Shown here in pieces: positions 1 to 64,000 of a DNA stretch of 64,000 bases. Position 1 is the stretch's first letter, and each line of letters opens with the position of its first letter. The translations under genes were made by a program, and so were the position numbers. This stretch comes from Cladosporium halotolerans (taxonomy: Eukaryota). The stretch lies in contig NW_027191467.1 in the NCBI RefSeq assembly GCF_011745625.1, positions 310,001-374,000 of the forward strand. The letters are read 5' to 3'. Below the pieces are notes generated by a model, which saw only the letters and a list, made by a program, of their open reading frames with translations, searched no databases and had not been told where the DNA came from.

Positions 1-1023
1 GTACAGACGACCCCAGCAAAGGCACATACTCTATGGAAGCATATGCCCTTGAGATTCAGATGTACGCAGAAACGCGGAACAACAAACGCCTGAAGGTATG
101 TCCGTCGATATCCTGAGTGCGAAAATCGCAACTGATCTTCTCGCAGGGCTTGTACCAACGCGCACTCAAAGTCCGCTCCGCGGTGCCTCATCCTAAGATC
201 ATGGGTATCATTCGTGAGTGCGGTGGAAAGATGCACATGAGCGAAGGTAAGCAATGGCAATCTGTGCAGACACGTCAGCTCATATTGACTAACCCAATCA
301 TCAGAGAACTGGAACGAGGCGCAAAGTGACTTCTTCGAGTCTTTCCGCAACTACGACGAGGCCGGATCTCTCCAGCGAATCCAGGTCCTCAAGTACCTCG
401 TACTTACGACAATGCTCATGGGCTCCGACATCAACCCTTTCGACTCGCAGGAAACGAAACCGTACAAGAACGATCCTCGCATTGCAGCAATGACCGAACT
501 CGTGGACGCCTATCAAAACGATCGAATTCACCAGTACGAGGCAATTCTGACGAAGAACAAGGATCTCCTCGCGGACCCGTTCATTGCGGAGAACATCGAC
601 GAAGTGACACGCAACATGCGCACCAAAGCCGTGGTTAAACTTGTCGCGCCGTACACGCGCTTCAAGTTAGATTTCATCGCCAAGCGTCTCAACATCTCGA
701 CCCCTGAGGTGCAGGATATCGTTGGCTTCCTCATCATGGACGGACAGCTGCGTGGCAAGATCAACCAGGATGCCGGGACGGTTGAGATCGAGAGTCGCGC
801 GGATACAGATCGGATGCACGCCGTCGCGGACTGGACCAGCGCGATCCGCTCCCTGGCCTCCTTTGTACTCAACGAGAGCGAGGGTTTCAAGGCTGACGAG
901 ATGGGCGCCTCGCTCGGCGCCGGGCCCCAGGGGCTGTCAGCTGGGCCGGAAGGCTTCGCGCCCTCACAACGCGTCGCCGCCGGCGGTGGCAGGCGAAAGC
1001 CGCACCGAGCAGCAGGGAAATGA
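1..1023 (+). CDS. CSN2: COP9 signalosome subunit 2, 5'-truncated by the window edge; introns 96-146 and 247-304
   Basis: Spliced translation [85 protein letters not shown] followed by a PCI domain ([17 protein letters not shown]...GKINQ). GT-AG introns keep the frame. Confidence 0.95.
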
Positions 1024-1579
1024 CTTGCATGCGCGTCTTCGCCGTGAAGCGCCTCTTGCGCGAGATCCGCCAATCGATGACCCCGTGGCTCTGCGCCTCC
1101 AGGCTGCAGGCCCCTCCACTTACAGTTAGACGAATGATTCACGAAATACGACTCGACGGACAGTTGCACGGTGGCTGCGCGCGCGCTGAAGATGTGTCGC
1201 CTGCTTTTCCCACCACACAGGCGCGCAGCAGAGTTGCACAAGGCGCACCAGTCAAATTCCGCTGCGTTGGGAGACCGGGGGAGGCAGGAGCAGGAGCAGT
1301 GTTCATGCGGCGCGCGACGGCCGGACTTCTTCGGCGTGCTGTGCGCGACCTACAGCCGTCGTCGCACAAGGGAGCGAGCTGGGCTGGCTGGCTGCTGAGC
1401 GACATGCGCGTAGGCGGCGCTGGCTGGCTCTCGGGAGCTGCCATCACGCTGTGTGGCCCTTTTCTCCGCTCGCTCGCTCGTCGCTTGCACGCCTCGGTTG
1501 CTTTTCGCTAGTCAGGTCGCAGATAGCTAGCTAGGTCGTATCGTAGCAGAAACGCCGTGCGAGACGAGACAAAGGCCGC

Positions 1580-4500
1580 TTGCCTGCCTGCCTGCCTGTC
1601 TGCATCCCCCCCACCATCCTTCATCTCATCCCACAGTCCCACGCCCGGCGGTGCTCGCTCCGGAACGCAGCGCCCTGCGCAATTTAAAAAGAAAAAAGTC
1701 TCCCGACTCACGTAGCCTCCAGTAATCCCAGCCCGATCCGCTGCCTCCCCGTGCGTACAGTGGTCACAGTCAGTCAGCAAAGAGTCCCAGCACCGCGATC
1801 GCGAAACCCTGCCTATAGCACCCACTACAGCCAAGCCGCCCCGCCCGCGGGCTCGCCTATCGCCTTTCCGCAGAAACTAAATCTGCCCACGGCGCCATCG
1901 GGGCTGCACGACCCCTGCTCCCGGCGGGCCAATCACGACCCCGGTTGCCGGACGACATGCGTGCGTCGTGGGCTACGGCCTACGGCCTACAGGATTCATT
2001 CTGAGAGAAATCGCCCATCCCGCGCCCGCGCGCGCGCCACTGCCCGCGCGATCGGGTGCTGAGCCGGCGGGCTGGGCTGGGAGCTGGGATTTGTTAGATT
2101 GGACGTGTGCGGGCATGGGGTGGGTGCGGTTCCTTTGGGGGGGTCGGCAAGGTAGGTAGGTCGGTCGGTCGGTCGGGTTCTTCGGCTTGCTTTTCGGGGG
2201 TTCGGGATGCGTGGGGGTTTTTTTTTGGTCGGGGTTGGGTTGGGTGTGGGTTGGGCGGTGCGTTGGAATGTAGGGTAATGTTAATGTATTGGAAGGTATG
2301 GTTTGGATGTAGGTACTATGGATGCTGAATGCTGCTACTGGAAGGCCAGGCTCTGAAAGTGGGGGTGGTACCTCGGGGCCCCGGTGCCGGTGTTTTCTCA
2401 TTTGCTGCGCTGTACGGTAGTTCCGTGATTGTGACAGATCTGATGCCGGGTCTTGACGATGACGCGGACGCACCACCAGCCAGCGTGCGGTCGTCGCCGG
2501 CGAACGTGTTGATCGGGTGTTCCTGCGCTGCGCCGTGCTGTGCTGTCTGCCCGTCTGTCTTATGGGCAGGGGTGCGTCGAATAACGCGTCGCTTGCGCGA
2601 TCGCTTGACAGGCGGGCGTTTTTCCTGTGGTGTTATTTTGGAGCCGGTCCAGAAACCTGCAGGCCCGTTCGCCGCCGCCGTTTCTCTACGATCGCGTGGC
2701 GAGGGGCACATTCTGAGGACCGATGTCACTACTTGCGGAAGGTTCGCTGCGGCGTCTGCATCGACCTACTACTGCTCCCCTGCCGACCGATCCTTTCGCT
2801 TGCCGCTGCTACATGTACGCTCGTGACGTGGGGCGAGGTGAGACGTGGTTGGATCACCGCGGGCCTCTCCCGACGGCGCGCCGCCTGAGGGAACGGGGAG
2901 ATCTGACTACTGATCAATTTAAAAATCGACGGGGAGCCCTTTCCCAGATGCATTGGCTGCATGCGGAAAGAGCTTCGCGATCCTGCCCGCTCGCCATCCT
3001 GGCCGTCACATCGCTCGCTTGGGCGCGAGACACAAAGAGAGGCGTCTCGCCCCGTTTCGACTATACTTGCCCATTTTCTCCGCCTCAGGGTGCAAGTGGA
3101 GAGGGGCAAGGCGTGTGCTTTCGATCGCTCGCCTTCCCTCGCCTCGCACGAGGGGCGTCGGGCTGCATCTCGTCTCGTGGCACGCGGCGGGTCGGAGAGA
3201 CATGCGGACGGCGGCGATGAGGCTCGTTCTGCTACCGTCTAGCTGCATGGGGGGACGGCGTCTCCCGCGCGCGCGCGCCGCCGTGGGTGACGATGCGCCA
3301 GGTTCGACGGCCGCCCGGGGCCCCTGTCGAGCAAGGCAGGACCCGCCTGACGGGCGCGGTCGTGACACGGCGTCGGCGCACGCTTTTCTTGCGCGCGCTG
3401 TGCTGCGAGAGGCGCCGAATCAGCGCGCCGCGCGTGGGTTTCGGTGCCCGGCGGCGAGGGAAGTGAGACGTGGGCTGGGCTCGCTGCTGCTGCTGCTGCT
3501 TCTTGCGCTGTGCTGCAAGGCCCCGAGGGTGCGCCAATATGGGCTTTGTGTAGCCTCTTGGGCACGCCTGCGATCGATAGGTGGGCGCTTGGCCGCTCAG
3601 CTCGAGGGATCGTCTCGCTTGTGAGATCTGAGGAGGCCGTGCGGGTGGGAGCATTGGCTAGGGCTCTCGTATCGCATCTGCGATGGGTTGCGCGATAGCG
3701 AGGGCAGATCGGACGCCGGGGCGCCTCATGCTGGTACCTGGCATGAGGCCATCGGCTCCCACGCCCCGACCCTGAGCTTCCGGCGGCGGGAGGTGTCGAT
3801 GTGGGCGAATGCGCGGTGGGGATGGCGGCGGGTGGAGCAGAGGGAGCAGCAGGGCAAGCAGGGCTTCAGGGCAGCGTCAGGCGGGTGGAGCGCGATCGAG
3901 ATAGCTTGTATATCTGCGTCAAGACGCCCACGCATCCACGCCTGCATGACTGCGTCTAGGCTTGGGTCGCCGATCCGGGTTCGTTGCGCCGGTTTCGTTG
4001 TCCTGCCGCCAGGTTACCTACCCCACCAGCAAGGGCGGGCATCTGCTCGTCGGCTGCCATCCCAAGCACGCGCCTGTTTCGTCTGGCTGTCGTTCGTGGG
4101 CGATCCGAGCCTCCGAGCAGAGGCTGCTGGCATCTGTATCGTGCCGTGGGAGGAGGCGCCAGGGGCACCGCGTGCAGGGCTCTTGGGTCCGTCGGGGGCG
4201 TTTGCTCTGTCGCCATCGCTCTTAATACCCGGCAGGGCACCTTTCGCTCGTTGTGCTGCCAGATCCCCTCGATGATCTGGCTCTGCCTTGCACCATCCCG
4301 CCGGTACCTGCCCGACCTTGCTGATTGCTGAGTGCTGAGCACGCCAACGCCGACACGCCCGCCGGCCTGCCTGCCTGCCTGCCCGCCTGCCCGCCTGCCC
4401 TCCGCCTCGCCGTCCACCGCGCAACGGGAGGAGAGCGAAGTGAAGTGTGGCCTGGCCTGCCCTGCCGGGGCCCTTCATTCCAGCTCGCGGGCCCTGCCAG

Positions 4501-4672
4501 CAGCAACAGCAGCGCACACAGCAGCAGAGCACGCAGCCGCCGCATCGCACCACCAGCCAGGCCACACCACCGCACACCACCCACGCCGCCGCCCACCCAC
4601 CGCCGCCGCCGCTTGCCCTGCCACCGGGTCGTCGAGCACGACGCTGCGACGTACCGCACCGCACCGCACCGC
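1580..4672. repeat. Scattered microsatellites: (GCCT)n at ~1580 and ~4366, (GGTC)n ~2159, (GCT)n ~3483, (CACCG)n ~4652
   Basis: Short tandem repeats are directly visible in a GC-rich low-complexity intergenic tract. Confidence 0.7.
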
Positions 4673-5095
4673 GTGAGCAGCGGCGTCAGCACAGCGCATC
4701 CGACCAGGTAGCCGGGACCGTCGCGCCAGTGCCTGCCGTGCCGTCCATCCTCCGCCCAGCAGCGCTCGCAGCTCGCAGCTCGCAGCCCGCAGTCCATCCC
4801 GCGCGCCGTCGCTGCTGTGGCCCGTCGCCACCGCGCGCACAGCAAACAAAAGGCCGCCGCCGCCGCGCCCGCGCGCTCTGCACCGGACCTCGCGAGTGCA
4901 CCTGGCGGGCGAGAACGAGAGAGAGCGAGAGCGCGCTGACCGAGCAGTCCCCAGTCCCCAGCGTCCGTCTGGCCTCCGGCTGCCCTGCGCGTGCCTGTAA
5001 GCGAGCGAGTCGCGATCAGCGAACAGCGAGAAGCGAACGAGGCCCGGCAAGCGAAGCAGCCTTAGCACCACGCAAAGCCCCCGCCAGCCCGCACG

Positions 5096-7353
5096 ATGCT
5101 GCAGCCCGTCGCGGCCTACCCGCCCTACCCTCACCAGCGCCTCCACCAGCACGCCCAGCAACACCACCACCTCCTCCACCGCCCGCTCGCCCACGATGTC
5201 TACGCGCCGCAGCCGCCCTACCACGCCCCGCTGCTGCTCGCGCCCGCATACCGCCCGCTGCACATTCCGCTGCACCAGCCGCCGCCGCAGCAGCAGCAGC
5301 AAACACCGCACGCATTGCCCGCCGTGCCGCCCAAGCAGCACTCGCAGCAGCTGGCCCTAGCGCACCACCAACCCACGCCCGCCTTCTCAACCCCAGGTTC
5401 TTGCCCTGAGCCCGGACTCCAACTCCACCACCAACACCACCATCCCCAGAACCACTCCCAGCTGCCCGCTGCTTACCCTCCGCGCCGCACCCGCCCGCCG
5501 CCGCCGCAGCAGCAGCAGCAGTCCACCATGGCCTACCAGGCTTCGGAAGAGGAAATGGCCGAGATGCAGCGCCTGAGCGCCGGCTTCGAGGCCGAGGTCA
5601 CGGTACGTTTGACCATCGTCTGTTGATTCGCGGTCGATGCCGCTGTCTACGAGTGCAAACAACGTGCAACGAGCGAGCGACACTGCAAATGTCCATGCAG
5701 CCGTGCTGACTGTCGATTAGGGTCCGCTGGTCGGTGAGCGTCAGCCCAGCTCGGCCATCACCCAAGAGTACGCCGCCGCCGATACCACCTACCAGACCAA
5801 GACCGCAGTACGTAATACACCCCACGTGCAACTGACATCCCACTCACATCGACGCTCAGGCTCTCCCGCAGAAGTACTCTCACTACCGTAAGCTGAGAGG
5901 CGATGGCATGTGCGGCTGGCGAGGTGAGTGCAAACGCTCCCTGTGATGCTCGCTTCGACATAGACTGACCTCACTCAGCCGTCGCGTTCGGCTATCTTGA
6001 ACGCCTGCTCTACATCGGTGACAGCGGCAAATGTCTCGAAGAAGAAGCCCGACTTCGCTCGCTGGCGAACGTGGTCAACAGTGCCGGCTTCGACCCACTC
6101 TTGTTCGAGGATTTCGCCGACACGACGCTGGAGCTGTTGAGGAAGGTTGCCAATGGCATCGATGCCGGCAATGGTGATGAGATTCTGCTCGAGGCTTTCA
6201 ACGATGAGATGACCCAGAACTACATAATCACTCATTTCAAGGTCGGGATCACTGGATTCTGCGTGTTGAGGTGCTTTATCACTGACGCTCATTGCAGAGC
6301 CTCACCGCCGCCTGGATGAAGACCCATCCGGAGAATTACGCAGGCTATATGATCGGTCAGACCGTCGACCAGTATTGCGAGGCACAGATCATGCCAGTGA
6401 AAGCTGAGATTGAGCACCTGGGGCTCAGCGCCCTCAAGGATGTGCTCTTGAGCCCCGCCTCTCTCGCCTTGGAGGTCATGTATCTGGACCGTAGCATTGG
6501 CGATCAAGTCAATCTCCACCGCTTTGACCCCATCAGCGGATACACTGCCGCCACTGTTCGATTGCTGTACAGGCCGTGAGTTGCCCTCTAAATCACACGC
6601 AAACTGCCTACTGACAATCCCAAGCGGCCACTATGACCTGCTCTACAAGTACGAAGACGTTCCACCTCCGCCTCCATCGAACGAATCTGTCGCGGCCTAC
6701 CTTTCGCACAACGCTCCACAACCGCAATACGAATCGATTGGCGATTACAGCGATGCCGCTGACAACCTAATGTTCATCCCTGGCATGTCGATCGCACCGT
6801 CTTCAAACGGCTGGATGTCGGGTCCTGGCTATGGGTCTGACTTCTTCACAACTCCTTTTGCACCACTACAGACCTGCGCTCCATCGGTGCCAACGCCCGT
6901 GGCGCCAGCTCCTCAGCCGCAGATGCTGTCACAAACGACCCCGCAACCTGCTTATGGTGCCGGAGCACAAGCCAGCCATGTGATGCCGCCAACGCAGATA
7001 CCCACTGAGCTTGCCATCCGTTCGATGCCACATGCAGAGCACGCTGGTGTCCCGCCTCTGAACCCGAAGGCGGACGGGCCCTTCAGGCCTTCCCACTATG
7101 AATACGAGGCGGACTATTTGCAAACGATGTCACACCACATGCCATTGACGACATCGATCTTCAAGAAGTAGGTCTCGTGAAGCTTTGCGCAGTCCCCCAC
7201 GTAACACCGCGCTAACAATGTCTCAGCTCGCACTTCAACACAGCACACTTTCAAAACCCCGAGTTCCAACCAGAGGAGTGGCGGCCCGACGACGAATATG
7301 TGACCAACAACAACACAAAGGCCGCGTCGCGCAGCCACCGATCCTCCGGCTGA
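5096..7353 (+). CDS. Otubain-like deubiquitinase (peptidase C65) with His/Gln/Pro-rich N-terminus; alternative start at 5528; introns 5603-5720, 5808-5859, 5924-5978, 6242-6297, 6576-6624, 7168-7226
   Basis: Spliced product has YRKLRGDGMCGWRAVAFGY (catalytic Cys motif), EIEHLGLSAL and LLYRPGHYDLLY (catalytic His). All six introns are GT-AG and preserve the frame. The start codon is uncertain. Confidence 0.88.
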
Positions 7354-8703
7354 CCGACCCCTCCCTGCCACCCAACACCTTGTATCAATATCGCACCGTC
7401 CGACCCTCCATCCCCGAAAACCCACCCTACCAAATCCAAGGGAAAGCTCCGGCCCGCGCCTCGCACAACCGTCACACCACAGTCGTCGGTCGGCTCGTTG
7501 CATAACCCCACCCTCGCCTGCCTTCTCCTGCTGTTACCTTCACAACTGCACGCTCCTTTACCAACAACTCGACACTCGCCCCTTCCCGGCCCGACTACTC
7601 GTCTGCCCCGGCCGGGGCGACTAACGACGGCTTACGACCAAAGACTTATCCACCTCAGGGTACCTAGAGCGTGCAGACTTATACCGGAGATTTTATGTTT
7701 TGTTTCTTGGGGTGGTGGTGGTCTTGTATCTACCTAAGAGCAAGCATGTCTTAACTCTTGTCGCCGGGCCTGCTTCTCCGATCCGGTCCGCCAGGTGTTT
7801 GATGCCCGTGTGCGTCCTGCGAGGCGGGGTGTCTACCTAGCCCGTCGAGCGGTTGGACTCTGCTCTGCAAGACGCATGAAACGCTTCGCGACCGGGCCCC
7901 AGAGTCGTGACTACCCGACCCAGCTCCCCGGTGCACCCACCCTCCTTTCTTTCTCCCTTGTTTGTTTTCTTTTTCCCTTTTTTTTTTCTCTAATCTTCTT
8001 ACTTTCATCAGAGGGTACCAAAGACGGCAGTATAGATTAGCATCGCTTACACGCTGGCGCGCTGGGTCGTCGCAAGCCGATTTGCGCCGCGCACGCAGGG
8101 GGACTTTCCTTGCGAGGTTCTGAGCGTGTGTGTTTGTGTGAGTCGGTTTTGCGTCCATCCACGGCCATGCCTGGAGGAGACTGAGGAGTGCATGGGATAC
8201 GATAGTATGCTATTAATGAGTGTATTGAGGTTAAGAAAATGGAGATGCAATTTTTTGGGGAGCTCGTTGTTTCCTGAGGTATCATTCTAGAGATGATGTT
8301 GGAGTGATTGGGTTGAGGTTGAGATTGTGATTCGATGGTTTGTATCCTTAAGCACACCTCACCATGCTGGTGAAGCCTGAAAAAGTGTCGCATTCTGACA
8401 CGACTAATAAGTGCGATAACTTGGACGGTGAGACCTCGCAATATAAGGTATTATCTTTGGTCCAGCGCAGCGAACGTCGCCGAATGTGACGTACCCCGCC
8501 GCGGGGTGTGGTGGAGGATTTTTGGAAACGCGCGCCGCCAGCTTCGACGAGCGAATGCCCGCTGCCTGAAAGGACACATCATCCGACCTCTCTACCAAAA
8601 CAACCTCCACCTCCACAAACACCTTTAAAATCACCTCTGAAATCCCAACGACCACCTACATCCGCCCACCTCAAACCAAAACCCCCACCAAACCCCGCCC
8701 AAA

Positions 8704-9528
8704 ATGAACATGCCCGACATGCCCATCAACGTCCCCATCGACGACCCCAACGCCGACACCGAATGGAACGACATCCTGCGCGCGAAAGGCGTCATCCCCG
8801 AGCGGCCCGAGTCGCCCACGGCCAAAATCACCGAAGCCCTCGAGCAAGCGCGGCAGCTCGCGCACGAAAACCGCCTCGAGGGCAAGGAGCTCGACGAGCT
8901 CGACGCGCTCGAGGACGACGAGGACGACGCCTTCCTCGACGCCTACCGCCAGAAGCGCATGGGCGAGATCGCACAATTGCAGGCGGCGAGTGTGTACGGC
9001 CAGGTGTACCCCGTGCAGAAGCCGGAGTGGGCGCGCGAGGTGACGGAGGAGAGCCGCAAGGCGTGGGTTGCGGTGTTGCTGACGAGCTCGTCGGGCACGA
9101 ACGCGGAGTCCAGGGTGCTGGTTGAGGTTTGGAGGGAGCTGGCGAGGCGGTTTGGGGACGTCAAGTTTTGTCAGATTCAGGGCGATTTGTGTATCGAGGG
9201 GTATCCGGATCGGAATTGTCCGACGGTGTTGGTATATAAGGATGGGGATGTGAAGAGGCAGATTGTTACGCTGAGGGAGTTGAGGGGGGATGAGACGAAG
9301 ACGGAGGGTGAGTGTATATCGTGATGGGATGGGTGATTCGGGATTGAACGCTGACTTTGAATTCGTTTTGCAGATGTTGAGAAGCTTCTTACGGGCCTTG
9401 GGGCGATCAAGGTCGGCGACTCGAGGTTGACGCAGAGGCATGTTGAGGATGTTGAGGAGAAGCAGTCTGGCATCAAACAAGGGAACCGCCCACCGGCTGT
9501 GGAAGACGACGACAGCGATTGGGATTGA
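8704..9528 (+). CDS. PLP2: Phosducin-like protein (thioredoxin fold, CCT co-chaperone); intron 9308-9373
   Basis: DPNADTEWNDILRAKGVIP N-terminus, YRQKRMGE, CIEGYPDRNCPTVLVYKDG and acidic C-terminus EDDDSDWD*. Confidence 0.93.
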
Positions 9529-10114
9529 ACGGTCTCACAAGGGCAACAGTATATTCCGTCTTCTGACAAACTTCACTACGCTTTCGTAGCTATGCGGAGC
9601 CTCCGATGATCGCTGGTACGATACAGGCGTATTGCCTTTGTCAGGTGATGAGGGCACGAGGAGCAGTCGGACTGCTATTTCTCACTCCTTGCCGGAGCGA
9701 AAGCTGTGGACACGCGCAAGACCAAGCGCAACCCTCCAATGTGGATAACTATGGCTGTCCAGGGCACCTGCGTGAAAACGCAAAATGACGCGGCAGAATC
9801 AGTAATCTACGTCCGAGAGGTCTGGACAGTATCTGACCTTTGGGAAATGATGAAATCGTTGATCTACTAAAGGATACATCTCTCCCGTTGAAAAGGGATT
9901 AGAGACCCTGCTATGTCGATATATATCCGCGATAAAGACAATACACACCTCATTGATCGCAACGCCTTCACACCTAACTCCAACCAAAAAGAAGGCCGTA
10001 TTTTCTCTTTTCTTCTGGCCAGAAAATCCAAAGAACATTGCCACCGATCTATAGCCCAACCCCGCCTGTCCAGTATTCTCCAGGCGAACGCCACAACAAA
10101 GACATTTCATGTCC

Positions 10115-11225
10115 TCACATCAGCTCATCGCTACCCTGAGCTCCGACCTCTTCAATTACCCTCCTAACATCATCCTCGTCAAACATCGGCCCCATCCCGT
10201 CGCACCTTGCCAGACTTCTCAACCTCTCGAACACCTCCCCGATATCCAGCGTCTCCCGCGCATACAGCGGATGCGACTGCACCAAATCCCACGTGGCGCC
10301 CGCAGAAAGCAGATGCGAGTCGCTCCGCGGCGACGTACCGCTCGACTGCGTCGACAGCAGACCGTTGGCCAACCGCATGCGGTCTAGCGAGGGTTCCCCA
10401 TCTGAAGAGGAGGCTGACGAGACGCTTTTGGCTGTCGTCGAGCGCGAGCCCGGTAGCGAGCTGGGATCGTCGACGAAACTCGGTGGATGATGGCGGCGCG
10501 GGGACGATGAGGCAGTGGCTTTGAGGATCTCATTCTCGGTCTGCGTGCGCTGGAGCAGGAGCTTGAGGCGCTCGTTGTCGGATTGCAGGGAGGTGGTCGT
10601 TGTGGTCAGGAGGGTGAGTTTGCTCTCGAGGTCGCGGACGTGGCGCTCTTTGCGTTCGCGGAAGGCTCGTTGGCTGTGAAGGGTGGTTGTGTTTAGTCCA
10701 GGTATTTGATAAGGGTGAGTGGGTGGGGAAGAGCTCACGCTGCTCTGTTTTGGGCTTTCCGTCGCGACTGTGCTGGTGTGAGAATGTCTTTTTCGACGCT
10801 GTTTGATCGCCTGTCGTGTCTTGGTGAGGTGTCGTTATCGGTTTCGAGGGCGATGCCGCTGTCCATTGAGCCATTGCTCAGGAGCTGCTGGCTGGGTGGC
10901 GAAGCTGAGTTGGAGTTGTTCGGCACGCCTGGGAGGCTATCGCTTGCGCCAATGGTCGTGTCAAAGGCGTAGTCGAAAGCGGTTGGCATGAAATTGCTAG
11001 TTCCGAAGGGTGTCTCCATGCTCTAGAAGTGGCAAGTGTCAATTCTGCATTGAGGCTTTCTTGGAGAAGCTTATCGCTAGGCTCATGGCGATCACCTACT
11101 TGTACAGCTCCACTGTTGTCATTGCTCTGGCCGTGTCCGAGCACGTTCGGTTCACTTCCAAAGCTCAAGTAGCCGTATGTCTGCGGGGCTTGTGTGAAAT
11201 ACGTATCATATTCCATAGAATCCAT
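10115..11225 (-). CDS. Yap/AP-1-like bZIP transcription factor (Fcr3/RsmA-like); introns 11023-11099 and 10674-10738
   Basis: Basic region SRRKAQNRAAQRAFRERKERHVRDLE across the intron, a leucine zipper, and C-terminal ATWDLVQSHPLY...LARCDGMGPMF. Confidence 0.88.
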
Positions 11226-14200
11226 GTTATGGGGCCCGCGACAGTATGTCGACCACGTTGACTAGCTTGATAGTGTCGTTGCTCAAAGTAAGCTGATGTA
11301 CAGTGAGCGTTGACAACCAAGCGATGTGCCTGTTCGATATGACAGAGATTGATCGGCGTAATGGTATGAATTTCTCAAGCGAAGGAGGATAAACTCCAGA
11401 GCGAAGCGACACATAACGCCTTACGGTCATACCTCCGGGTAGATAACAGGCGGCATAGCGACTCGAAAGGCGGTATCAATGCCGCAACTCGCGCCTTGCC
11501 CGCCGCCCTAGCTGTCGTCGTCAGACAGCTTACAGAGGTAGCTCAATAGCTCGGTTTGCCTTTAGATGCTCGTTCCCCGCTCGAACCGCACGGCGAGTTG
11601 GGGACTCTGGCGCAATGCCTCCGGCGCAGGAGTTCAGGTCCGTGACAGCATGCAAGCCACATGCAAGCGTACCCTGCATGACCACGATCCTCATGAAGGC
11701 CTGCCAACCATGCGAAGATGTCGACTTCCGCGAAATAGGCGTTTCGGCCTTGAACGATTACGGCACCGAGATGGCGAAGCGCGGAACCACCAAATACCAC
11801 CGCGAGGGATGAGTGATATCCTCACTGGAAGACCTCGGTTTGGCGGAAGAGGCCGACTATCCGTGGCGCTTGCCTAGGATTGGGCACCTTCAGCTGGTGT
11901 TTGAAGGTGTCCAACCAGGACGTTCAAATCAATTGTGGCTGCAGGAGGAGCTTGCGAAGTCAGCATGATCCTGGCGGCAAGCACTTTGCTGACTTCGCAA
12001 GCGAGCGCGCCCTTCCACGGCTTACGCCCGGAACAACTGTGATCCGCAGGGCCCGCTGCGACCGGAGTCGGAATGTGGACAAGGCTGACGGTTTCGTGGC
12101 ATGCTTTCGCAGTCCGTGGCTGTCTTCTCTTGCAGCTATCAGGCACTTGGCGAGGCTCCGGGCAGTGGACCCGTCCTGTGGGCGGCAAAGAGAACTCCGA
12201 GATTCCAAGACACTCTTTCCCCAGCATAGCAGCTCACTCGAAAGTTGAGACCCGGTATAGCCTCGTTAAAAGACGGGATCCAAGTGTTTCGGGGTCGCCG
12301 ACGGCCAGACTGACGACCCGTCATGAAGAAGTCAATTAGTGAAACAACTCCCAGTGTCGGCTTCTTCCAGTGAAACCAGAAATTCTTCAGCGAGAGAATT
12401 GTCCAGACCAGCGGTGACACCGGCTAGTCCGCCTAAGCCGCCATCCTTCCGTGAGGCAGATAAGCGAGGTATATTGAAGACGACGATTGGATAGTTTCGA
12501 CAGTCGGGGGACTGGAAACTCGAGAAAACAGACTCTCGGTACGCCTACCGACGCTAAGAAACCCAGAGCTGCGAAGTAAGCAGATGACAGTGAGGCGAAC
12601 GAGAAAGCGAGGTAACGTCGCGTGCAGCTCGAAGCCTCCTCAGAACACGTGCCATAGTGGGGTACTGTACCAATCCTTCGGCTAAAACAAGGATCTCTTA
12701 GCGGTTAACATCCCACATGCTGGGGAAGATCTCACGGCCAAAGCACCGCGGGTGCCCTTCTCGAAGACCTTTACTCATCGAGTTCTGGATGACTACTCGG
12801 TAATGCCGGATGATTGTTTCGGCAGACGAGCTGCAGCGGGACGAAATGGGAAGACTTAAGTATCAAGGTCGCACCGGGAATAGGCCAGAGTCCTGGCCTG
12901 GATGAACGCCGTATTTCCCTCGCTGTAAATCGGCCTGTTTCACCAATGAGTCGCACATGATGCCTTATCTTACCAATATGTTTATCTTTGGGTTCTTCAG
13001 AGCACCATGTGAGGTGGGGCAAGGTAATGCTGGTACGCATCGTCCTTTTTTACTATCTTTCCCGAAGCTCGTTTTCCGGCAAGTCTTCACCCAGGACATG
13101 ACCGCCGCACTACTCCAGCTCCCTCAGAACGTTCCTCAGCTAGAGGCTCGAGCACCACGTGCCAGCGACCAGTGTTTCGGGGGTCCAGCCGATTCCATGC
13201 TCAAGATGTCCAGTCAGGTGTAACCTTCAACATACGCTCTTTCTTGCTAGCTTCTCTCACACTCGATGAGCATGTTTCGGTAGCAGCTCCATGTTAGTTC
13301 GATTTGGGATATCCAGGCAGGATCAACACCACCATATGCAATGCCGCTCCACCCTCTGCATCGTGTGTTGTCTGAAGCCTTCGATTCATCTCAGTCACCG
13401 AACCCCATCAAGTGCCAGCGCAGCACAATGTGTGGAGCCGACGGCCACGACAGCACGCAGTGCAACCTGCAGCCCGCCTCCCAGGAGGATCAAGTCCTCC
13501 TGCATCCCCCGCTTTCGCCATGGCTCGTATATCTCACTGACATGATGAACCAGAGCCTCGGTGCGCTTGTTCGTTGGATCTCGAGATGGTGGACTCTGCT
13601 CGCTAGCTGCAGTTCGTCGTACTGGTGACGGTGCTGATGATGCTTTTGGTATGATGCAGTTTGATGGCACGTGAAGGTGTCAGCAAGGGACTTCGGTAGG
13701 CTTTCGAGCGGATGATTGTGAGGCCGGGGGTCGTCGGTGTTGGTACATTTGTGTGCTTGGATCGGGTCATATTGCTCCGGCTGATCGATCAGGACGGCGA
13801 TGGAGAATGAGACGCCTCAATCGAAAAGCTTCGCGGACGCAGCGCCGCTCAGGGTCGGCCGGTCTTTGGCACCAGGTCTTCTTACTCCACGGTTCCGTGA
13901 TTAGGGTAGAAGGCGTGATTGCGGGTCTTAGACGGGCTCAATTCTGGTCTTTCTGGTTGGCAATGTCGTGCTTATCCCTGTCGGCCACGTTCGTTCGCTA
14001 CGAGAATGCCGGGAATGAGCTTTTTGATGGCGAAACAGAGTTTATATCAATTCTCCAGAGTCACACTACACGCCCGTGTGAGCGCGCTTGCTGCCAGACC
14101 TAATCTCCGGTTGTTTACCAATCCCTCGCTAAACGCTGACGATGCCTAATCCCGCATCTTGCGATCGGACGTTGCCTTGGCGATCGTTGTTAGATGCCAT

Positions 14201-14511
14201 TCATCAGTGCGTAATCAGCGTTTGAGGGCACATTGAGAGCAACTAGTACAGAGTCTTCATACGAAAAGAACTTGGAGGTAGAAAGCCTGTTCATTTCGCG
14301 TGAGCTAAGTTCGCTACCAAAATGTCTAGGAATAGAATGTAAATGTTAATACAGCAACCACCATCAAAGCCTCGTAAACAAGCAAATCATCTAGAATCGA
14401 AGAAAAAGTAATCATCCAACGGACAGCGAGGCCTTTCGAAGAGTGTACAGGCCGTGTCTCGGTTTTTCACCCCGGCTCAGATTTCGCCGAGCCAGGAGCT
14501 GGTGCATGCGC

Positions 14512-15606
14512 TTAGCGGCGCGAAACGTCGCGAGCGTGGACGCCGGAGTCGTTCCAGGCGCTGGAAAGCAGGTAGTTGACCCAGGCGAGGAGGTCGTCAA
14601 GAGTGAAACCCTCGGGGAGAGGCTTGGAGGGCATCTCGGCGTCGGTCTCGGCGGTAGTGGTGGTGGTCGAGCCGGACGAGGTCGAGCCGGAGCTGGTGGA
14701 GGCGGTGTCGGCGACCTTGGTGACGGCAGCGGCAGCAGAAGAGACAGCGGTGGCGGGCTGGGTGCTGGCAGCAGTAGGCTCAGGAGCAGCGGTGGTGGTG
14801 CCGTTGCCGAAAGGAGCAGAGCCAGTGCTGCTGTTGCCGCCAGTAGAGCCGGAAGTCGCGCCGTCCCAAAGAGCGGGACCGGGGATGGTGTAAGAGTCAA
14901 GACCGCCGTAGATGCCAACCATGATACCGGCATCAGTAGGAGTGTAGAGAGCAGTGCCAAGAACACCTTCGGGGTTGGCGGTACCGCTGCCAGTGACCTC
15001 GAGGTTGAAGCACTGAGGGTAGTTCTGGGCACCGTTCTCGGAGCCGGCGCCGTGGAGAGCGATAATCTCATGACGGAGAACGTACTGACCAGGAGCGAGG
15101 CTCTCCGGGATGGTGACTTGCCACTTGCCGTCGTTGGCGATAAGCTCGTCAGAGGCCCACTGGCCAGGAGCGGGGCTGCCGTTGATCAAACCAGCCTCGT
15201 CAATCTTGAAGAACTTAAGAGTCTCCTTGTCGACAGTGGTGCAGTCATCACCATCGCACTTGGCGAGGTAGTCGATGACGGGACCGTGGTGAGACTCAGG
15301 CCAGGCATCCGGGCCCCACTGGACCTCAACGGTGTCGCCAGCAGCGACCTTGGCAGAGATCTGACCAGGCTTGGCCTCCTTGTGGCAGATGATGTCGCCA
15401 GTGGCATAGGCGGTGCCATCAACGAAACCGTTGTCGCCGTTGGCAGCGCTCCAGGCGACAATCGCAGGCGGGTCGGGGGTGTAGATGTAGTCGGTGATGA
15501 AACCGTCATAGGACTCGCCCTCAGCAGTGATGCTGGTGACACGGCCGTGAGCGTAGGCCGAGGCGGCGAGGGAGCCCAGGAGGGCAGCAGTCTGGAGGAA
15601 AGCCAT
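14512..15606 (-). CDS. AA9 (GH61) lytic polysaccharide monooxygenase, secreted, with Ser/Thr-rich C-terminal extension
   Basis: Signal peptide ends ASAYA|HGRV (His1 of the brace). Also [35 protein letters not shown] and [11 protein letters not shown]. Confidence 0.96.
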
Positions 15607-16983
15607 TGGACGAAGTGATTCTGTTTAGAGATGAGAGATCTGCTGTAGAGCGAGGTCGAACGAAAAGTTCTGCTTTGATGGAAGTGATTGAATGGGTGAG
15701 TAAGGAAGGGCTGTATCACCAGGATACTGCAAACGAATGACTGGGTACTAGACCGAGAAGGAGAGGATGGTTAGAATGGATGGGGGAAGGCATGTCTGGC
15801 AGGACGATGGCTTTCCTAATATACCATCGTGTATGTTCGCTTCGCGCGATAGCTTCGCGAACGAAGCCGACCAAGCTGGACGATGTCTGTGTAGAATAGA
15901 TTGAACGTATGGGTCGCCAAGGCACCACGACCTGGCTAGGAGCATAGCATCAATACAAAAAATTAGTGACCTACAGCATGTTCCATGTTTCAGACAGCAT
16001 ACAGGCGACGCTCGTTGGTGGATCTCGCAAAGACCTTCTCTTGGCAGCGCGTGCCTTGACGGTGCCAGGCAGGAGACAAGCGCGCCGTTCACGTTCCATG
16101 AGAGACCAGGCAGACGGCACTGCAAGAAACGCTGATTACCAGGAGCCGAAGTGGGTGGGGGCGACATAGACGCGGGAGCTAACGTCTCGAGAAAACAAAC
16201 GAAATAGGGCTTTGGCGCCCTGTTACTAGGGCTTAGTGCAACCGATGCAGGGCTTAGCGCGGCGTGACTGGAAGGCGCATGGCGTCTTCTCCTGAAGCGA
16301 GACGCGCGACAAGGTTGTTGTTCGAGGCATTGGGGCTTGCTTCCCGATCGAGTATGCTGCGTCCTTAAAGTCTCTCGTGAATGATGTGCCATGAATCCCC
16401 AAGGAAGGCCAAGCCCGCGTCGGTTGAATTTCTTCACGACGGCATCAATGCGGAAGATGCAATCATACGGTATGGAAGGCTGTGTCGTCCAAGTAGGCAC
16501 GATACAGGCCAGTATTGCCAGCTTTTTCAGTCATTGTGCGAAGTGGTGAAGGGCAATGGTTCAAAGACGCGGATTTACGCGAGCTTCAGAGGTGTCCATG
16601 TCTCGGTCTGGAGGGCGCAGTCACGCCAAAAATGATTCGTCAGTACCGACATCGATATCGATAAAGCAAGCTCATGAGCATCTAGTAGCTGGGATGCGAT
16701 ATATTCTATGACTGGTTCTCAAAGTAATGATGGAAGAGAAGGAAGCAAGCTCTCAGCAAACGGGTACAGTCTGTTGCAAAATCATCTGCGTTAGATCCGA
16801 ACGCGTAAAGTCCGAGAGACCGGTGGTCGGTCCCTGGCCGGCGTTATGCATGAGGTCATTCATTCTTCCTAGTGTCAATCTTCCACTCCTTCGGCCTCAC
16901 AGCTGAACGTCGCGCGAGCTGATTTCGCAGGACTTGACCAGGCCCAGTCAATTCGCTCGCCATCGGTAGGCGATTGTCGAGGC

Positions 16984-19097
16984 ATGTTCAGGCTCCCTGG
17001 TCCGGCGTGCGGGCGATGCGCAGGCAAAATCCTCAGGCCGCAGCGCTTTGCGACCTCGAACCTCACAAGGAACATCACCCAGCTGTCGGCGTACAGCACG
17101 CGACCATCTCTTAGAAAGGCAACCCCCACTTACCCTTCGCTCACTCTCCGTCGCCTCCAGTCGCAGTTCCAGCCCCTCAGGCCGCCGACTCTGGAAGAGC
17201 TCGGCCAGGCAGCACCAGCGAAGACTTACAGGCGCACGCGCAGATGGCTGCGTCGTTTGATCCGCCTTGCTTTGGCGACCGGAGTCGTGCTTGGTCTTGA
17301 TACATACTTCTACGATGCCTGCATCACGCGATCCGTCCGCACCTTCTTTACCGCGCTCTTCGTTGCGATAGACTACAAGATCAACTTCCAGGCCGAGCCA
17401 TGGTTCGGCGACAGCGTTGCAGACCTGCACGCCCGCAGCGCTCAGAGGGTATTTGATTTGCTGCGCGCCAATGGCGGTCTCTACCTGAAGATTGGCCAGG
17501 CGATCGCCATGCAGTCTGCCATTCTCCCGCCGGAGTTTCAGAAGATGTTCGCGCGGATGTTCGACGATGCGCCGCAGAATTCATGGGCTGAGGTGGAGCA
17601 GGTCATCAAGGAAGACTTTGGCAAGACACCCGAAGAGGTCTTCGGAGTGAGCTTTGCGGGAGACCTCAAGAAGGGCATAATGGAAAGGACAGCAAGAGCC
17701 AGTGCCAGCGTGGCTCAGGTGCACTGGGCCCGTCTTGAGGATGGAAGAGAAGTCGCGATCAAGGTCCAAAAGCGTGAGATTGCGCGACAGGTCGGTTGGG
17801 ATCTCTGGGCATTCAAGGTGGTGACAAAGATCTACACATGGTACTTCGACCTCCCTCTGTACAGTCTGGTCCCTTACATTTCGGAGCGCCTGATGCTGGA
17901 GACGGACTTCGAGAACGAGGCTCGCAATGCCGAAAAAATGCGCGATCTCATTCAGGGCGAAAAGCGACTGCGAGGGCGTGTCTACATCCCTCAGGTCTAT
18001 CATGACATGACTAGCAAGCGTGTCATGACTGCTGAGTGGATCGAGGGCGTTCGTCTCTGGGACAAAGAGGGCATCACTGGGTCATGGTATGGCGGCTACA
18101 AACGCGGTTCTCCTGGCGCTGGTCAAGCTTTCATCGAGCCTCCGCCTGTCTCAGTCACTGCCAACGTTCCCAAGAATGACCCGCATGCCGAAAAACTGAA
18201 GCCTTCTCGGGACGAATGGCGTGGGCCGACCAAGCGTGGTGGTCTAGGACTCTCCCTGAAGCCCGTCATGCAAACAATGGTCGACCTGTTCTCTGCACAG
18301 ATGTTCCTCTGGGGCCTCGTCCACTGTGACCCTCATCCAGGTAACATCTTCGTTCGCCGCCTCCCCTCCGGAAAGCCCGAGCTCGTGCTTATCGACCACG
18401 GCCTCTACATCGAAATGGACCCCAAGTTCCGCCAGCAGTACGCGCTCTTCTGGCGCAGCCTGATGACCTTTGACAACAAGACCATCGGCGAAGTGACGAA
18501 CGAATGGGGCATCAACGCGCCGGACATCTTCGCGAGCGCGACGCTGATGCGCCCGTACGAGGGCGGCGACGGCAAGACGCTGGCCGAGATCCGCTCCATG
18601 AGCGCCAAGGAGCAGAAGCAGCGGCAGTTCGAGATGCAGCAGAAGATGCGCAAGGGCGTGCGCGGGATCCTCGGCAACCAGGACAAGTTCCCGCAGGAGC
18701 TCATATTCATCGGCCGCAACCTGCGCATCGTCCAGGGCAACAACCAGTTCCTCGGCAGCCCCGTCAATCGCGTCAAGATCACCGGCACGTGGGCGAGCAG
18801 AGCGCTGGCGGAGAATAGGGAGGCGAGCTACGGGCAGCGGTGGAAGGAGTATGGGAAGCATTTGCTGTTCCGCACTGTCCTTATCACCACTGATTTTGTC
18901 TTCTACTGGTCTAAGCTGAAGCAGCTCTTCGGTTTCGGAAAGGGCATGGACGACGACATCGAAGAGAGCATGCGGAAGATGGCTAGCAGGTGAGTTGGCA
19001 GCAAATCTTTTCACGATGCACAACATACGTGGAGCATCATGCTAACCTAAGTCGCAGTATGGGCGTGGAGCTCAACCACGGTGTGTTCGAAGGCTGA
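16984..19097 (+). CDS. ABC1/UbiB-family atypical kinase (ADCK1/Mcp2-like), probably mitochondrial; intron 18990-19057
   Basis: NGGLYLKIGQ, ASASVAQVH, VAIKVQ, ETDFENEARN, VHCDPHPGNIFVR and LIDHGLY motifs, plus an Arg-rich presequence. Confidence 0.92.
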
Positions 19098-19473
19098 AAA
19101 TTGTCTGGTCAAATCATAGATCGCCACCTACACCGCTGTAAAGTGTACATATACATGTAGATAAACTACAAGATACCCTGGGTCTTCGCTGCTTAGATAT
19201 AATTGCTACGATCTTGCACTGATCAGCTCCTTTGTTCTTTTTTTGATCATTTCAGGTGTGCATTCACAGCAAGCCACCCCGCGCAGGCTGCATTCACGAT
19301 CGATCACACAAGCTACGGACTTTCTCAGATGGGAAGTGATTCGATGGTCAAAACTTTGAGATCGTCATCATTCTACAATGCTGTCTATATCGAAAAAACC
19401 AGACCAAATAAAATCCTAGAAATACCAAAAACACAACGCTAATGCTTTTTCACCATCTCTTCAAACCACCCAT

Positions 19474-21168
19474 CTACGCGGCGACCGTGCCCCTGACACC
19501 ACCCTTGCCGCCGACCTCCCTGGCGACGAGCGTGACGCTCAGGTCGGCGGCGATGTTGACCTGGACCTCGACCTTGCCGTCCTTCTTGACGCCACGCACG
19601 CCGGCCTCGGCGAGCGTCTTGCCGGCCTTGAAGACCTTCTCGCGGACCTCCTCGGGCTCGTCGTCGCTGTCGTCCTCGTCGCTGTCGTCGTCCTTGCTGC
19701 CGTTGGCCGCGGGCTTCTCCTCGGTCGTGACCTTGATCTCGCGCGTGCCCTCGGCGAGGCGCAGGAGGACGTCGCCGCCGGCGGGGACGGCGATCTGCGC
19801 TGTGCGGCGGGCAGGGACGGGGGTCTCGGCGGGCACGACGACGGCGAAGCCGGCGTCGGTCGCGAGGCCGATGGCGGAGGGAGTGTGGGGGGCGACGGTG
19901 ACAACGGGCTCGATGCTGGACTCGATGTCGGCCTGCTCGAACTCGGAGATCAGGGAGGCCTGGATGGCGGCACCGCGGGCGGCGAGCTCGGAGGGGTTGA
20001 CGGCGGATGCGGTGGTGGAGGGCGCGGTGACGGTGGTAGATTCGGGGAAGTGGGCGCGCAGGTTGGAGGCGATCTTGGGGGTGTGGGAGGTGCCGCCAGA
20101 GAGGAGAATGTGGTCGACGTCAAGGATGTCGAGGTTGGCCTTCTTGACGGCGGCCTCGATCAGGCGGGTGAAAGACATGAAGACCTTGTTGGCGAGAAGC
20201 TCGTAGCGAGTCCTGTTGACAGTAAGGCTGAAGTCAATGCCGTCAACCAGGCTCTCGATAGAGAAAGAAGCAGACTGTCCAAGAGAGAGGGACTTCTTGA
20301 CGGCCTCAGCCTCGAGAGTGAGCTTAGCGAGGGAACGCTCAGTCTTGCGAGGGTCGGTGGCGGTCTTGTTCTTCTTCAGGAACTCCTTGGCGGCGTACTC
20401 GATCAGGACCTCGTCCAGGGCCTTACCGCCGAGCTCGTAGTCGTGGGCGGTAGCCAGGGTGGTGTACATGCCGCCGCGGCTGGCAACAACAGCAACGTCA
20501 GAGCGGATACCGCCGAGGTCGGCGACGAGGACAATCTTGTCCTGGCTCGCAGGGTCGGACTCGCCGCTGAGCTGCTGCTTCGCGTCGTGCGCAAGGAGGG
20601 CAGAGATAGTCTCGGGGATGGTCTGGATGATCTCGACGCCGGCCTTGGAGGCAACAGCGCATACGGCAGCCTTCTGCGCATCGCTGGTGTCGGAGGGGAT
20701 TGTCAGGACGGCGCTCTTGACCTCACGGCCAAGGTAGTCGGCCGCACTCTGCCTCAGTCTGCGGATGTGCCTAATCGCAATCTCGTCCACGCTCAGACAG
20801 CTCTTCTTGTCGTCCTCGCCCTCCTGGATCTGGAAGCACGCGCTCTTGCCGCCATTCTGAGGCTCGGCGTGAGCGCTCTGGTGGCACGCACGGGGGTCCA
20901 CGTCCTTGAACTCCTTGCCGAGGAAATCTCTGAAGAAAGCGACGGTGTTGCGCGGGTTGCGAACAAGCTGGGCCTTGGCCTGGGTGCCCTGGTACTCCTC
21001 GCCGGCAACGTAGGAAAGGATGGTGGGAATTTGACGGTCGCCCTCCTCGTTCGCGATGACCTCGGCCTTGCCGTCAGGGCCAGTGTAGGCGATGCTGCTG
21101 TTGGTGTTGCCGAAAGTCAGGCCAATAGTAACGTGGCTGGGCGCCTCGGTGCCCTCGGTGGCGCTCAT
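19474..21168 (-). CDS. SSZ1: Ribosome-associated complex atypical Hsp70
   Basis: IGLTFGNTNSSIA, VIANEEGDRQIPT, ADLGGIRSD and LLSGGTSHTPKI motifs, with a short substrate-binding domain and no lid or EEVD. Confidence 0.92.
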   Translation of the reverse strand: MSATEGTEAPSHVTIGLTFGNTNSSIAYTGPDGKAEVIANEEGDRQIPTILSYVAGEEYQGTQAKAQLVRNPRNTVAFFRDFLGKEFKDVDPRACHQSAHAEPQNGGKSACFQIQEGEDDKKSCLSVDEIAIRHIRRLRQSAADYLGREVKSAVLTIPSDTSDAQKAAVCAVASKAGVEIIQTIPETISALLAHDAKQQLSGESDPASQDKIVLVADLGGIRSDVAVVASRGGMYTTLATAHDYELGGKALDEVLIEYAAKEFLKKNKTATDPRKTERSLAKLTLEAEAVKKSLSLGQSASFSIESLVDGIDFSLTVNRTRYELLANKVFMSFTRLIEAAVKKANLDILDVDHILLSGGTSHTPKIASNLRAHFPESTTVTAPSTTASAVNPSELAARGAAIQASLISEFEQADIESSIEPVVTVAPHTPSAIGLATDAGFAVVVPAETPVPARRTAQIAVPAGGDVLLRLAEGTREIKVTTEEKPAANGSKDDDSDEDDSDDEPEEVREKVFKAGKTLAEAGVRGVKKDGKVEVQVNIAADLSVTLVAREVGGKGGVRGTVAA

Positions 21169-21433
21169 TGTGGCGGTATTAAGGGAGGGGTATGTGGTCG
21201 GTAGAGAGAGTGGTGGGGTGGTGTTAGGCGGGTGCGTGCCTGTGGGATATGGAGCAGAGAGGAAGGGCGGCGGGCGGGCGTCGATTGGCGATGGAGTCTC
21301 AAGAAAAAGTTCAGAGTTCGAGGTCCAGGGTCCGCGCCGAACCTAAAGCTCGCCGCATCAGAAGCATCATCCCGCCTACTGGGATTGAACGAAGATACAT
21401 TTTTCTGCTCAATACACTATACACATAGCAAGC

Positions 21434-22153
21434 ATGTCAGCAACAATCCTACTTCCCGGCGAGGAATTGCCTAGCGACAGTCTCCCAAAGACGAAGAAGG
21501 GCACACTCACGCTCGGTCCTGGCCTGCGTCACATTCCGCCCACTTCGATCACTGCAACTACTAGTGGCTCAATATCGGTCGATAACAAGAAATCTGCCGT
21601 GTGGCTCGAGAATACCAATGGCCGCTACCAGCCTTCTACTGGCGATCTGGTGATTGCACAAGTGCATCATGGATCAACAGATACCTATCACTGCGCTCTC
21701 ACCCCGCAAACACCGTTCGCATTACTTGGGCAGCTGGCTTTTGAGGGCGCAAGCAAGAAGAGTCGGCCGCATCTCTTGTCAGGCGATCTTGTATATGCGC
21801 GTGTTTCAAGAGCTGTGAAGGGCGAGGATGTGGAACTTGAAGGATTCAACTCCGCAACGGGCAAGAGCGAGGGCATGGGTCAACTCAAAGGCGGCATGGT
21901 ATTTGAGGTGTCCCCTGCGTTTGCACGCCGATTGATGATGGGCAGCAAAGGTGGTGTGAAGATCTTGGAGGGCGTAGGTGAGAAGATTCGGTTCGAGGTT
22001 GCGGTGGGCAGGAATGGAAGAGTGTGGGTGGACAGTGGTAATGTGAGGACAACAGCTGCAATCGGGAGGCTCCTTACGTCAAGCGATGAGAATGCTTGGG
22101 ATGTGGAAGAACAGGAGAAAGCACTGAAGAAGGCTCTCAAGGACATGAGCTGA
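21434..22153 (+). CDS. RRP40: Exosome cap subunit Rrp40 (S1/KH)
   Basis: LGPGLRH, GRYQPSTGDLVIAQV, LAFEGASKKSRPHL...GDLVYARV and FEVAVGRNGRVWVD. Divergent from SSZ1 across 265 bp. Confidence 0.93.
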   Translation: MSATILLPGEELPSDSLPKTKKGTLTLGPGLRHIPPTSITATTSGSISVDNKKSAVWLENTNGRYQPSTGDLVIAQVHHGSTDTYHCALTPQTPFALLGQLAFEGASKKSRPHLLSGDLVYARVSRAVKGEDVELEGFNSATGKSEGMGQLKGGMVFEVSPAFARRLMMGSKGGVKILEGVGEKIRFEVAVGRNGRVWVDSGNVRTTAAIGRLLTSSDENAWDVEEQEKALKKALKDMS

Positions 22154-22624
22154 GAAAGCATACGATGGATGATGGATGATGGATTAAATTACTGGAATCT
22201 GTGCTGCCCGAGTGCAAACTGGCCATCGGCAACCGCGGGAATGGCTTGCCCGAAGGAGTCCTCCCAACGAGTAGTGTTCTGCAAAGTCTCTGCCACGAAC
22301 CGTACCCCTGGCAGCCTGCCCTCATCGACCACCTGATAGGCACAGGTAAATGGAGCAGGCCTTCGGTCCAGCCAGCAAGCAACACATCAGAGTTGTTGCA
22401 AACATTTGGCTCGCCGCGCAAAGACGCTGGCTGTCCGTACCGGAGTTTTGGCAGGGCTCTTAGTTTTGTTAAGCGCGCCTTCCGAAAACTCAGCTCGCCC
22501 TGTAGTATATGAGAAATGAAAAGGCTCAACACGAGCATTACTGACTTCAAGAGAAGCTTCTCCTGAACCTCCCTGCTGAGATTTTTTGACGATCCACCAA
22601 GATTTCGAGCCGGGCTTTAACGTC

Positions 22625-23884
22625 TCACTGCTCGATAGAAATGACGACGCCTTGGCCGCTGCATCTGTTCTCCAACAACCTGGAAGCTTGGCTGGCCAGG
22701 TTCTTCGCCACCAAAATGACTTGGTCCCCACGGTACTGCCTGGTCACGGTCGAGTTTTGAATGATTTTCTTCAGCCACTCTGGTTGCTCGCCGGGTGAAC
22801 AATTCTCGAACTCTTCATGGGTTTGTAGTAGACAGGATGCTTGGCGGTGCACCTGGATCGCATGTCGATTCTCTTCTTCAGCCTGGTCTTCGTGAAACTC
22901 AAGGCCGACGATGGCATCTTGACCTATCGGTATGCCTCCAAGGTGGCTTCCAAGGTAATCCGCATCGGACGTAGGTGTCCAGATGAATGCCCATCGTTTG
23001 ATTGACTGTGCATGCCTCGCTTTTCGTAAAGCTGCTATCCACTTCTCGACAGGTTTGAGCGAGATTTGAGCTTTATCCCTGGATTCCTTGCCTTGATCTG
23101 CCGGAATCTCGATGGCGAAAGTATTTTCGCCATAGTAAATTGGCAGGACCTCATTTCGAATCTGTCGACAAGTCATGGCGAGGTCAGGCTGTTCGGTGCT
23201 CACGACCGGATACACGAAGAATTGCGTCTCCACGACCGCGAGCCTCCAGATACGTTGACGAAGAGCCAGCTGCAGAGACATGATATTCTTGCCATTGCCC
23301 TCCTCGCTCTGGCTTCGCACCTGCTGGCCCATCTTAAGCTGTAGTCTCCTCGTCCGCTCGGTCGGTCGGACAAGAACGCTCAGCTTGACTTCCTCGGATT
23401 TCCAGGCTTTCTTGGTCTTCGGCATGTAAAGGGTGTCCATCTGCCCAGCATCGCGCATGAAATCCATTAGGTTCATAGACTTTCCTACTGCCTTCTTCGA
23501 CTGAGTACCAGCACTCTGATTGTTGTCCTTCGTACCTTGTCCTCCACCTTTGACGGCTTTGAGTCTCTTTCCGTCATGCACGACTACCTGTCTCGCCTTC
23601 TTGCACTTTGTCGCGTGCTCAGCGACCTTTTCTTGGGTGGTCAAGGGCGCTGTTTTGCGCTTGGGAGGCTTCTTCTTCGCTTCAGCTTTACGTGCAGCTT
23701 CGGCAGCGAGCTCGGACGGGGGCGGCAGGACTGTGACCTTGCGTTTCTTTGCAGGTGGTGGAGGCGGCATGTTGTCTGCTGGAGCTTGTGGCTTGGAGGA
23801 TGTCTCCTTCTGCTCGCGCTCGTACGCGGCTTTCGCTATCCGGCCGACTGTGGTGAGGGTATTGAACTTGGGTTTATAGGCCAT
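22625..23884 (-). CDS. Hypothetical protein with basic Lys-rich N-terminal half and F-box-like C-terminal segment; the ORF is open to 23980
   Basis: Long intronless ORF with NLS-like PPAKKRK. IMSLQLALRQRIWRLAV...QPDLAMTCRQIRNEVLPIYYGENTF resembles a common fungal hypothetical domain. Confidence 0.7.
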   Translation of the reverse strand: MAYKPKFNTLTTVGRIAKAAYEREQKETSSKPQAPADNMPPPPPAKKRKVTVLPPPSELAAEAARKAEAKKKPPKRKTAPLTTQEKVAEHATKCKKARQVVVHDGKRLKAVKGGGQGTKDNNQSAGTQSKKAVGKSMNLMDFMRDAGQMDTLYMPKTKKAWKSEEVKLSVLVRPTERTRRLQLKMGQQVRSQSEEGNGKNIMSLQLALRQRIWRLAVVETQFFVYPVVSTEQPDLAMTCRQIRNEVLPIYYGENTFAIEIPADQGKESRDKAQISLKPVEKWIAALRKARHAQSIKRWAFIWTPTSDADYLGSHLGGIPIGQDAIVGLEFHEDQAEEENRHAIQVHRQASCLLQTHEEFENCSPGEQPEWLKKIIQNSTVTRQYRGDQVILVAKNLASQASRLLENRCSGQGVVISIEQ

Positions 23885-24366
23885 GTCGTTGATGTCCTCA
23901 AGTTGTTGGGTAATGGTTTGTAGGATGAATAATTTTGTCCACGGCAGAGATTTTATCTCACCATGAGCGGCCAAGGACATGTGATCACATGGGAGTGATG
24001 GCTCCAGCGACCTTCCGCGCCTTGCTGTGAGACTTCAAGGTGAAGCCGTCGGAGAGTCACAACATGAGATTGCGTTCGATATTGGCATGCAGATGACTTT
24101 GTCGCGGTTCCAGAGTGAACGAAAGGCAAGGCAAGGCCCTGGGTGAGCACAGATAACCAGCAGGATATCGCAGTGACGATGTCTACTCACCAGGAATGTT
24201 TAGCTTTCTGTTCGGATTGACGGTAGCGAATTGATGAAGTATGTATAGCATTAGTCACAAGTGCTTACAGTCATCTTAAGGTGATTGAAAAGAGTAGTTT
24301 CTGGAAAATGATGAATGCCACCCATCGGATCTCCACCATTCATGACATTCGTCAAGACACAATCCT

Positions 24367-24813
24367 CTACTCGATCTTGAACTCCAAACAAGCCTTCTTC
24401 CCAACACCCCTACCGAACTTATCACCCTTCTGGCAAACATCCCAGAACGCCGCCAAGCAATCGTCCTCTCCATCAAGCACAGCCTTGCAACCCTTCGCCG
24501 ATGTCAAGCGCGCAGTAGTCATGACACCGCTTGGGTCGAAGCCGCCCGCAGTATAACCATTGAGGGCAGTATCTGCGACAGAGTTCGGGTTGTCGTTGTC
24601 GCTGTCGTTGTTGTCGACCTGGGCGCAGAAACCCCTAATGGCGTCCGCGGCTCCGGAGCCTGTGGCGAGGGTCTTTTCGTCGCAGGCGGCTTCGGCTGGT
24701 GAGGAGGCTTCGTCTGTTTCCGGGGGGCCGGCGTCGTCTTGCTCTTCTTGAGCGAAGGCTATGGTATAAAGCAGGGTCGTCAAGAGGACCATGATCAAGG
24801 TTTGGACACGCAT
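24367..24813 (-). CDS. Small secreted cysteine-rich protein (148 aa, 6 Cys), effector-like
   Basis: Hydrophobic signal peptide MRVQTLIMVLLTTLLYTIAFA, acidic linker and six cysteines in the mature part. Confidence 0.75.
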   Translation of the reverse strand: MRVQTLIMVLLTTLLYTIAFAQEEQDDAGPPETDEASSPAEAACDEKTLATGSGAADAIRGFCAQVDNNDSDNDNPNSVADTALNGYTAGGFDPSGVMTTARLTSAKGCKAVLDGEDDCLAAFWDVCQKGDKFGRGVGKKACLEFKIE

Positions 24814-25619
24814 GGTTGAGTTTTTGGATGTTCGAAGAGCTCAATGAGATGGTAGCGTGGAGCCGTATTATGAGCCTGATTTTGGCTGATTGAAATCAGG
24901 TTGAGTGTAAGTTGGGATCAATCAAATGACCGACCCAAGATTAAAATGAGATTTGGGGGAGACAAAGAATGATGGGCCACGGATGCAGCTGCAGCTGGAC
25001 AAAGGCAACGCAATAGACGGCGTACGCCCATGCGAGCTCATTGTCCCGATTACGCTGACGATTGAATGGTTGACACGTGATGTCCGATGGTTCTGCTTTT
25101 CGGTCGCCTGAAAGGGTTGTTACTTATCAAGAAGCTTAGTCCCCTACCACGCTCTCAGCAATGTCTATGAGCAGAAGAGTGATTCATCAGAGCTGGTGCA
25201 ATCAGCGACGGTCCGATATAATAGCGTCTACAGAAACAAGACCGTGCCATGAAATCTCCAGTACGCTGGCAGACCGTCTGCACAGAACCATAGGATGAGA
25301 CGGTTTGCCAAATTGAAGCCGCTCATCCATTCCCCTTGTGTACGACCACGAACGTTTTCTCATGCAATCATGCCTGTATCAGCGCGTATACCTGTGTTGG
25401 GTGTTCGCTAGCATAGCGGAAAAGGATGCTCGCAAGAGTTCTAGGGTTGGTTTGTTGATTGAAGTATGTAGACCTCGGGGTTGTTAGGGTTGTCGTCCGC
25501 GCGCGAGCGGCGTCCCGACTCACCTCCGAGAGCATCTCCGCAAATCATTGGTCTCCAGAAGTCGCATAGAACATCGGAGGACATTATTGTCGACGAGCAC
25601 CCACAGCGCGCCAGTAATA

Positions 25620-26654
25620 ATGTCCGGCCCTCTCGCCCTGCCCATACGGATCCTCTCGCAATCGTCACGGCAGACGAGCTCAACACAATGCCTGCGCCAG
25701 CGTAGCGGCTACGTGCCTCTGGACACCACGATCCGCCAGCAGAGATGGACGCTTTCGAAAAGGGCGTTTGCGACCGTGCCGCGCCGTGAGAGGGCCGTGA
25801 TGCCGCAGCAGATGAAACAACAGGCTCAGCCGTCCGCGAATCGCATGCAGAAGGAGCAGCAGGAAGCCATGATGCGAAGTGGTCAGCTCCCAGACGACAT
25901 TGGGATGCTGCCGGACACATTCATTCTGCCGCGGAACGAGGGCGAGCGCAGGAATCGGACGCTGAGGAAGAAGTGGCTGAAGACACGGTTTAATGATGCT
26001 TGGAGGTAAGGACTGCCCCCGATTAACAAGCTACTGGGAAGAACGAACCAAAGAAAAGACCTCTGACACCTCTTGCGCACCAGTCTCCTCGCCTACAAAT
26101 GGGTTATAGTCAAGCCCCGACCAAACCTCGAGCTCTTCAGCATTGCGTCAAAAGCCGCCACCATGCATCAAAAAATGTACAAAGCCTTCGCCGCTGGCGA
26201 TATGAGCGCAATGCAGGGCCAGATCTGCAGCGGCCTGCTCGGCTCTCTGCGCGGCCGCATCGCACAGCGCGCGCCCAACACGTACCTCGAGTGGTCAGCC
26301 AAGAAGCAGCTGTCGCCGCCGCGCCTGTGCTCATACAAAGCCGTGGCGCTGCCCGGGACCAAGGACGAGGGGAAGAACGAGCGCAACTGCCAAGTGCAGG
26401 CTGTCGTGAGGCTGCACACCCTGCAGGCCTTGCAGCATGTGAAGAGGGTGACGAAGCGCGTGGGTAACAAGATCCGCACGGAAGAGGAGCGTGTTGGGAG
26501 GGAGGAGGAGAAAGAGAGCTACGAGTACATGGTTTTGCAGAGGACCATCAGGAGGGGCAAGGTGAACGATTGGCAGATTTGGGGATTTACGGACGAGACC
26601 AGGCTCAGAGATGTCGAGAAGGAGAACGCTGCTGCGAAGGCTCCGAAGAAATAG
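25620..26654 (+). CDS. Tim44-like domain mitochondrial protein (Mba1/mL45-like); intron 26006-26083
   Basis: Presequence-like MSGPLALPIRILSQSSRQ, then DIGMLPDTFI, MYKAFAAGD, QAVVRLHTLQ and EYMVLQR...WQIWG. Confidence 0.75.
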
Positions 26655-27140
26655 ACAGGAGCGGTCTGGATGATGCTCCAGATCATTGCTGGCGAACATG
26701 ACACACGCCCCTGTAAAATTCCTGGACACATGAGACGAGAGCTGTATTTCACCTCAAACGTAGATTTACCTCCAATTACTAGCGTGAGATGAAACTTCAA
26801 AGGATGTCGGGTTGCCATTTCCTTGAATAGAGTGCAAACTCAGTAGTAGCTACGGAAGAAACAGGAATAATCGCCAAAGACAGTCCGTGTCCTTCCCCAA
26901 CCGCTAAACATTCCATCATAAAGTATGTTGGTGGTCATACTCCGAATTCGTAGCCGGAAATGCGTCGTGCGCAGACTGGCTTCTTCCAAGGAAAGAGCCA
27001 ACAGGCACTGCCAAGTAGACGCTCACATCCGAACTCTCCCGCTGCCTGGGAACCGCAAATTCAATCGGGCTGATGAGCGGCCTAAGATATTGCCAGCGAA
27101 CAGAATGCCGGACCCGAGTCGCCTCGCACGGCGATTCCGC

Positions 27141-27764
27141 TTAGAAACCGTGCACCTTCACGGTGAGGGCCTCAAGGCCCAAGCCTTCCTTCTTGTCCGT
27201 GAGGAACTCCTGAACATCCTTGCGCTGATCGCCTTGGAGCTGGATGACCTCACCCATCTCCGAGTCCGCTACGATGGTGCCATTGCAAGCGAACTTCTTC
27301 TTGATCACCTTGAGGATCTTCTTCTGGTCGAACTTCTTCGGCAGACCCTGGACAGTAGTCAAGGTCTTGCGACCGTTGCGCTCTGTTGTCACATATTAGT
27401 CACTGACCCGTCGTGTGGTTGGGTCGGCGAGGAGGATGACGTACGCTGGATACGGATATGGATGTAGTTCTGAGACTGCTTCTCTCCGCCGGTGTCTTCA
27501 TCCGCTTCGGCGAACGGGTCTACAATGTGGATTAGTGTGTTGTTCTTGCGCTTATCGTCGGCAGCCTGGGTCGCGTCGCGGCGGCCCCTCTCTTGCTGAC
27601 AGCGTTCGCTTCACGCGTGACGAGGGCAATTTTGCTGAAGAACAGCCGAGAGCAAGTCGCTGTAGCCCCAGAGGAAGAGCACTGGGCGACGCGAGGTCGG
27701 GCGCGTACGGAGGATGGTGAAGGGACATACCGAAGGACTTGAGGTTTTCGATTGATGCGGACAT
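27141..27764 (-). CDS. SUI1: Translation initiation factor eIF1; introns 27520-27730 and 27383-27444
   Basis: Spliced MSASIENLKSF|DPFAEADEDTGGEKQSQNYIHIRIQ|QRNGRKTLTTVQGLPKKFD...FACNGTIV...IQLQGDQR...KVHGF*. Confidence 0.97.
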
Positions 27765-28330
27765 AAAAGACGTGCTTCCTGGTGTCTCCTTGAGAGGTTT
27801 TGGAGTAGTCGCGAAGTGGGTTGATTCCCTTTGTGTAGTCTTAAAACTGAGTTGCTGAGTTGTTGGAGCGGAGAGTGGTAATGTTGTTGTTGGTGGGTGG
27901 TGTCAGAGACAGTCAGTCAGGCTGAAGGTGGGGGGAAGTTCAAAGGCTTCCCGCAGTTGGCGGGCACGGCCCAGGGTTTCTTGGCAGCCGTGACTTCATT
28001 GGTCAAACGCCACCAGACACCTGCGCGCTCACGAGACTCTGACCTACATATTCACTGACTGCGCACGGCGTGAATGCAGATATGCGTCAGCTTGTACCGC
28101 TACGACGCCAAACATGGCTCAGGACTGATCGACGGTGAACCCAATTGCCATCCGACGCATCCCGGTAATCTCACATCATGTCGTAGAATTGGGCATTACA
28201 TTGGGCTTCACGGCGGAATTGTCGGCATGTGGAATCTGTCTGAAACACGCTGCTGTTGCCGATTCTGGCGATCGAAGTACATCTTCAAATATAGGGATAC
28301 AAGGAATTTGACGAAGTGATGCTTGCCTAA

Positions 28331-30040
28331 TCAGGGGTCTGCATTCGCAAGATCTCTCTTGTAGCGCTCCTTCGCCCTCTGCTGGCTCTCACGGAAATTC
28401 ACGTGAGGCTTAGGATATCCCAGCTTCTTAAACTCGGCCTCGCTCAGGCGCTCAGACGGCGCAAACACCGCCTTGCCTTCTACGTTCTTCAATTCGGGGA
28501 CCCACTTCCGGATATAGTCCCCGTTGGGATCGCACTTCTCGGCCTGAACCACCGGGTTGAAGATCGTATAGCTGGGCTCCCAGCCCTGGGTGTTATTGGA
28601 CAGGTCCCAGTCAATGAGGTGCTCGGCAAAGTAGCGCTCTCCGAGGCGGTAGTCGATCAACATGTTAGCGCGGAGATATGAGGATGTGTTCATGCGCAGG
28701 CGGTTGTGCATGTAGCCCTCAGAGTTCAACTGGCGCATGCCGGCGTCGATGAACGGCTCGCCCGTTTTGCCTTCGTACCACTTCTTCCACCCTTCCTCGT
28801 CATCCTCCCATTCCACATTGTCGAACTTGAGGTTTTGGGGGAGGTTCATGGTCGTGTGGGGAGAAGTGACGGTCACCTGGCGGTAAAACTCTCGAAAGAC
28901 GATTTCGCGGACCCAAGCAGCGACGCCTGCGTCGCCTTCGTCAAAATGCTGACCGTCATTCCTTTTCTTCGTGACAGAGAGGGCTTCACGGACGCTGATG
29001 ATACCGGAGGAGAAATAGGGAGACAATCTGGACGACGGGTCCCGCGCAGGCTCAGAGCGGTGTTTGGCGTAATCGGAGACCTTTTGGTCGAGAAAGTGGT
29101 TCAGACGTTCGATGCCGGCATCGTGGCCGGCAGGCCAAAGTTTGCGAATGCGGTCCCGTTCTTCTTTGCTTGCGAACTGTTTACTCTCGGGAAGGTCAGG
29201 CACCTTGGAGTCGAAAAGGTCCTTGAACTGCTTCTTGGCATCTTTGTCATTTCCTTGCGGGGGAGGAACGGTGTCGAGCAAACTTGGGTCACTCTTGGTC
29301 TCAGATAGCCATGCCTTGTGGTAAGGTGTGAAGACTTTCATTGGCCCGCCGCTGCCTGTCGTGATCGTACCGGGCCTTACCACTGTCTGATCATGCAATG
29401 CGTCGAAGGAAAGATCCTTTTCTTGGGAAACATGCTTGGCCACCTTAATGTCCCTTCTCAGCTCGTCAACTTCGTACTCAATGTTCGCGTAGATGTGTGA
29501 GACATCGTGGTCCTTGACAAATTGCATGACATCCTCTGTCTTTTCAGCACGCTCCTTGGCCGTGACAATCGCGAGCGGAATATTTCTGTCCTCCAAAGAC
29601 GCTTTCAGCTTCTGCAGGCTCTCAAGTATGAAGTCGGTGCGCGGAGCGCTCGTGCCATGCCACTCCATATCTTTCGGAGAAAAAAGGTACATGGTGATCA
29701 AGCTGCCGGATCCCTCTTTGGCCTTCTGAGCCGCGGCGTGCAAGCCGCGGTTGTCGTGCTCTCGAATGTCCTTTGAGCGGAACCAATGCAGGACATTGCG
29801 AGTGTTCTTCTGGTCTTTCCTAGTCTTCTCTAGAAGTTCTTCCAGTTGGCTCATCGGAGTATCTTCGTCGATCTCCTTTGCGCGCTTGGTTGATGGATGC
29901 TTGAGCATGTCGTCCGTGCTCTGAGAGCGCTCGTGCTTTCCGGTCATTATCGCCGCTGTGCTGAGATAGGATCGTTGAAATATGGGATGAGATTGTCTTG
30001 TAAGGGAGATTGTTGGAGACTGGAGGAACAAGAGACGCAT
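28331..30040 (-). CDS. Photolyase/cryptochrome family flavoprotein, class I CPD-photolyase-like but divergent
   Basis: VLHWFRSKDIREHDNRGL, YEVDELRRD, KVFTPY, SRLSPYFSSGIISVR, GKTGEPFIDAGMRQL, GYMHNRLRM and DPNGDYIRKWVPEL motifs. Confidence 0.93.
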   Translation of the reverse strand: MRLLFLQSPTISLTRQSHPIFQRSYLSTAAIMTGKHERSQSTDDMLKHPSTKRAKEIDEDTPMSQLEELLEKTRKDQKNTRNVLHWFRSKDIREHDNRGLHAAAQKAKEGSGSLITMYLFSPKDMEWHGTSAPRTDFILESLQKLKASLEDRNIPLAIVTAKERAEKTEDVMQFVKDHDVSHIYANIEYEVDELRRDIKVAKHVSQEKDLSFDALHDQTVVRPGTITTGSGGPMKVFTPYHKAWLSETKSDPSLLDTVPPPQGNDKDAKKQFKDLFDSKVPDLPESKQFASKEERDRIRKLWPAGHDAGIERLNHFLDQKVSDYAKHRSEPARDPSSRLSPYFSSGIISVREALSVTKKRNDGQHFDEGDAGVAAWVREIVFREFYRQVTVTSPHTTMNLPQNLKFDNVEWEDDEEGWKKWYEGKTGEPFIDAGMRQLNSEGYMHNRLRMNTSSYLRANMLIDYRLGERYFAEHLIDWDLSNNTQGWEPSYTIFNPVVQAEKCDPNGDYIRKWVPELKNVEGKAVFAPSERLSEAEFKKLGYPKPHVNFRESQQRAKERYKRDLANADP

Positions 30041-30796
30041 GAAGAGCAGACGGTGGGCGGTAAGGGAAGGGTTATGAAGAGAAAGGAGAAACGCGTCCTA
30101 CCATTGACTTTCACCTATTGGATGTTCCATTCGCGCACCCTCCGCGCAAGGATCTGCGTCATCTGAATGGTGGAAGGATGAATTACATCTGTATCCCGAT
30201 CGCGCTAAGGGGTGAGATCCATATCATCGACGTGTGTCTCCAAAATTGCCGACGTCATCGGTAGATCGCCGGCGCACTTTTTGATTGCGGACACCACTTG
30301 ACCAATGTGAGGACACGGTGTTGCTTCAGTCGAATTGCACTGTAGTATTCAGTTTGCATCCGTTGTGTGTGAAAATTGATAAGGGAAATAGTTACGCCTG
30401 TGCCTTCGTTGCCGTGACTCCGCACGGTCGAGCAGCCGCCTTATTACCGTGTTGTATCAACTGATGGATTTGCGGTTCGCGCACCAGCTCGGCACTAGGG
30501 CGCCAGACCGGTCACCAATATATTCACGAGTGCAAATAGTTTATTCATTGTTGTATGCTGATTCAGTTATTTAGCTTTGATATTAATGTCTGTTATATTA
30601 TGAGGGGTGACCAAAAAGAAAAACAGTCGGTAATTAATAAGCGCCGTGTACTGTATCAACTTCGTGTGGTATCGTGCAGATATGAAATATGGCACGTAAT
30701 AATCTGATGAACTCGGTAAATTAACTTCCAATTCTGATCTTTTGAATCGAATCATCAATCGGTCATGAAGCGTGAAGTAAGCTTCTTATGAAATCT

Positions 30797-31823
30797 TTAG
30801 GCACCTTCGTGGGTGCCGTTGGTGGTACCATTCGTACCGTTGGCTGCGACGCCGTCCTGAGCAGCTTCCTGATCGGTGACGCGCTTCTTCCTGCCCTCGA
30901 ATTGAACGTCCTTCTCGTTGTAGTCATGAATGTGCAGACCAAGGTCAGCCGGGTTGATGTTGCGGTGGCCCCAGATGAGAAGAGCGCCGAAGACAGGTTT
31001 GGCGAAAACGTCGAGAACGCCGTAGAAGACAGCCTCAGAGTCTGGTGCGATGAGGTTGGCGCCCTCGCAGACAGCCCATGCGATCGGGTAGAGAATCCAC
31101 AAGAGGGATGTCAGGGATCCGCAGATGAGGAACGTCCTGCCCACGTTCGGTCCCATGGCGTTGGCGTGTCTGCGAGCCTCCCAGACGAGGACGTAAACAA
31201 TCCAGAGAAGGGCGGCGCAACCGAAAGTGAAGTAGCCCCACTTATAAGTCGTCTGGACGAGAGCACCAGCCAGGCCGGTGACGATCATGACCTCGTCGAC
31301 CAAAATAAGGAAAAGGGTAGTGGGCCATGGCATGCCGGCAGTAAGAAGTAGATCCATAAGGAGCAGGGGCGTGGTAATGACCCAGTCAATGTACCTCTGA
31401 ACCTCGTTGTCAGCGTCTGCGTGATACGACAATGGCGGGTTACACTTACGACGTAGTAAATCTCGCGGTACTGGCCGCGGACTTCCGGGTCTGATGGACG
31501 CTCAAATTCAACCTGAATGCCCGTCCATCCGAGATGCGAGGCCATGGTGAAGTAGGCAATCGCTGCAACCATCGTGATAGCGGCGGTGATGTAGTGGAAG
31601 ATGCGATGCTGACGGGGTTTGGTAGCCGCAAGGCCAACGAAGGCCATTGTCGACGCAATCATAATAGCAGTCACCGTCCAATACCAATCTGAGCCATGGG
31701 TGGTGATGGCGACCTGAGCAATGGAATTGCTCACGTCGTCGGCTGGAGTATCCCGTTAGCATTTGAGATCACGCGACTGAAATAGTTGAACGTACTGTTA
31801 ACAGCGAGCGCTTGATTACCCAT
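30797..31823 (-). CDS. carO: Fungal microbial rhodopsin (CarO-like proton pump); introns 31743-31795 and 31397-31449
   Basis: Seven hydrophobic segments. Helix C RYIDWVITTPLLLMD carries the DTD motif (bacteriorhodopsin D85/T89/D96). Helix G YGVLDVFAKPVFG carries D212 and the retinal-binding Lys. Lies in the car cluster. Confidence 0.92.
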
Positions 31824-33727
31824 TGTGAGTGAATAGACGGAGTTCAAATGTCTGTTGATGAGTGCAGTGTCCGAGATCAAAAACAGTAAGATGCCCACAG
31901 CGAATCGATGGCAATCTGCGACGAATTTATATTACAGCTCAAATGCAAAGGTGCATGATGCAACCACTCAAACCTCTAGCCTTCGTGCACATGACGTGGA
32001 AGTCAATCGTTGGTGAAGGCAGCCTTTGCCTTTTAGTGCCGCCCATCGTTTCGCGGCATCCTATCCCGGATATGCACGGGTCATCCTTCAGCAAGGAGAC
32101 AAGGCCGGTTCCGGCCATGACTATCGCAAGGCAGCTCGCAGCGGAGCAGTTTGCACTTGCTACTGAGCTCCATGCGGCACCCCCCCAGAAGCTCTTTCGA
32201 GGGCAACCCTGTTCCCCTATTGTGCCTCATGAACGAATGTCCCTCTCACGATTCAAGAGGGGGCATGTCAGCGAGCCTGACCTAGTCGCGATGCATGAAT
32301 GTGATATCCATCCCGTCATAAGAGCGTCTTAGCGCCAACCCTACCCGTCAAAGGAGGGCAGTCCGAAGCTGGCGATGAGCTTGTTTGGACTTCGAGACTC
32401 AAAGTCTGCGGCCCGGAAGCTTAGGCGCATTCCTGCTCAGGATCTTGCAAGTCTGTGTTCATCTCTGACATCTCACCTCATCATCAATCAAAGACCCTGC
32501 AAGTCCAACCGCAACCGACTCGCTCGAAGTCGAGCGAGCGGATAGAGACATGCCGCGGGCGCACGCGGAGAAGTATCACATGTTTCAAAACCACGTCGGA
32601 ATCAAATCACTAGCCGTGGAGGTCCATCACAATGCTGTGTTTGCAGGGGAGAGGCAGTGTCATGCCGGGGTTTGCTCCGAGTCTGCGCGCAGAGCGCACG
32701 TCGACCATCTTCGATTCTTTAGGTCTTGGAAGGGGCGGTCTGCCGCCAGCAAAGTCAAAAGATTCAAGACCACTCATCAGTCTGTTAGCGACCGTTGAAA
32801 TGCTGCTATCACTGTAGATCTCGAACCGCATCCTCACGCGCGCGAACGTTGTCGCACAGCGTCATCATCTCATCATGACTTCGCAGGGCACTCTAGGTAT
32901 CAACGTGTGCCCAGGGCCCCTACCCTCCCAAAGCGCTGCATCCGCGCCAGATCCGGACGCGCATCGACTCCTCAGAAAAATGAAGCCGCGTGACCCCGAC
33001 GAAGCCTTTACGAGCATGCCCACGTCCGCGCCTTCGTCGGCCTGAAATTCTGTCCGCACCAAACCGATTCGCTCAAGGTGGTTGGGGTGTTGCAGGGGCA
33101 AACCGCGGGATCGTCTGACCATGACACTCGACTTTTGTCATTCGCAACATTGTCTATCCGGATCATTTGAGATTGTATTGAATCCGAATCTACGTGCCGT
33201 TGGAGTGGTAGTCCGAGGAAGTGTAAAAATGGTGTAGCAGCGGTCTCGACGCCCGTCGCCCCGGTCCACTGTGATTCGCACTACAAGTCGCAAACTCTGG
33301 TCAAAAGGGCATAGCGAGGTCGGAGTAGCGGAGCTGTCTGATCAGTAGATGTGCATCGCGCATTTGAAAGTGTATAGGATCTGGAAGACGACGACGCGTC
33401 CTTGTAGAGTGGATATATTGAACCCTCCGGATGGGAATTCGGTCTCGATACCCGATGAGAAAGGATAGCCCTACGAGACTTCTCTTCTTTTCGGGGAGAA
33501 GAGATGCCTAGAGGTAACAACTCTATGATAAACTTTCATAGACCTCAATTATTTGGAAGAGCGATGGGGACATGCAGACGCGGTCTCTGAAGTGTCCAAT
33601 ATAATTGCGTAGGGCATTGAATAGTACATCTGTAATACCCGTGCGTAGAAAAGCTGCCTTAGCCTTCACGCGTATATCGATGCCAAAGGTTTCGACATCA
33701 CTTAACGTGGTCCTCTAGGTCTAGAAT

Positions 33728-35660
33728 CTACATATTCATGAAGTACATGAACCCAACCACCCACGGCACAATCATAACCATAGCGATAATGAAAAGCCAG
33801 CTCTTCGAATCGTCCAGCCAGAACGGCTTGTCCACCGCGTCCAGCCTCGCGTTCTTAGCCTTCTCTTCCTCCTGACCCCAAGGAACCCGCATGCCTAAAT
33901 CCTGTAAGATCTGCTCCGCAACCAGCCTCCCACCCGCCAAAACGATCGGCACACCAGTCCCCGGATGCGCACTCGCGCCCACCATATACAATCCCTCCAC
34001 ATCCTTCCCCTTTCCCCTCGTCGCATCAACAACAACAGACGCTAACCGCTCAACAACACCGCCCCCCAGCTTCCCATCGATCCAATGCGGCCTGCGCGCG
34101 CGCGTCGACGGCCGGAACGACAGGACATTGAAGAAGCTGTGCGAAAGCCCGAGGATGGCGCCCTTGTCGAGGTTGAAGCGGTCGCGCCACGACATGGGGT
34201 CGTTGGTGAGCTCGTGGCGGATCAGGGGCGCGAGGTCGGCGCCTGTGCGTAACTTGATTGTTGCCAGGATGGTCTTGCGCGCGAGCGCGATCATGGCGGG
34301 CCAATCTTGGGTTTCGGAGGGCGAGATGCCGGTTTGGTTGGCGGGGGAGGCGGATTTGATGGAGGTCGTTGTTTCTGAGGGGCCGTTGGTGTTTTGTGGT
34401 GTGAGAGTGCCGTTTTGGGATTTCTCGACTAAGTGGCCGACGGGGACGAGGACGACGACGCTGTCGCCAGTGGGAGGCGCGGCGGTCGGGTCGATGCGGC
34501 TTGGGACATTGACGTAGAAGCTGGGCTCGTCGGGGATGAGCTGCTTTTTGAAGATGCTGTCAAAGGATTCGCGGTATTCGTCGGCGAGGAAGATGTTGTG
34601 AGGTTGGAGGTCTGGGACCTTCTCCGAGAGCGCCCAATAGAAGCTTATGCTTGAGCAGCTGCCTGGCCGTTGTGATAGCGAGTCCGCATATGGTGACTTG
34701 GGCAGAAGCTCGTTGTAGGCGTACACCAGGTCGGAGTTGTTGACAACGATGTCTGCTTCCAGCACCTCGCCGCTCTCCAATCGAACACCCTTTGCCTTCG
34801 CTCCGCTGTGATCCAACAAGATTGCCTCAACTCCAGTCCCCAACCTGTAGTCAACTCCAAGCCTCTTGCCGATGTCTACCAATGCCTCCACAACCCTGTG
34901 GAACCCACCCACAGGATACCAAATCCCCTCCGCCAACTCCGTATATTGCAGCAGCGAGTACGTTCCTGGAGCATCGAACGGACTCATACCCATATACATG
35001 CTCCCAAAAGTGAACACGCGCCTCAACCGCTCCGTCCAGAAATACTTGCTCGCGCGCGTCCAGATCGACTCAAACGGATGCAGATCCAACAAATGCTGCA
35101 AGAACGACCACCTCAACATCCCCGCCAGCGTCTCAAAATTCCTCAACAGCACATGCGACACCGACAGCTCGTAGTGCCTGTGGCTCTCCTGCAGAAACGC
35201 CAGGTACCGCTCGTAGCCATCCTTCCCCTCCCAGCGCTCGACCTCGTCCTTCATCGTCGCGAGATCCGAGCTGAGGCGCACGCGCTCGCCGTCGCCGAAC
35301 CAGATGTTGTAGTTGGGGTCGCATTTGAGCAGCTCGACGCCCTCGGCTTCGAGGCTCGTGCCCAGCTCGCGGAAGGTCAGGTGGAAGAGGCGCGGAAGCA
35401 GGAGCAGCGAGGGCCCTTGGTCGAAGCGGTAGCCTTCATGGTGGATGAGGCTGCAGCGCCCGCCGGTGAAGGCGTTCTTTTCGAGGACGGTGACGCGGAA
35501 GCCGGCTTTGGCGAGGCGGGCGGCGGTTGCTACGCCGCCTACGCCGGCGCCTGGATGAATGAAAGTGTCAGCGGGGCCGTGGTGGTGATCAATGGGGTGG
35601 GAGGGGGTTTCGTAGCTTACCGATCACGACGGCGCTCTTCTGCTTCGGCTTCTCTGACAT
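33728..35660 (-). CDS. carB: Phytoene desaturase (al-1/carB); intron 35551-35620
   Basis: MSEKPKQKSAVVIG|AGVGGVATAARLA (FAD-binding), GYRFDQGPSLLL, MYMGMSPFDAPGTYSLLQYTE, GIWYPVGG and GASAHPGTGVPIVLAG. Confidence 0.96.
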
Positions 35661-35973
35661 TGCGAGGTGAGTACTTGGGACGGAGGCATGTTTGCGGCGG
35701 TGGGATGTCGAAGTGGTTGACTTTCACATGCAAGCCTAGTGCATGCGGGAGCTTCAAGCCGACGCTTCGGTGACGTCCGGGAAAATGCTTGGAGCCAATC
35801 TCAACGCCCGTGCATGAACGAGATCTAAGATCAGACCATACTCGGCAGAACGCGAATGCGAAGCATTTCAATACTTGATCGAGGCACAAGATGTGTACAT
35901 AGGTATGGCTTGATTTTTACTTATGTGACATTATATACAACACATGCACTAGTTCACCAAAATCTCCATCATC

Positions 35974-37876
35974 CTACCGAGTGGAGTGGACAGGCCCAGC
36001 GAGCGCTCTCCAGGCGACAGTAATGCGCTTCCAAGTAGGGACAGTAGCTCTGCCAGCTTTGACCTGATAGCCAGGCGTTCTCAGCTCTCGCCCGATCTGC
36101 ATGTAGGACTCGACCGCCACGCGCATCGACGCTCTGGCAGGCCGAGGCAGTTCTTCGATCGCGCCGACGCTCTTCTCGTAGAGGCCGAATGCACGCTCGA
36201 GCAGATGCAGGCGCTGCTTTTCGATGCGTTTCTCCACAAACTCCTCGTTCTTGTCCGAGCGAAGGGCGGAGACGAACGACTCGGGGGTCATCTTTTCTCT
36301 CTTCAGCCAAGAGATAGGTACGTAGCAGCGGCCGTTCTCTGCGTCGACCTTCAGGTCGCGGGCGATGTTGGTGTATTGCAGGGCAATACCCATGTCATGT
36401 CCGGCGGCCATGACGCGCTTGGAAGCGGTCTCGGACAGGCCAGGGTAGTGGTGCAAGACAAGCTGGATGCAAAGGTGGGCGACCGTACCTGCAACGCGGG
36501 CACCGTACTGGTCAAGATCGGGCTCAGTCTTGATCGGCGTAGAGTTGGCGTCCTTCGTGAAAGCCAGATCCATTTCGAAGCCCTTGATGAGCTCGAACAG
36601 AGGTTCTTTGTCCATGCGTTGCGTCGGCAGATAAAGCAACGAGAGCAGGGTATCTTGCGGGAAGTTGTTCATAGCGAATAGGGTCGCAGCACCCTGGTTG
36701 ATGTCCGTGGCCGGAGTGACACTTCCATCCGGCCCCTTCTTAGCCTCGCCATACGCGAACTCAACGAATTTACGGAGCTTGAGAATCCATAGCTTCGCTT
36801 CGGCGGGCGACTTTGCGTTGTCAATGAGGTCGTCCGCAATGCGGCAGAAGGCATAGAGGTGAATCAGGTCGATCCTCAGGCGGCCGGAGAAGGTGCCACT
36901 GGCAAGGTAGAAGCTCCTGCTCTTGTTCTTCAACCTCTGCACCGATTGTCGCAAACCGAGGATCCGGTCATCGTCGTAAGCTGCAGCCGGTAACAGCAAG
37001 GCGCGGACCAACAGAGCGGGAGTCGGCAGCGAAGGCACAGTCGGGAAATGCGCAGGGAAAGTATTCAAAACAGCAAGAGCGTTGTCGAATGCCACCAGTC
37101 CAAACACAATCAAACAATTAGTCAAGAAAAAGAACACTGCTTCTTCAGCCTCCAGCCCAATACCTGGGAGATACAATCCAGTCTTGGTCCCAGATGAAAT
37201 CACCCATGTTCCACGGTGCAATGCCAGCGCGTCGACCACCCATAGATACAAAGTAGGAATAGCAATCGGGATCGCAGTGCTCACCAGAGGCAGCTTGACA
37301 AGGAATTGGTATGCCAGAGTCCACAAAAGCAAAAGGAACGGAGACGCCCAGACGAGGATCAGGCCCATGTAGGTGTATTCGCCAGGTGTCTTGATCCAAT
37401 CGATGCTCTTTTTGATAATCAACGCCAACCCAAGTTGACCGCCCAATTTAAGAACCTTCCATTTGTCATTCTTCTTCTCCTTTGCCAGGTAGATGGAGTG
37501 CAAGGTCGGCTTGGACAACAGAAGGTACAACAGGGTCGTATTGAAGGTCTGGATCACAAAGAAGAAGACTTCCTCAACCGGGATGTCGAAGATCTTCGGA
37601 CCCATGACCGCATTGTCCGGGTAGCTCCATATCGAATTCCGGATGAGATAGCTATCCCATGGGATCGTCGAGGTCACCGCGATTGTGATCAGGAAGACGA
37701 TCTTGTACAAGTCCAGGCGGGTGCACAAAGGCGCATACAGTATGGACAGAAGGATCGCAGGGGGGACAGTGTAGGTGAGGTGCCTGTACGGAGCACGTCA
37801 GTGCCATGATCATGTGATGCCAGAGTGACCCGTAGAGGGACGGCTGTCCTTACACCAACGCGTAGTCGTAGCCCAT
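35974..37876 (-). CDS. carRA: Bifunctional lycopene cyclase/phytoene synthase (al-2/carRA); intron 37784-37853
   Basis: MGYDYALV|HLTYTVPP start. Cyclase motifs PWDSYLI and PVEEVFFFVIQT. Synthase motifs KSRSFYLAS, FCRIADDLID and LQYTNIARD. Confidence 0.96.
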
Positions 37877-38185
37877 CTTCGTGTATCTTGGGTTCGCGAA
37901 CCAGTGAATGCCCGTGGGGCCGCTAGAACATGCTCCTCGCTCCCACCCACGACGTCTAATTACACATTACGAGGGATGACGGCGCAGAGGAGGGACACGG
38001 GCAGGCGGCGTGAGGAGCGAGGCGCTGCTTCGCTTTTCGCGAAGCCCATCTAACGCCCTTGGCAAATCCCATCTCGCTGTCGGGGCGCGACTAGACTTCC
38101 GGCTATCGGCACGTGCAGCGGGAGCGAGCGGTTTCTTCTCCTCGACTTCTGGCACAGGGCGTTGGCAGCTCGGTGGCTTGCACAG

Positions 38186-38230
38186 TGACGTCAGCAATGC
38201 AGGCACGCATCTTGCATCTCGATTCGATGC
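38186..38230. promoter_or_regulatory. Shared carRA/carX promoter element: perfect CRE palindrome TGACGTCA (38186-38193) and GATN/CATC cluster (38207-38230)
   Basis: TGACGTCA and GCATCTTGCATCTCGATTCGATGC are seen directly. Assignment to Atf1-type and White Collar-type binding is inference. Confidence 0.45.
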
Positions 38231-38487
38231 GGGCCAGACGAGCTTGAGCCTGGTGGTGAGGGGAGCGCAGGCCACGGCATGGCAGGCTTGCTCGGGGCGC
38301 TCGGAAGGCGCGTCGTCGGCATGTGACAGTGATGTTATCGCTCGCCGCCTCCTCTCGGGCAACTGCGTTGTACAGCGTCAACCACTCTGCAATGCCTGCT
38401 GTCGTACAAGTAGTTGTCGACGCGCCTCCGCCTAGGTATGCCTACCGAGCCGTGTTGTAGCCACTCGATGACTTCCGGCGGACCAGC

Positions 38488-40635
38488 ATGAGCATAATGG
38501 CCACGACTGGTCACAAGCGCAAGCGATCATCCAGCGAGAACATCCGACCTACGCCACAGGACAAACACCCATACCTCTCCGGCAACTTTGCTCCTATACA
38601 GCAGACTCTTGCTCTTACGCCATGCGCTTACACCGGATCTCTCCCTGAAGAGCTCGCAGGTGGAGAGTACGTTCGCAATGGCAGCAATCCTGTTTCCAAC
38701 AGCGACCTGGGCCGAGATGCTCACTGGTTCGACGGCGATGGCATGCTATCCGGCGTGTCCTTTCAGAAGGACCAACGAACCGGAGCAATATCCCCGGAGT
38801 TCGTGAATCAGTTCATCTTGACGGACCTGTACCTCTCGGCCATTAGCTCGGAACGGTTACGGGTGCCCATATTGCCCAGTATTGCCACGTTGGTAAACCC
38901 TTTCGCTCGGATGATCTATGTGACACTGAGGATCATGCGAACAATCTTCCTGGTCATACTGTCACATTTGCCTGGATCGAAGCAGAAGATCAAGAAGATC
39001 AGTGTTGCCAACACGAGCGTCGTTTACCACGATGGACGAGCTATGGCTCTGTGCGAAAGCGGACCGCCTATGCGGATACAGCTACCTGGACTGGAGACGG
39101 TGGGATGGTACAACGGATCATCAGCAGAAGGAGAGCCTAAGGACCCTGATTTGACAGAGAAAGAATGCGTCCTTGGAGAGAATGGCGGCCTCATTCAATT
39201 CATGCGGGAATGGACTACAGCACACCCGAAGATCGATCCTATGACGAAGGAAATGTTCATGTTCCACGCAAGCTTTGCTCCTCCATATGTGCAATACTCC
39301 ATCCTGCCCAAGCAAGTCACGAGAGGGGCGGCAGCATCGGACCAAGAGCCTACCTACGAAAAGATGCTCAACGCAGCAGTACCTGGCTTGACTGGTGGCA
39401 GGATGATGCACGACTTTGGTGTTTCATCATCTCACGCCATTATCATGGATCTGCCGTTATCTTTGGACCCGGCCAATCAGCTCAAAGGCAGGCCACCTGT
39501 CACTTACGACGCGAGCAAACCATCTCGCTTCGGCGTCTTCCCTCGTCGCCACCCTGAGAAAGTGCGATGGTACGAGACTGACGCATGCTGCATATTTCAC
39601 ACTGCCAACTCCTGGGATGACCTTGACGCGCAGCAGAAGCCTGTCGCAGTAAACATGCTTGCTTGCCGTTTGACTTCAGCAAAATTGGTTTTTGCTGCCG
39701 GCAATTTGGCACCTCCGGCCGAGAAAGAAGTCATACCAGCCGATATCCGCAATAAGAGGCGCATGCCATTCTTCAGATATGACGCTGGGGCAGATGGCTC
39801 CGTTTGGGAGCGATCTGGTTCCATCGAGTCCCCATCTGATGAGAAAGAACCTTTACTGCAAATCATCCCTTCAAACGAGCATGCTCTGAGCGACGAAGAC
39901 GAATACGACGAGGATCAATGCCGTCTTTACTACTACAACTTCGACCTGCGGACCGGCCGCATCGCGCACGAATGGGCCCTCGCCGCCATCCCATTCGAGT
40001 TCCCTTCCGTCCACCCAGCTCTCGAGATGAGCCAAGCCCGATACATCTACGGCTGCTCAACGACCGCAACCAACTTCGGCTCCGCGCTCGGCAAAGCCAC
40101 GAAAATCGACGCCCTCGTCAAAGTCGACGCGGCATCGCTCATCAGCCGCGGCCGAGCATATCCCCCCAGAAGCGTCTCCGGCATCGTCGACAACAGATCG
40201 ATGGTCCAAGTCCTCGAATCGAACGATCTGCAAGACCCGATCCGCGCCTTCCAAATGCCCGAGGGCTGGTTCGCGCAGGAGCCGCGGTTCGTCCCTGCCG
40301 CCACGAAGCGCAGCGAAGACGACGGATACCTGGTGTTCTACGCTTTTGACGAATCGCAGCTTACCGAGGACGGCGAGGTGCCGGTGGACGACTCGGAACG
40401 TAGGGCGAAGAGCGAGCTCTGGATTATCGACGCTAATGATATGCGCACGATTGTAGGGCGCGTGCATCTGCCGCAGCGAGTGCCTTACGGCTTGCACGGC
40501 ACGTGGTTTTCGGCGGAGCAGGTGCTTGAGCAGAGACCGATTGAGAGCTTGAGATCGACTGCGGCTGCGCTGGAGGCTAAGGGGACGGGTGTTTGGATGG
40601 GGATTCGCGATATTGTCGAGAAAATTCTCGGCTGA
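38488..40635 (+). CDS. carX: Carotenoid cleavage oxygenase (retinal-forming CarX-like)
   Basis: HPYLSGNFAP, YVRNGSNP and HWFDGDGML motifs. Four Fe-binding His contexts: TAHPK, MMHDFG, IFHTAN, YGLHGTW. Divergent from carRA. Confidence 0.94.
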   Translation: MSIMATTGHKRKRSSSENIRPTPQDKHPYLSGNFAPIQQTLALTPCAYTGSLPEELAGGEYVRNGSNPVSNSDLGRDAHWFDGDGMLSGVSFQKDQRTGAISPEFVNQFILTDLYLSAISSERLRVPILPSIATLVNPFARMIYVTLRIMRTIFLVILSHLPGSKQKIKKISVANTSVVYHDGRAMALCESGPPMRIQLPGLETVGWYNGSSAEGEPKDPDLTEKECVLGENGGLIQFMREWTTAHPKIDPMTKEMFMFHASFAPPYVQYSILPKQVTRGAAASDQEPTYEKMLNAAVPGLTGGRMMHDFGVSSSHAIIMDLPLSLDPANQLKGRPPVTYDASKPSRFGVFPRRHPEKVRWYETDACCIFHTANSWDDLDAQQKPVAVNMLACRLTSAKLVFAAGNLAPPAEKEVIPADIRNKRRMPFFRYDAGADGSVWERSGSIESPSDEKEPLLQIIPSNEHALSDEDEYDEDQCRLYYYNFDLRTGRIAHEWALAAIPFEFPSVHPALEMSQARYIYGCSTTATNFGSALGKATKIDALVKVDAASLISRGRAYPPRSVSGIVDNRSMVQVLESNDLQDPIRAFQMPEGWFAQEPRFVPAATKRSEDDGYLVFYAFDESQLTEDGEVPVDDSERRAKSELWIIDANDMRTIVGRVHLPQRVPYGLHGTWFSAEQVLEQRPIESLRSTAAALEAKGTGVWMGIRDIVEKILG

Positions 40636-40826
40636 AAGTCTGGTTTGCGAACTATTTGGCGTGGAGTTGTTGGGATGTATACGATATCTTGGATACCCCT
40701 CTAGTAATGCGTAGCGTAATTCTCCTCAACGCAGGATTGTTGTATCATGAACGACTCGAAGCCCAATCGCGATGTTCGCGTGAATCTTGCGCATGTCTCC
40801 CTTTTCCATGCAACCGCTGCGGTCCA

Positions 40827-41918
40827 CTAGACGCTATTCGTGTTGCCTTTGGGATCAACATGGACAAGTGACATTCTGCGAAGACGAACATGATGGTAGT
40901 TGATTGTCGCGATCCAATTGTAGATGACAAGAGCCCCAAGGAGCAGGGCGAGTGCAAGAAGAGTTACGACTGGGCCCAATATGGAAAAGACTGTGAACAC
41001 GTATGAGGCCGCATGAAACCTGCTGTCCTCCTCGAGCTGATCCGTACTCAACCCCACCTGCATGGCGGATAGAACAACGGCAACGTACGCGAAGACAGTC
41101 AGCAGCCACCCGAAGTTCTCGCTGAGAAGGTCGCTGTAATGGCCATACTGTGTTTCGTAACCGCGAAATAGCGATGCTCCAGTCAAACGATAGATCATGT
41201 TGATACGTCCGAGACGTAGTTCGCCGTACCAGAAGCGCTTGTTGACGTTGTTGTAGATATCAGCTTCGCTCAGGAGTTGCTGGACGAGGATCTTCCAATT
41301 CTCCCAGGAGACTTGCTCTGGGAGCAGATTTAGTTCGCGAGCAATATGGTAGTCGCTTTCATACGCGATGAGCGCGGCGTACGACAACAAGAACCCAAAA
41401 GCACACGCCCGGAGTTCGTGCCTGCTGGGGCGGGCAGATTTTGAAACACACGAGCAGCTTGCGTTACACACGAGTCTCTTCTCCCAAAATTCTCTCCGGA
41501 GTAAGAATCGAGGAATCGGCTTCAAGAACATCTGAGACTTGATCCACAGGAGATGCATGTCCATTTGCTCCGTGATGACTATTTCTCGACCCATCAGCTT
41601 CTGGCGGTGCAAAGGGCGGGCAGGCATGGGACGGCCAGTCGTCCATAACCAGTTATGGATCTTATTCAGTCTTCGCACGTCTAGCTCGCGCAACAACAGG
41701 GATCCATGAGGATCGGAATCCAGGGAGGTTGGCACAGCCAGGTTGTCGTCCTTTGTCCGCCGAGATGCTGGTAGTAGCGGTAGGAACTCGTCTGTGCTTA
41801 GATTTGCGGAATGTGTGGATGGCACAGAAGGCGGATTGGTTGCATTTGCAAGTACGTCGCAGGAAAAGGGGACTTTGTTGTAGGCGTGAAGTCCAACAAC
41901 ATGGTTTGAGGTCGGCAT
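40827..41918 (-). CDS. Conserved fungal hypothetical membrane protein (DUF6601-like)
   Basis: RPLHRQKLMGREIVITEQMDMHLLW...FLKPIPRFLL, KRFWYGELRLGRIN and VVLSAMQVGL, plus two C-terminal TM segments. Family assignment is from memory. Confidence 0.75.
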   Translation of the reverse strand: MPTSNHVVGLHAYNKVPFSCDVLANATNPPSVPSTHSANLSTDEFLPLLPASRRTKDDNLAVPTSLDSDPHGSLLLRELDVRRLNKIHNWLWTTGRPMPARPLHRQKLMGREIVITEQMDMHLLWIKSQMFLKPIPRFLLRREFWEKRLVCNASCSCVSKSARPSRHELRACAFGFLLSYAALIAYESDYHIARELNLLPEQVSWENWKILVQQLLSEADIYNNVNKRFWYGELRLGRINMIYRLTGASLFRGYETQYGHYSDLLSENFGWLLTVFAYVAVVLSAMQVGLSTDQLEEDSRFHAASYVFTVFSILGPVVTLLALALLLGALVIYNWIATINYHHVRLRRMSLVHVDPKGNTNSV

Positions 41919-42554
41919 GTCAGTTACTGGATAACGCGCTTCTGGACGAGTCTTGTCGCTTATTTGAATGAGGAGTTCGCCTGCCTATTCAGTCAACAGA
42001 TCGATGATATTCCTTTGGTGTTGAGAATCCTCATAGGCCTGTAGCCGCCACGTAACGGATAGTCATTTGAGCACGCCGAAAGGCCAGTCCGCACCTCAAA
42101 GGAAGGCCCCCAAGGAAATGTAGGGTCAGGCTGAGCAGGCTGACGAGGCAACAGATCGAGCTGCGCTGCAAGATAGCCCCGGACGTCACACTGCAGCCGC
42201 AGTGTCGCATCAAAGGCATGCCGGGCGCTTTTGAAGGCTTAGCGCAGCCTCATGAGTGTTTTGAGAGATAGTCTTCTAGATGTCACGATTATCAAGGCGT
42301 AAAAGATAATGGGATGGTTAGTGACCATGCCGTAGATCTAATTCGTTATCTGCACATTGTTAGCAACCAACAATCAGTAGCACTGAGTATGGAGCCTGAT
42401 GCATGTTGTTTCTCTCACTGTTAGCCGCGACAACAGCGCGGCGTACAAAAGCGGACAGCCCCACCTGCGACGTTGATTTTGAGTCCTTCGCAGGAACTCA
42501 AGCTTCAACTTTAAAACTATACTGAGTGACCACACGTTCGCATCAAAGCTCCAA

Positions 42555-43996
42555 ATGACCCGCCCAGCCAAGCGTGCTCGCCTGTCTGAGTCGGCGGACG
42601 AGATATCGATGTCTAACAGCCCTGCCAAAGAAGACAAGCATTCCCTCTTCACCACCTGGGCCAAAGAGCGTGGCGTTGAAATCCACAATGTTGCGCCGCA
42701 GCAACTTCCCGGCCGCGGCCTAGGTCTGATGACCACCGCTCCGATCAAATCAGGATCTCGTATGATCTTCATACCCGAGAAAGCAATGTTCAAACCCGAT
42801 ACCGCAACCATCAAGCGCAGCACGCTCGATCGCGCCTCGCCGCAGGCCAAACTGGCCATCAGCGCTCTAGCGAAATTCTCCGCTCCTGCATCGGACCTTC
42901 GCACATGGGAAGCAACATGGCCGACGAAGCAGGACTTCGCCGCGAGCATGCCGCTATTGTGGCCACCGGAGCTGCTCGAGCACCTCCCACCTGCTGTCCT
43001 GCCACCATTCGAGCGCCAGAAGGCAGACTATGCGCGTGATTGGGAAGCCGTTAGCCCTGTGTGCGAGCAGAGGGGATGGGATGAAGTCGTGTTCCGCTAT
43101 TACTGGTGTATTGTGAACAGCCGCTCGTTTCACTGGAAGCCATCTGCTGGAAGGGCAGGAAGCATGGTGCTGTGTCCGTTTGTGGACTACATGAACCATG
43201 GGCCGACAGGCTCTGGCTGTTATGTAGCCCAGAATGGAAAAGGGTATGAAGTGACTGCAGAGCGGGATTATGGTAAGTGAGATGCTTTTCTGTTGCTCTT
43301 TTCCGTTGCGACTAGGATGTTCCTGATCTACCGATGCTTCGCCCTTTGGGTGACAACAGGTGAGCAATGACCTTTGTCAACGCAGTATCAAGCTGACATA
43401 ATCCTTTTGTAGACGCCGGTGAAGAAGTCTTAGCGACGTATGGGGCTCATTCCAACGACAAGCTGCTTGTGCATTATGGTTTCATCTGCGCCTCTCCAAT
43501 GCAACACGCAAGCCCGGACGACGAGATACGTCTAGACCATGCGGTCATTCCCCACCTCTCCGAAGAAACCAAATCGCAATTACAAGACGTTGGCTTTCTA
43601 GGTGGATACGCCCTTTTGCCGTCAGAGTATCCTTGCGATCGGACTGATTCTGCCAAGAAGGCCAACGGATGCGCTGCAAAATGCCGACAACCCTGGGATA
43701 TCTGCTTCAAGACTCAAGTCGCCGTACGTGCGGTGCTACTGACGGCAAATGAATGGGAGTACTTTGTGTCAAACGGTGAGGACCTGAGTGGAGACAAATC
43801 TGCTGCCGTCAGGAAGTGGTTGCAGCCGCATCTGCAGAGCCTACGGACAGAGGCTATCGAGAAACAAGGCCAGCTCGAGAAGCTTGGCGAGGCAATCAAG
43901 GAGGAACACGCTCTTGCCGCCTCGATGCTTAGAGAAAGGTGGAGCCAAATCTCTGTCCATCTAGGCCACTACATCGACAGCGATCCCCAAACATGA
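42555..43996 (+). CDS. SET-domain protein lysine methyltransferase (Rkm/Set11-like); intron 43273-43412
   Basis: GRGLGLMTT, WCIVNSRSF, LCPFVDYMNH, and after splicing DY|DAGEEVLATYGAHSNDKLLVHYGF. Confidence 0.9.
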
Positions 43997-44893
43997 AAGG
44001 TAAATCTGGCGTATGCGCCAAGAGTCTGCGCTCAGGTTAATCAGCGACAAGCCTGCATTTACTAGGATCCTTCGAAATAGCCAAAATGTTTTCCGGCTTG
44101 GCTCCTATCCGCCAAGAGCGTCGCGACAATTGCAACAAGGGTGCGGTGATGTGGCTGATAAAGTTGAGATCGAATGAGGTCGTATTCTTGGAAAGTGTGT
44201 CGAGAACGCAGCTATTAGCGAGGCTTATCTTGATGCTCTGGGCGCCAGTCCTGATGCACACCACTGTTTTCGTACCTCCCGCAGGTGGCATTCGCATCGG
44301 AGGCCTGCTCCAACAAACTTAGTCTGTCGGAGTAGCCCATCTTGACCGCAGACATCCGCGTCGGGCAAGGCCGAGATCGACCACATGGCGGGCGTTCTGA
44401 TCCTGCGCAGGCTTTAAGAGAACCGCGAACTAAATGTCAAACGCCCGTCGTGAAATGAACGGTTTTCGAAAGCTCATCACGGTCCGCAATAAGGTCGTGC
44501 CTGTGGTGCAGTGCATGGGCTGGTGTTGCGGGCCGGCGCTTGAGACCGCAAACAGGACGTTTCATGGAGATCACCTCTTGGCACGCTTTTTGTGGAGAAC
44601 CGCTTCTTCAACTCGACACAGCGACTGTCGCAGATCTGAGTATCTCGTAGTCAGTCCTGCCAACATGCGCTCGCGCACGCCCAACAACGGGCTGGATTTC
44701 AGACCACAAGGGTGCCGTTGGATCATGCATAGGCAAAGAATACTTTCAGGTATAAGTACTTCACGCTCTGCCCTACCCTAGGGCTTTCTCTCCATCCATT
44801 CACTCTCTTCACAAGCTGGTCCTTGCCTAACTATCCCTGTCGTTCTCTTCGATCCAATCACATCTCATATACCTGTCTTCCTATTCGAGCAAA

Positions 44894-45851
44894 ATGGTTA
44901 CCGTCAAGAACGTCCTCGTCGCCGCCACCTGCGTGGCTACTGCGCTGGCCGCACCCTCGCAGGCCTCCAAGCGTCAATGGGGTGGATGGGGCGGCAACGG
45001 TGGTAACTGGGGCCAGCCTCAGGGTCAGAATGGCGGTTGGGGCCAGGGCCAGACCGGTGGCTCTGCTGCTGGATCCTCCAACGTCCCCAGCACGACTGGT
45101 CAGGCCCAGTCCTCTGGCAACACCGGTAGCACTGGCGCCGTTGACGCCGGCAACTCCGGCTCTGCCAACAACTCTGGCAGCGCTGGCAGCAGCAACCTCG
45201 CTGCCGTCTCCGGCGAGACCCTGACCAGCTCCAGCAGCGGCCAGAAGGGCGACTACTACTACTCTCACTGGGTGGAGAACGACTCCAGCGCCACGATGAC
45301 CATCGACGGCGGCTCCTACTCTCTCGAGTGGACTGAGGGCGCCGGCAACGTCGTTTCTGGCCTCGGCTGGAACCCTGCCTCTGCCAAGTATGCTCGCACA
45401 CCTCATCTAACCTCACTTTCCCTTGTCGCAACCGACTAACGACCCTCCCAGGACTGTCACCTACGAGGCTGACGTGCAGGCCAGCGGCAACTGGTACCTG
45501 TCCCTCTACGGCTGGACCAAGTCCCCGCTCGTCGAGTTCTACGTCGTCGAGGCCTTCGGCAGCTACGACCCCAGCTCCGGCGCCACCTCCATGGGAACCG
45601 CTGAGATCGACGGCGGCACCTACACCCTCCTCCAGACCACTCGCGAGAACAAGCCCTCCATCGAGGGCACCTCGACCTTCCAGCAGTACTGGGCCGTCCG
45701 TGGCGAGCACAGGACCAGCGGCAGCATCGACTTCGGTGCTCACATCGACGCCTGGAAGGGTGTTGGCCTCGACCTCGGCAGCTTCGACTACATGATTCTG
45801 GCCACTGAGGGCTACCAGAGCAGTGGTTCCTCCACCGTCACCGTCTCCTAG
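44894..45851 (+). CDS. GH11 endo-1,4-beta-xylanase with Gly/Trp/Ser-rich N-terminal extension; intron 45388-45451
   Basis: Signal peptide and KR site, then [36 protein letters not shown] (nucleophile), [16 protein letters not shown] and [13 protein letters not shown] (acid/base). Confidence 0.95.
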
Positions 45852-46691
45852 ATGTGATCATGAGGATGATGGGGATGAGGCTGGGGGGCTCGGAAGGGTC
45901 TGGCATGGGTCAATTCGTGATTGGAAGGGATTATTCGACCTTCGTCCACTCCTTTGATACCTAGCTGTAGTCGGCATCTATGAATAGTATTCGTTGGTTG
46001 CAGCAATAAAGGAGCTCCAATTTATCCCGTTTGATGCTTGAACTGTCCATCTCGCAGTTCGCAGGTCGTTTGTTTCGTCAAGTTGCTTGGAAGATACTGA
46101 TGGTTTTCGGAGTGAAGCCTGAGTGAAAGCTGGCAATAAATCTACCATGTTTCTTCAATAATAAGAACAGTGAGTGAAAGGGGAGAGGCAGGAGGCCTCA
46201 AGCCCAATCTCCAATGGATACTAGTTCTCACTATAGGGTTAGGGTTGGGGTAAACGAAACCTGGTTAATAGACGAGCTCCAGAAAACGTCTCTGAATCTC
46301 CAAGCATCGAGCAACGTCTTCAAACATATCATGTCACATTGATGTTTGTTCTCTCGATCTTCAGTTGCCAGACGGACTTCCTATATCCTGTGACGAGTTC
46401 GAAAACACAGGTGGGCAATAGGACGATCATTTGCTCGTGCTCATAGAGCGTAACAGAACACACCACAATGTGACTCCATGAAGACCCAACGTTCAGACGA
46501 AAACTCCAAAGACCACTGAACGAGAATGCAAAGAAACGAGATTAGTCTCTATAGTGGTTTTGAAAGCTGTGGGATCGATAGCTTCGAAGGACGGAGTATC
46601 CCATCTTGGTATCAAATATTTTAACACAGGGTATCATATCTATCAATGCAAAGTGGCCGGAAGGCCGACCATATCAATCGTCAAGACTACT

Positions 46692-47531
46692 TTACTTCAT
46701 CTCATTCGCTCTATTATCTTCCATGTCCTGTCGGACCTCTCCTTTGCTCTTGCGTTTCTTCTTCTTCTCCTTCTTCGGTATGGGGCCATTGAGCAGCGCT
46801 TCGAAAGTCTCATGATTGCTTCTTGGCCCATGTTTCTTCTTACCTGCCTCCGCGGATGCAGCTGCAGCGCCTTCCTCCTCTGTGCCTGCTGCACGGGTGT
46901 CTGCAGGGCTTTGCTTCGCCATCTTCCGCTCCACACGACGCGCGTGCTTCGCGGCCTTCTTTTCAGCCTTTGAGCCCGGCGTCGATTCCTCGTCGCTAGC
47001 ATCATCTGCCTTGACAACGGGGACCGACGGCTCCTCCGCTCTCATCCTCTTCGCCATGCCAGCGAACCGATTCTGACTTCCATACTGCGCGCTCGCCTCA
47101 AATTCCTCAGCTTTCCGTTTCGCACTCGCGGTCTGCGCAGTGGCTCTATCCTGTCGTGCCTGGTCGTACTTGTCGTTCCCTGATAATCCGTGCTTGATGA
47201 ACCTCGCCGCAGCGTCTTTGTCCAGAGTCGCGTTACGCTGTGCCGGCCCGCTTTCCGCCTCTTTGATCTTCTGAAAGTATGATCGCACACGCATGATCTC
47301 CTGCACGACTGGATGTTCCTTCACATTTGAGCCGTTGAGCCGCAGATACGAGAAAAGCACTGAGTCGATCGCGTACGTGGCCAGCACGTAGAGTTTCGCT
47401 TTGTCCAGCAAGGGCAGTTTTGATGTGCTCGATGAGAGGGATGCATTGAGGAGAGGCGCGAGTGACGTTTCCAAGTCGTCAATGCTCCCACTCATGTCAT
47501 CGACAAGCTCCTTGACATCTGAAGAATCCAT
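46692..47531 (-). CDS. LRP1: C1D/Lrp1 (Rrp47) nuclear exosome cofactor
   Basis: LPLLDKAKLYVLATYAIDSVLFSYLRLNG...EHPVVQEIMRVRSYFQKIK...LDKDAAARFIKHGL with a basic tail. Confidence 0.85.
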   Translation of the reverse strand: MDSSDVKELVDDMSGSIDDLETSLAPLLNASLSSSTSKLPLLDKAKLYVLATYAIDSVLFSYLRLNGSNVKEHPVVQEIMRVRSYFQKIKEAESGPAQRNATLDKDAAARFIKHGLSGNDKYDQARQDRATAQTASAKRKAEEFEASAQYGSQNRFAGMAKRMRAEEPSVPVVKADDASDEESTPGSKAEKKAAKHARRVERKMAKQSPADTRAAGTEEEGAAAASAEAGKKKHGPRSNHETFEALLNGPIPKKEKKKKRKSKGEVRQDMEDNRANEMK

Positions 47532-47804
47532 AGTGAAATTGTTGTTTGTCGTGTCAGTCGCGAACGCCTGTTGATTTCGCGATGGACGGTTTCTAGAATT
47601 TCAAGATGGCTTCCAGCCCGGAAGCGCGAGCGAAAGCGAACCGAGGGACCGAAAGCCAACCAATCAGCACCACAGGATTCCCATGTTCCCGCTTCTTCGC
47701 CGCTTCTAACATCATTCTATGTTACCACCGCTGCCCGTACCCTCGCCTCCTTCAGCTAAACGCATCTCCAAACCAAACCCGCCAACACATTCACATCACC
47801 AAAT

Positions 47805-48353
47805 ATGCCTCGCCAGTCCCGCGGTCCCGCCTCTGCGCCCAAGCGCCCCACGGCGCCCACTCCCCAAACCCGCGCCGCTCCCCAGCAGCCCGCGCAAGCT
47901 CGCCAGGCCAGCACCGTCGCTCAGCCTCCCGCAAACCAGCACGCTCCTCCGCCTCCCCAGCAGGCCGCGCCCGCCTCCAGCGGTGGCAGCGGTCTCTTCG
48001 GCCAGATGGCCAGCACCGCCGCGTAAGCCTTTTCCCAATCTACCTTGCCACTCCCACACTCCTAGCTAACACCTCCCCTCAGCGGTGTCGCAGTCGGCTC
48101 CTCGATCGGCCACGCCGTGGGCGGCTGGTTCAGCGGCGGCTCAAGCGCGCCCGTAGCGCCCGCCGACCAGCCCGTGGCTCAGGCGGACAACGGCGCGATG
48201 GCGATGAACTCGCAGTACCAGCCGCCGGCGGTCTGCGCGCAGGACGTCAGCAACTTCCGCTCCTGCATGGACCAGAACCAGGGCGACCTGACCATCTGCG
48301 GCTGGTATCTGGACCAGCTGAAGGCTTGCCAGGCTGCGGCTAGCAAGTACTAG
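47805..48353 (+). CDS. MIX17: Mitochondrial IMS twin-CX9C protein (CHCHD2/Mix17); intron 48023-48082
   Basis: GLFGQMASTAA|GVAVGSSIGHAVG and CAQDVSNFRSCMDQNQGDLTICGWYLDQLKAC. Confidence 0.93.
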
Positions 48354-48850
48354 ATGGAAGAAAGAGAGGAAGAGAAGCTGTATATTGGAATGAAGTCGAG
48401 AAGGAATTGAGTTTATTGGCATCACTAGTGGAATACCTGCATATGGAGGATAGCGTGTAAAAGAATTGATGGAGGCCTTTCTCTGCTCATACACAAATAA
48501 TACATTAAGCGTCGGCTCACCCTGTGGCTTTGCGCCTGGGTACCTCAAAAAGGCCCTTTGAATCAACAGTGCCCGCGAGATGTAAGAAGTGATGTATTCC
48601 ATTTTGGCGAGCATGCCTGCAATACTTGCAAGCAACTATCTCGATTCTCTCACATCTCGTATGCGAAGACCGTGAGGGATATCCCGGTGACGCTTGTCCA
48701 ACCTCGAGAGGTGGACCGAATCAATCGAGAAAAGCCTGTGCCTTTGAGGTGTTCGTGGGTGTTCCCTGCCAGTTCATAGAGCATCCATTCCTCCGTGCGC
48801 CTTTCAAAGAACGCCGACATCGTGTCAGTCATCCCATTTCTTCCAATTCC

Positions 48851-49324
48851 TCAGTCCTCGTTCAGTAGATCGTCGAGGTCGTCATCGTCCCAGCCGCCCT
48901 TGCGCCTGTGCACCGTCACCTTCTCGGTCTCCTGCTGCTGCTCACTGACAGCTTCCAAAATGCTCTTGAGTTGCTCCTCGTTCACTTTCTGCCTCAGCTG
49001 GCCGCTGCGGGCCAGCATGATCAGACGGTTCTCGACATCTTCGGCTCGGGAGGCTTTCACCAGACGAATGCGCCCGATGCGGTCGGCGGCTGCGGGCTCG
49101 AGGATTTGTTGCAGGATCGAGGCGCGGATTTCAGCTTCGCGTTTTCTAAAAGGTAGGGGAAATTAGTTGTCGGGTGTGAAATATTTTGGCGCGAAGACTC
49201 ACTGTGCCTGCTGCTTCTGCTCCTGCTCCTCGCCGCCACCTCCACCACCACCGCTAGGACCAGCCTGCGACTGCAACTGCTGCTTTCTCGCCGAGCGGAT
49301 CGCTGCTAACTCGTCGTCTGCCAT
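48851..49324 (-). CDS. PDCD5/Sdd2 double-stranded DNA-binding family protein; intron 49146-49202
   Basis: MADDELAAIRSARKQQL...ILQQILEPAAADRIGRIRLVK...VENRLIMLARSGQLRQKVNEEQL...RRKGGWDDDD. Confidence 0.92.
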
Positions 49325-50500
49325 GTTGTGTGGTGTGCCGTGGTGACTGACGTGCGGAGATCACGTGCTATAGTGGGCTGTGCTGGGCTTGCTCTGAAGA
49401 CGCGGGCGCGGGCGCGGCCGGCTTCGGGCGAGCGCCAGGCAGCCAGCCTGCCCCTCCCGCTCGCACAGCACGCCTCACCAACCCGTGCCACCAAGGGCAA
49501 AGGAGGGGTTGGAAACCCAAGATCCCCTCAGGCTTCCAGCAGATCTAGCTCGACAGCTTACCGCCACCCGAAGCAACAAAGAGCAGCCTCCCCACGATCT
49601 CCGACCCAGTCACTGCACTCCGCGATGGCGTGCGAACATCACACGGCGACGCACGTTTCGTCTTCATGATGCGGGATTGCGATGATGGCAGCGCAGGGTC
49701 GGAGCACCTCAGCGAGCACGCGAAGGATGGCACGCCCTCTCGATCCCTGACGTCCTCCCGGGCCTGCCGAGCGCAAGAGCCGCAAACGTCGCTGGGCCAG
49801 CAGCCCAATCTCGCCGCCGGCGTGGAGCGCGTCGAGACTTCGCGTGGACGGTGGGTGGGCTCTGTCACTGCTGTGGACCACGGCGAACTCGGAAATAGGA
49901 GGCTGCTTTCACCGACAACACGACTCAGACGCGAACAATGGCCCCGGCGCTCGCATGGCATTGCTCTGTTATGCGTGGGCGGCACTCGGCTGGCTTTGAT
50001 GATGATGATGAGCTAGGATTCAGAACATTCTACGCGCCAACGGGTCTCGGCCCTGCAGACAGACTCGCCATCGGAATCGACGCTGATCAAGCCGTCGGAC
50101 TGCTCTGGGAACGGCCTGGCGATTTCTGTCATCATTTGCTCTGTGCCTAAGGCACGTTTAGCGCGGGCCGTGGTCGTCGGCCAATCAGCGCTGACACAGG
50201 GTCCGCTTTGCGATTGCGTGCTCGAAAGAAAACTGATGCAAGCCGCCGTTGATTTCAAAGGCGTGATTATGGCCCACGGCAGTGCCGTGACCGGCGCCTG
50301 CGATATAGGCAAGTCTTGGGTTTCCTTTCCTTTCTCCTCGACATCCCTCTCCGTGACTGTTCTCCTCGTGTGGCACTCTAATCCAGGCGCTGTCAATCTA
50401 TATACGCGACGCTCGTCCATTCCATTGTCCATACACCCGTAACCGCCACGTTCTCAACGAGACAGTCTTCTCCGGATCTGCCCACTCTCTCTCATTCACA

Positions 50501-51400
50501 ATGGCTTACCGTCGACGCTCTACATCCTCGAACGGCGACGCTGAGTCTGGATATGCCAGCGGCTCTTCCACTGCCAGCCTGCCCGACGTCTACTTCACGA
50601 GGCCTCACCTCAAGTACATCAACGCACAATTGAGCAAACTCGAGCCCGTCGATGTCCTGAAATGGTGCATGACGACATTTCCTCGCCTGTTCCAAACATC
50701 TGCTTTCGGCTTGACTGGTCTTGCAATCATGGACATGGTTTCCAAGCTGGACACTGTGATCAAACCTGACATCGATCTGATCTTCCTCGACACCCTCTAC
50801 CACTTCAAGGAGACTCTTGAGCTCGTTGACCGCGTCCGTGAGCAATACCCTCACCTGAAGATCCACGTCTACAAGCCTGCTGGGTGCGACACCACTGCCG
50901 ACTTCGAAGCCAAGCACGGCGAACGCCTCTGGGAGACGAACGATGAGCTCTACGACGCCGTCGCCAAGGTCGAGCCTGCCGCCCGTGCCTACCAAGAACT
51001 CGACGTCAAGGCCGTCCTGACTGGTCGTCGCCGCACCCAGGGCGGCAAGCGTGGTGACATCGACATCGTTGAGGTCGACGACCAGGGTCTGATCAAGATC
51101 AACCCGCTCGCCAACTGGTCTTTCAAGGAGGTTCAGGCCTACATCAAGGACAACAACGTCCCGACCAACTCTCTCCTTGACCAGGGCTACCGCTCCGTTG
51201 GCGACTGGCACTCAACCCAGCCCGTGACCGACTCGGAAGACGAGCGTGCCGGCCGCTGGAAGGGCAAGAACAAGACCGAGTGCGGCATCCACAACAAGCG
51301 TTCCCGCTACGCCATGTTCCTGCAGGAGCAAGAGCAGAAGCGTCAGCAGGAGCTGAGCGACGCCATCACCAACGGCCTCAACATCCCTGCCAACGCTTAA
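50501..51400 (+). CDS. MET16: PAPS reductase
   Basis: QTSAFGLTG, IFLDTLYHFKET, KVEP, LTGRRRTQG, KINPLANW, GYRSVGDWHST and ERAGRWKGKNKTECGIH. Confidence 0.97.
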   Translation: MAYRRRSTSSNGDAESGYASGSSTASLPDVYFTRPHLKYINAQLSKLEPVDVLKWCMTTFPRLFQTSAFGLTGLAIMDMVSKLDTVIKPDIDLIFLDTLYHFKETLELVDRVREQYPHLKIHVYKPAGCDTTADFEAKHGERLWETNDELYDAVAKVEPAARAYQELDVKAVLTGRRRTQGGKRGDIDIVEVDDQGLIKINPLANWSFKEVQAYIKDNNVPTNSLLDQGYRSVGDWHSTQPVTDSEDERAGRWKGKNKTECGIHNKRSRYAMFLQEQEQKRQQELSDAITNGLNIPANA

Positions 51401-52003
51401 TGTCGTCTTGTCCATGATCAAGACAATTTTTCATTTTTGTTTCAACGAGTATAACGACACTCGAAAAGGGTCGGACGATATTAGATGACCTTGGGCATCG
51501 GCGTTTTTTAAGCTGCGTTCAGCTGGGGCTTATAGGAGTAATGATGGAACGGGAAAATACCTTGGGATCAGCATTTTAGCATCGGCGTTTGACGGATACA
51601 GCGATCATGATTTTATTTTCAGAAGGATGATATGGGAAGGTGAGAGAGTGGCGAGAGGCTGGGCATATGCCTACAAAAGAAGCGAGCAGTTCTCCACGGA
51701 GACAGAAAGTTGATAAACCTACACAGGCTGCCCACGAGCAGTCCTAAACAATAAAATAAAAACAATGAAAACATTCGAAACACGCATTCTCAGTGGCACA
51801 TACATTGCGATCAGCAAGGGCGACTTCGCGTCCGTCAGATCGTTATCCGCTGCTGGTAACCCTGCTGCACATCACACAGGCACAATGGAAGTCGCTATCT
51901 TTCACGTCGATTAGTAGCTGGCGATCAGCAATGGCACACGTGGTGCATGAGTACTGTAATCCGTGGTTCTCCGCGACGACGAGGATGGATTTTCGGCAGC
52001 GTG

Positions 52004-52295
52004 ATCACGCCATCGCTGGGCGCTGAAGAGTGCGTCAAGAACACCAGACGGAATGGAACACGTCGCAGTCACAAACATTCATGAACACTGTGATCGAGAA
52101 ATGTTGACCAAGCAGTGCATCCGCCGTGCACAGGGCATATGAGATCGGTCAGGGTGACGCGAGGTTGACAGGCACTCGCTCGCACAGATGCCGACGAAGA
52201 GGTGAGGTGGTGAGGCGCTCGCGTCTCCACACCGGCGCTGGCTGGCAGGGCTCGGCGGGCTGAGTGGATGCTAGCAGCCATCACGCCATCGCTGG
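52004..52295. promoter_or_regulatory. Two identical 16-mers ATCACGCCATCGCTGG (52004-52019, 52280-52295) upstream of MET3; putative CYS3/MetR sites
   Basis: Exact direct repeat. Its reverse complement contains ATGGCGTGAT, a 9/10 match to the Neurospora CYS3 consensus ATGRYRYCAT. Confidence 0.5.
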
Positions 52296-52925
52296 CTGAC
52301 GAGCGAGACGAAGCAGACGACCTGCCCGCCGTCTGGCACAAATTGCACAGTCGCTCGCAGGGCTGGCAGCGCAGTGCGAACCACGTGCATCCCGTGCTGC
52401 AGTCCAAAACGATCATCGCATCCAAAACGCGGGCGCAATCGACACGAAACTCGCCTCCCCAGCGCCGCGCAGGCCCCGTCGTCATCAGCCAGCGGGCCTC
52501 GCACGCTTCTGCCGCGTCGCCGCGGTCGGTGCTGATCCCGTACCTGCAGACGCAGCGCTGCCAGCCTGCCTCTGCGCCAGACAACCGCCCCGGCCTAGAT
52601 AATTTTTCCCAGGGCGCGCTCGGCGCATTGTTCAGCAGTCGTCTGTTCGAGAAGCCCTCGCGCGCTCCCTAAATCGTTGATCTGCCTACCGCCGTTAGCG
52701 GTGCCCCAGTTTCAACCGACCGCCCGATACACCTCCGGGCCCCATTGGCACTTCCTCCCACTATCCCCCGCGCTCTCGTCGACAAATCACCCTTGCCTCG
52801 CTCCCGACTTTAGACTTTCCTGACGTACCTGTTCCTCTTTCTCTTTCGTTTGCATAGCTGGGAGAAAAGTTCCTCCAGGAGTTTCTTTTTTTCTACCCAC
52901 ATTCACATCACATCCGTTGGACAAA

Positions 52926-54770
<1,845 letters not shown>

Positions 54771-55343
54771 ATTGGGGGGTGTTGCTGTTGTGATGAATAC
54801 ATGAAATGAAATAAGATTTTGACCGGGAAGAGATAGAGGTGGAAAAAGAATCTGGATTATAAAAAAGCAATACACTTTCTGTTCCGTCAGTTGTCGATAC
54901 GTGAGGTGTGAGGGCCTCTCACATTCTTCTTGAAACAGGTGTCGTGGTTTGGAAAGATTATCAGGCCCGGCGATGCAATTGACATTTTCCAGCTTGATTA
55001 GTCCCAACTAGACAGATCTTTGTACATGCATGTTGAAGTGTGGTGTTGTACGTATCGTTAGTTCACATGGCATCACTTGGTCGCGGATGCGATGCAGCCT
55101 GAGGCACTCACGCCTGCGCTTGCGCTTTGGCTCTCCAACTTTCCCGCTCCACCAAGGTGCTCTCTTCGAACATCTTACCTGCTATTAACGGCACTTCCCC
55201 AACCAGCTCCCACTGGACAGACCCTCAGCTCCCTGACTCCCCTGCTACGATTCGTGTGAACCTAACACACCGTCTATTCCAATCACCCTGCTTCTTCACA
55301 GCACGCGCATCGCACAACCTCATACTCTCGCCATCCCTCAGCC

Positions 55344-56597
55344 ATGGGCAAACGCAGACGCGAGCGCGACAGGCCCAAAGCCGGCCCAAACGACCTCTAC
55401 AACCCCAACAAGCGCGTGCAGCTCACCTACGGCGACGAAGACGAGTCGGAAGCCGACTCAAGCGGCCTGCCGGAGCAGCCTCCACTCAACCTCCCCGCCG
55501 CAGCGAAACTGGATTCACCAGCTTCGGCCGCGCAACCCAGCGACGCCCGCGACAGCGAAGCAAACACAAGCGAACCCACCTCAAAACGCCCCTCTCGCGA
55601 CCCCAGCCGCAAACCCAATGCCAAACCTGGCCGCAACTCAGCGACGAACCAGAAGCCCGCGCTCGGCTCTCTGGCGTACCAGTTTGAGGGGGACGACGAC
55701 GATGATGACGGCGCGGACTACCCCAGCGAGGAAGACGAGGCGATGGCGTACCTCAAAGCCGTGCGGTCGGAGCGCCAGGGCATGCCAGCCGTTCTGCGGG
55801 TTGCAGAAGAGCGCAGCGGTCGGGATCCTGATTATGAGGTTGGGGATAGTCGTGGGTTCTATGTTGAGGATTGTTATATCGCGCGGCCGGCGCTGGGGCC
55901 GTCAGCCCCAGTGAAGACGACGGTTACGCCGAGGCAGGCGTATACGAGGGTGCTGGGGAGGCGGTTTGAGGCGATGCGGGAGCGTTTGAAGGGACCTCCT
56001 CCGGCGAGTGTCGAGGGGTCTGGAAAGGAGGGGAGCAGACCTTTCCTGAACCCTAAAGGTGGCAGGGAGGCTTACACTGAGTGTGTGAGTATCGTGAAGA
56101 GCAGCTCACCGTCACTCGACCAACTATACGCGCTGTCTCAGGAAGACACGCTGAGCACGCTGGAGCTGATCCAGAAGCACTTTTTCAAACGAGGTGAGAC
56201 CCTCAGCAACCACGTCAGCGCATGGATATGGGCCCTCCTTGCGAAGCTCGACGTCGTCGGCACGATGAACAACGACGAGGTTTTCGTGCTTAGAGACCTG
56301 GGTAAGCGGGCTCTGGTCATCCAAATCTCATTCAGCGATGCCGCAATGGCTGCGCAACTAGAGGAGCTCGCACGTGCAGAAGCGGGATCTGAATCTGACG
56401 GGAGCGCTTCGCCTGCAAGTGAGGAGCCGCAGACAGCGGCATCAGGAGAGACTGATAGTGCAGATTCGCCTGCCATGCCGAAGCAGGATCCGGAGAACAC
56501 GCTTGCCACTCTCGACATGATCATAACAATTGTAGGGGAGTTCTACGGCCAGCGAGATCTACTCGACTCCAGACGCTCGTGGGATCCAGAAGAGTGA
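55344..56597 (+). CDS. Gemin2/Brr1-like (SIP1 domain) snRNP assembly factor
   Basis: EAMAYLKAVRSE, WIWALLAKL...LRDLGKRA and C-terminal DMIITIVGEFYGQRDL. Confidence 0.75.
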   Translation: MGKRRRERDRPKAGPNDLYNPNKRVQLTYGDEDESEADSSGLPEQPPLNLPAAAKLDSPASAAQPSDARDSEANTSEPTSKRPSRDPSRKPNAKPGRNSATNQKPALGSLAYQFEGDDDDDDGADYPSEEDEAMAYLKAVRSERQGMPAVLRVAEERSGRDPDYEVGDSRGFYVEDCYIARPALGPSAPVKTTVTPRQAYTRVLGRRFEAMRERLKGPPPASVEGSGKEGSRPFLNPKGGREAYTECVSIVKSSSPSLDQLYALSQEDTLSTLELIQKHFFKRGETLSNHVSAWIWALLAKLDVVGTMNNDEVFVLRDLGKRALVIQISFSDAAMAAQLEELARAEAGSESDGSASPASEEPQTAASGETDSADSPAMPKQDPENTLATLDMIITIVGEFYGQRDLLDSRRSWDPEE

Positions 56598-56879
56598 GTT
56601 CGCCGAAATGGTCGTCTGTCAATAGCCGCGACGTTACCCGTCGGCTAGTGCGGAGAGATGCCCGCTTGACTGCAGCTGGAGCTCCGCTGCGGAGATCTGT
56701 ACAGTGCGTGCCCTCGTATGTGACTTGCAGGGCGCGCGATTGCCGACTTGCTGTTATCTGCTCGGTAGGTAGATTCATCATTTTCGTCTCGTCGAGTCAC
56801 CCTGTATCAAAGACCTTTTCTGTTTCAGAAATCAAGACCAAGAAATTCCCCTATCACAACCCTACCAACATACACCACC

Positions 56880-58445
56880 ATGCCCAGCATCTCAGAAATC
56901 GCCAATGAACACCGCCCCGACCTATCCAAATATGAATCCCTCTACAAACACTTCCACGCCAACCCCGAGCTCTCCAACCAAGAGAAAGAAACCGCCGCCC
57001 GCTGCGTCGCCGAGCTAGAATCCATCTCCCCGGACTTCAACATCAAACCCAGCATCGGCGGCCACGGCCTCGCCGCCACCCTCGCCAATGGCCCCGGCCC
57101 AACCGTCCTCCTGCGCGCCGACTTCGACGCCCTCCCCATCCAAGAGCGCACCGGCCTCCCCTACGCCAGCACCAAGCGCATGCGCGACGCCGACGGCGCC
57201 GAGAAACCCGTCATGCACGCCTGCGGCCACGACATGCACACCACCTGCCTCCTCGGCGCGGCCGAGACCCTCGCTGCTTCTCGCGGCGAATGGTCAGGGA
57301 CTCTGGTCCTCGTCTTCCAGCCGGCCGAGGAGCGCGGGACGGGCGCGCAGGCGATGGTCGACGAAGGCTTGTATGATCCGAAGCGGCACGGGGTTCCGGT
57401 GCCGGATGTGGTTCTGGGCGCGCATGTTATGCCGCATCGCGCGGGTGTGATTGGGACGCGCAAGGGCCTGATCATGAGTGCGGCGGATAGTATGAGGGTT
57501 ACGATGCATGGGAGGGGCGGGCATGCGAGTATGCCGCATAGGCTGGTGGATCCGGTTGTTATGGCTGCTAGTACTGTCATGAGGCTTCAGGGTAAGGGTT
57601 TCGAGGGATGGGGATTGGGGGTTGGGTATTTGAGCTGACTGGGTTGTAGTATGTTTCGCTTCGATCGGGAGGCGTTTTGAATCAGTTCCTTCGGGGTCGA
57701 TGGGCTTTCTCAAGACATTGGGAGCGGTTGAGATTTGAACAGTGATCGATTGGCTAACTCGTTTTGTCCAGACGATCGTCAGCCGCGAGGTCGACCCGTG
57801 AGTCGAGCCTTCTCCCCATCCGATATCAATCCAGAGTCGTCCTCACACCAAACCAAACACTAACACCCGCTCCCCAGCTACGACACCGCCGTCGTAACCT
57901 GCGCCAGCATCCAAGCCGGCGATGCAGAGAACGTCGTCATCGACGACGCGCGCCTCGCTATCGACGTGCGCACCACGAACCCGACAACCCGCAAAAAGAC
58001 CCTTGCCAGCATCCGCCGCATCGTCGCCGCCGAAGCCCTCGCCGGCAACGCCGTCAAAGACCCCACCTTCCAAGTCACCCGCTCCTTCCCGCTGACGATC
58101 AACGACGCCAAAATCACCGAGAAGCTCGAGTCCTCGTTCAGCGCGCACTTCCCCACGGACCGCCATCATTATGTCACGAGCGTATCGCAGCTGGCGGGGA
58201 GCGAGGATTTTAGTATTTTGGCGAGTGCGGTTGAGAAGCCGTATAGTTTTTTCGTGTACGGGGGGACGGATCCGGAGAAGTGGGATCAGGCGGAGAGGGA
58301 GGATAGGTTGATGGAGGATGTGCCTGTCAATCATAGTGGGTTGTTTGCGCCGGTGATTCAGCCCACGCTGAAGACGGGGTTGGATGGGTATGTTATTGCG
58401 GCGTTGACTTGGTTGGTGAAGGGGTCGGGGGAGATTCCTGTCTGA
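56880..58445 (+). CDS. M20-family metal-dependent amidohydrolase; exons 56880-57590, 57772-57797, 57878-58445; the first intervening sequence is a stwintron
   Basis: HANPELSNQE, LLRADFDALP, MHACGHDMH, FQPAEERGTGA, GRGGHASMPH, RLQ|TIVSREVDP, IQAGDAENV, GSEDF and NHSGLFAP. Confidence 0.93.
57591..57771 (+). other. [D1,2] spliceosomal twin intron: internal intron 57592-57649 nested between nt 1 and nt 2 of the external donor
   Basis: CAG|G[GTAAGG...GCTGAC...TAG]TATGT...GCTAAC...CAG|ACG. Removing the internal intron creates GTATGT. Two-step splicing gives in-frame RLQ-TIVSREVDP, whereas one-step splicing frameshifts. Confidence 0.85.
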
Positions 58446-59314
58446 GTTCATGTAGGGTTAACTGTAGCATGACATGTATATGCGTTCTCGTGGTTCAGCC
58501 AGGATTATTTGGATCGCACTGCCAAAATCCACGTGAGATGTAAGGAATGTCAAGTCGTGGAAACGGATGGGTTTGTGATATAATACATCCTAGACAGGGA
58601 GAAAACGAATCATGAAGCGAAGAATAGCCATTGAGCGAATAATAACGATAGCTTGATGCAGTTACAGCAGGGGAACTCATTGAAGACTCGCGCTGTTTTG
58701 ATAGACCGGTGTAGCGCTTTGATTCCTGGCAATGCAATTAAATGTCAAGCTAGAAAAATCATCACAGCAGTCAGGAGTGGCCGCTCCATCTACCCTTGCA
58801 GTTGATAGAGTGTCTGCGCAAGAACTGCCTATTTTCCCAATCTTACGCGATCAGCCTGCCAATTGCTTCCAATTGATTCTGACGTTTGACGGATGCGTGA
58901 CGCACGGACGCACTCGATCGCCAGCAAGCCTTCACTTTTCTAAGGTCGAGCACGAGGGCATCGAGACGCCCCAACGACATCGCTCCACCACCCGCACGCC
59001 CGCACACTCGCAGTCGCTGTAAAAGACGACTCGCCAGTGCTCGCATCTGCTGCGCTGGACCATCGCACCCTGCCGCCCTGCTGACACACGCGCGCGTGCA
59101 GCGAGTCCCACCAGGCCAGCGTCTCCGCAATCGCAACCGCACACCATCACCACCGCCGTCGCCTCGCGCTCCATTGTCGCGCCCTATCAATGTTGCCTTC
59201 CGGATTGCGCCTGCCCACCACCTCCTCCCTCTCCCGAGCGGCGCTTCTGGTCTAAACGCCAGCGTTGCCTGGCTGGAGCTCGCATAGCTCCGGCTCCCTC
59301 GTCGCCGCTCCAGC

Positions 59315-62174
59315 ATGAATCACCACATCGTCCCGGGCAGCCACCCCATGCCCTCGGCCATTCCCTATCATGAGCAGTCGCGCCGCCAACAGCAATATCA
59401 TAGCCACATGTACGGCCCGCCGCCGCAGTCGCCAATTCACGCCAATCCCTACGCCTTCCACCATGGCCCGCCGCCGCCCTTCTACCCGCAGCAGCACCCG
59501 CAACAATATCCCCGCTGGCAGCCAATGTACAACCCATACAGCCACATGCCGCCAATGCCGCAGCAACAACCGCAACATGTACCTGCCTATCCGCCGCGCT
59601 CGCCAATGGTGGTTTCCTCGCAGCCGCACACCCAGCCAGTGAACGCGCCGTCCATGACCCCGAGGCAGACACCGATGCATCCTCACCAGCCCGCACAACC
59701 TCTTCAGCATACCCCAGTAGCAGCTCCATCTCCTCGACCGGTACCGCAACACATGTCTTCCTTCACGCAGATGTCCGTCGGTCTGCCCTCGCCCGCGCCA
59801 ACGCCCCCGAAGCGCGAGGAAACGCCTGCCGAGCAGGTCCCGCAACAATTTCCGGCTCAGGAGGACGCCCGATCTATGTCTATCTCGGATACTACATCTG
59901 CGCCTTCCCGGCGTCAGTCCAATGTAGCGAATGTGTTGCAACTGCCTCCTGAGACCAGAACACCTTTCTACCCTCCCGTGAGTCGAACCATACGACATAA
60001 ATTATTTACCAAGCAGTTACTGACTAAGCATCACAGCTTCCTTGGTACTCTCCTACTGCTACAGCCTCTGCTTTTCCCCGACGAGCGACTGCACGAAGAA
60101 AGCGCCAGAACCTGACCAAGTCGAACGATACCGTCGCCCTTCCTTCTCTCTCGAACGCATCGAACCAAGTGCAAAAAACGATAGAACAGCCTGCGAACAA
60201 AAAGTCTGAAGAGCTTGCATCGGAGACTTCGACCGTCGCTGCGACTTCCGCACGAGAGACTCCTGCCACATCTCAAGCGCCTTCTGAGAGCGATTTCACT
60301 CAGGTCTCTACGCCCACTACACCCGCGCAACCTTCTACATCTTCTCCTAAGCCATCCACAAGCTCGAGCCAGCAGCATGCACGTAAGGATACAAGGTCCG
60401 CTATTGCGGTCCCGAATATCGGTGGACTGCCAAAAGCGAAGACAGCACCGTCTTCCGCTGAAAAGCAGGGTCAAGAGGCAGAGGCTGCTCCTGTCGAAAA
60501 GCCGGCTGAGAGCAGCGCTGCTGAGAACACACCAGCAGCTGAGGCACCTCAATCGCCTCCGAAGGCTCCGCAGCCCAAATCCTGGGCCGACTTGGTTCGT
60601 ACCAAGGAGGCCAAGACGGCATCTGCTGCGAAGGCAAACGGCGTGGTAGCTCCGAACGGCGTTCAGAGCGTGCCGAAGAGCGCATCTCTCGCTGAAGCGC
60701 TCAGGCAGCACACCGTTACCAATGAGCATCTTTCTTTCCTGGAGCCAAGGGGTCTTGTAAATACTGGAAACATGTGCTATATGAACTCGGTAAGTAAGAG
60801 TTGGTACTACGAGCCTTGAGTACTGCTAACACGATACAGATCCTTCAAATTCTTGTATTTTGTACCCCATTTTACGACTTTCTCGACCAAGTCCGTCAAC
60901 GCACTGTCCACTCCATGAAGAGCGAGACGCCTCTCGTGGACGCTATGATCATGTTCATGAGGGAGTTCAAGGTACTAGCAGACGGTGAGAATACAGAAAA
61001 GCTCCGGAAGGTGCTCAGACAGGAGCAGCTCGAGCAATACGGCGAACCCATTACCCCGGAATATGTTTACGACGCCATCAGATCGCTGCCGCGCTTCCAA
61101 GGGATGAGGCGTGGACACCAACAAGATGCTGAGGAATTCCTCGGCTTTTTGCTGGAGGGTCTGCATGACGAATGTGTTGGCGTTATTCAGAACCAAGCGA
61201 ACGAGAAGTCGCAAGAAGAGTCGGCCAACGGCGAGGCCGAGGGCGGAGACGGTTGGCTCGAGGTCGGTCCTAAGCAGAAGTCTGCTGTGACGAGGACCTC
61301 CGGCCAAGAGGATGTACCTTCGCCTGTCACCAAGATTTTTGGTGGTCACCTGCGTTCGGAGCTTCGCGTTCCAGGTCAGAAGGACTCGGTCACACTTGAG
61401 CCTTACAAGCCTCTCCAACTTGATATTGGCTCGCCGCAGGTCAACAACATTGTTGACGCTCTCAAGGGGTTGACTCACACTGAAACTCTGACGGGCGACT
61501 TTGGTGGCCGAGGGAACGTGACTGCCAAGAAGCAGGTCTTCATCGACACCCTGCCGCCAGTCCTCATCCTTCACCTCAAGCGTTTCCAGTACGAGAATGC
61601 CCTTGGTGGTACCCAGAAGATCTGGAAGAAGGTTGGCTACCCGCTTGAGCTGGAGATTCCCAAGGACGTGCTCCCTCCCTCCAAGCGTGGAGGTCTAGCT
61701 GTCAAGGGCGGTCTTCCCAAATACCGTCTCATCTCAGTCGTCTACCATCACGGCAAGTCAGCGGCCGGCGGCCACTACACCGTCGACGTCCTCCGCCAGG
61801 ATTCAAGCGAATGGGTCCGCATGGATGACACCGTCATCCGTCGCGTGCGCCCTCAGGACGTTGCCGAAGGCGGCGCAGAGGAGGACCCCAAGCTGCTCGC
61901 CAAGGCGTTGGAGCAGCACAAGAACGACCAAGATCTGCAGAAGCAGCGCAACATGTACGAAGGCCTCGATGACGACGACCGGGAGCACGAGGAGAAGCCC
62001 TGGTCAGAGGTCAACGGCAACGCCGCTGGCTCGGCCAAGAAGCTGGCACAGCAGAGCAACGGCACCAACACACCGAGCAGCGCTGCCGGCAAGAGGACGC
62101 CGATCGCTCGCCGCGAGGGCGTCAAGGATAACAAGGTCGCGTACATCTTGCTCTACGAGCGTATCCGCTCTTGA
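59315..62174 (+). CDS. UBP3: Ubiquitin-specific protease Ubp3/USP10-like with long Pro/Gln-rich N-terminus; introns 59978-60036 and 60790-60839
   Basis: Cys box PRGLVNTGNMCYMNS|ILQIL, GHQQDAEEFL, LPPVLILHLKRFQY, His box VVYHHGKSAAGGHYT, WVRMDD and VAYILLYER. Confidence 0.93.
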
Positions 62175-63356
62175 AAGCTTACTGCAGCTTTGGAAAATGG
62201 AAGAAAGAGGGATGGCATGACTCGAAGCACTCGGATCATGACTCCCGGATGATGATGATGAAGAAGCTAAGATCGTCAACGACACTCCGCCGTGACGAGG
62301 CTTTTTCCGCCGCAATGGCAAACACACGCTACGCAGAGGAGAGGACCAGCGCCGTCCCACGCTCGTGGGGAGGAGGCACCAGTTGGATGGGATGTGCGGG
62401 AAGTGGTTGATTGGTGGATAGAAAATCAAGCATTCGACGGCTGTCAAGATGGCAGTGTGCTGGTGGAAAGGTCCTGTAGTAGAAGTGTAAGTAGGAGACT
62501 ATGCCATCTATCTCTTAAGTAGAGATGGGAAGAATGTATAATATTGATTGACAATGTTATGTTGATGTTGCATCAAAACTCAGTTTTAAAGGTCACTTCG
62601 TCCTGCTATATTCCGTCAACCGGTATTTTTACCTACGCCCTGGCCCGTAAGATATAGAGGTGGTCTCCTTCGGGAACAACTAACCACGATCTGGAGGAGC
62701 AAACAGGTGAAGATGCTCGACTGCCGACTTCCGGATTTTAAACGTCAGCGTTGTCGCTGTCCCGAGTATTGCCCTGAGACCTTTTCCCGATCACTATGCT
62801 GTTGAATGACAGGGCGAGCGAAATCCGGGGTCAGTCTGTTCGTCTCATCCTCGACGTCGCCAATACCACTTTCTGCTTTTCTACTCGATCACACACGTGA
62901 CGCAGAAATAAACATCCAGATCTGTCTGCCCAGGCCCTTGCTGACCTCGTGCTCTCATCTTTCCCCGCTTCAGCTCCACCTCGCCGGCCGAAGCCTAGGT
63001 ACTCATGGCACCTCACACCGTATGCCGACGAGCCCTACGACTGCCCTCCTTTGCCCCGTGTAGCCGCGCCGCTGGTGGATGAGTACTAAGTAGTAACAAG
63101 GAGATATTTCCGCGCTTCGCCAATGGTGGGTCCTGCGATTCCTCTGACTACCTGTTTCGTTCCGTTGTACCTTACTAAGCCCTGACGTCCCATACCTACT
63201 TCACCTGTATAATAGAAGTGCAAGACGGCCGCACCGCGTGCGATTTTCTAACACAACCAGTCTGACACGCTACTCCTCGTCCTTTCCTCGATCAAAGACT
63301 TCTTCATCGCCCCGCCGTCGGACCAGAACCGCTTGCGCGTCCTGCCTCAGCCCAAA

Positions 63357-64000
63357 ATGCCTATGAACGCCGAAGAGCCGCTGACTCTCGTGCCGGACGA
63401 GTCGCGGCCGAGCGTTGGGGTTGACGATGGGCAGAAGTCGGCGGGCGCTTCGAGGTTCAATCCGAAGTTCACGGATGCGGTGATTGCGGCGACGGGCCCG
63501 AAGGCCAACAAGAGGCTTGCTCAGGTCATGCCCAGCTTGCTGAGGCATTTGCACGATTTTGCGAGAGAGAATGAGATTACGGTTGATGAGTGGATGGCTG
63601 CTGTCAATATGGTGAGACTTACACCTTTCCTGCAGCGTGTTTGACATTCAGTCTGCTGACCTCCCTTCTTGTAGGTCAACGAGGCCGGCAGGATGTCCGA
63701 CGAGAAACGCAACGAAGGCCAGCTCTTGCAAGACATCCTCGGAATGGAAACTCTAGTAGACGAAATCACATACACCCTCGCCAACGAAGCCCAAGACCAA
63801 CCCACCGCCACAGCTGTGAGATCTCTCTCATCCCATCTCCCCAACCCACCCTTCTCTAACCGGCCCAGATCCTTGGCCCCTTCTGGCGGCACGGCGCCCC
63901 CAAACGTAACCTCGGCGACTCCATAATCGACGCCGACCAAGGCGGCGACAAAACCCACATGCACGGCACCGTCACCGACTTCACGACCAACAAACCCATC
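63357..64000 (+). CDS. Intradiol ring-cleavage dioxygenase (catechol/hydroxyquinol 1,2-dioxygenase-like), 3'-truncated; introns 63612-63674 and 63816-63868
   Basis: FTDAVIAATGP...RLAQVMPSLLRHLHDFARE...EW, RNEGQLLQDILGMETLVD and TATA|ILGPFWR. Confidence 0.9.

Follow-up and report, generated by a model that had tools for sequence, protein, structure and literature searches.

The alternatively spliced stwintron found in the gene for the DHA1 antiporter (Fekete et al., 2017; PMC5587772) has an internal intron that divides the external intron's donor between G1 and U2, and the same split is present in a 181-nt element at 57591–57771 of the DNA analysed here (64 kb, the whole stretch hereafter being called the window). 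The [D1,2]/[A2,3] alternative described for the DHA1 antiporter needs a G as the first nucleotide after the stwintron, where the window has an A at 57772 (Fekete et al., 2017; PMC5587772). The unique [D1,2] stwintrons of Hypoxylon sp. CO27-5 (Fekete et al., 2022; PMC9024468) have a five-motif layout identical to that of the window element, and a shared trait is that splicing at the distal sites in a single step leaves a G and shifts the frame; however, they belong to a host of the Xylariales and to other genes, whereas the window comes from a Cladosporium-like Dothideomycete. A further difference from these cases (PMC9024468) is that the splicing documented here for the window element is that of the exon–exon fusion. 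The search formula that the stwintron authors use for [D1,2] stwintrons (Model A; PMC9024468) runs from a G with a full donor through a branch element, HAG with U2RWGY (TATGT in the window) and a second branch element to a final HAG.

The 'sister' [D1,2] stwintrons of the Hypoxylaceae and Xylariaceae (Fekete et al., 2025; PMC12403724) occupy positions that are empty in close relatives, as does the window element, but they carry near-terminal inverted repeats (NTIRE-10) and a symmetry-based fold (PMC12403724), both of which the window element lacks. When it was examined for the NTIRE-10 signature, no inverted repeat was found, and no similar copy within the 64-kb window. Introners, or introner-like elements, are defined by many near-identical copies and are present in Dothideomycetes. 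They, too, occur in certain lineages and are missing from close relatives, but the window element has no similar copy within 64 kb.

All of the sequence features by which [D1,2] stwintrons are recognised are present in the window element, as is the exon fusion that the field uses for the same purpose (PMC12403724). The main text of three stwintron papers has no mention of amidohydrolase, M20 or Cladosporium, and in the wider stwintron literature that was searched Cladosporium occurs only in one unrelated passage. The [D1,2] stwintron at 57591–57771 is genuine, well formed and, as far as this literature goes, apparently undescribed.

The host gene and its layout

An ATG at 56880 opens the reading frame of a predicted M20 amidohydrolase, and joining 56880–57590, 57772–57797 and 57878–58445 gives 1305 nt (434 codons and a stop) with no internal stops. 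Exon 1 matches Pfam Peptidase_M20 (PF01546; E 1.3e-22) and exon 3 matches M20_dimer (PF07687, the M20 dimerisation domain; E 2.7e-5); the gene has the Peptidase M20 arrangement of a catalytic domain with an inserted dimerisation domain (PF01546 plus PF07687), and its predicted product is an M20-family metal-dependent amidohydrolase. Full-length homologues of the protein are 70–84% identical to it. The best named homologue, with 84% identity over exon 1, is a Cladosporium fusiforme protein, and the host is therefore a Cladosporium-like Dothideomycete. Part of the gene was found in 20 sequencing runs, of which four were examined, all as assembled contigs: X3 (DNA) and X15, X16 and X18 (RNA). The features of the locus are as follows.

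56880–57590, forward strand: exon 1, 711 nt, 237 codons, ending AGG CTT CAG in phase 0 (sequence and RNA contigs)
57591–57771, forward strand: the whole [D1,2] stwintron, 181 nt, apparent ends GG..AG (X15 and X16 RNA contigs; Model A match)
57591–57591, forward strand: G1 of the split external donor (sequence; identical in DNA assembly X3)
57592–57649, forward strand: internal intron, 58 nt, with GTAAGG at 57592–57597, GCTGAC at 57634–57639 and TAG at 57647–57649
57650–57771, forward strand: remaining external intron, 122 nt, with GCTAAC at 57753–57758 and CAG at 57769–57771 (Model A match)
57772–57797, forward strand: exon 2, 26 nt, TIVSREVDP with the final codon split (ACG ATC GTC AGC CGC GAG GTC GAC CC)
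57798–57877, forward strand: intron 2, an ordinary 80-nt GT..AG intron (GTGAGT..CAG), with the joint 57797^57878 in X15 and X16 RNA contigs
57878–58445, forward strand: exon 3, stop TGA at 58443–58445 (sequence, Pfam M20_dimer and RNA contigs)

The original prediction, made from the sequence alone, had placed the end of exon 1 at 57590, a GG start, a set of nested signals and the continuation TIVSREVDP from 57772, and every one of these coordinates proved exact on the sequence.

A donor divided by an internal intron

The internal acceptor TAG is followed directly by TATGTT (57650–57655), and G57591 together with 57650–57771 makes up an external intron of 123 nt whose donor, G plus TATGT, reads GTATGT. 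A gap of 7 nt separates the internal branch element GCTGAC from TAG plus TATGT (57647–57654), and one of 10 nt separates the external branch element GCTAAC from CAG at 57769–57771. The constituent introns (58 and 123 nt) are both above the 42-nt minimum. Three AG|T sites occur within the 181 nt, and a donor is created only at 57648/49 (G plus TATGT). Removal of 57592–57771 in one step leaves an extra G behind and shifts the frame, with a stop at residue 357, in agreement with the frameshift that had been foreseen for this route; excision of the internal intron alone gives a stop at residue 266. As 57772 is A, the [A2,3] route is closed and only the [D1,2] route is open.

Model A matches only once across the two strands of the 64 kb, and the match is exactly 57591–57771; GTAAGG is among its 24 donors and all spacings lie within its limits. 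A loose [D1,2] pattern of our own likewise gave one match on the two strands of the window, at 57591–57771, and the same pattern applied to 30 dinucleotide shuffles of the window gave five matches in all (mean 0.17). When the 181 nt were themselves shuffled with dinucleotides preserved, the full architecture was obtained in 1 of 100,000 shuffles, while partial motifs were commoner (per 100,000 shuffles, 1384 for the 5' G plus donor and 299 for branch element plus YAG plus TRNGT). Enumeration around the site yielded 47 single-step GT-AG, GC-AG or AT-AC introns whose removal leaves an open frame. Each of these adds or takes away residues, as does 57592–57742 with an insertion of ten residues, and none of the 47 reproduces the junction observed in RNA.

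Folding of the 181 nt is not out of the ordinary (z = 0.31), so structure gives no support, and neither near-terminal nor terminal inverted repeats were found within the stwintron. A perfect 9-nt inverted repeat (GGATGGGGA / TCCCCATCC) pairs 57606–57614 in the internal intron with 57813–57821 in intron 2; its second arm sits outside the stwintron, across exon 2, and the repeat may be due to chance. CAG ends both exon 1 (57588–57590) and the stwintron (57769–57771), and a related metagenome contig that lacks the intron (L001, below) has a single CAG. This duplication of CAG is compatible with a 3-nt target duplication, yet the YAG acceptor rule would by itself lead one to expect it too.

Spliced junctions in RNA contigs

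RNA contigs of X15 and X16, which come from different studies, join 57587 to 57769 with 181 nt skipped and three shared letters (CAG), and the joint slides over CAG so that it is equivalent to 57590^57772. The four possible cuts at this joint are CA..TC, AG..CC, GG..CA and GG..AG, none of them canonical. The same contigs join 57797^57878 with GT..AG ends and therefore represent spliced mRNA; exon 2 lies between the two joints in RNA contigs with no differences. The mature junction 57590^57772, predicted as an apparent GG-AG intron, was thus recovered in two studies, from strains that are 1–3% diverged. The X15 and X16 contigs read CAG ACG, which excludes for them the outcome of one-step removal (CAG G ACG) as well as that of the [A2,3] route, and this reading, together with the A at 57772, bears out the earlier judgement that the [A2,3] route is unavailable. 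The frameshifting one-step excision of 180 nt was found in none of the RNA contigs; use of the distal sites in one step is described as occasional missplicing in Xylariales (PMC12403724). X18 RNA contigs cover no part of the junction.

The RNA donors are strains 1–3% diverged in exons and not the window's own strain, and their genomic introns were not seen directly. X15 differs from the window at 9 of 902 letters, 7 of the 9 differences being synonymous, and X16 contigs have between 0 and 7 differences each (up to 7 of 171 letters), with 7 of 10 synonymous. The DNA assembly X3, from another study, has contigs that cover 56600–57797 and 57770–58700 with no differences. The intermediate joint 57591^57650 is not listed among the assembled contigs, which drop rare forms; the field detects such a splicing intermediate ('splinter') in raw reads (PMC12403724).

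One X15 RNA contig of 3669 nt, with a higher depth of 21, covers 56600–56897, enters the amidohydrolase frame for 18 nt and then diverges. It is probably a transcript of the upstream gene.

Probable nested signals in related lineages

The junction in the spliced product, RLQ|TIVSREV, is uninterrupted in 59 of the 60 best full-length homologues that were aligned with it. A total of 253 proteins were fetched; the site is recognisable in 223 of these and uninterrupted in 220. The remaining three carry foreign residues there. The public Cladosporium fusiforme model (P0001) has 37 of them exactly at the site (window residues 237/238), starting GK; P0150 (84% identical) has 22 after the site, starting GMY, and then a stop; and P0143 (98% identical to exon 1) continues after RLQ with seven, GMVSSGA, and then a stop. 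The P0143 sequence comes from unspliced ORF calling on genomic contigs of up to 80,861 nt. The expectation that gene predictors would mis-model the site was borne out by these sequences, with 37 foreign residues read into the C. fusiforme model and ORF calls that stop inside the intervening sequence. The P0001 model is also without about 23 conserved residues (window residues about 358–380) and seems to be mis-modelled at this second place too.

A plain phase-0 intron that is read through would be expected to give valine (GTN). All three exceptions instead continue with glycine (GGN), like the window, and none has valine. The signals in P0001, P0150 and P0143 were deduced by back-translation of the proteins and not from DNA, and on this basis the P0001 insert can encode a complete Model A stwintron, whose internal intron would be about 55 nt long and whose motifs would be G plus GTAAGA, AG plus TATGT, a branch element and AAG at the end. 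The same full layout was encodable in 0 of 20,000 random 37-residue windows and, when the insert itself was shuffled, in 1 of 20,000 cases. The P0150 tail back-translates to the 5' half (G plus GTATGT, a branch element and CAG plus TATGA) with an internal intron of about 59 nt, for which the controls gave 9 of 20,000 random windows and 38 of 20,000 shuffles, and that of P0143 back-translates to a G plus GTATGG start. The length of the internal intron thus runs from about 55 nt (P0001) through 58 nt (window) to about 59 nt (P0150). This argues that the nested layout is kept, at least in part, even as the sequences and their lengths change. Nested signals that are kept despite such drift are required by two-step splicing but not by one-step GG-AG splicing.

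Of the five residues that set P0143 apart from the window, X16 has three (V43F, P72R and E162D) and X18 has two (V43F and P72R). In the lineage that X16 most resembles, then, the genome also contains an intervening sequence that begins with GG, and the mRNA is cleanly joined.

Proposed two-step excision and its alternatives

We regard 57591–57771 as a donor-disrupted spliceosomal twin intron ([D1,2] stwintron) with a probability of about 0.85. Because the intervening sequence starts GG, the boundary of exon 1 offers no 5' splice site that could be used, and the most likely course would be two consecutive canonical U2 reactions under intron definition. In the first, the spliceosome would excise the 58-nt internal intron at 57592–57649 (GTAAGG ... 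GCTGAC ... TAG) and ligate G57591 to T57650, giving a GTATGT donor that would be present only after this ligation. In the second, the 123-nt external intron would be excised by way of GCTAAC and CAG 57771, so that 57590 would be joined to 57772 in frame (..RLQ|TIVSREVDP..). We infer here in which order the reactions run and that the intermediate exists, the fusion of the exons being what the RNA contigs contain.

The mature junction alone cannot separate one step from two, and in the contigs the intermediate was not observed, so that the same mRNA could in principle come from removal of the 181 nt in one reaction, between a non-canonical GG 5' splice site and CAG 57771, with the internal signals a coincidence. 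That coincidence would have to account for a nested architecture which occurs once in the window and arose in only 1 of 100,000 shuffles, and for a full layout that is encodable in one further lineage, with the 5' half in a second, despite differences in sequence and length. A G at intron position 2 is not known as a recognised class of U2 or U12 donor. We consider one-step GG-AG excision to be unlikely.

Two further explanations concern the material rather than the reaction, and both are less probable again. The RNA strains are 1–3% diverged, and related lineages without an intron at the site exist, as would be needed if the window strain's own gene were misspliced (a pseudogene, or one with a mostly frameshifted product) and the clean RNA junction came from intron-less relatives. 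Those intron-less lineages, however, have 81–84% protein identity to the window, against about 99% nucleotide identity for X15, and the closest relative, P0143 (98%), also has an intervening sequence. The frame is moreover intact over 434 codons and the differences in X15 and X16 are mostly synonymous (7/9 and 7/10), and we hold this explanation to be very improbable. The position of G57591 within a run of three G (57590–57592) invites the suspicion of an assembly error, the truth then being a plain phase-0 intron of 180 nt (GTAAGG..CAG). Against this, X3 has no differences over 56600–57797, and its identity over the region means that G57591 is no assembly error; the three other lineages have a GGN codon after Q, and the RNA contigs skip 181 letters and not 180. 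The original prediction had itself named a sequencing error at G57591 as a danger; after these checks on X3 and on the GGN codons that follow Q in three other lineages, the idea hardly merits belief.

History of the intron site

The protein of metagenome contig L001 is 81.8% identical to that of the window over 428 residues. L001 reads CTG CAG ACG ATT, with no intron at the stwintron site, and shares the position of intron 2 with the window. Eight clusters of unspliced ORF calls (P0144–P0149, P0151 and P0152; 81–84% identical) read RLQTIVSREVDP and stop in intron 2. Nine related lineages (these eight protein clusters and L001) are intron-less at the site and four lineages bear the intervening sequence; judged from these sequences, the stwintron site is lineage-specific. 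Orthologues with a plain phase-0 intron had been expected as a means of dating the gain of the internal intron. This expectation failed, as readable relatives have no intron at the site, and no plain intron was found there among relatives with readable DNA or unspliced ORF calls.

Metagenome loci L002–L044 (56–65% identical) read straight through both intron positions. They were considered as a guide to the history of the fungal introns and set aside as uninformative, L001 being the only close relative among L001–L044. This comparison covered L001–L044 of 80 loci, the remainder (L045–L080) being 50% identical or less. A second search with P0001 as the query added no further close relatives.

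Phylogenetic analysis placed the window, L001 and P0001 in a clade with support of 100/100 that was internally unresolved. In a tree of exon 1, the window grouped with P0143 (100/99) and P0150 with P0001 (95/94), and the intron-less lineages fell weakly between. The best exon-1 tree needs two changes, but the AU test did not reject a single clade of the four bearing lineages (p = 0.42). Both a single gain and a gain together with a loss would be compatible with the trees. The distribution suggests that the unit came or went whole, unlike on the route in which an internal intron lands in a plain intron that is older (PMC12403724).

A second, partial copy in another assembly

X3 has a second locus of equal depth, on a contig of 187,730 nt, that matches 57634–57797 with 16 differences (about 90% identical) and continues to 57827. 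It spans the body of the outer intron, exon 2 and 30 nt at the start of intron 2. It is identical over 57768–57799, the likeness of its flanks is below 90%, and none of the 12 differences listed touches the external branch element or the CAG. This locus may be either a paralogue that carries a conversion tract or the result of partial duplication. Its inclusion of exon 2 is unlike what a copy of the intron alone would show. A blastn search of the 64-kb window with 57591–57830 gave only the self-match.

Because the second locus in X3 is about 90% identical to the outer intron body and exon 2, one could suppose that the stwintron entered an empty site as one unit in the Cladosporium lineage and that its sequence is still being copied. 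We think this unlikely. If unit entry and copying were both true, the Cladosporiaceae would be a second and distant group, besides the Xylariales, with propagating [D1,2] stwintrons.

Significance

Stwintrons are an established but rarely reported class, to which the case described here adds a further member but no new principle. It has RNA support and comes from a group of airborne fungi that is very common and lies outside the Xylariales, the source of nearly all recent cases. The cost to annotation is visible in the public C. fusiforme model, which interrupts a conserved stretch with 37 false residues, and in metagenome ORF calls that are shortened. With four bearing and nine intron-less lineages, the site, which is not otherwise occupied, offers a compact system in which to ask whether nested introns are gained and lost as whole units.
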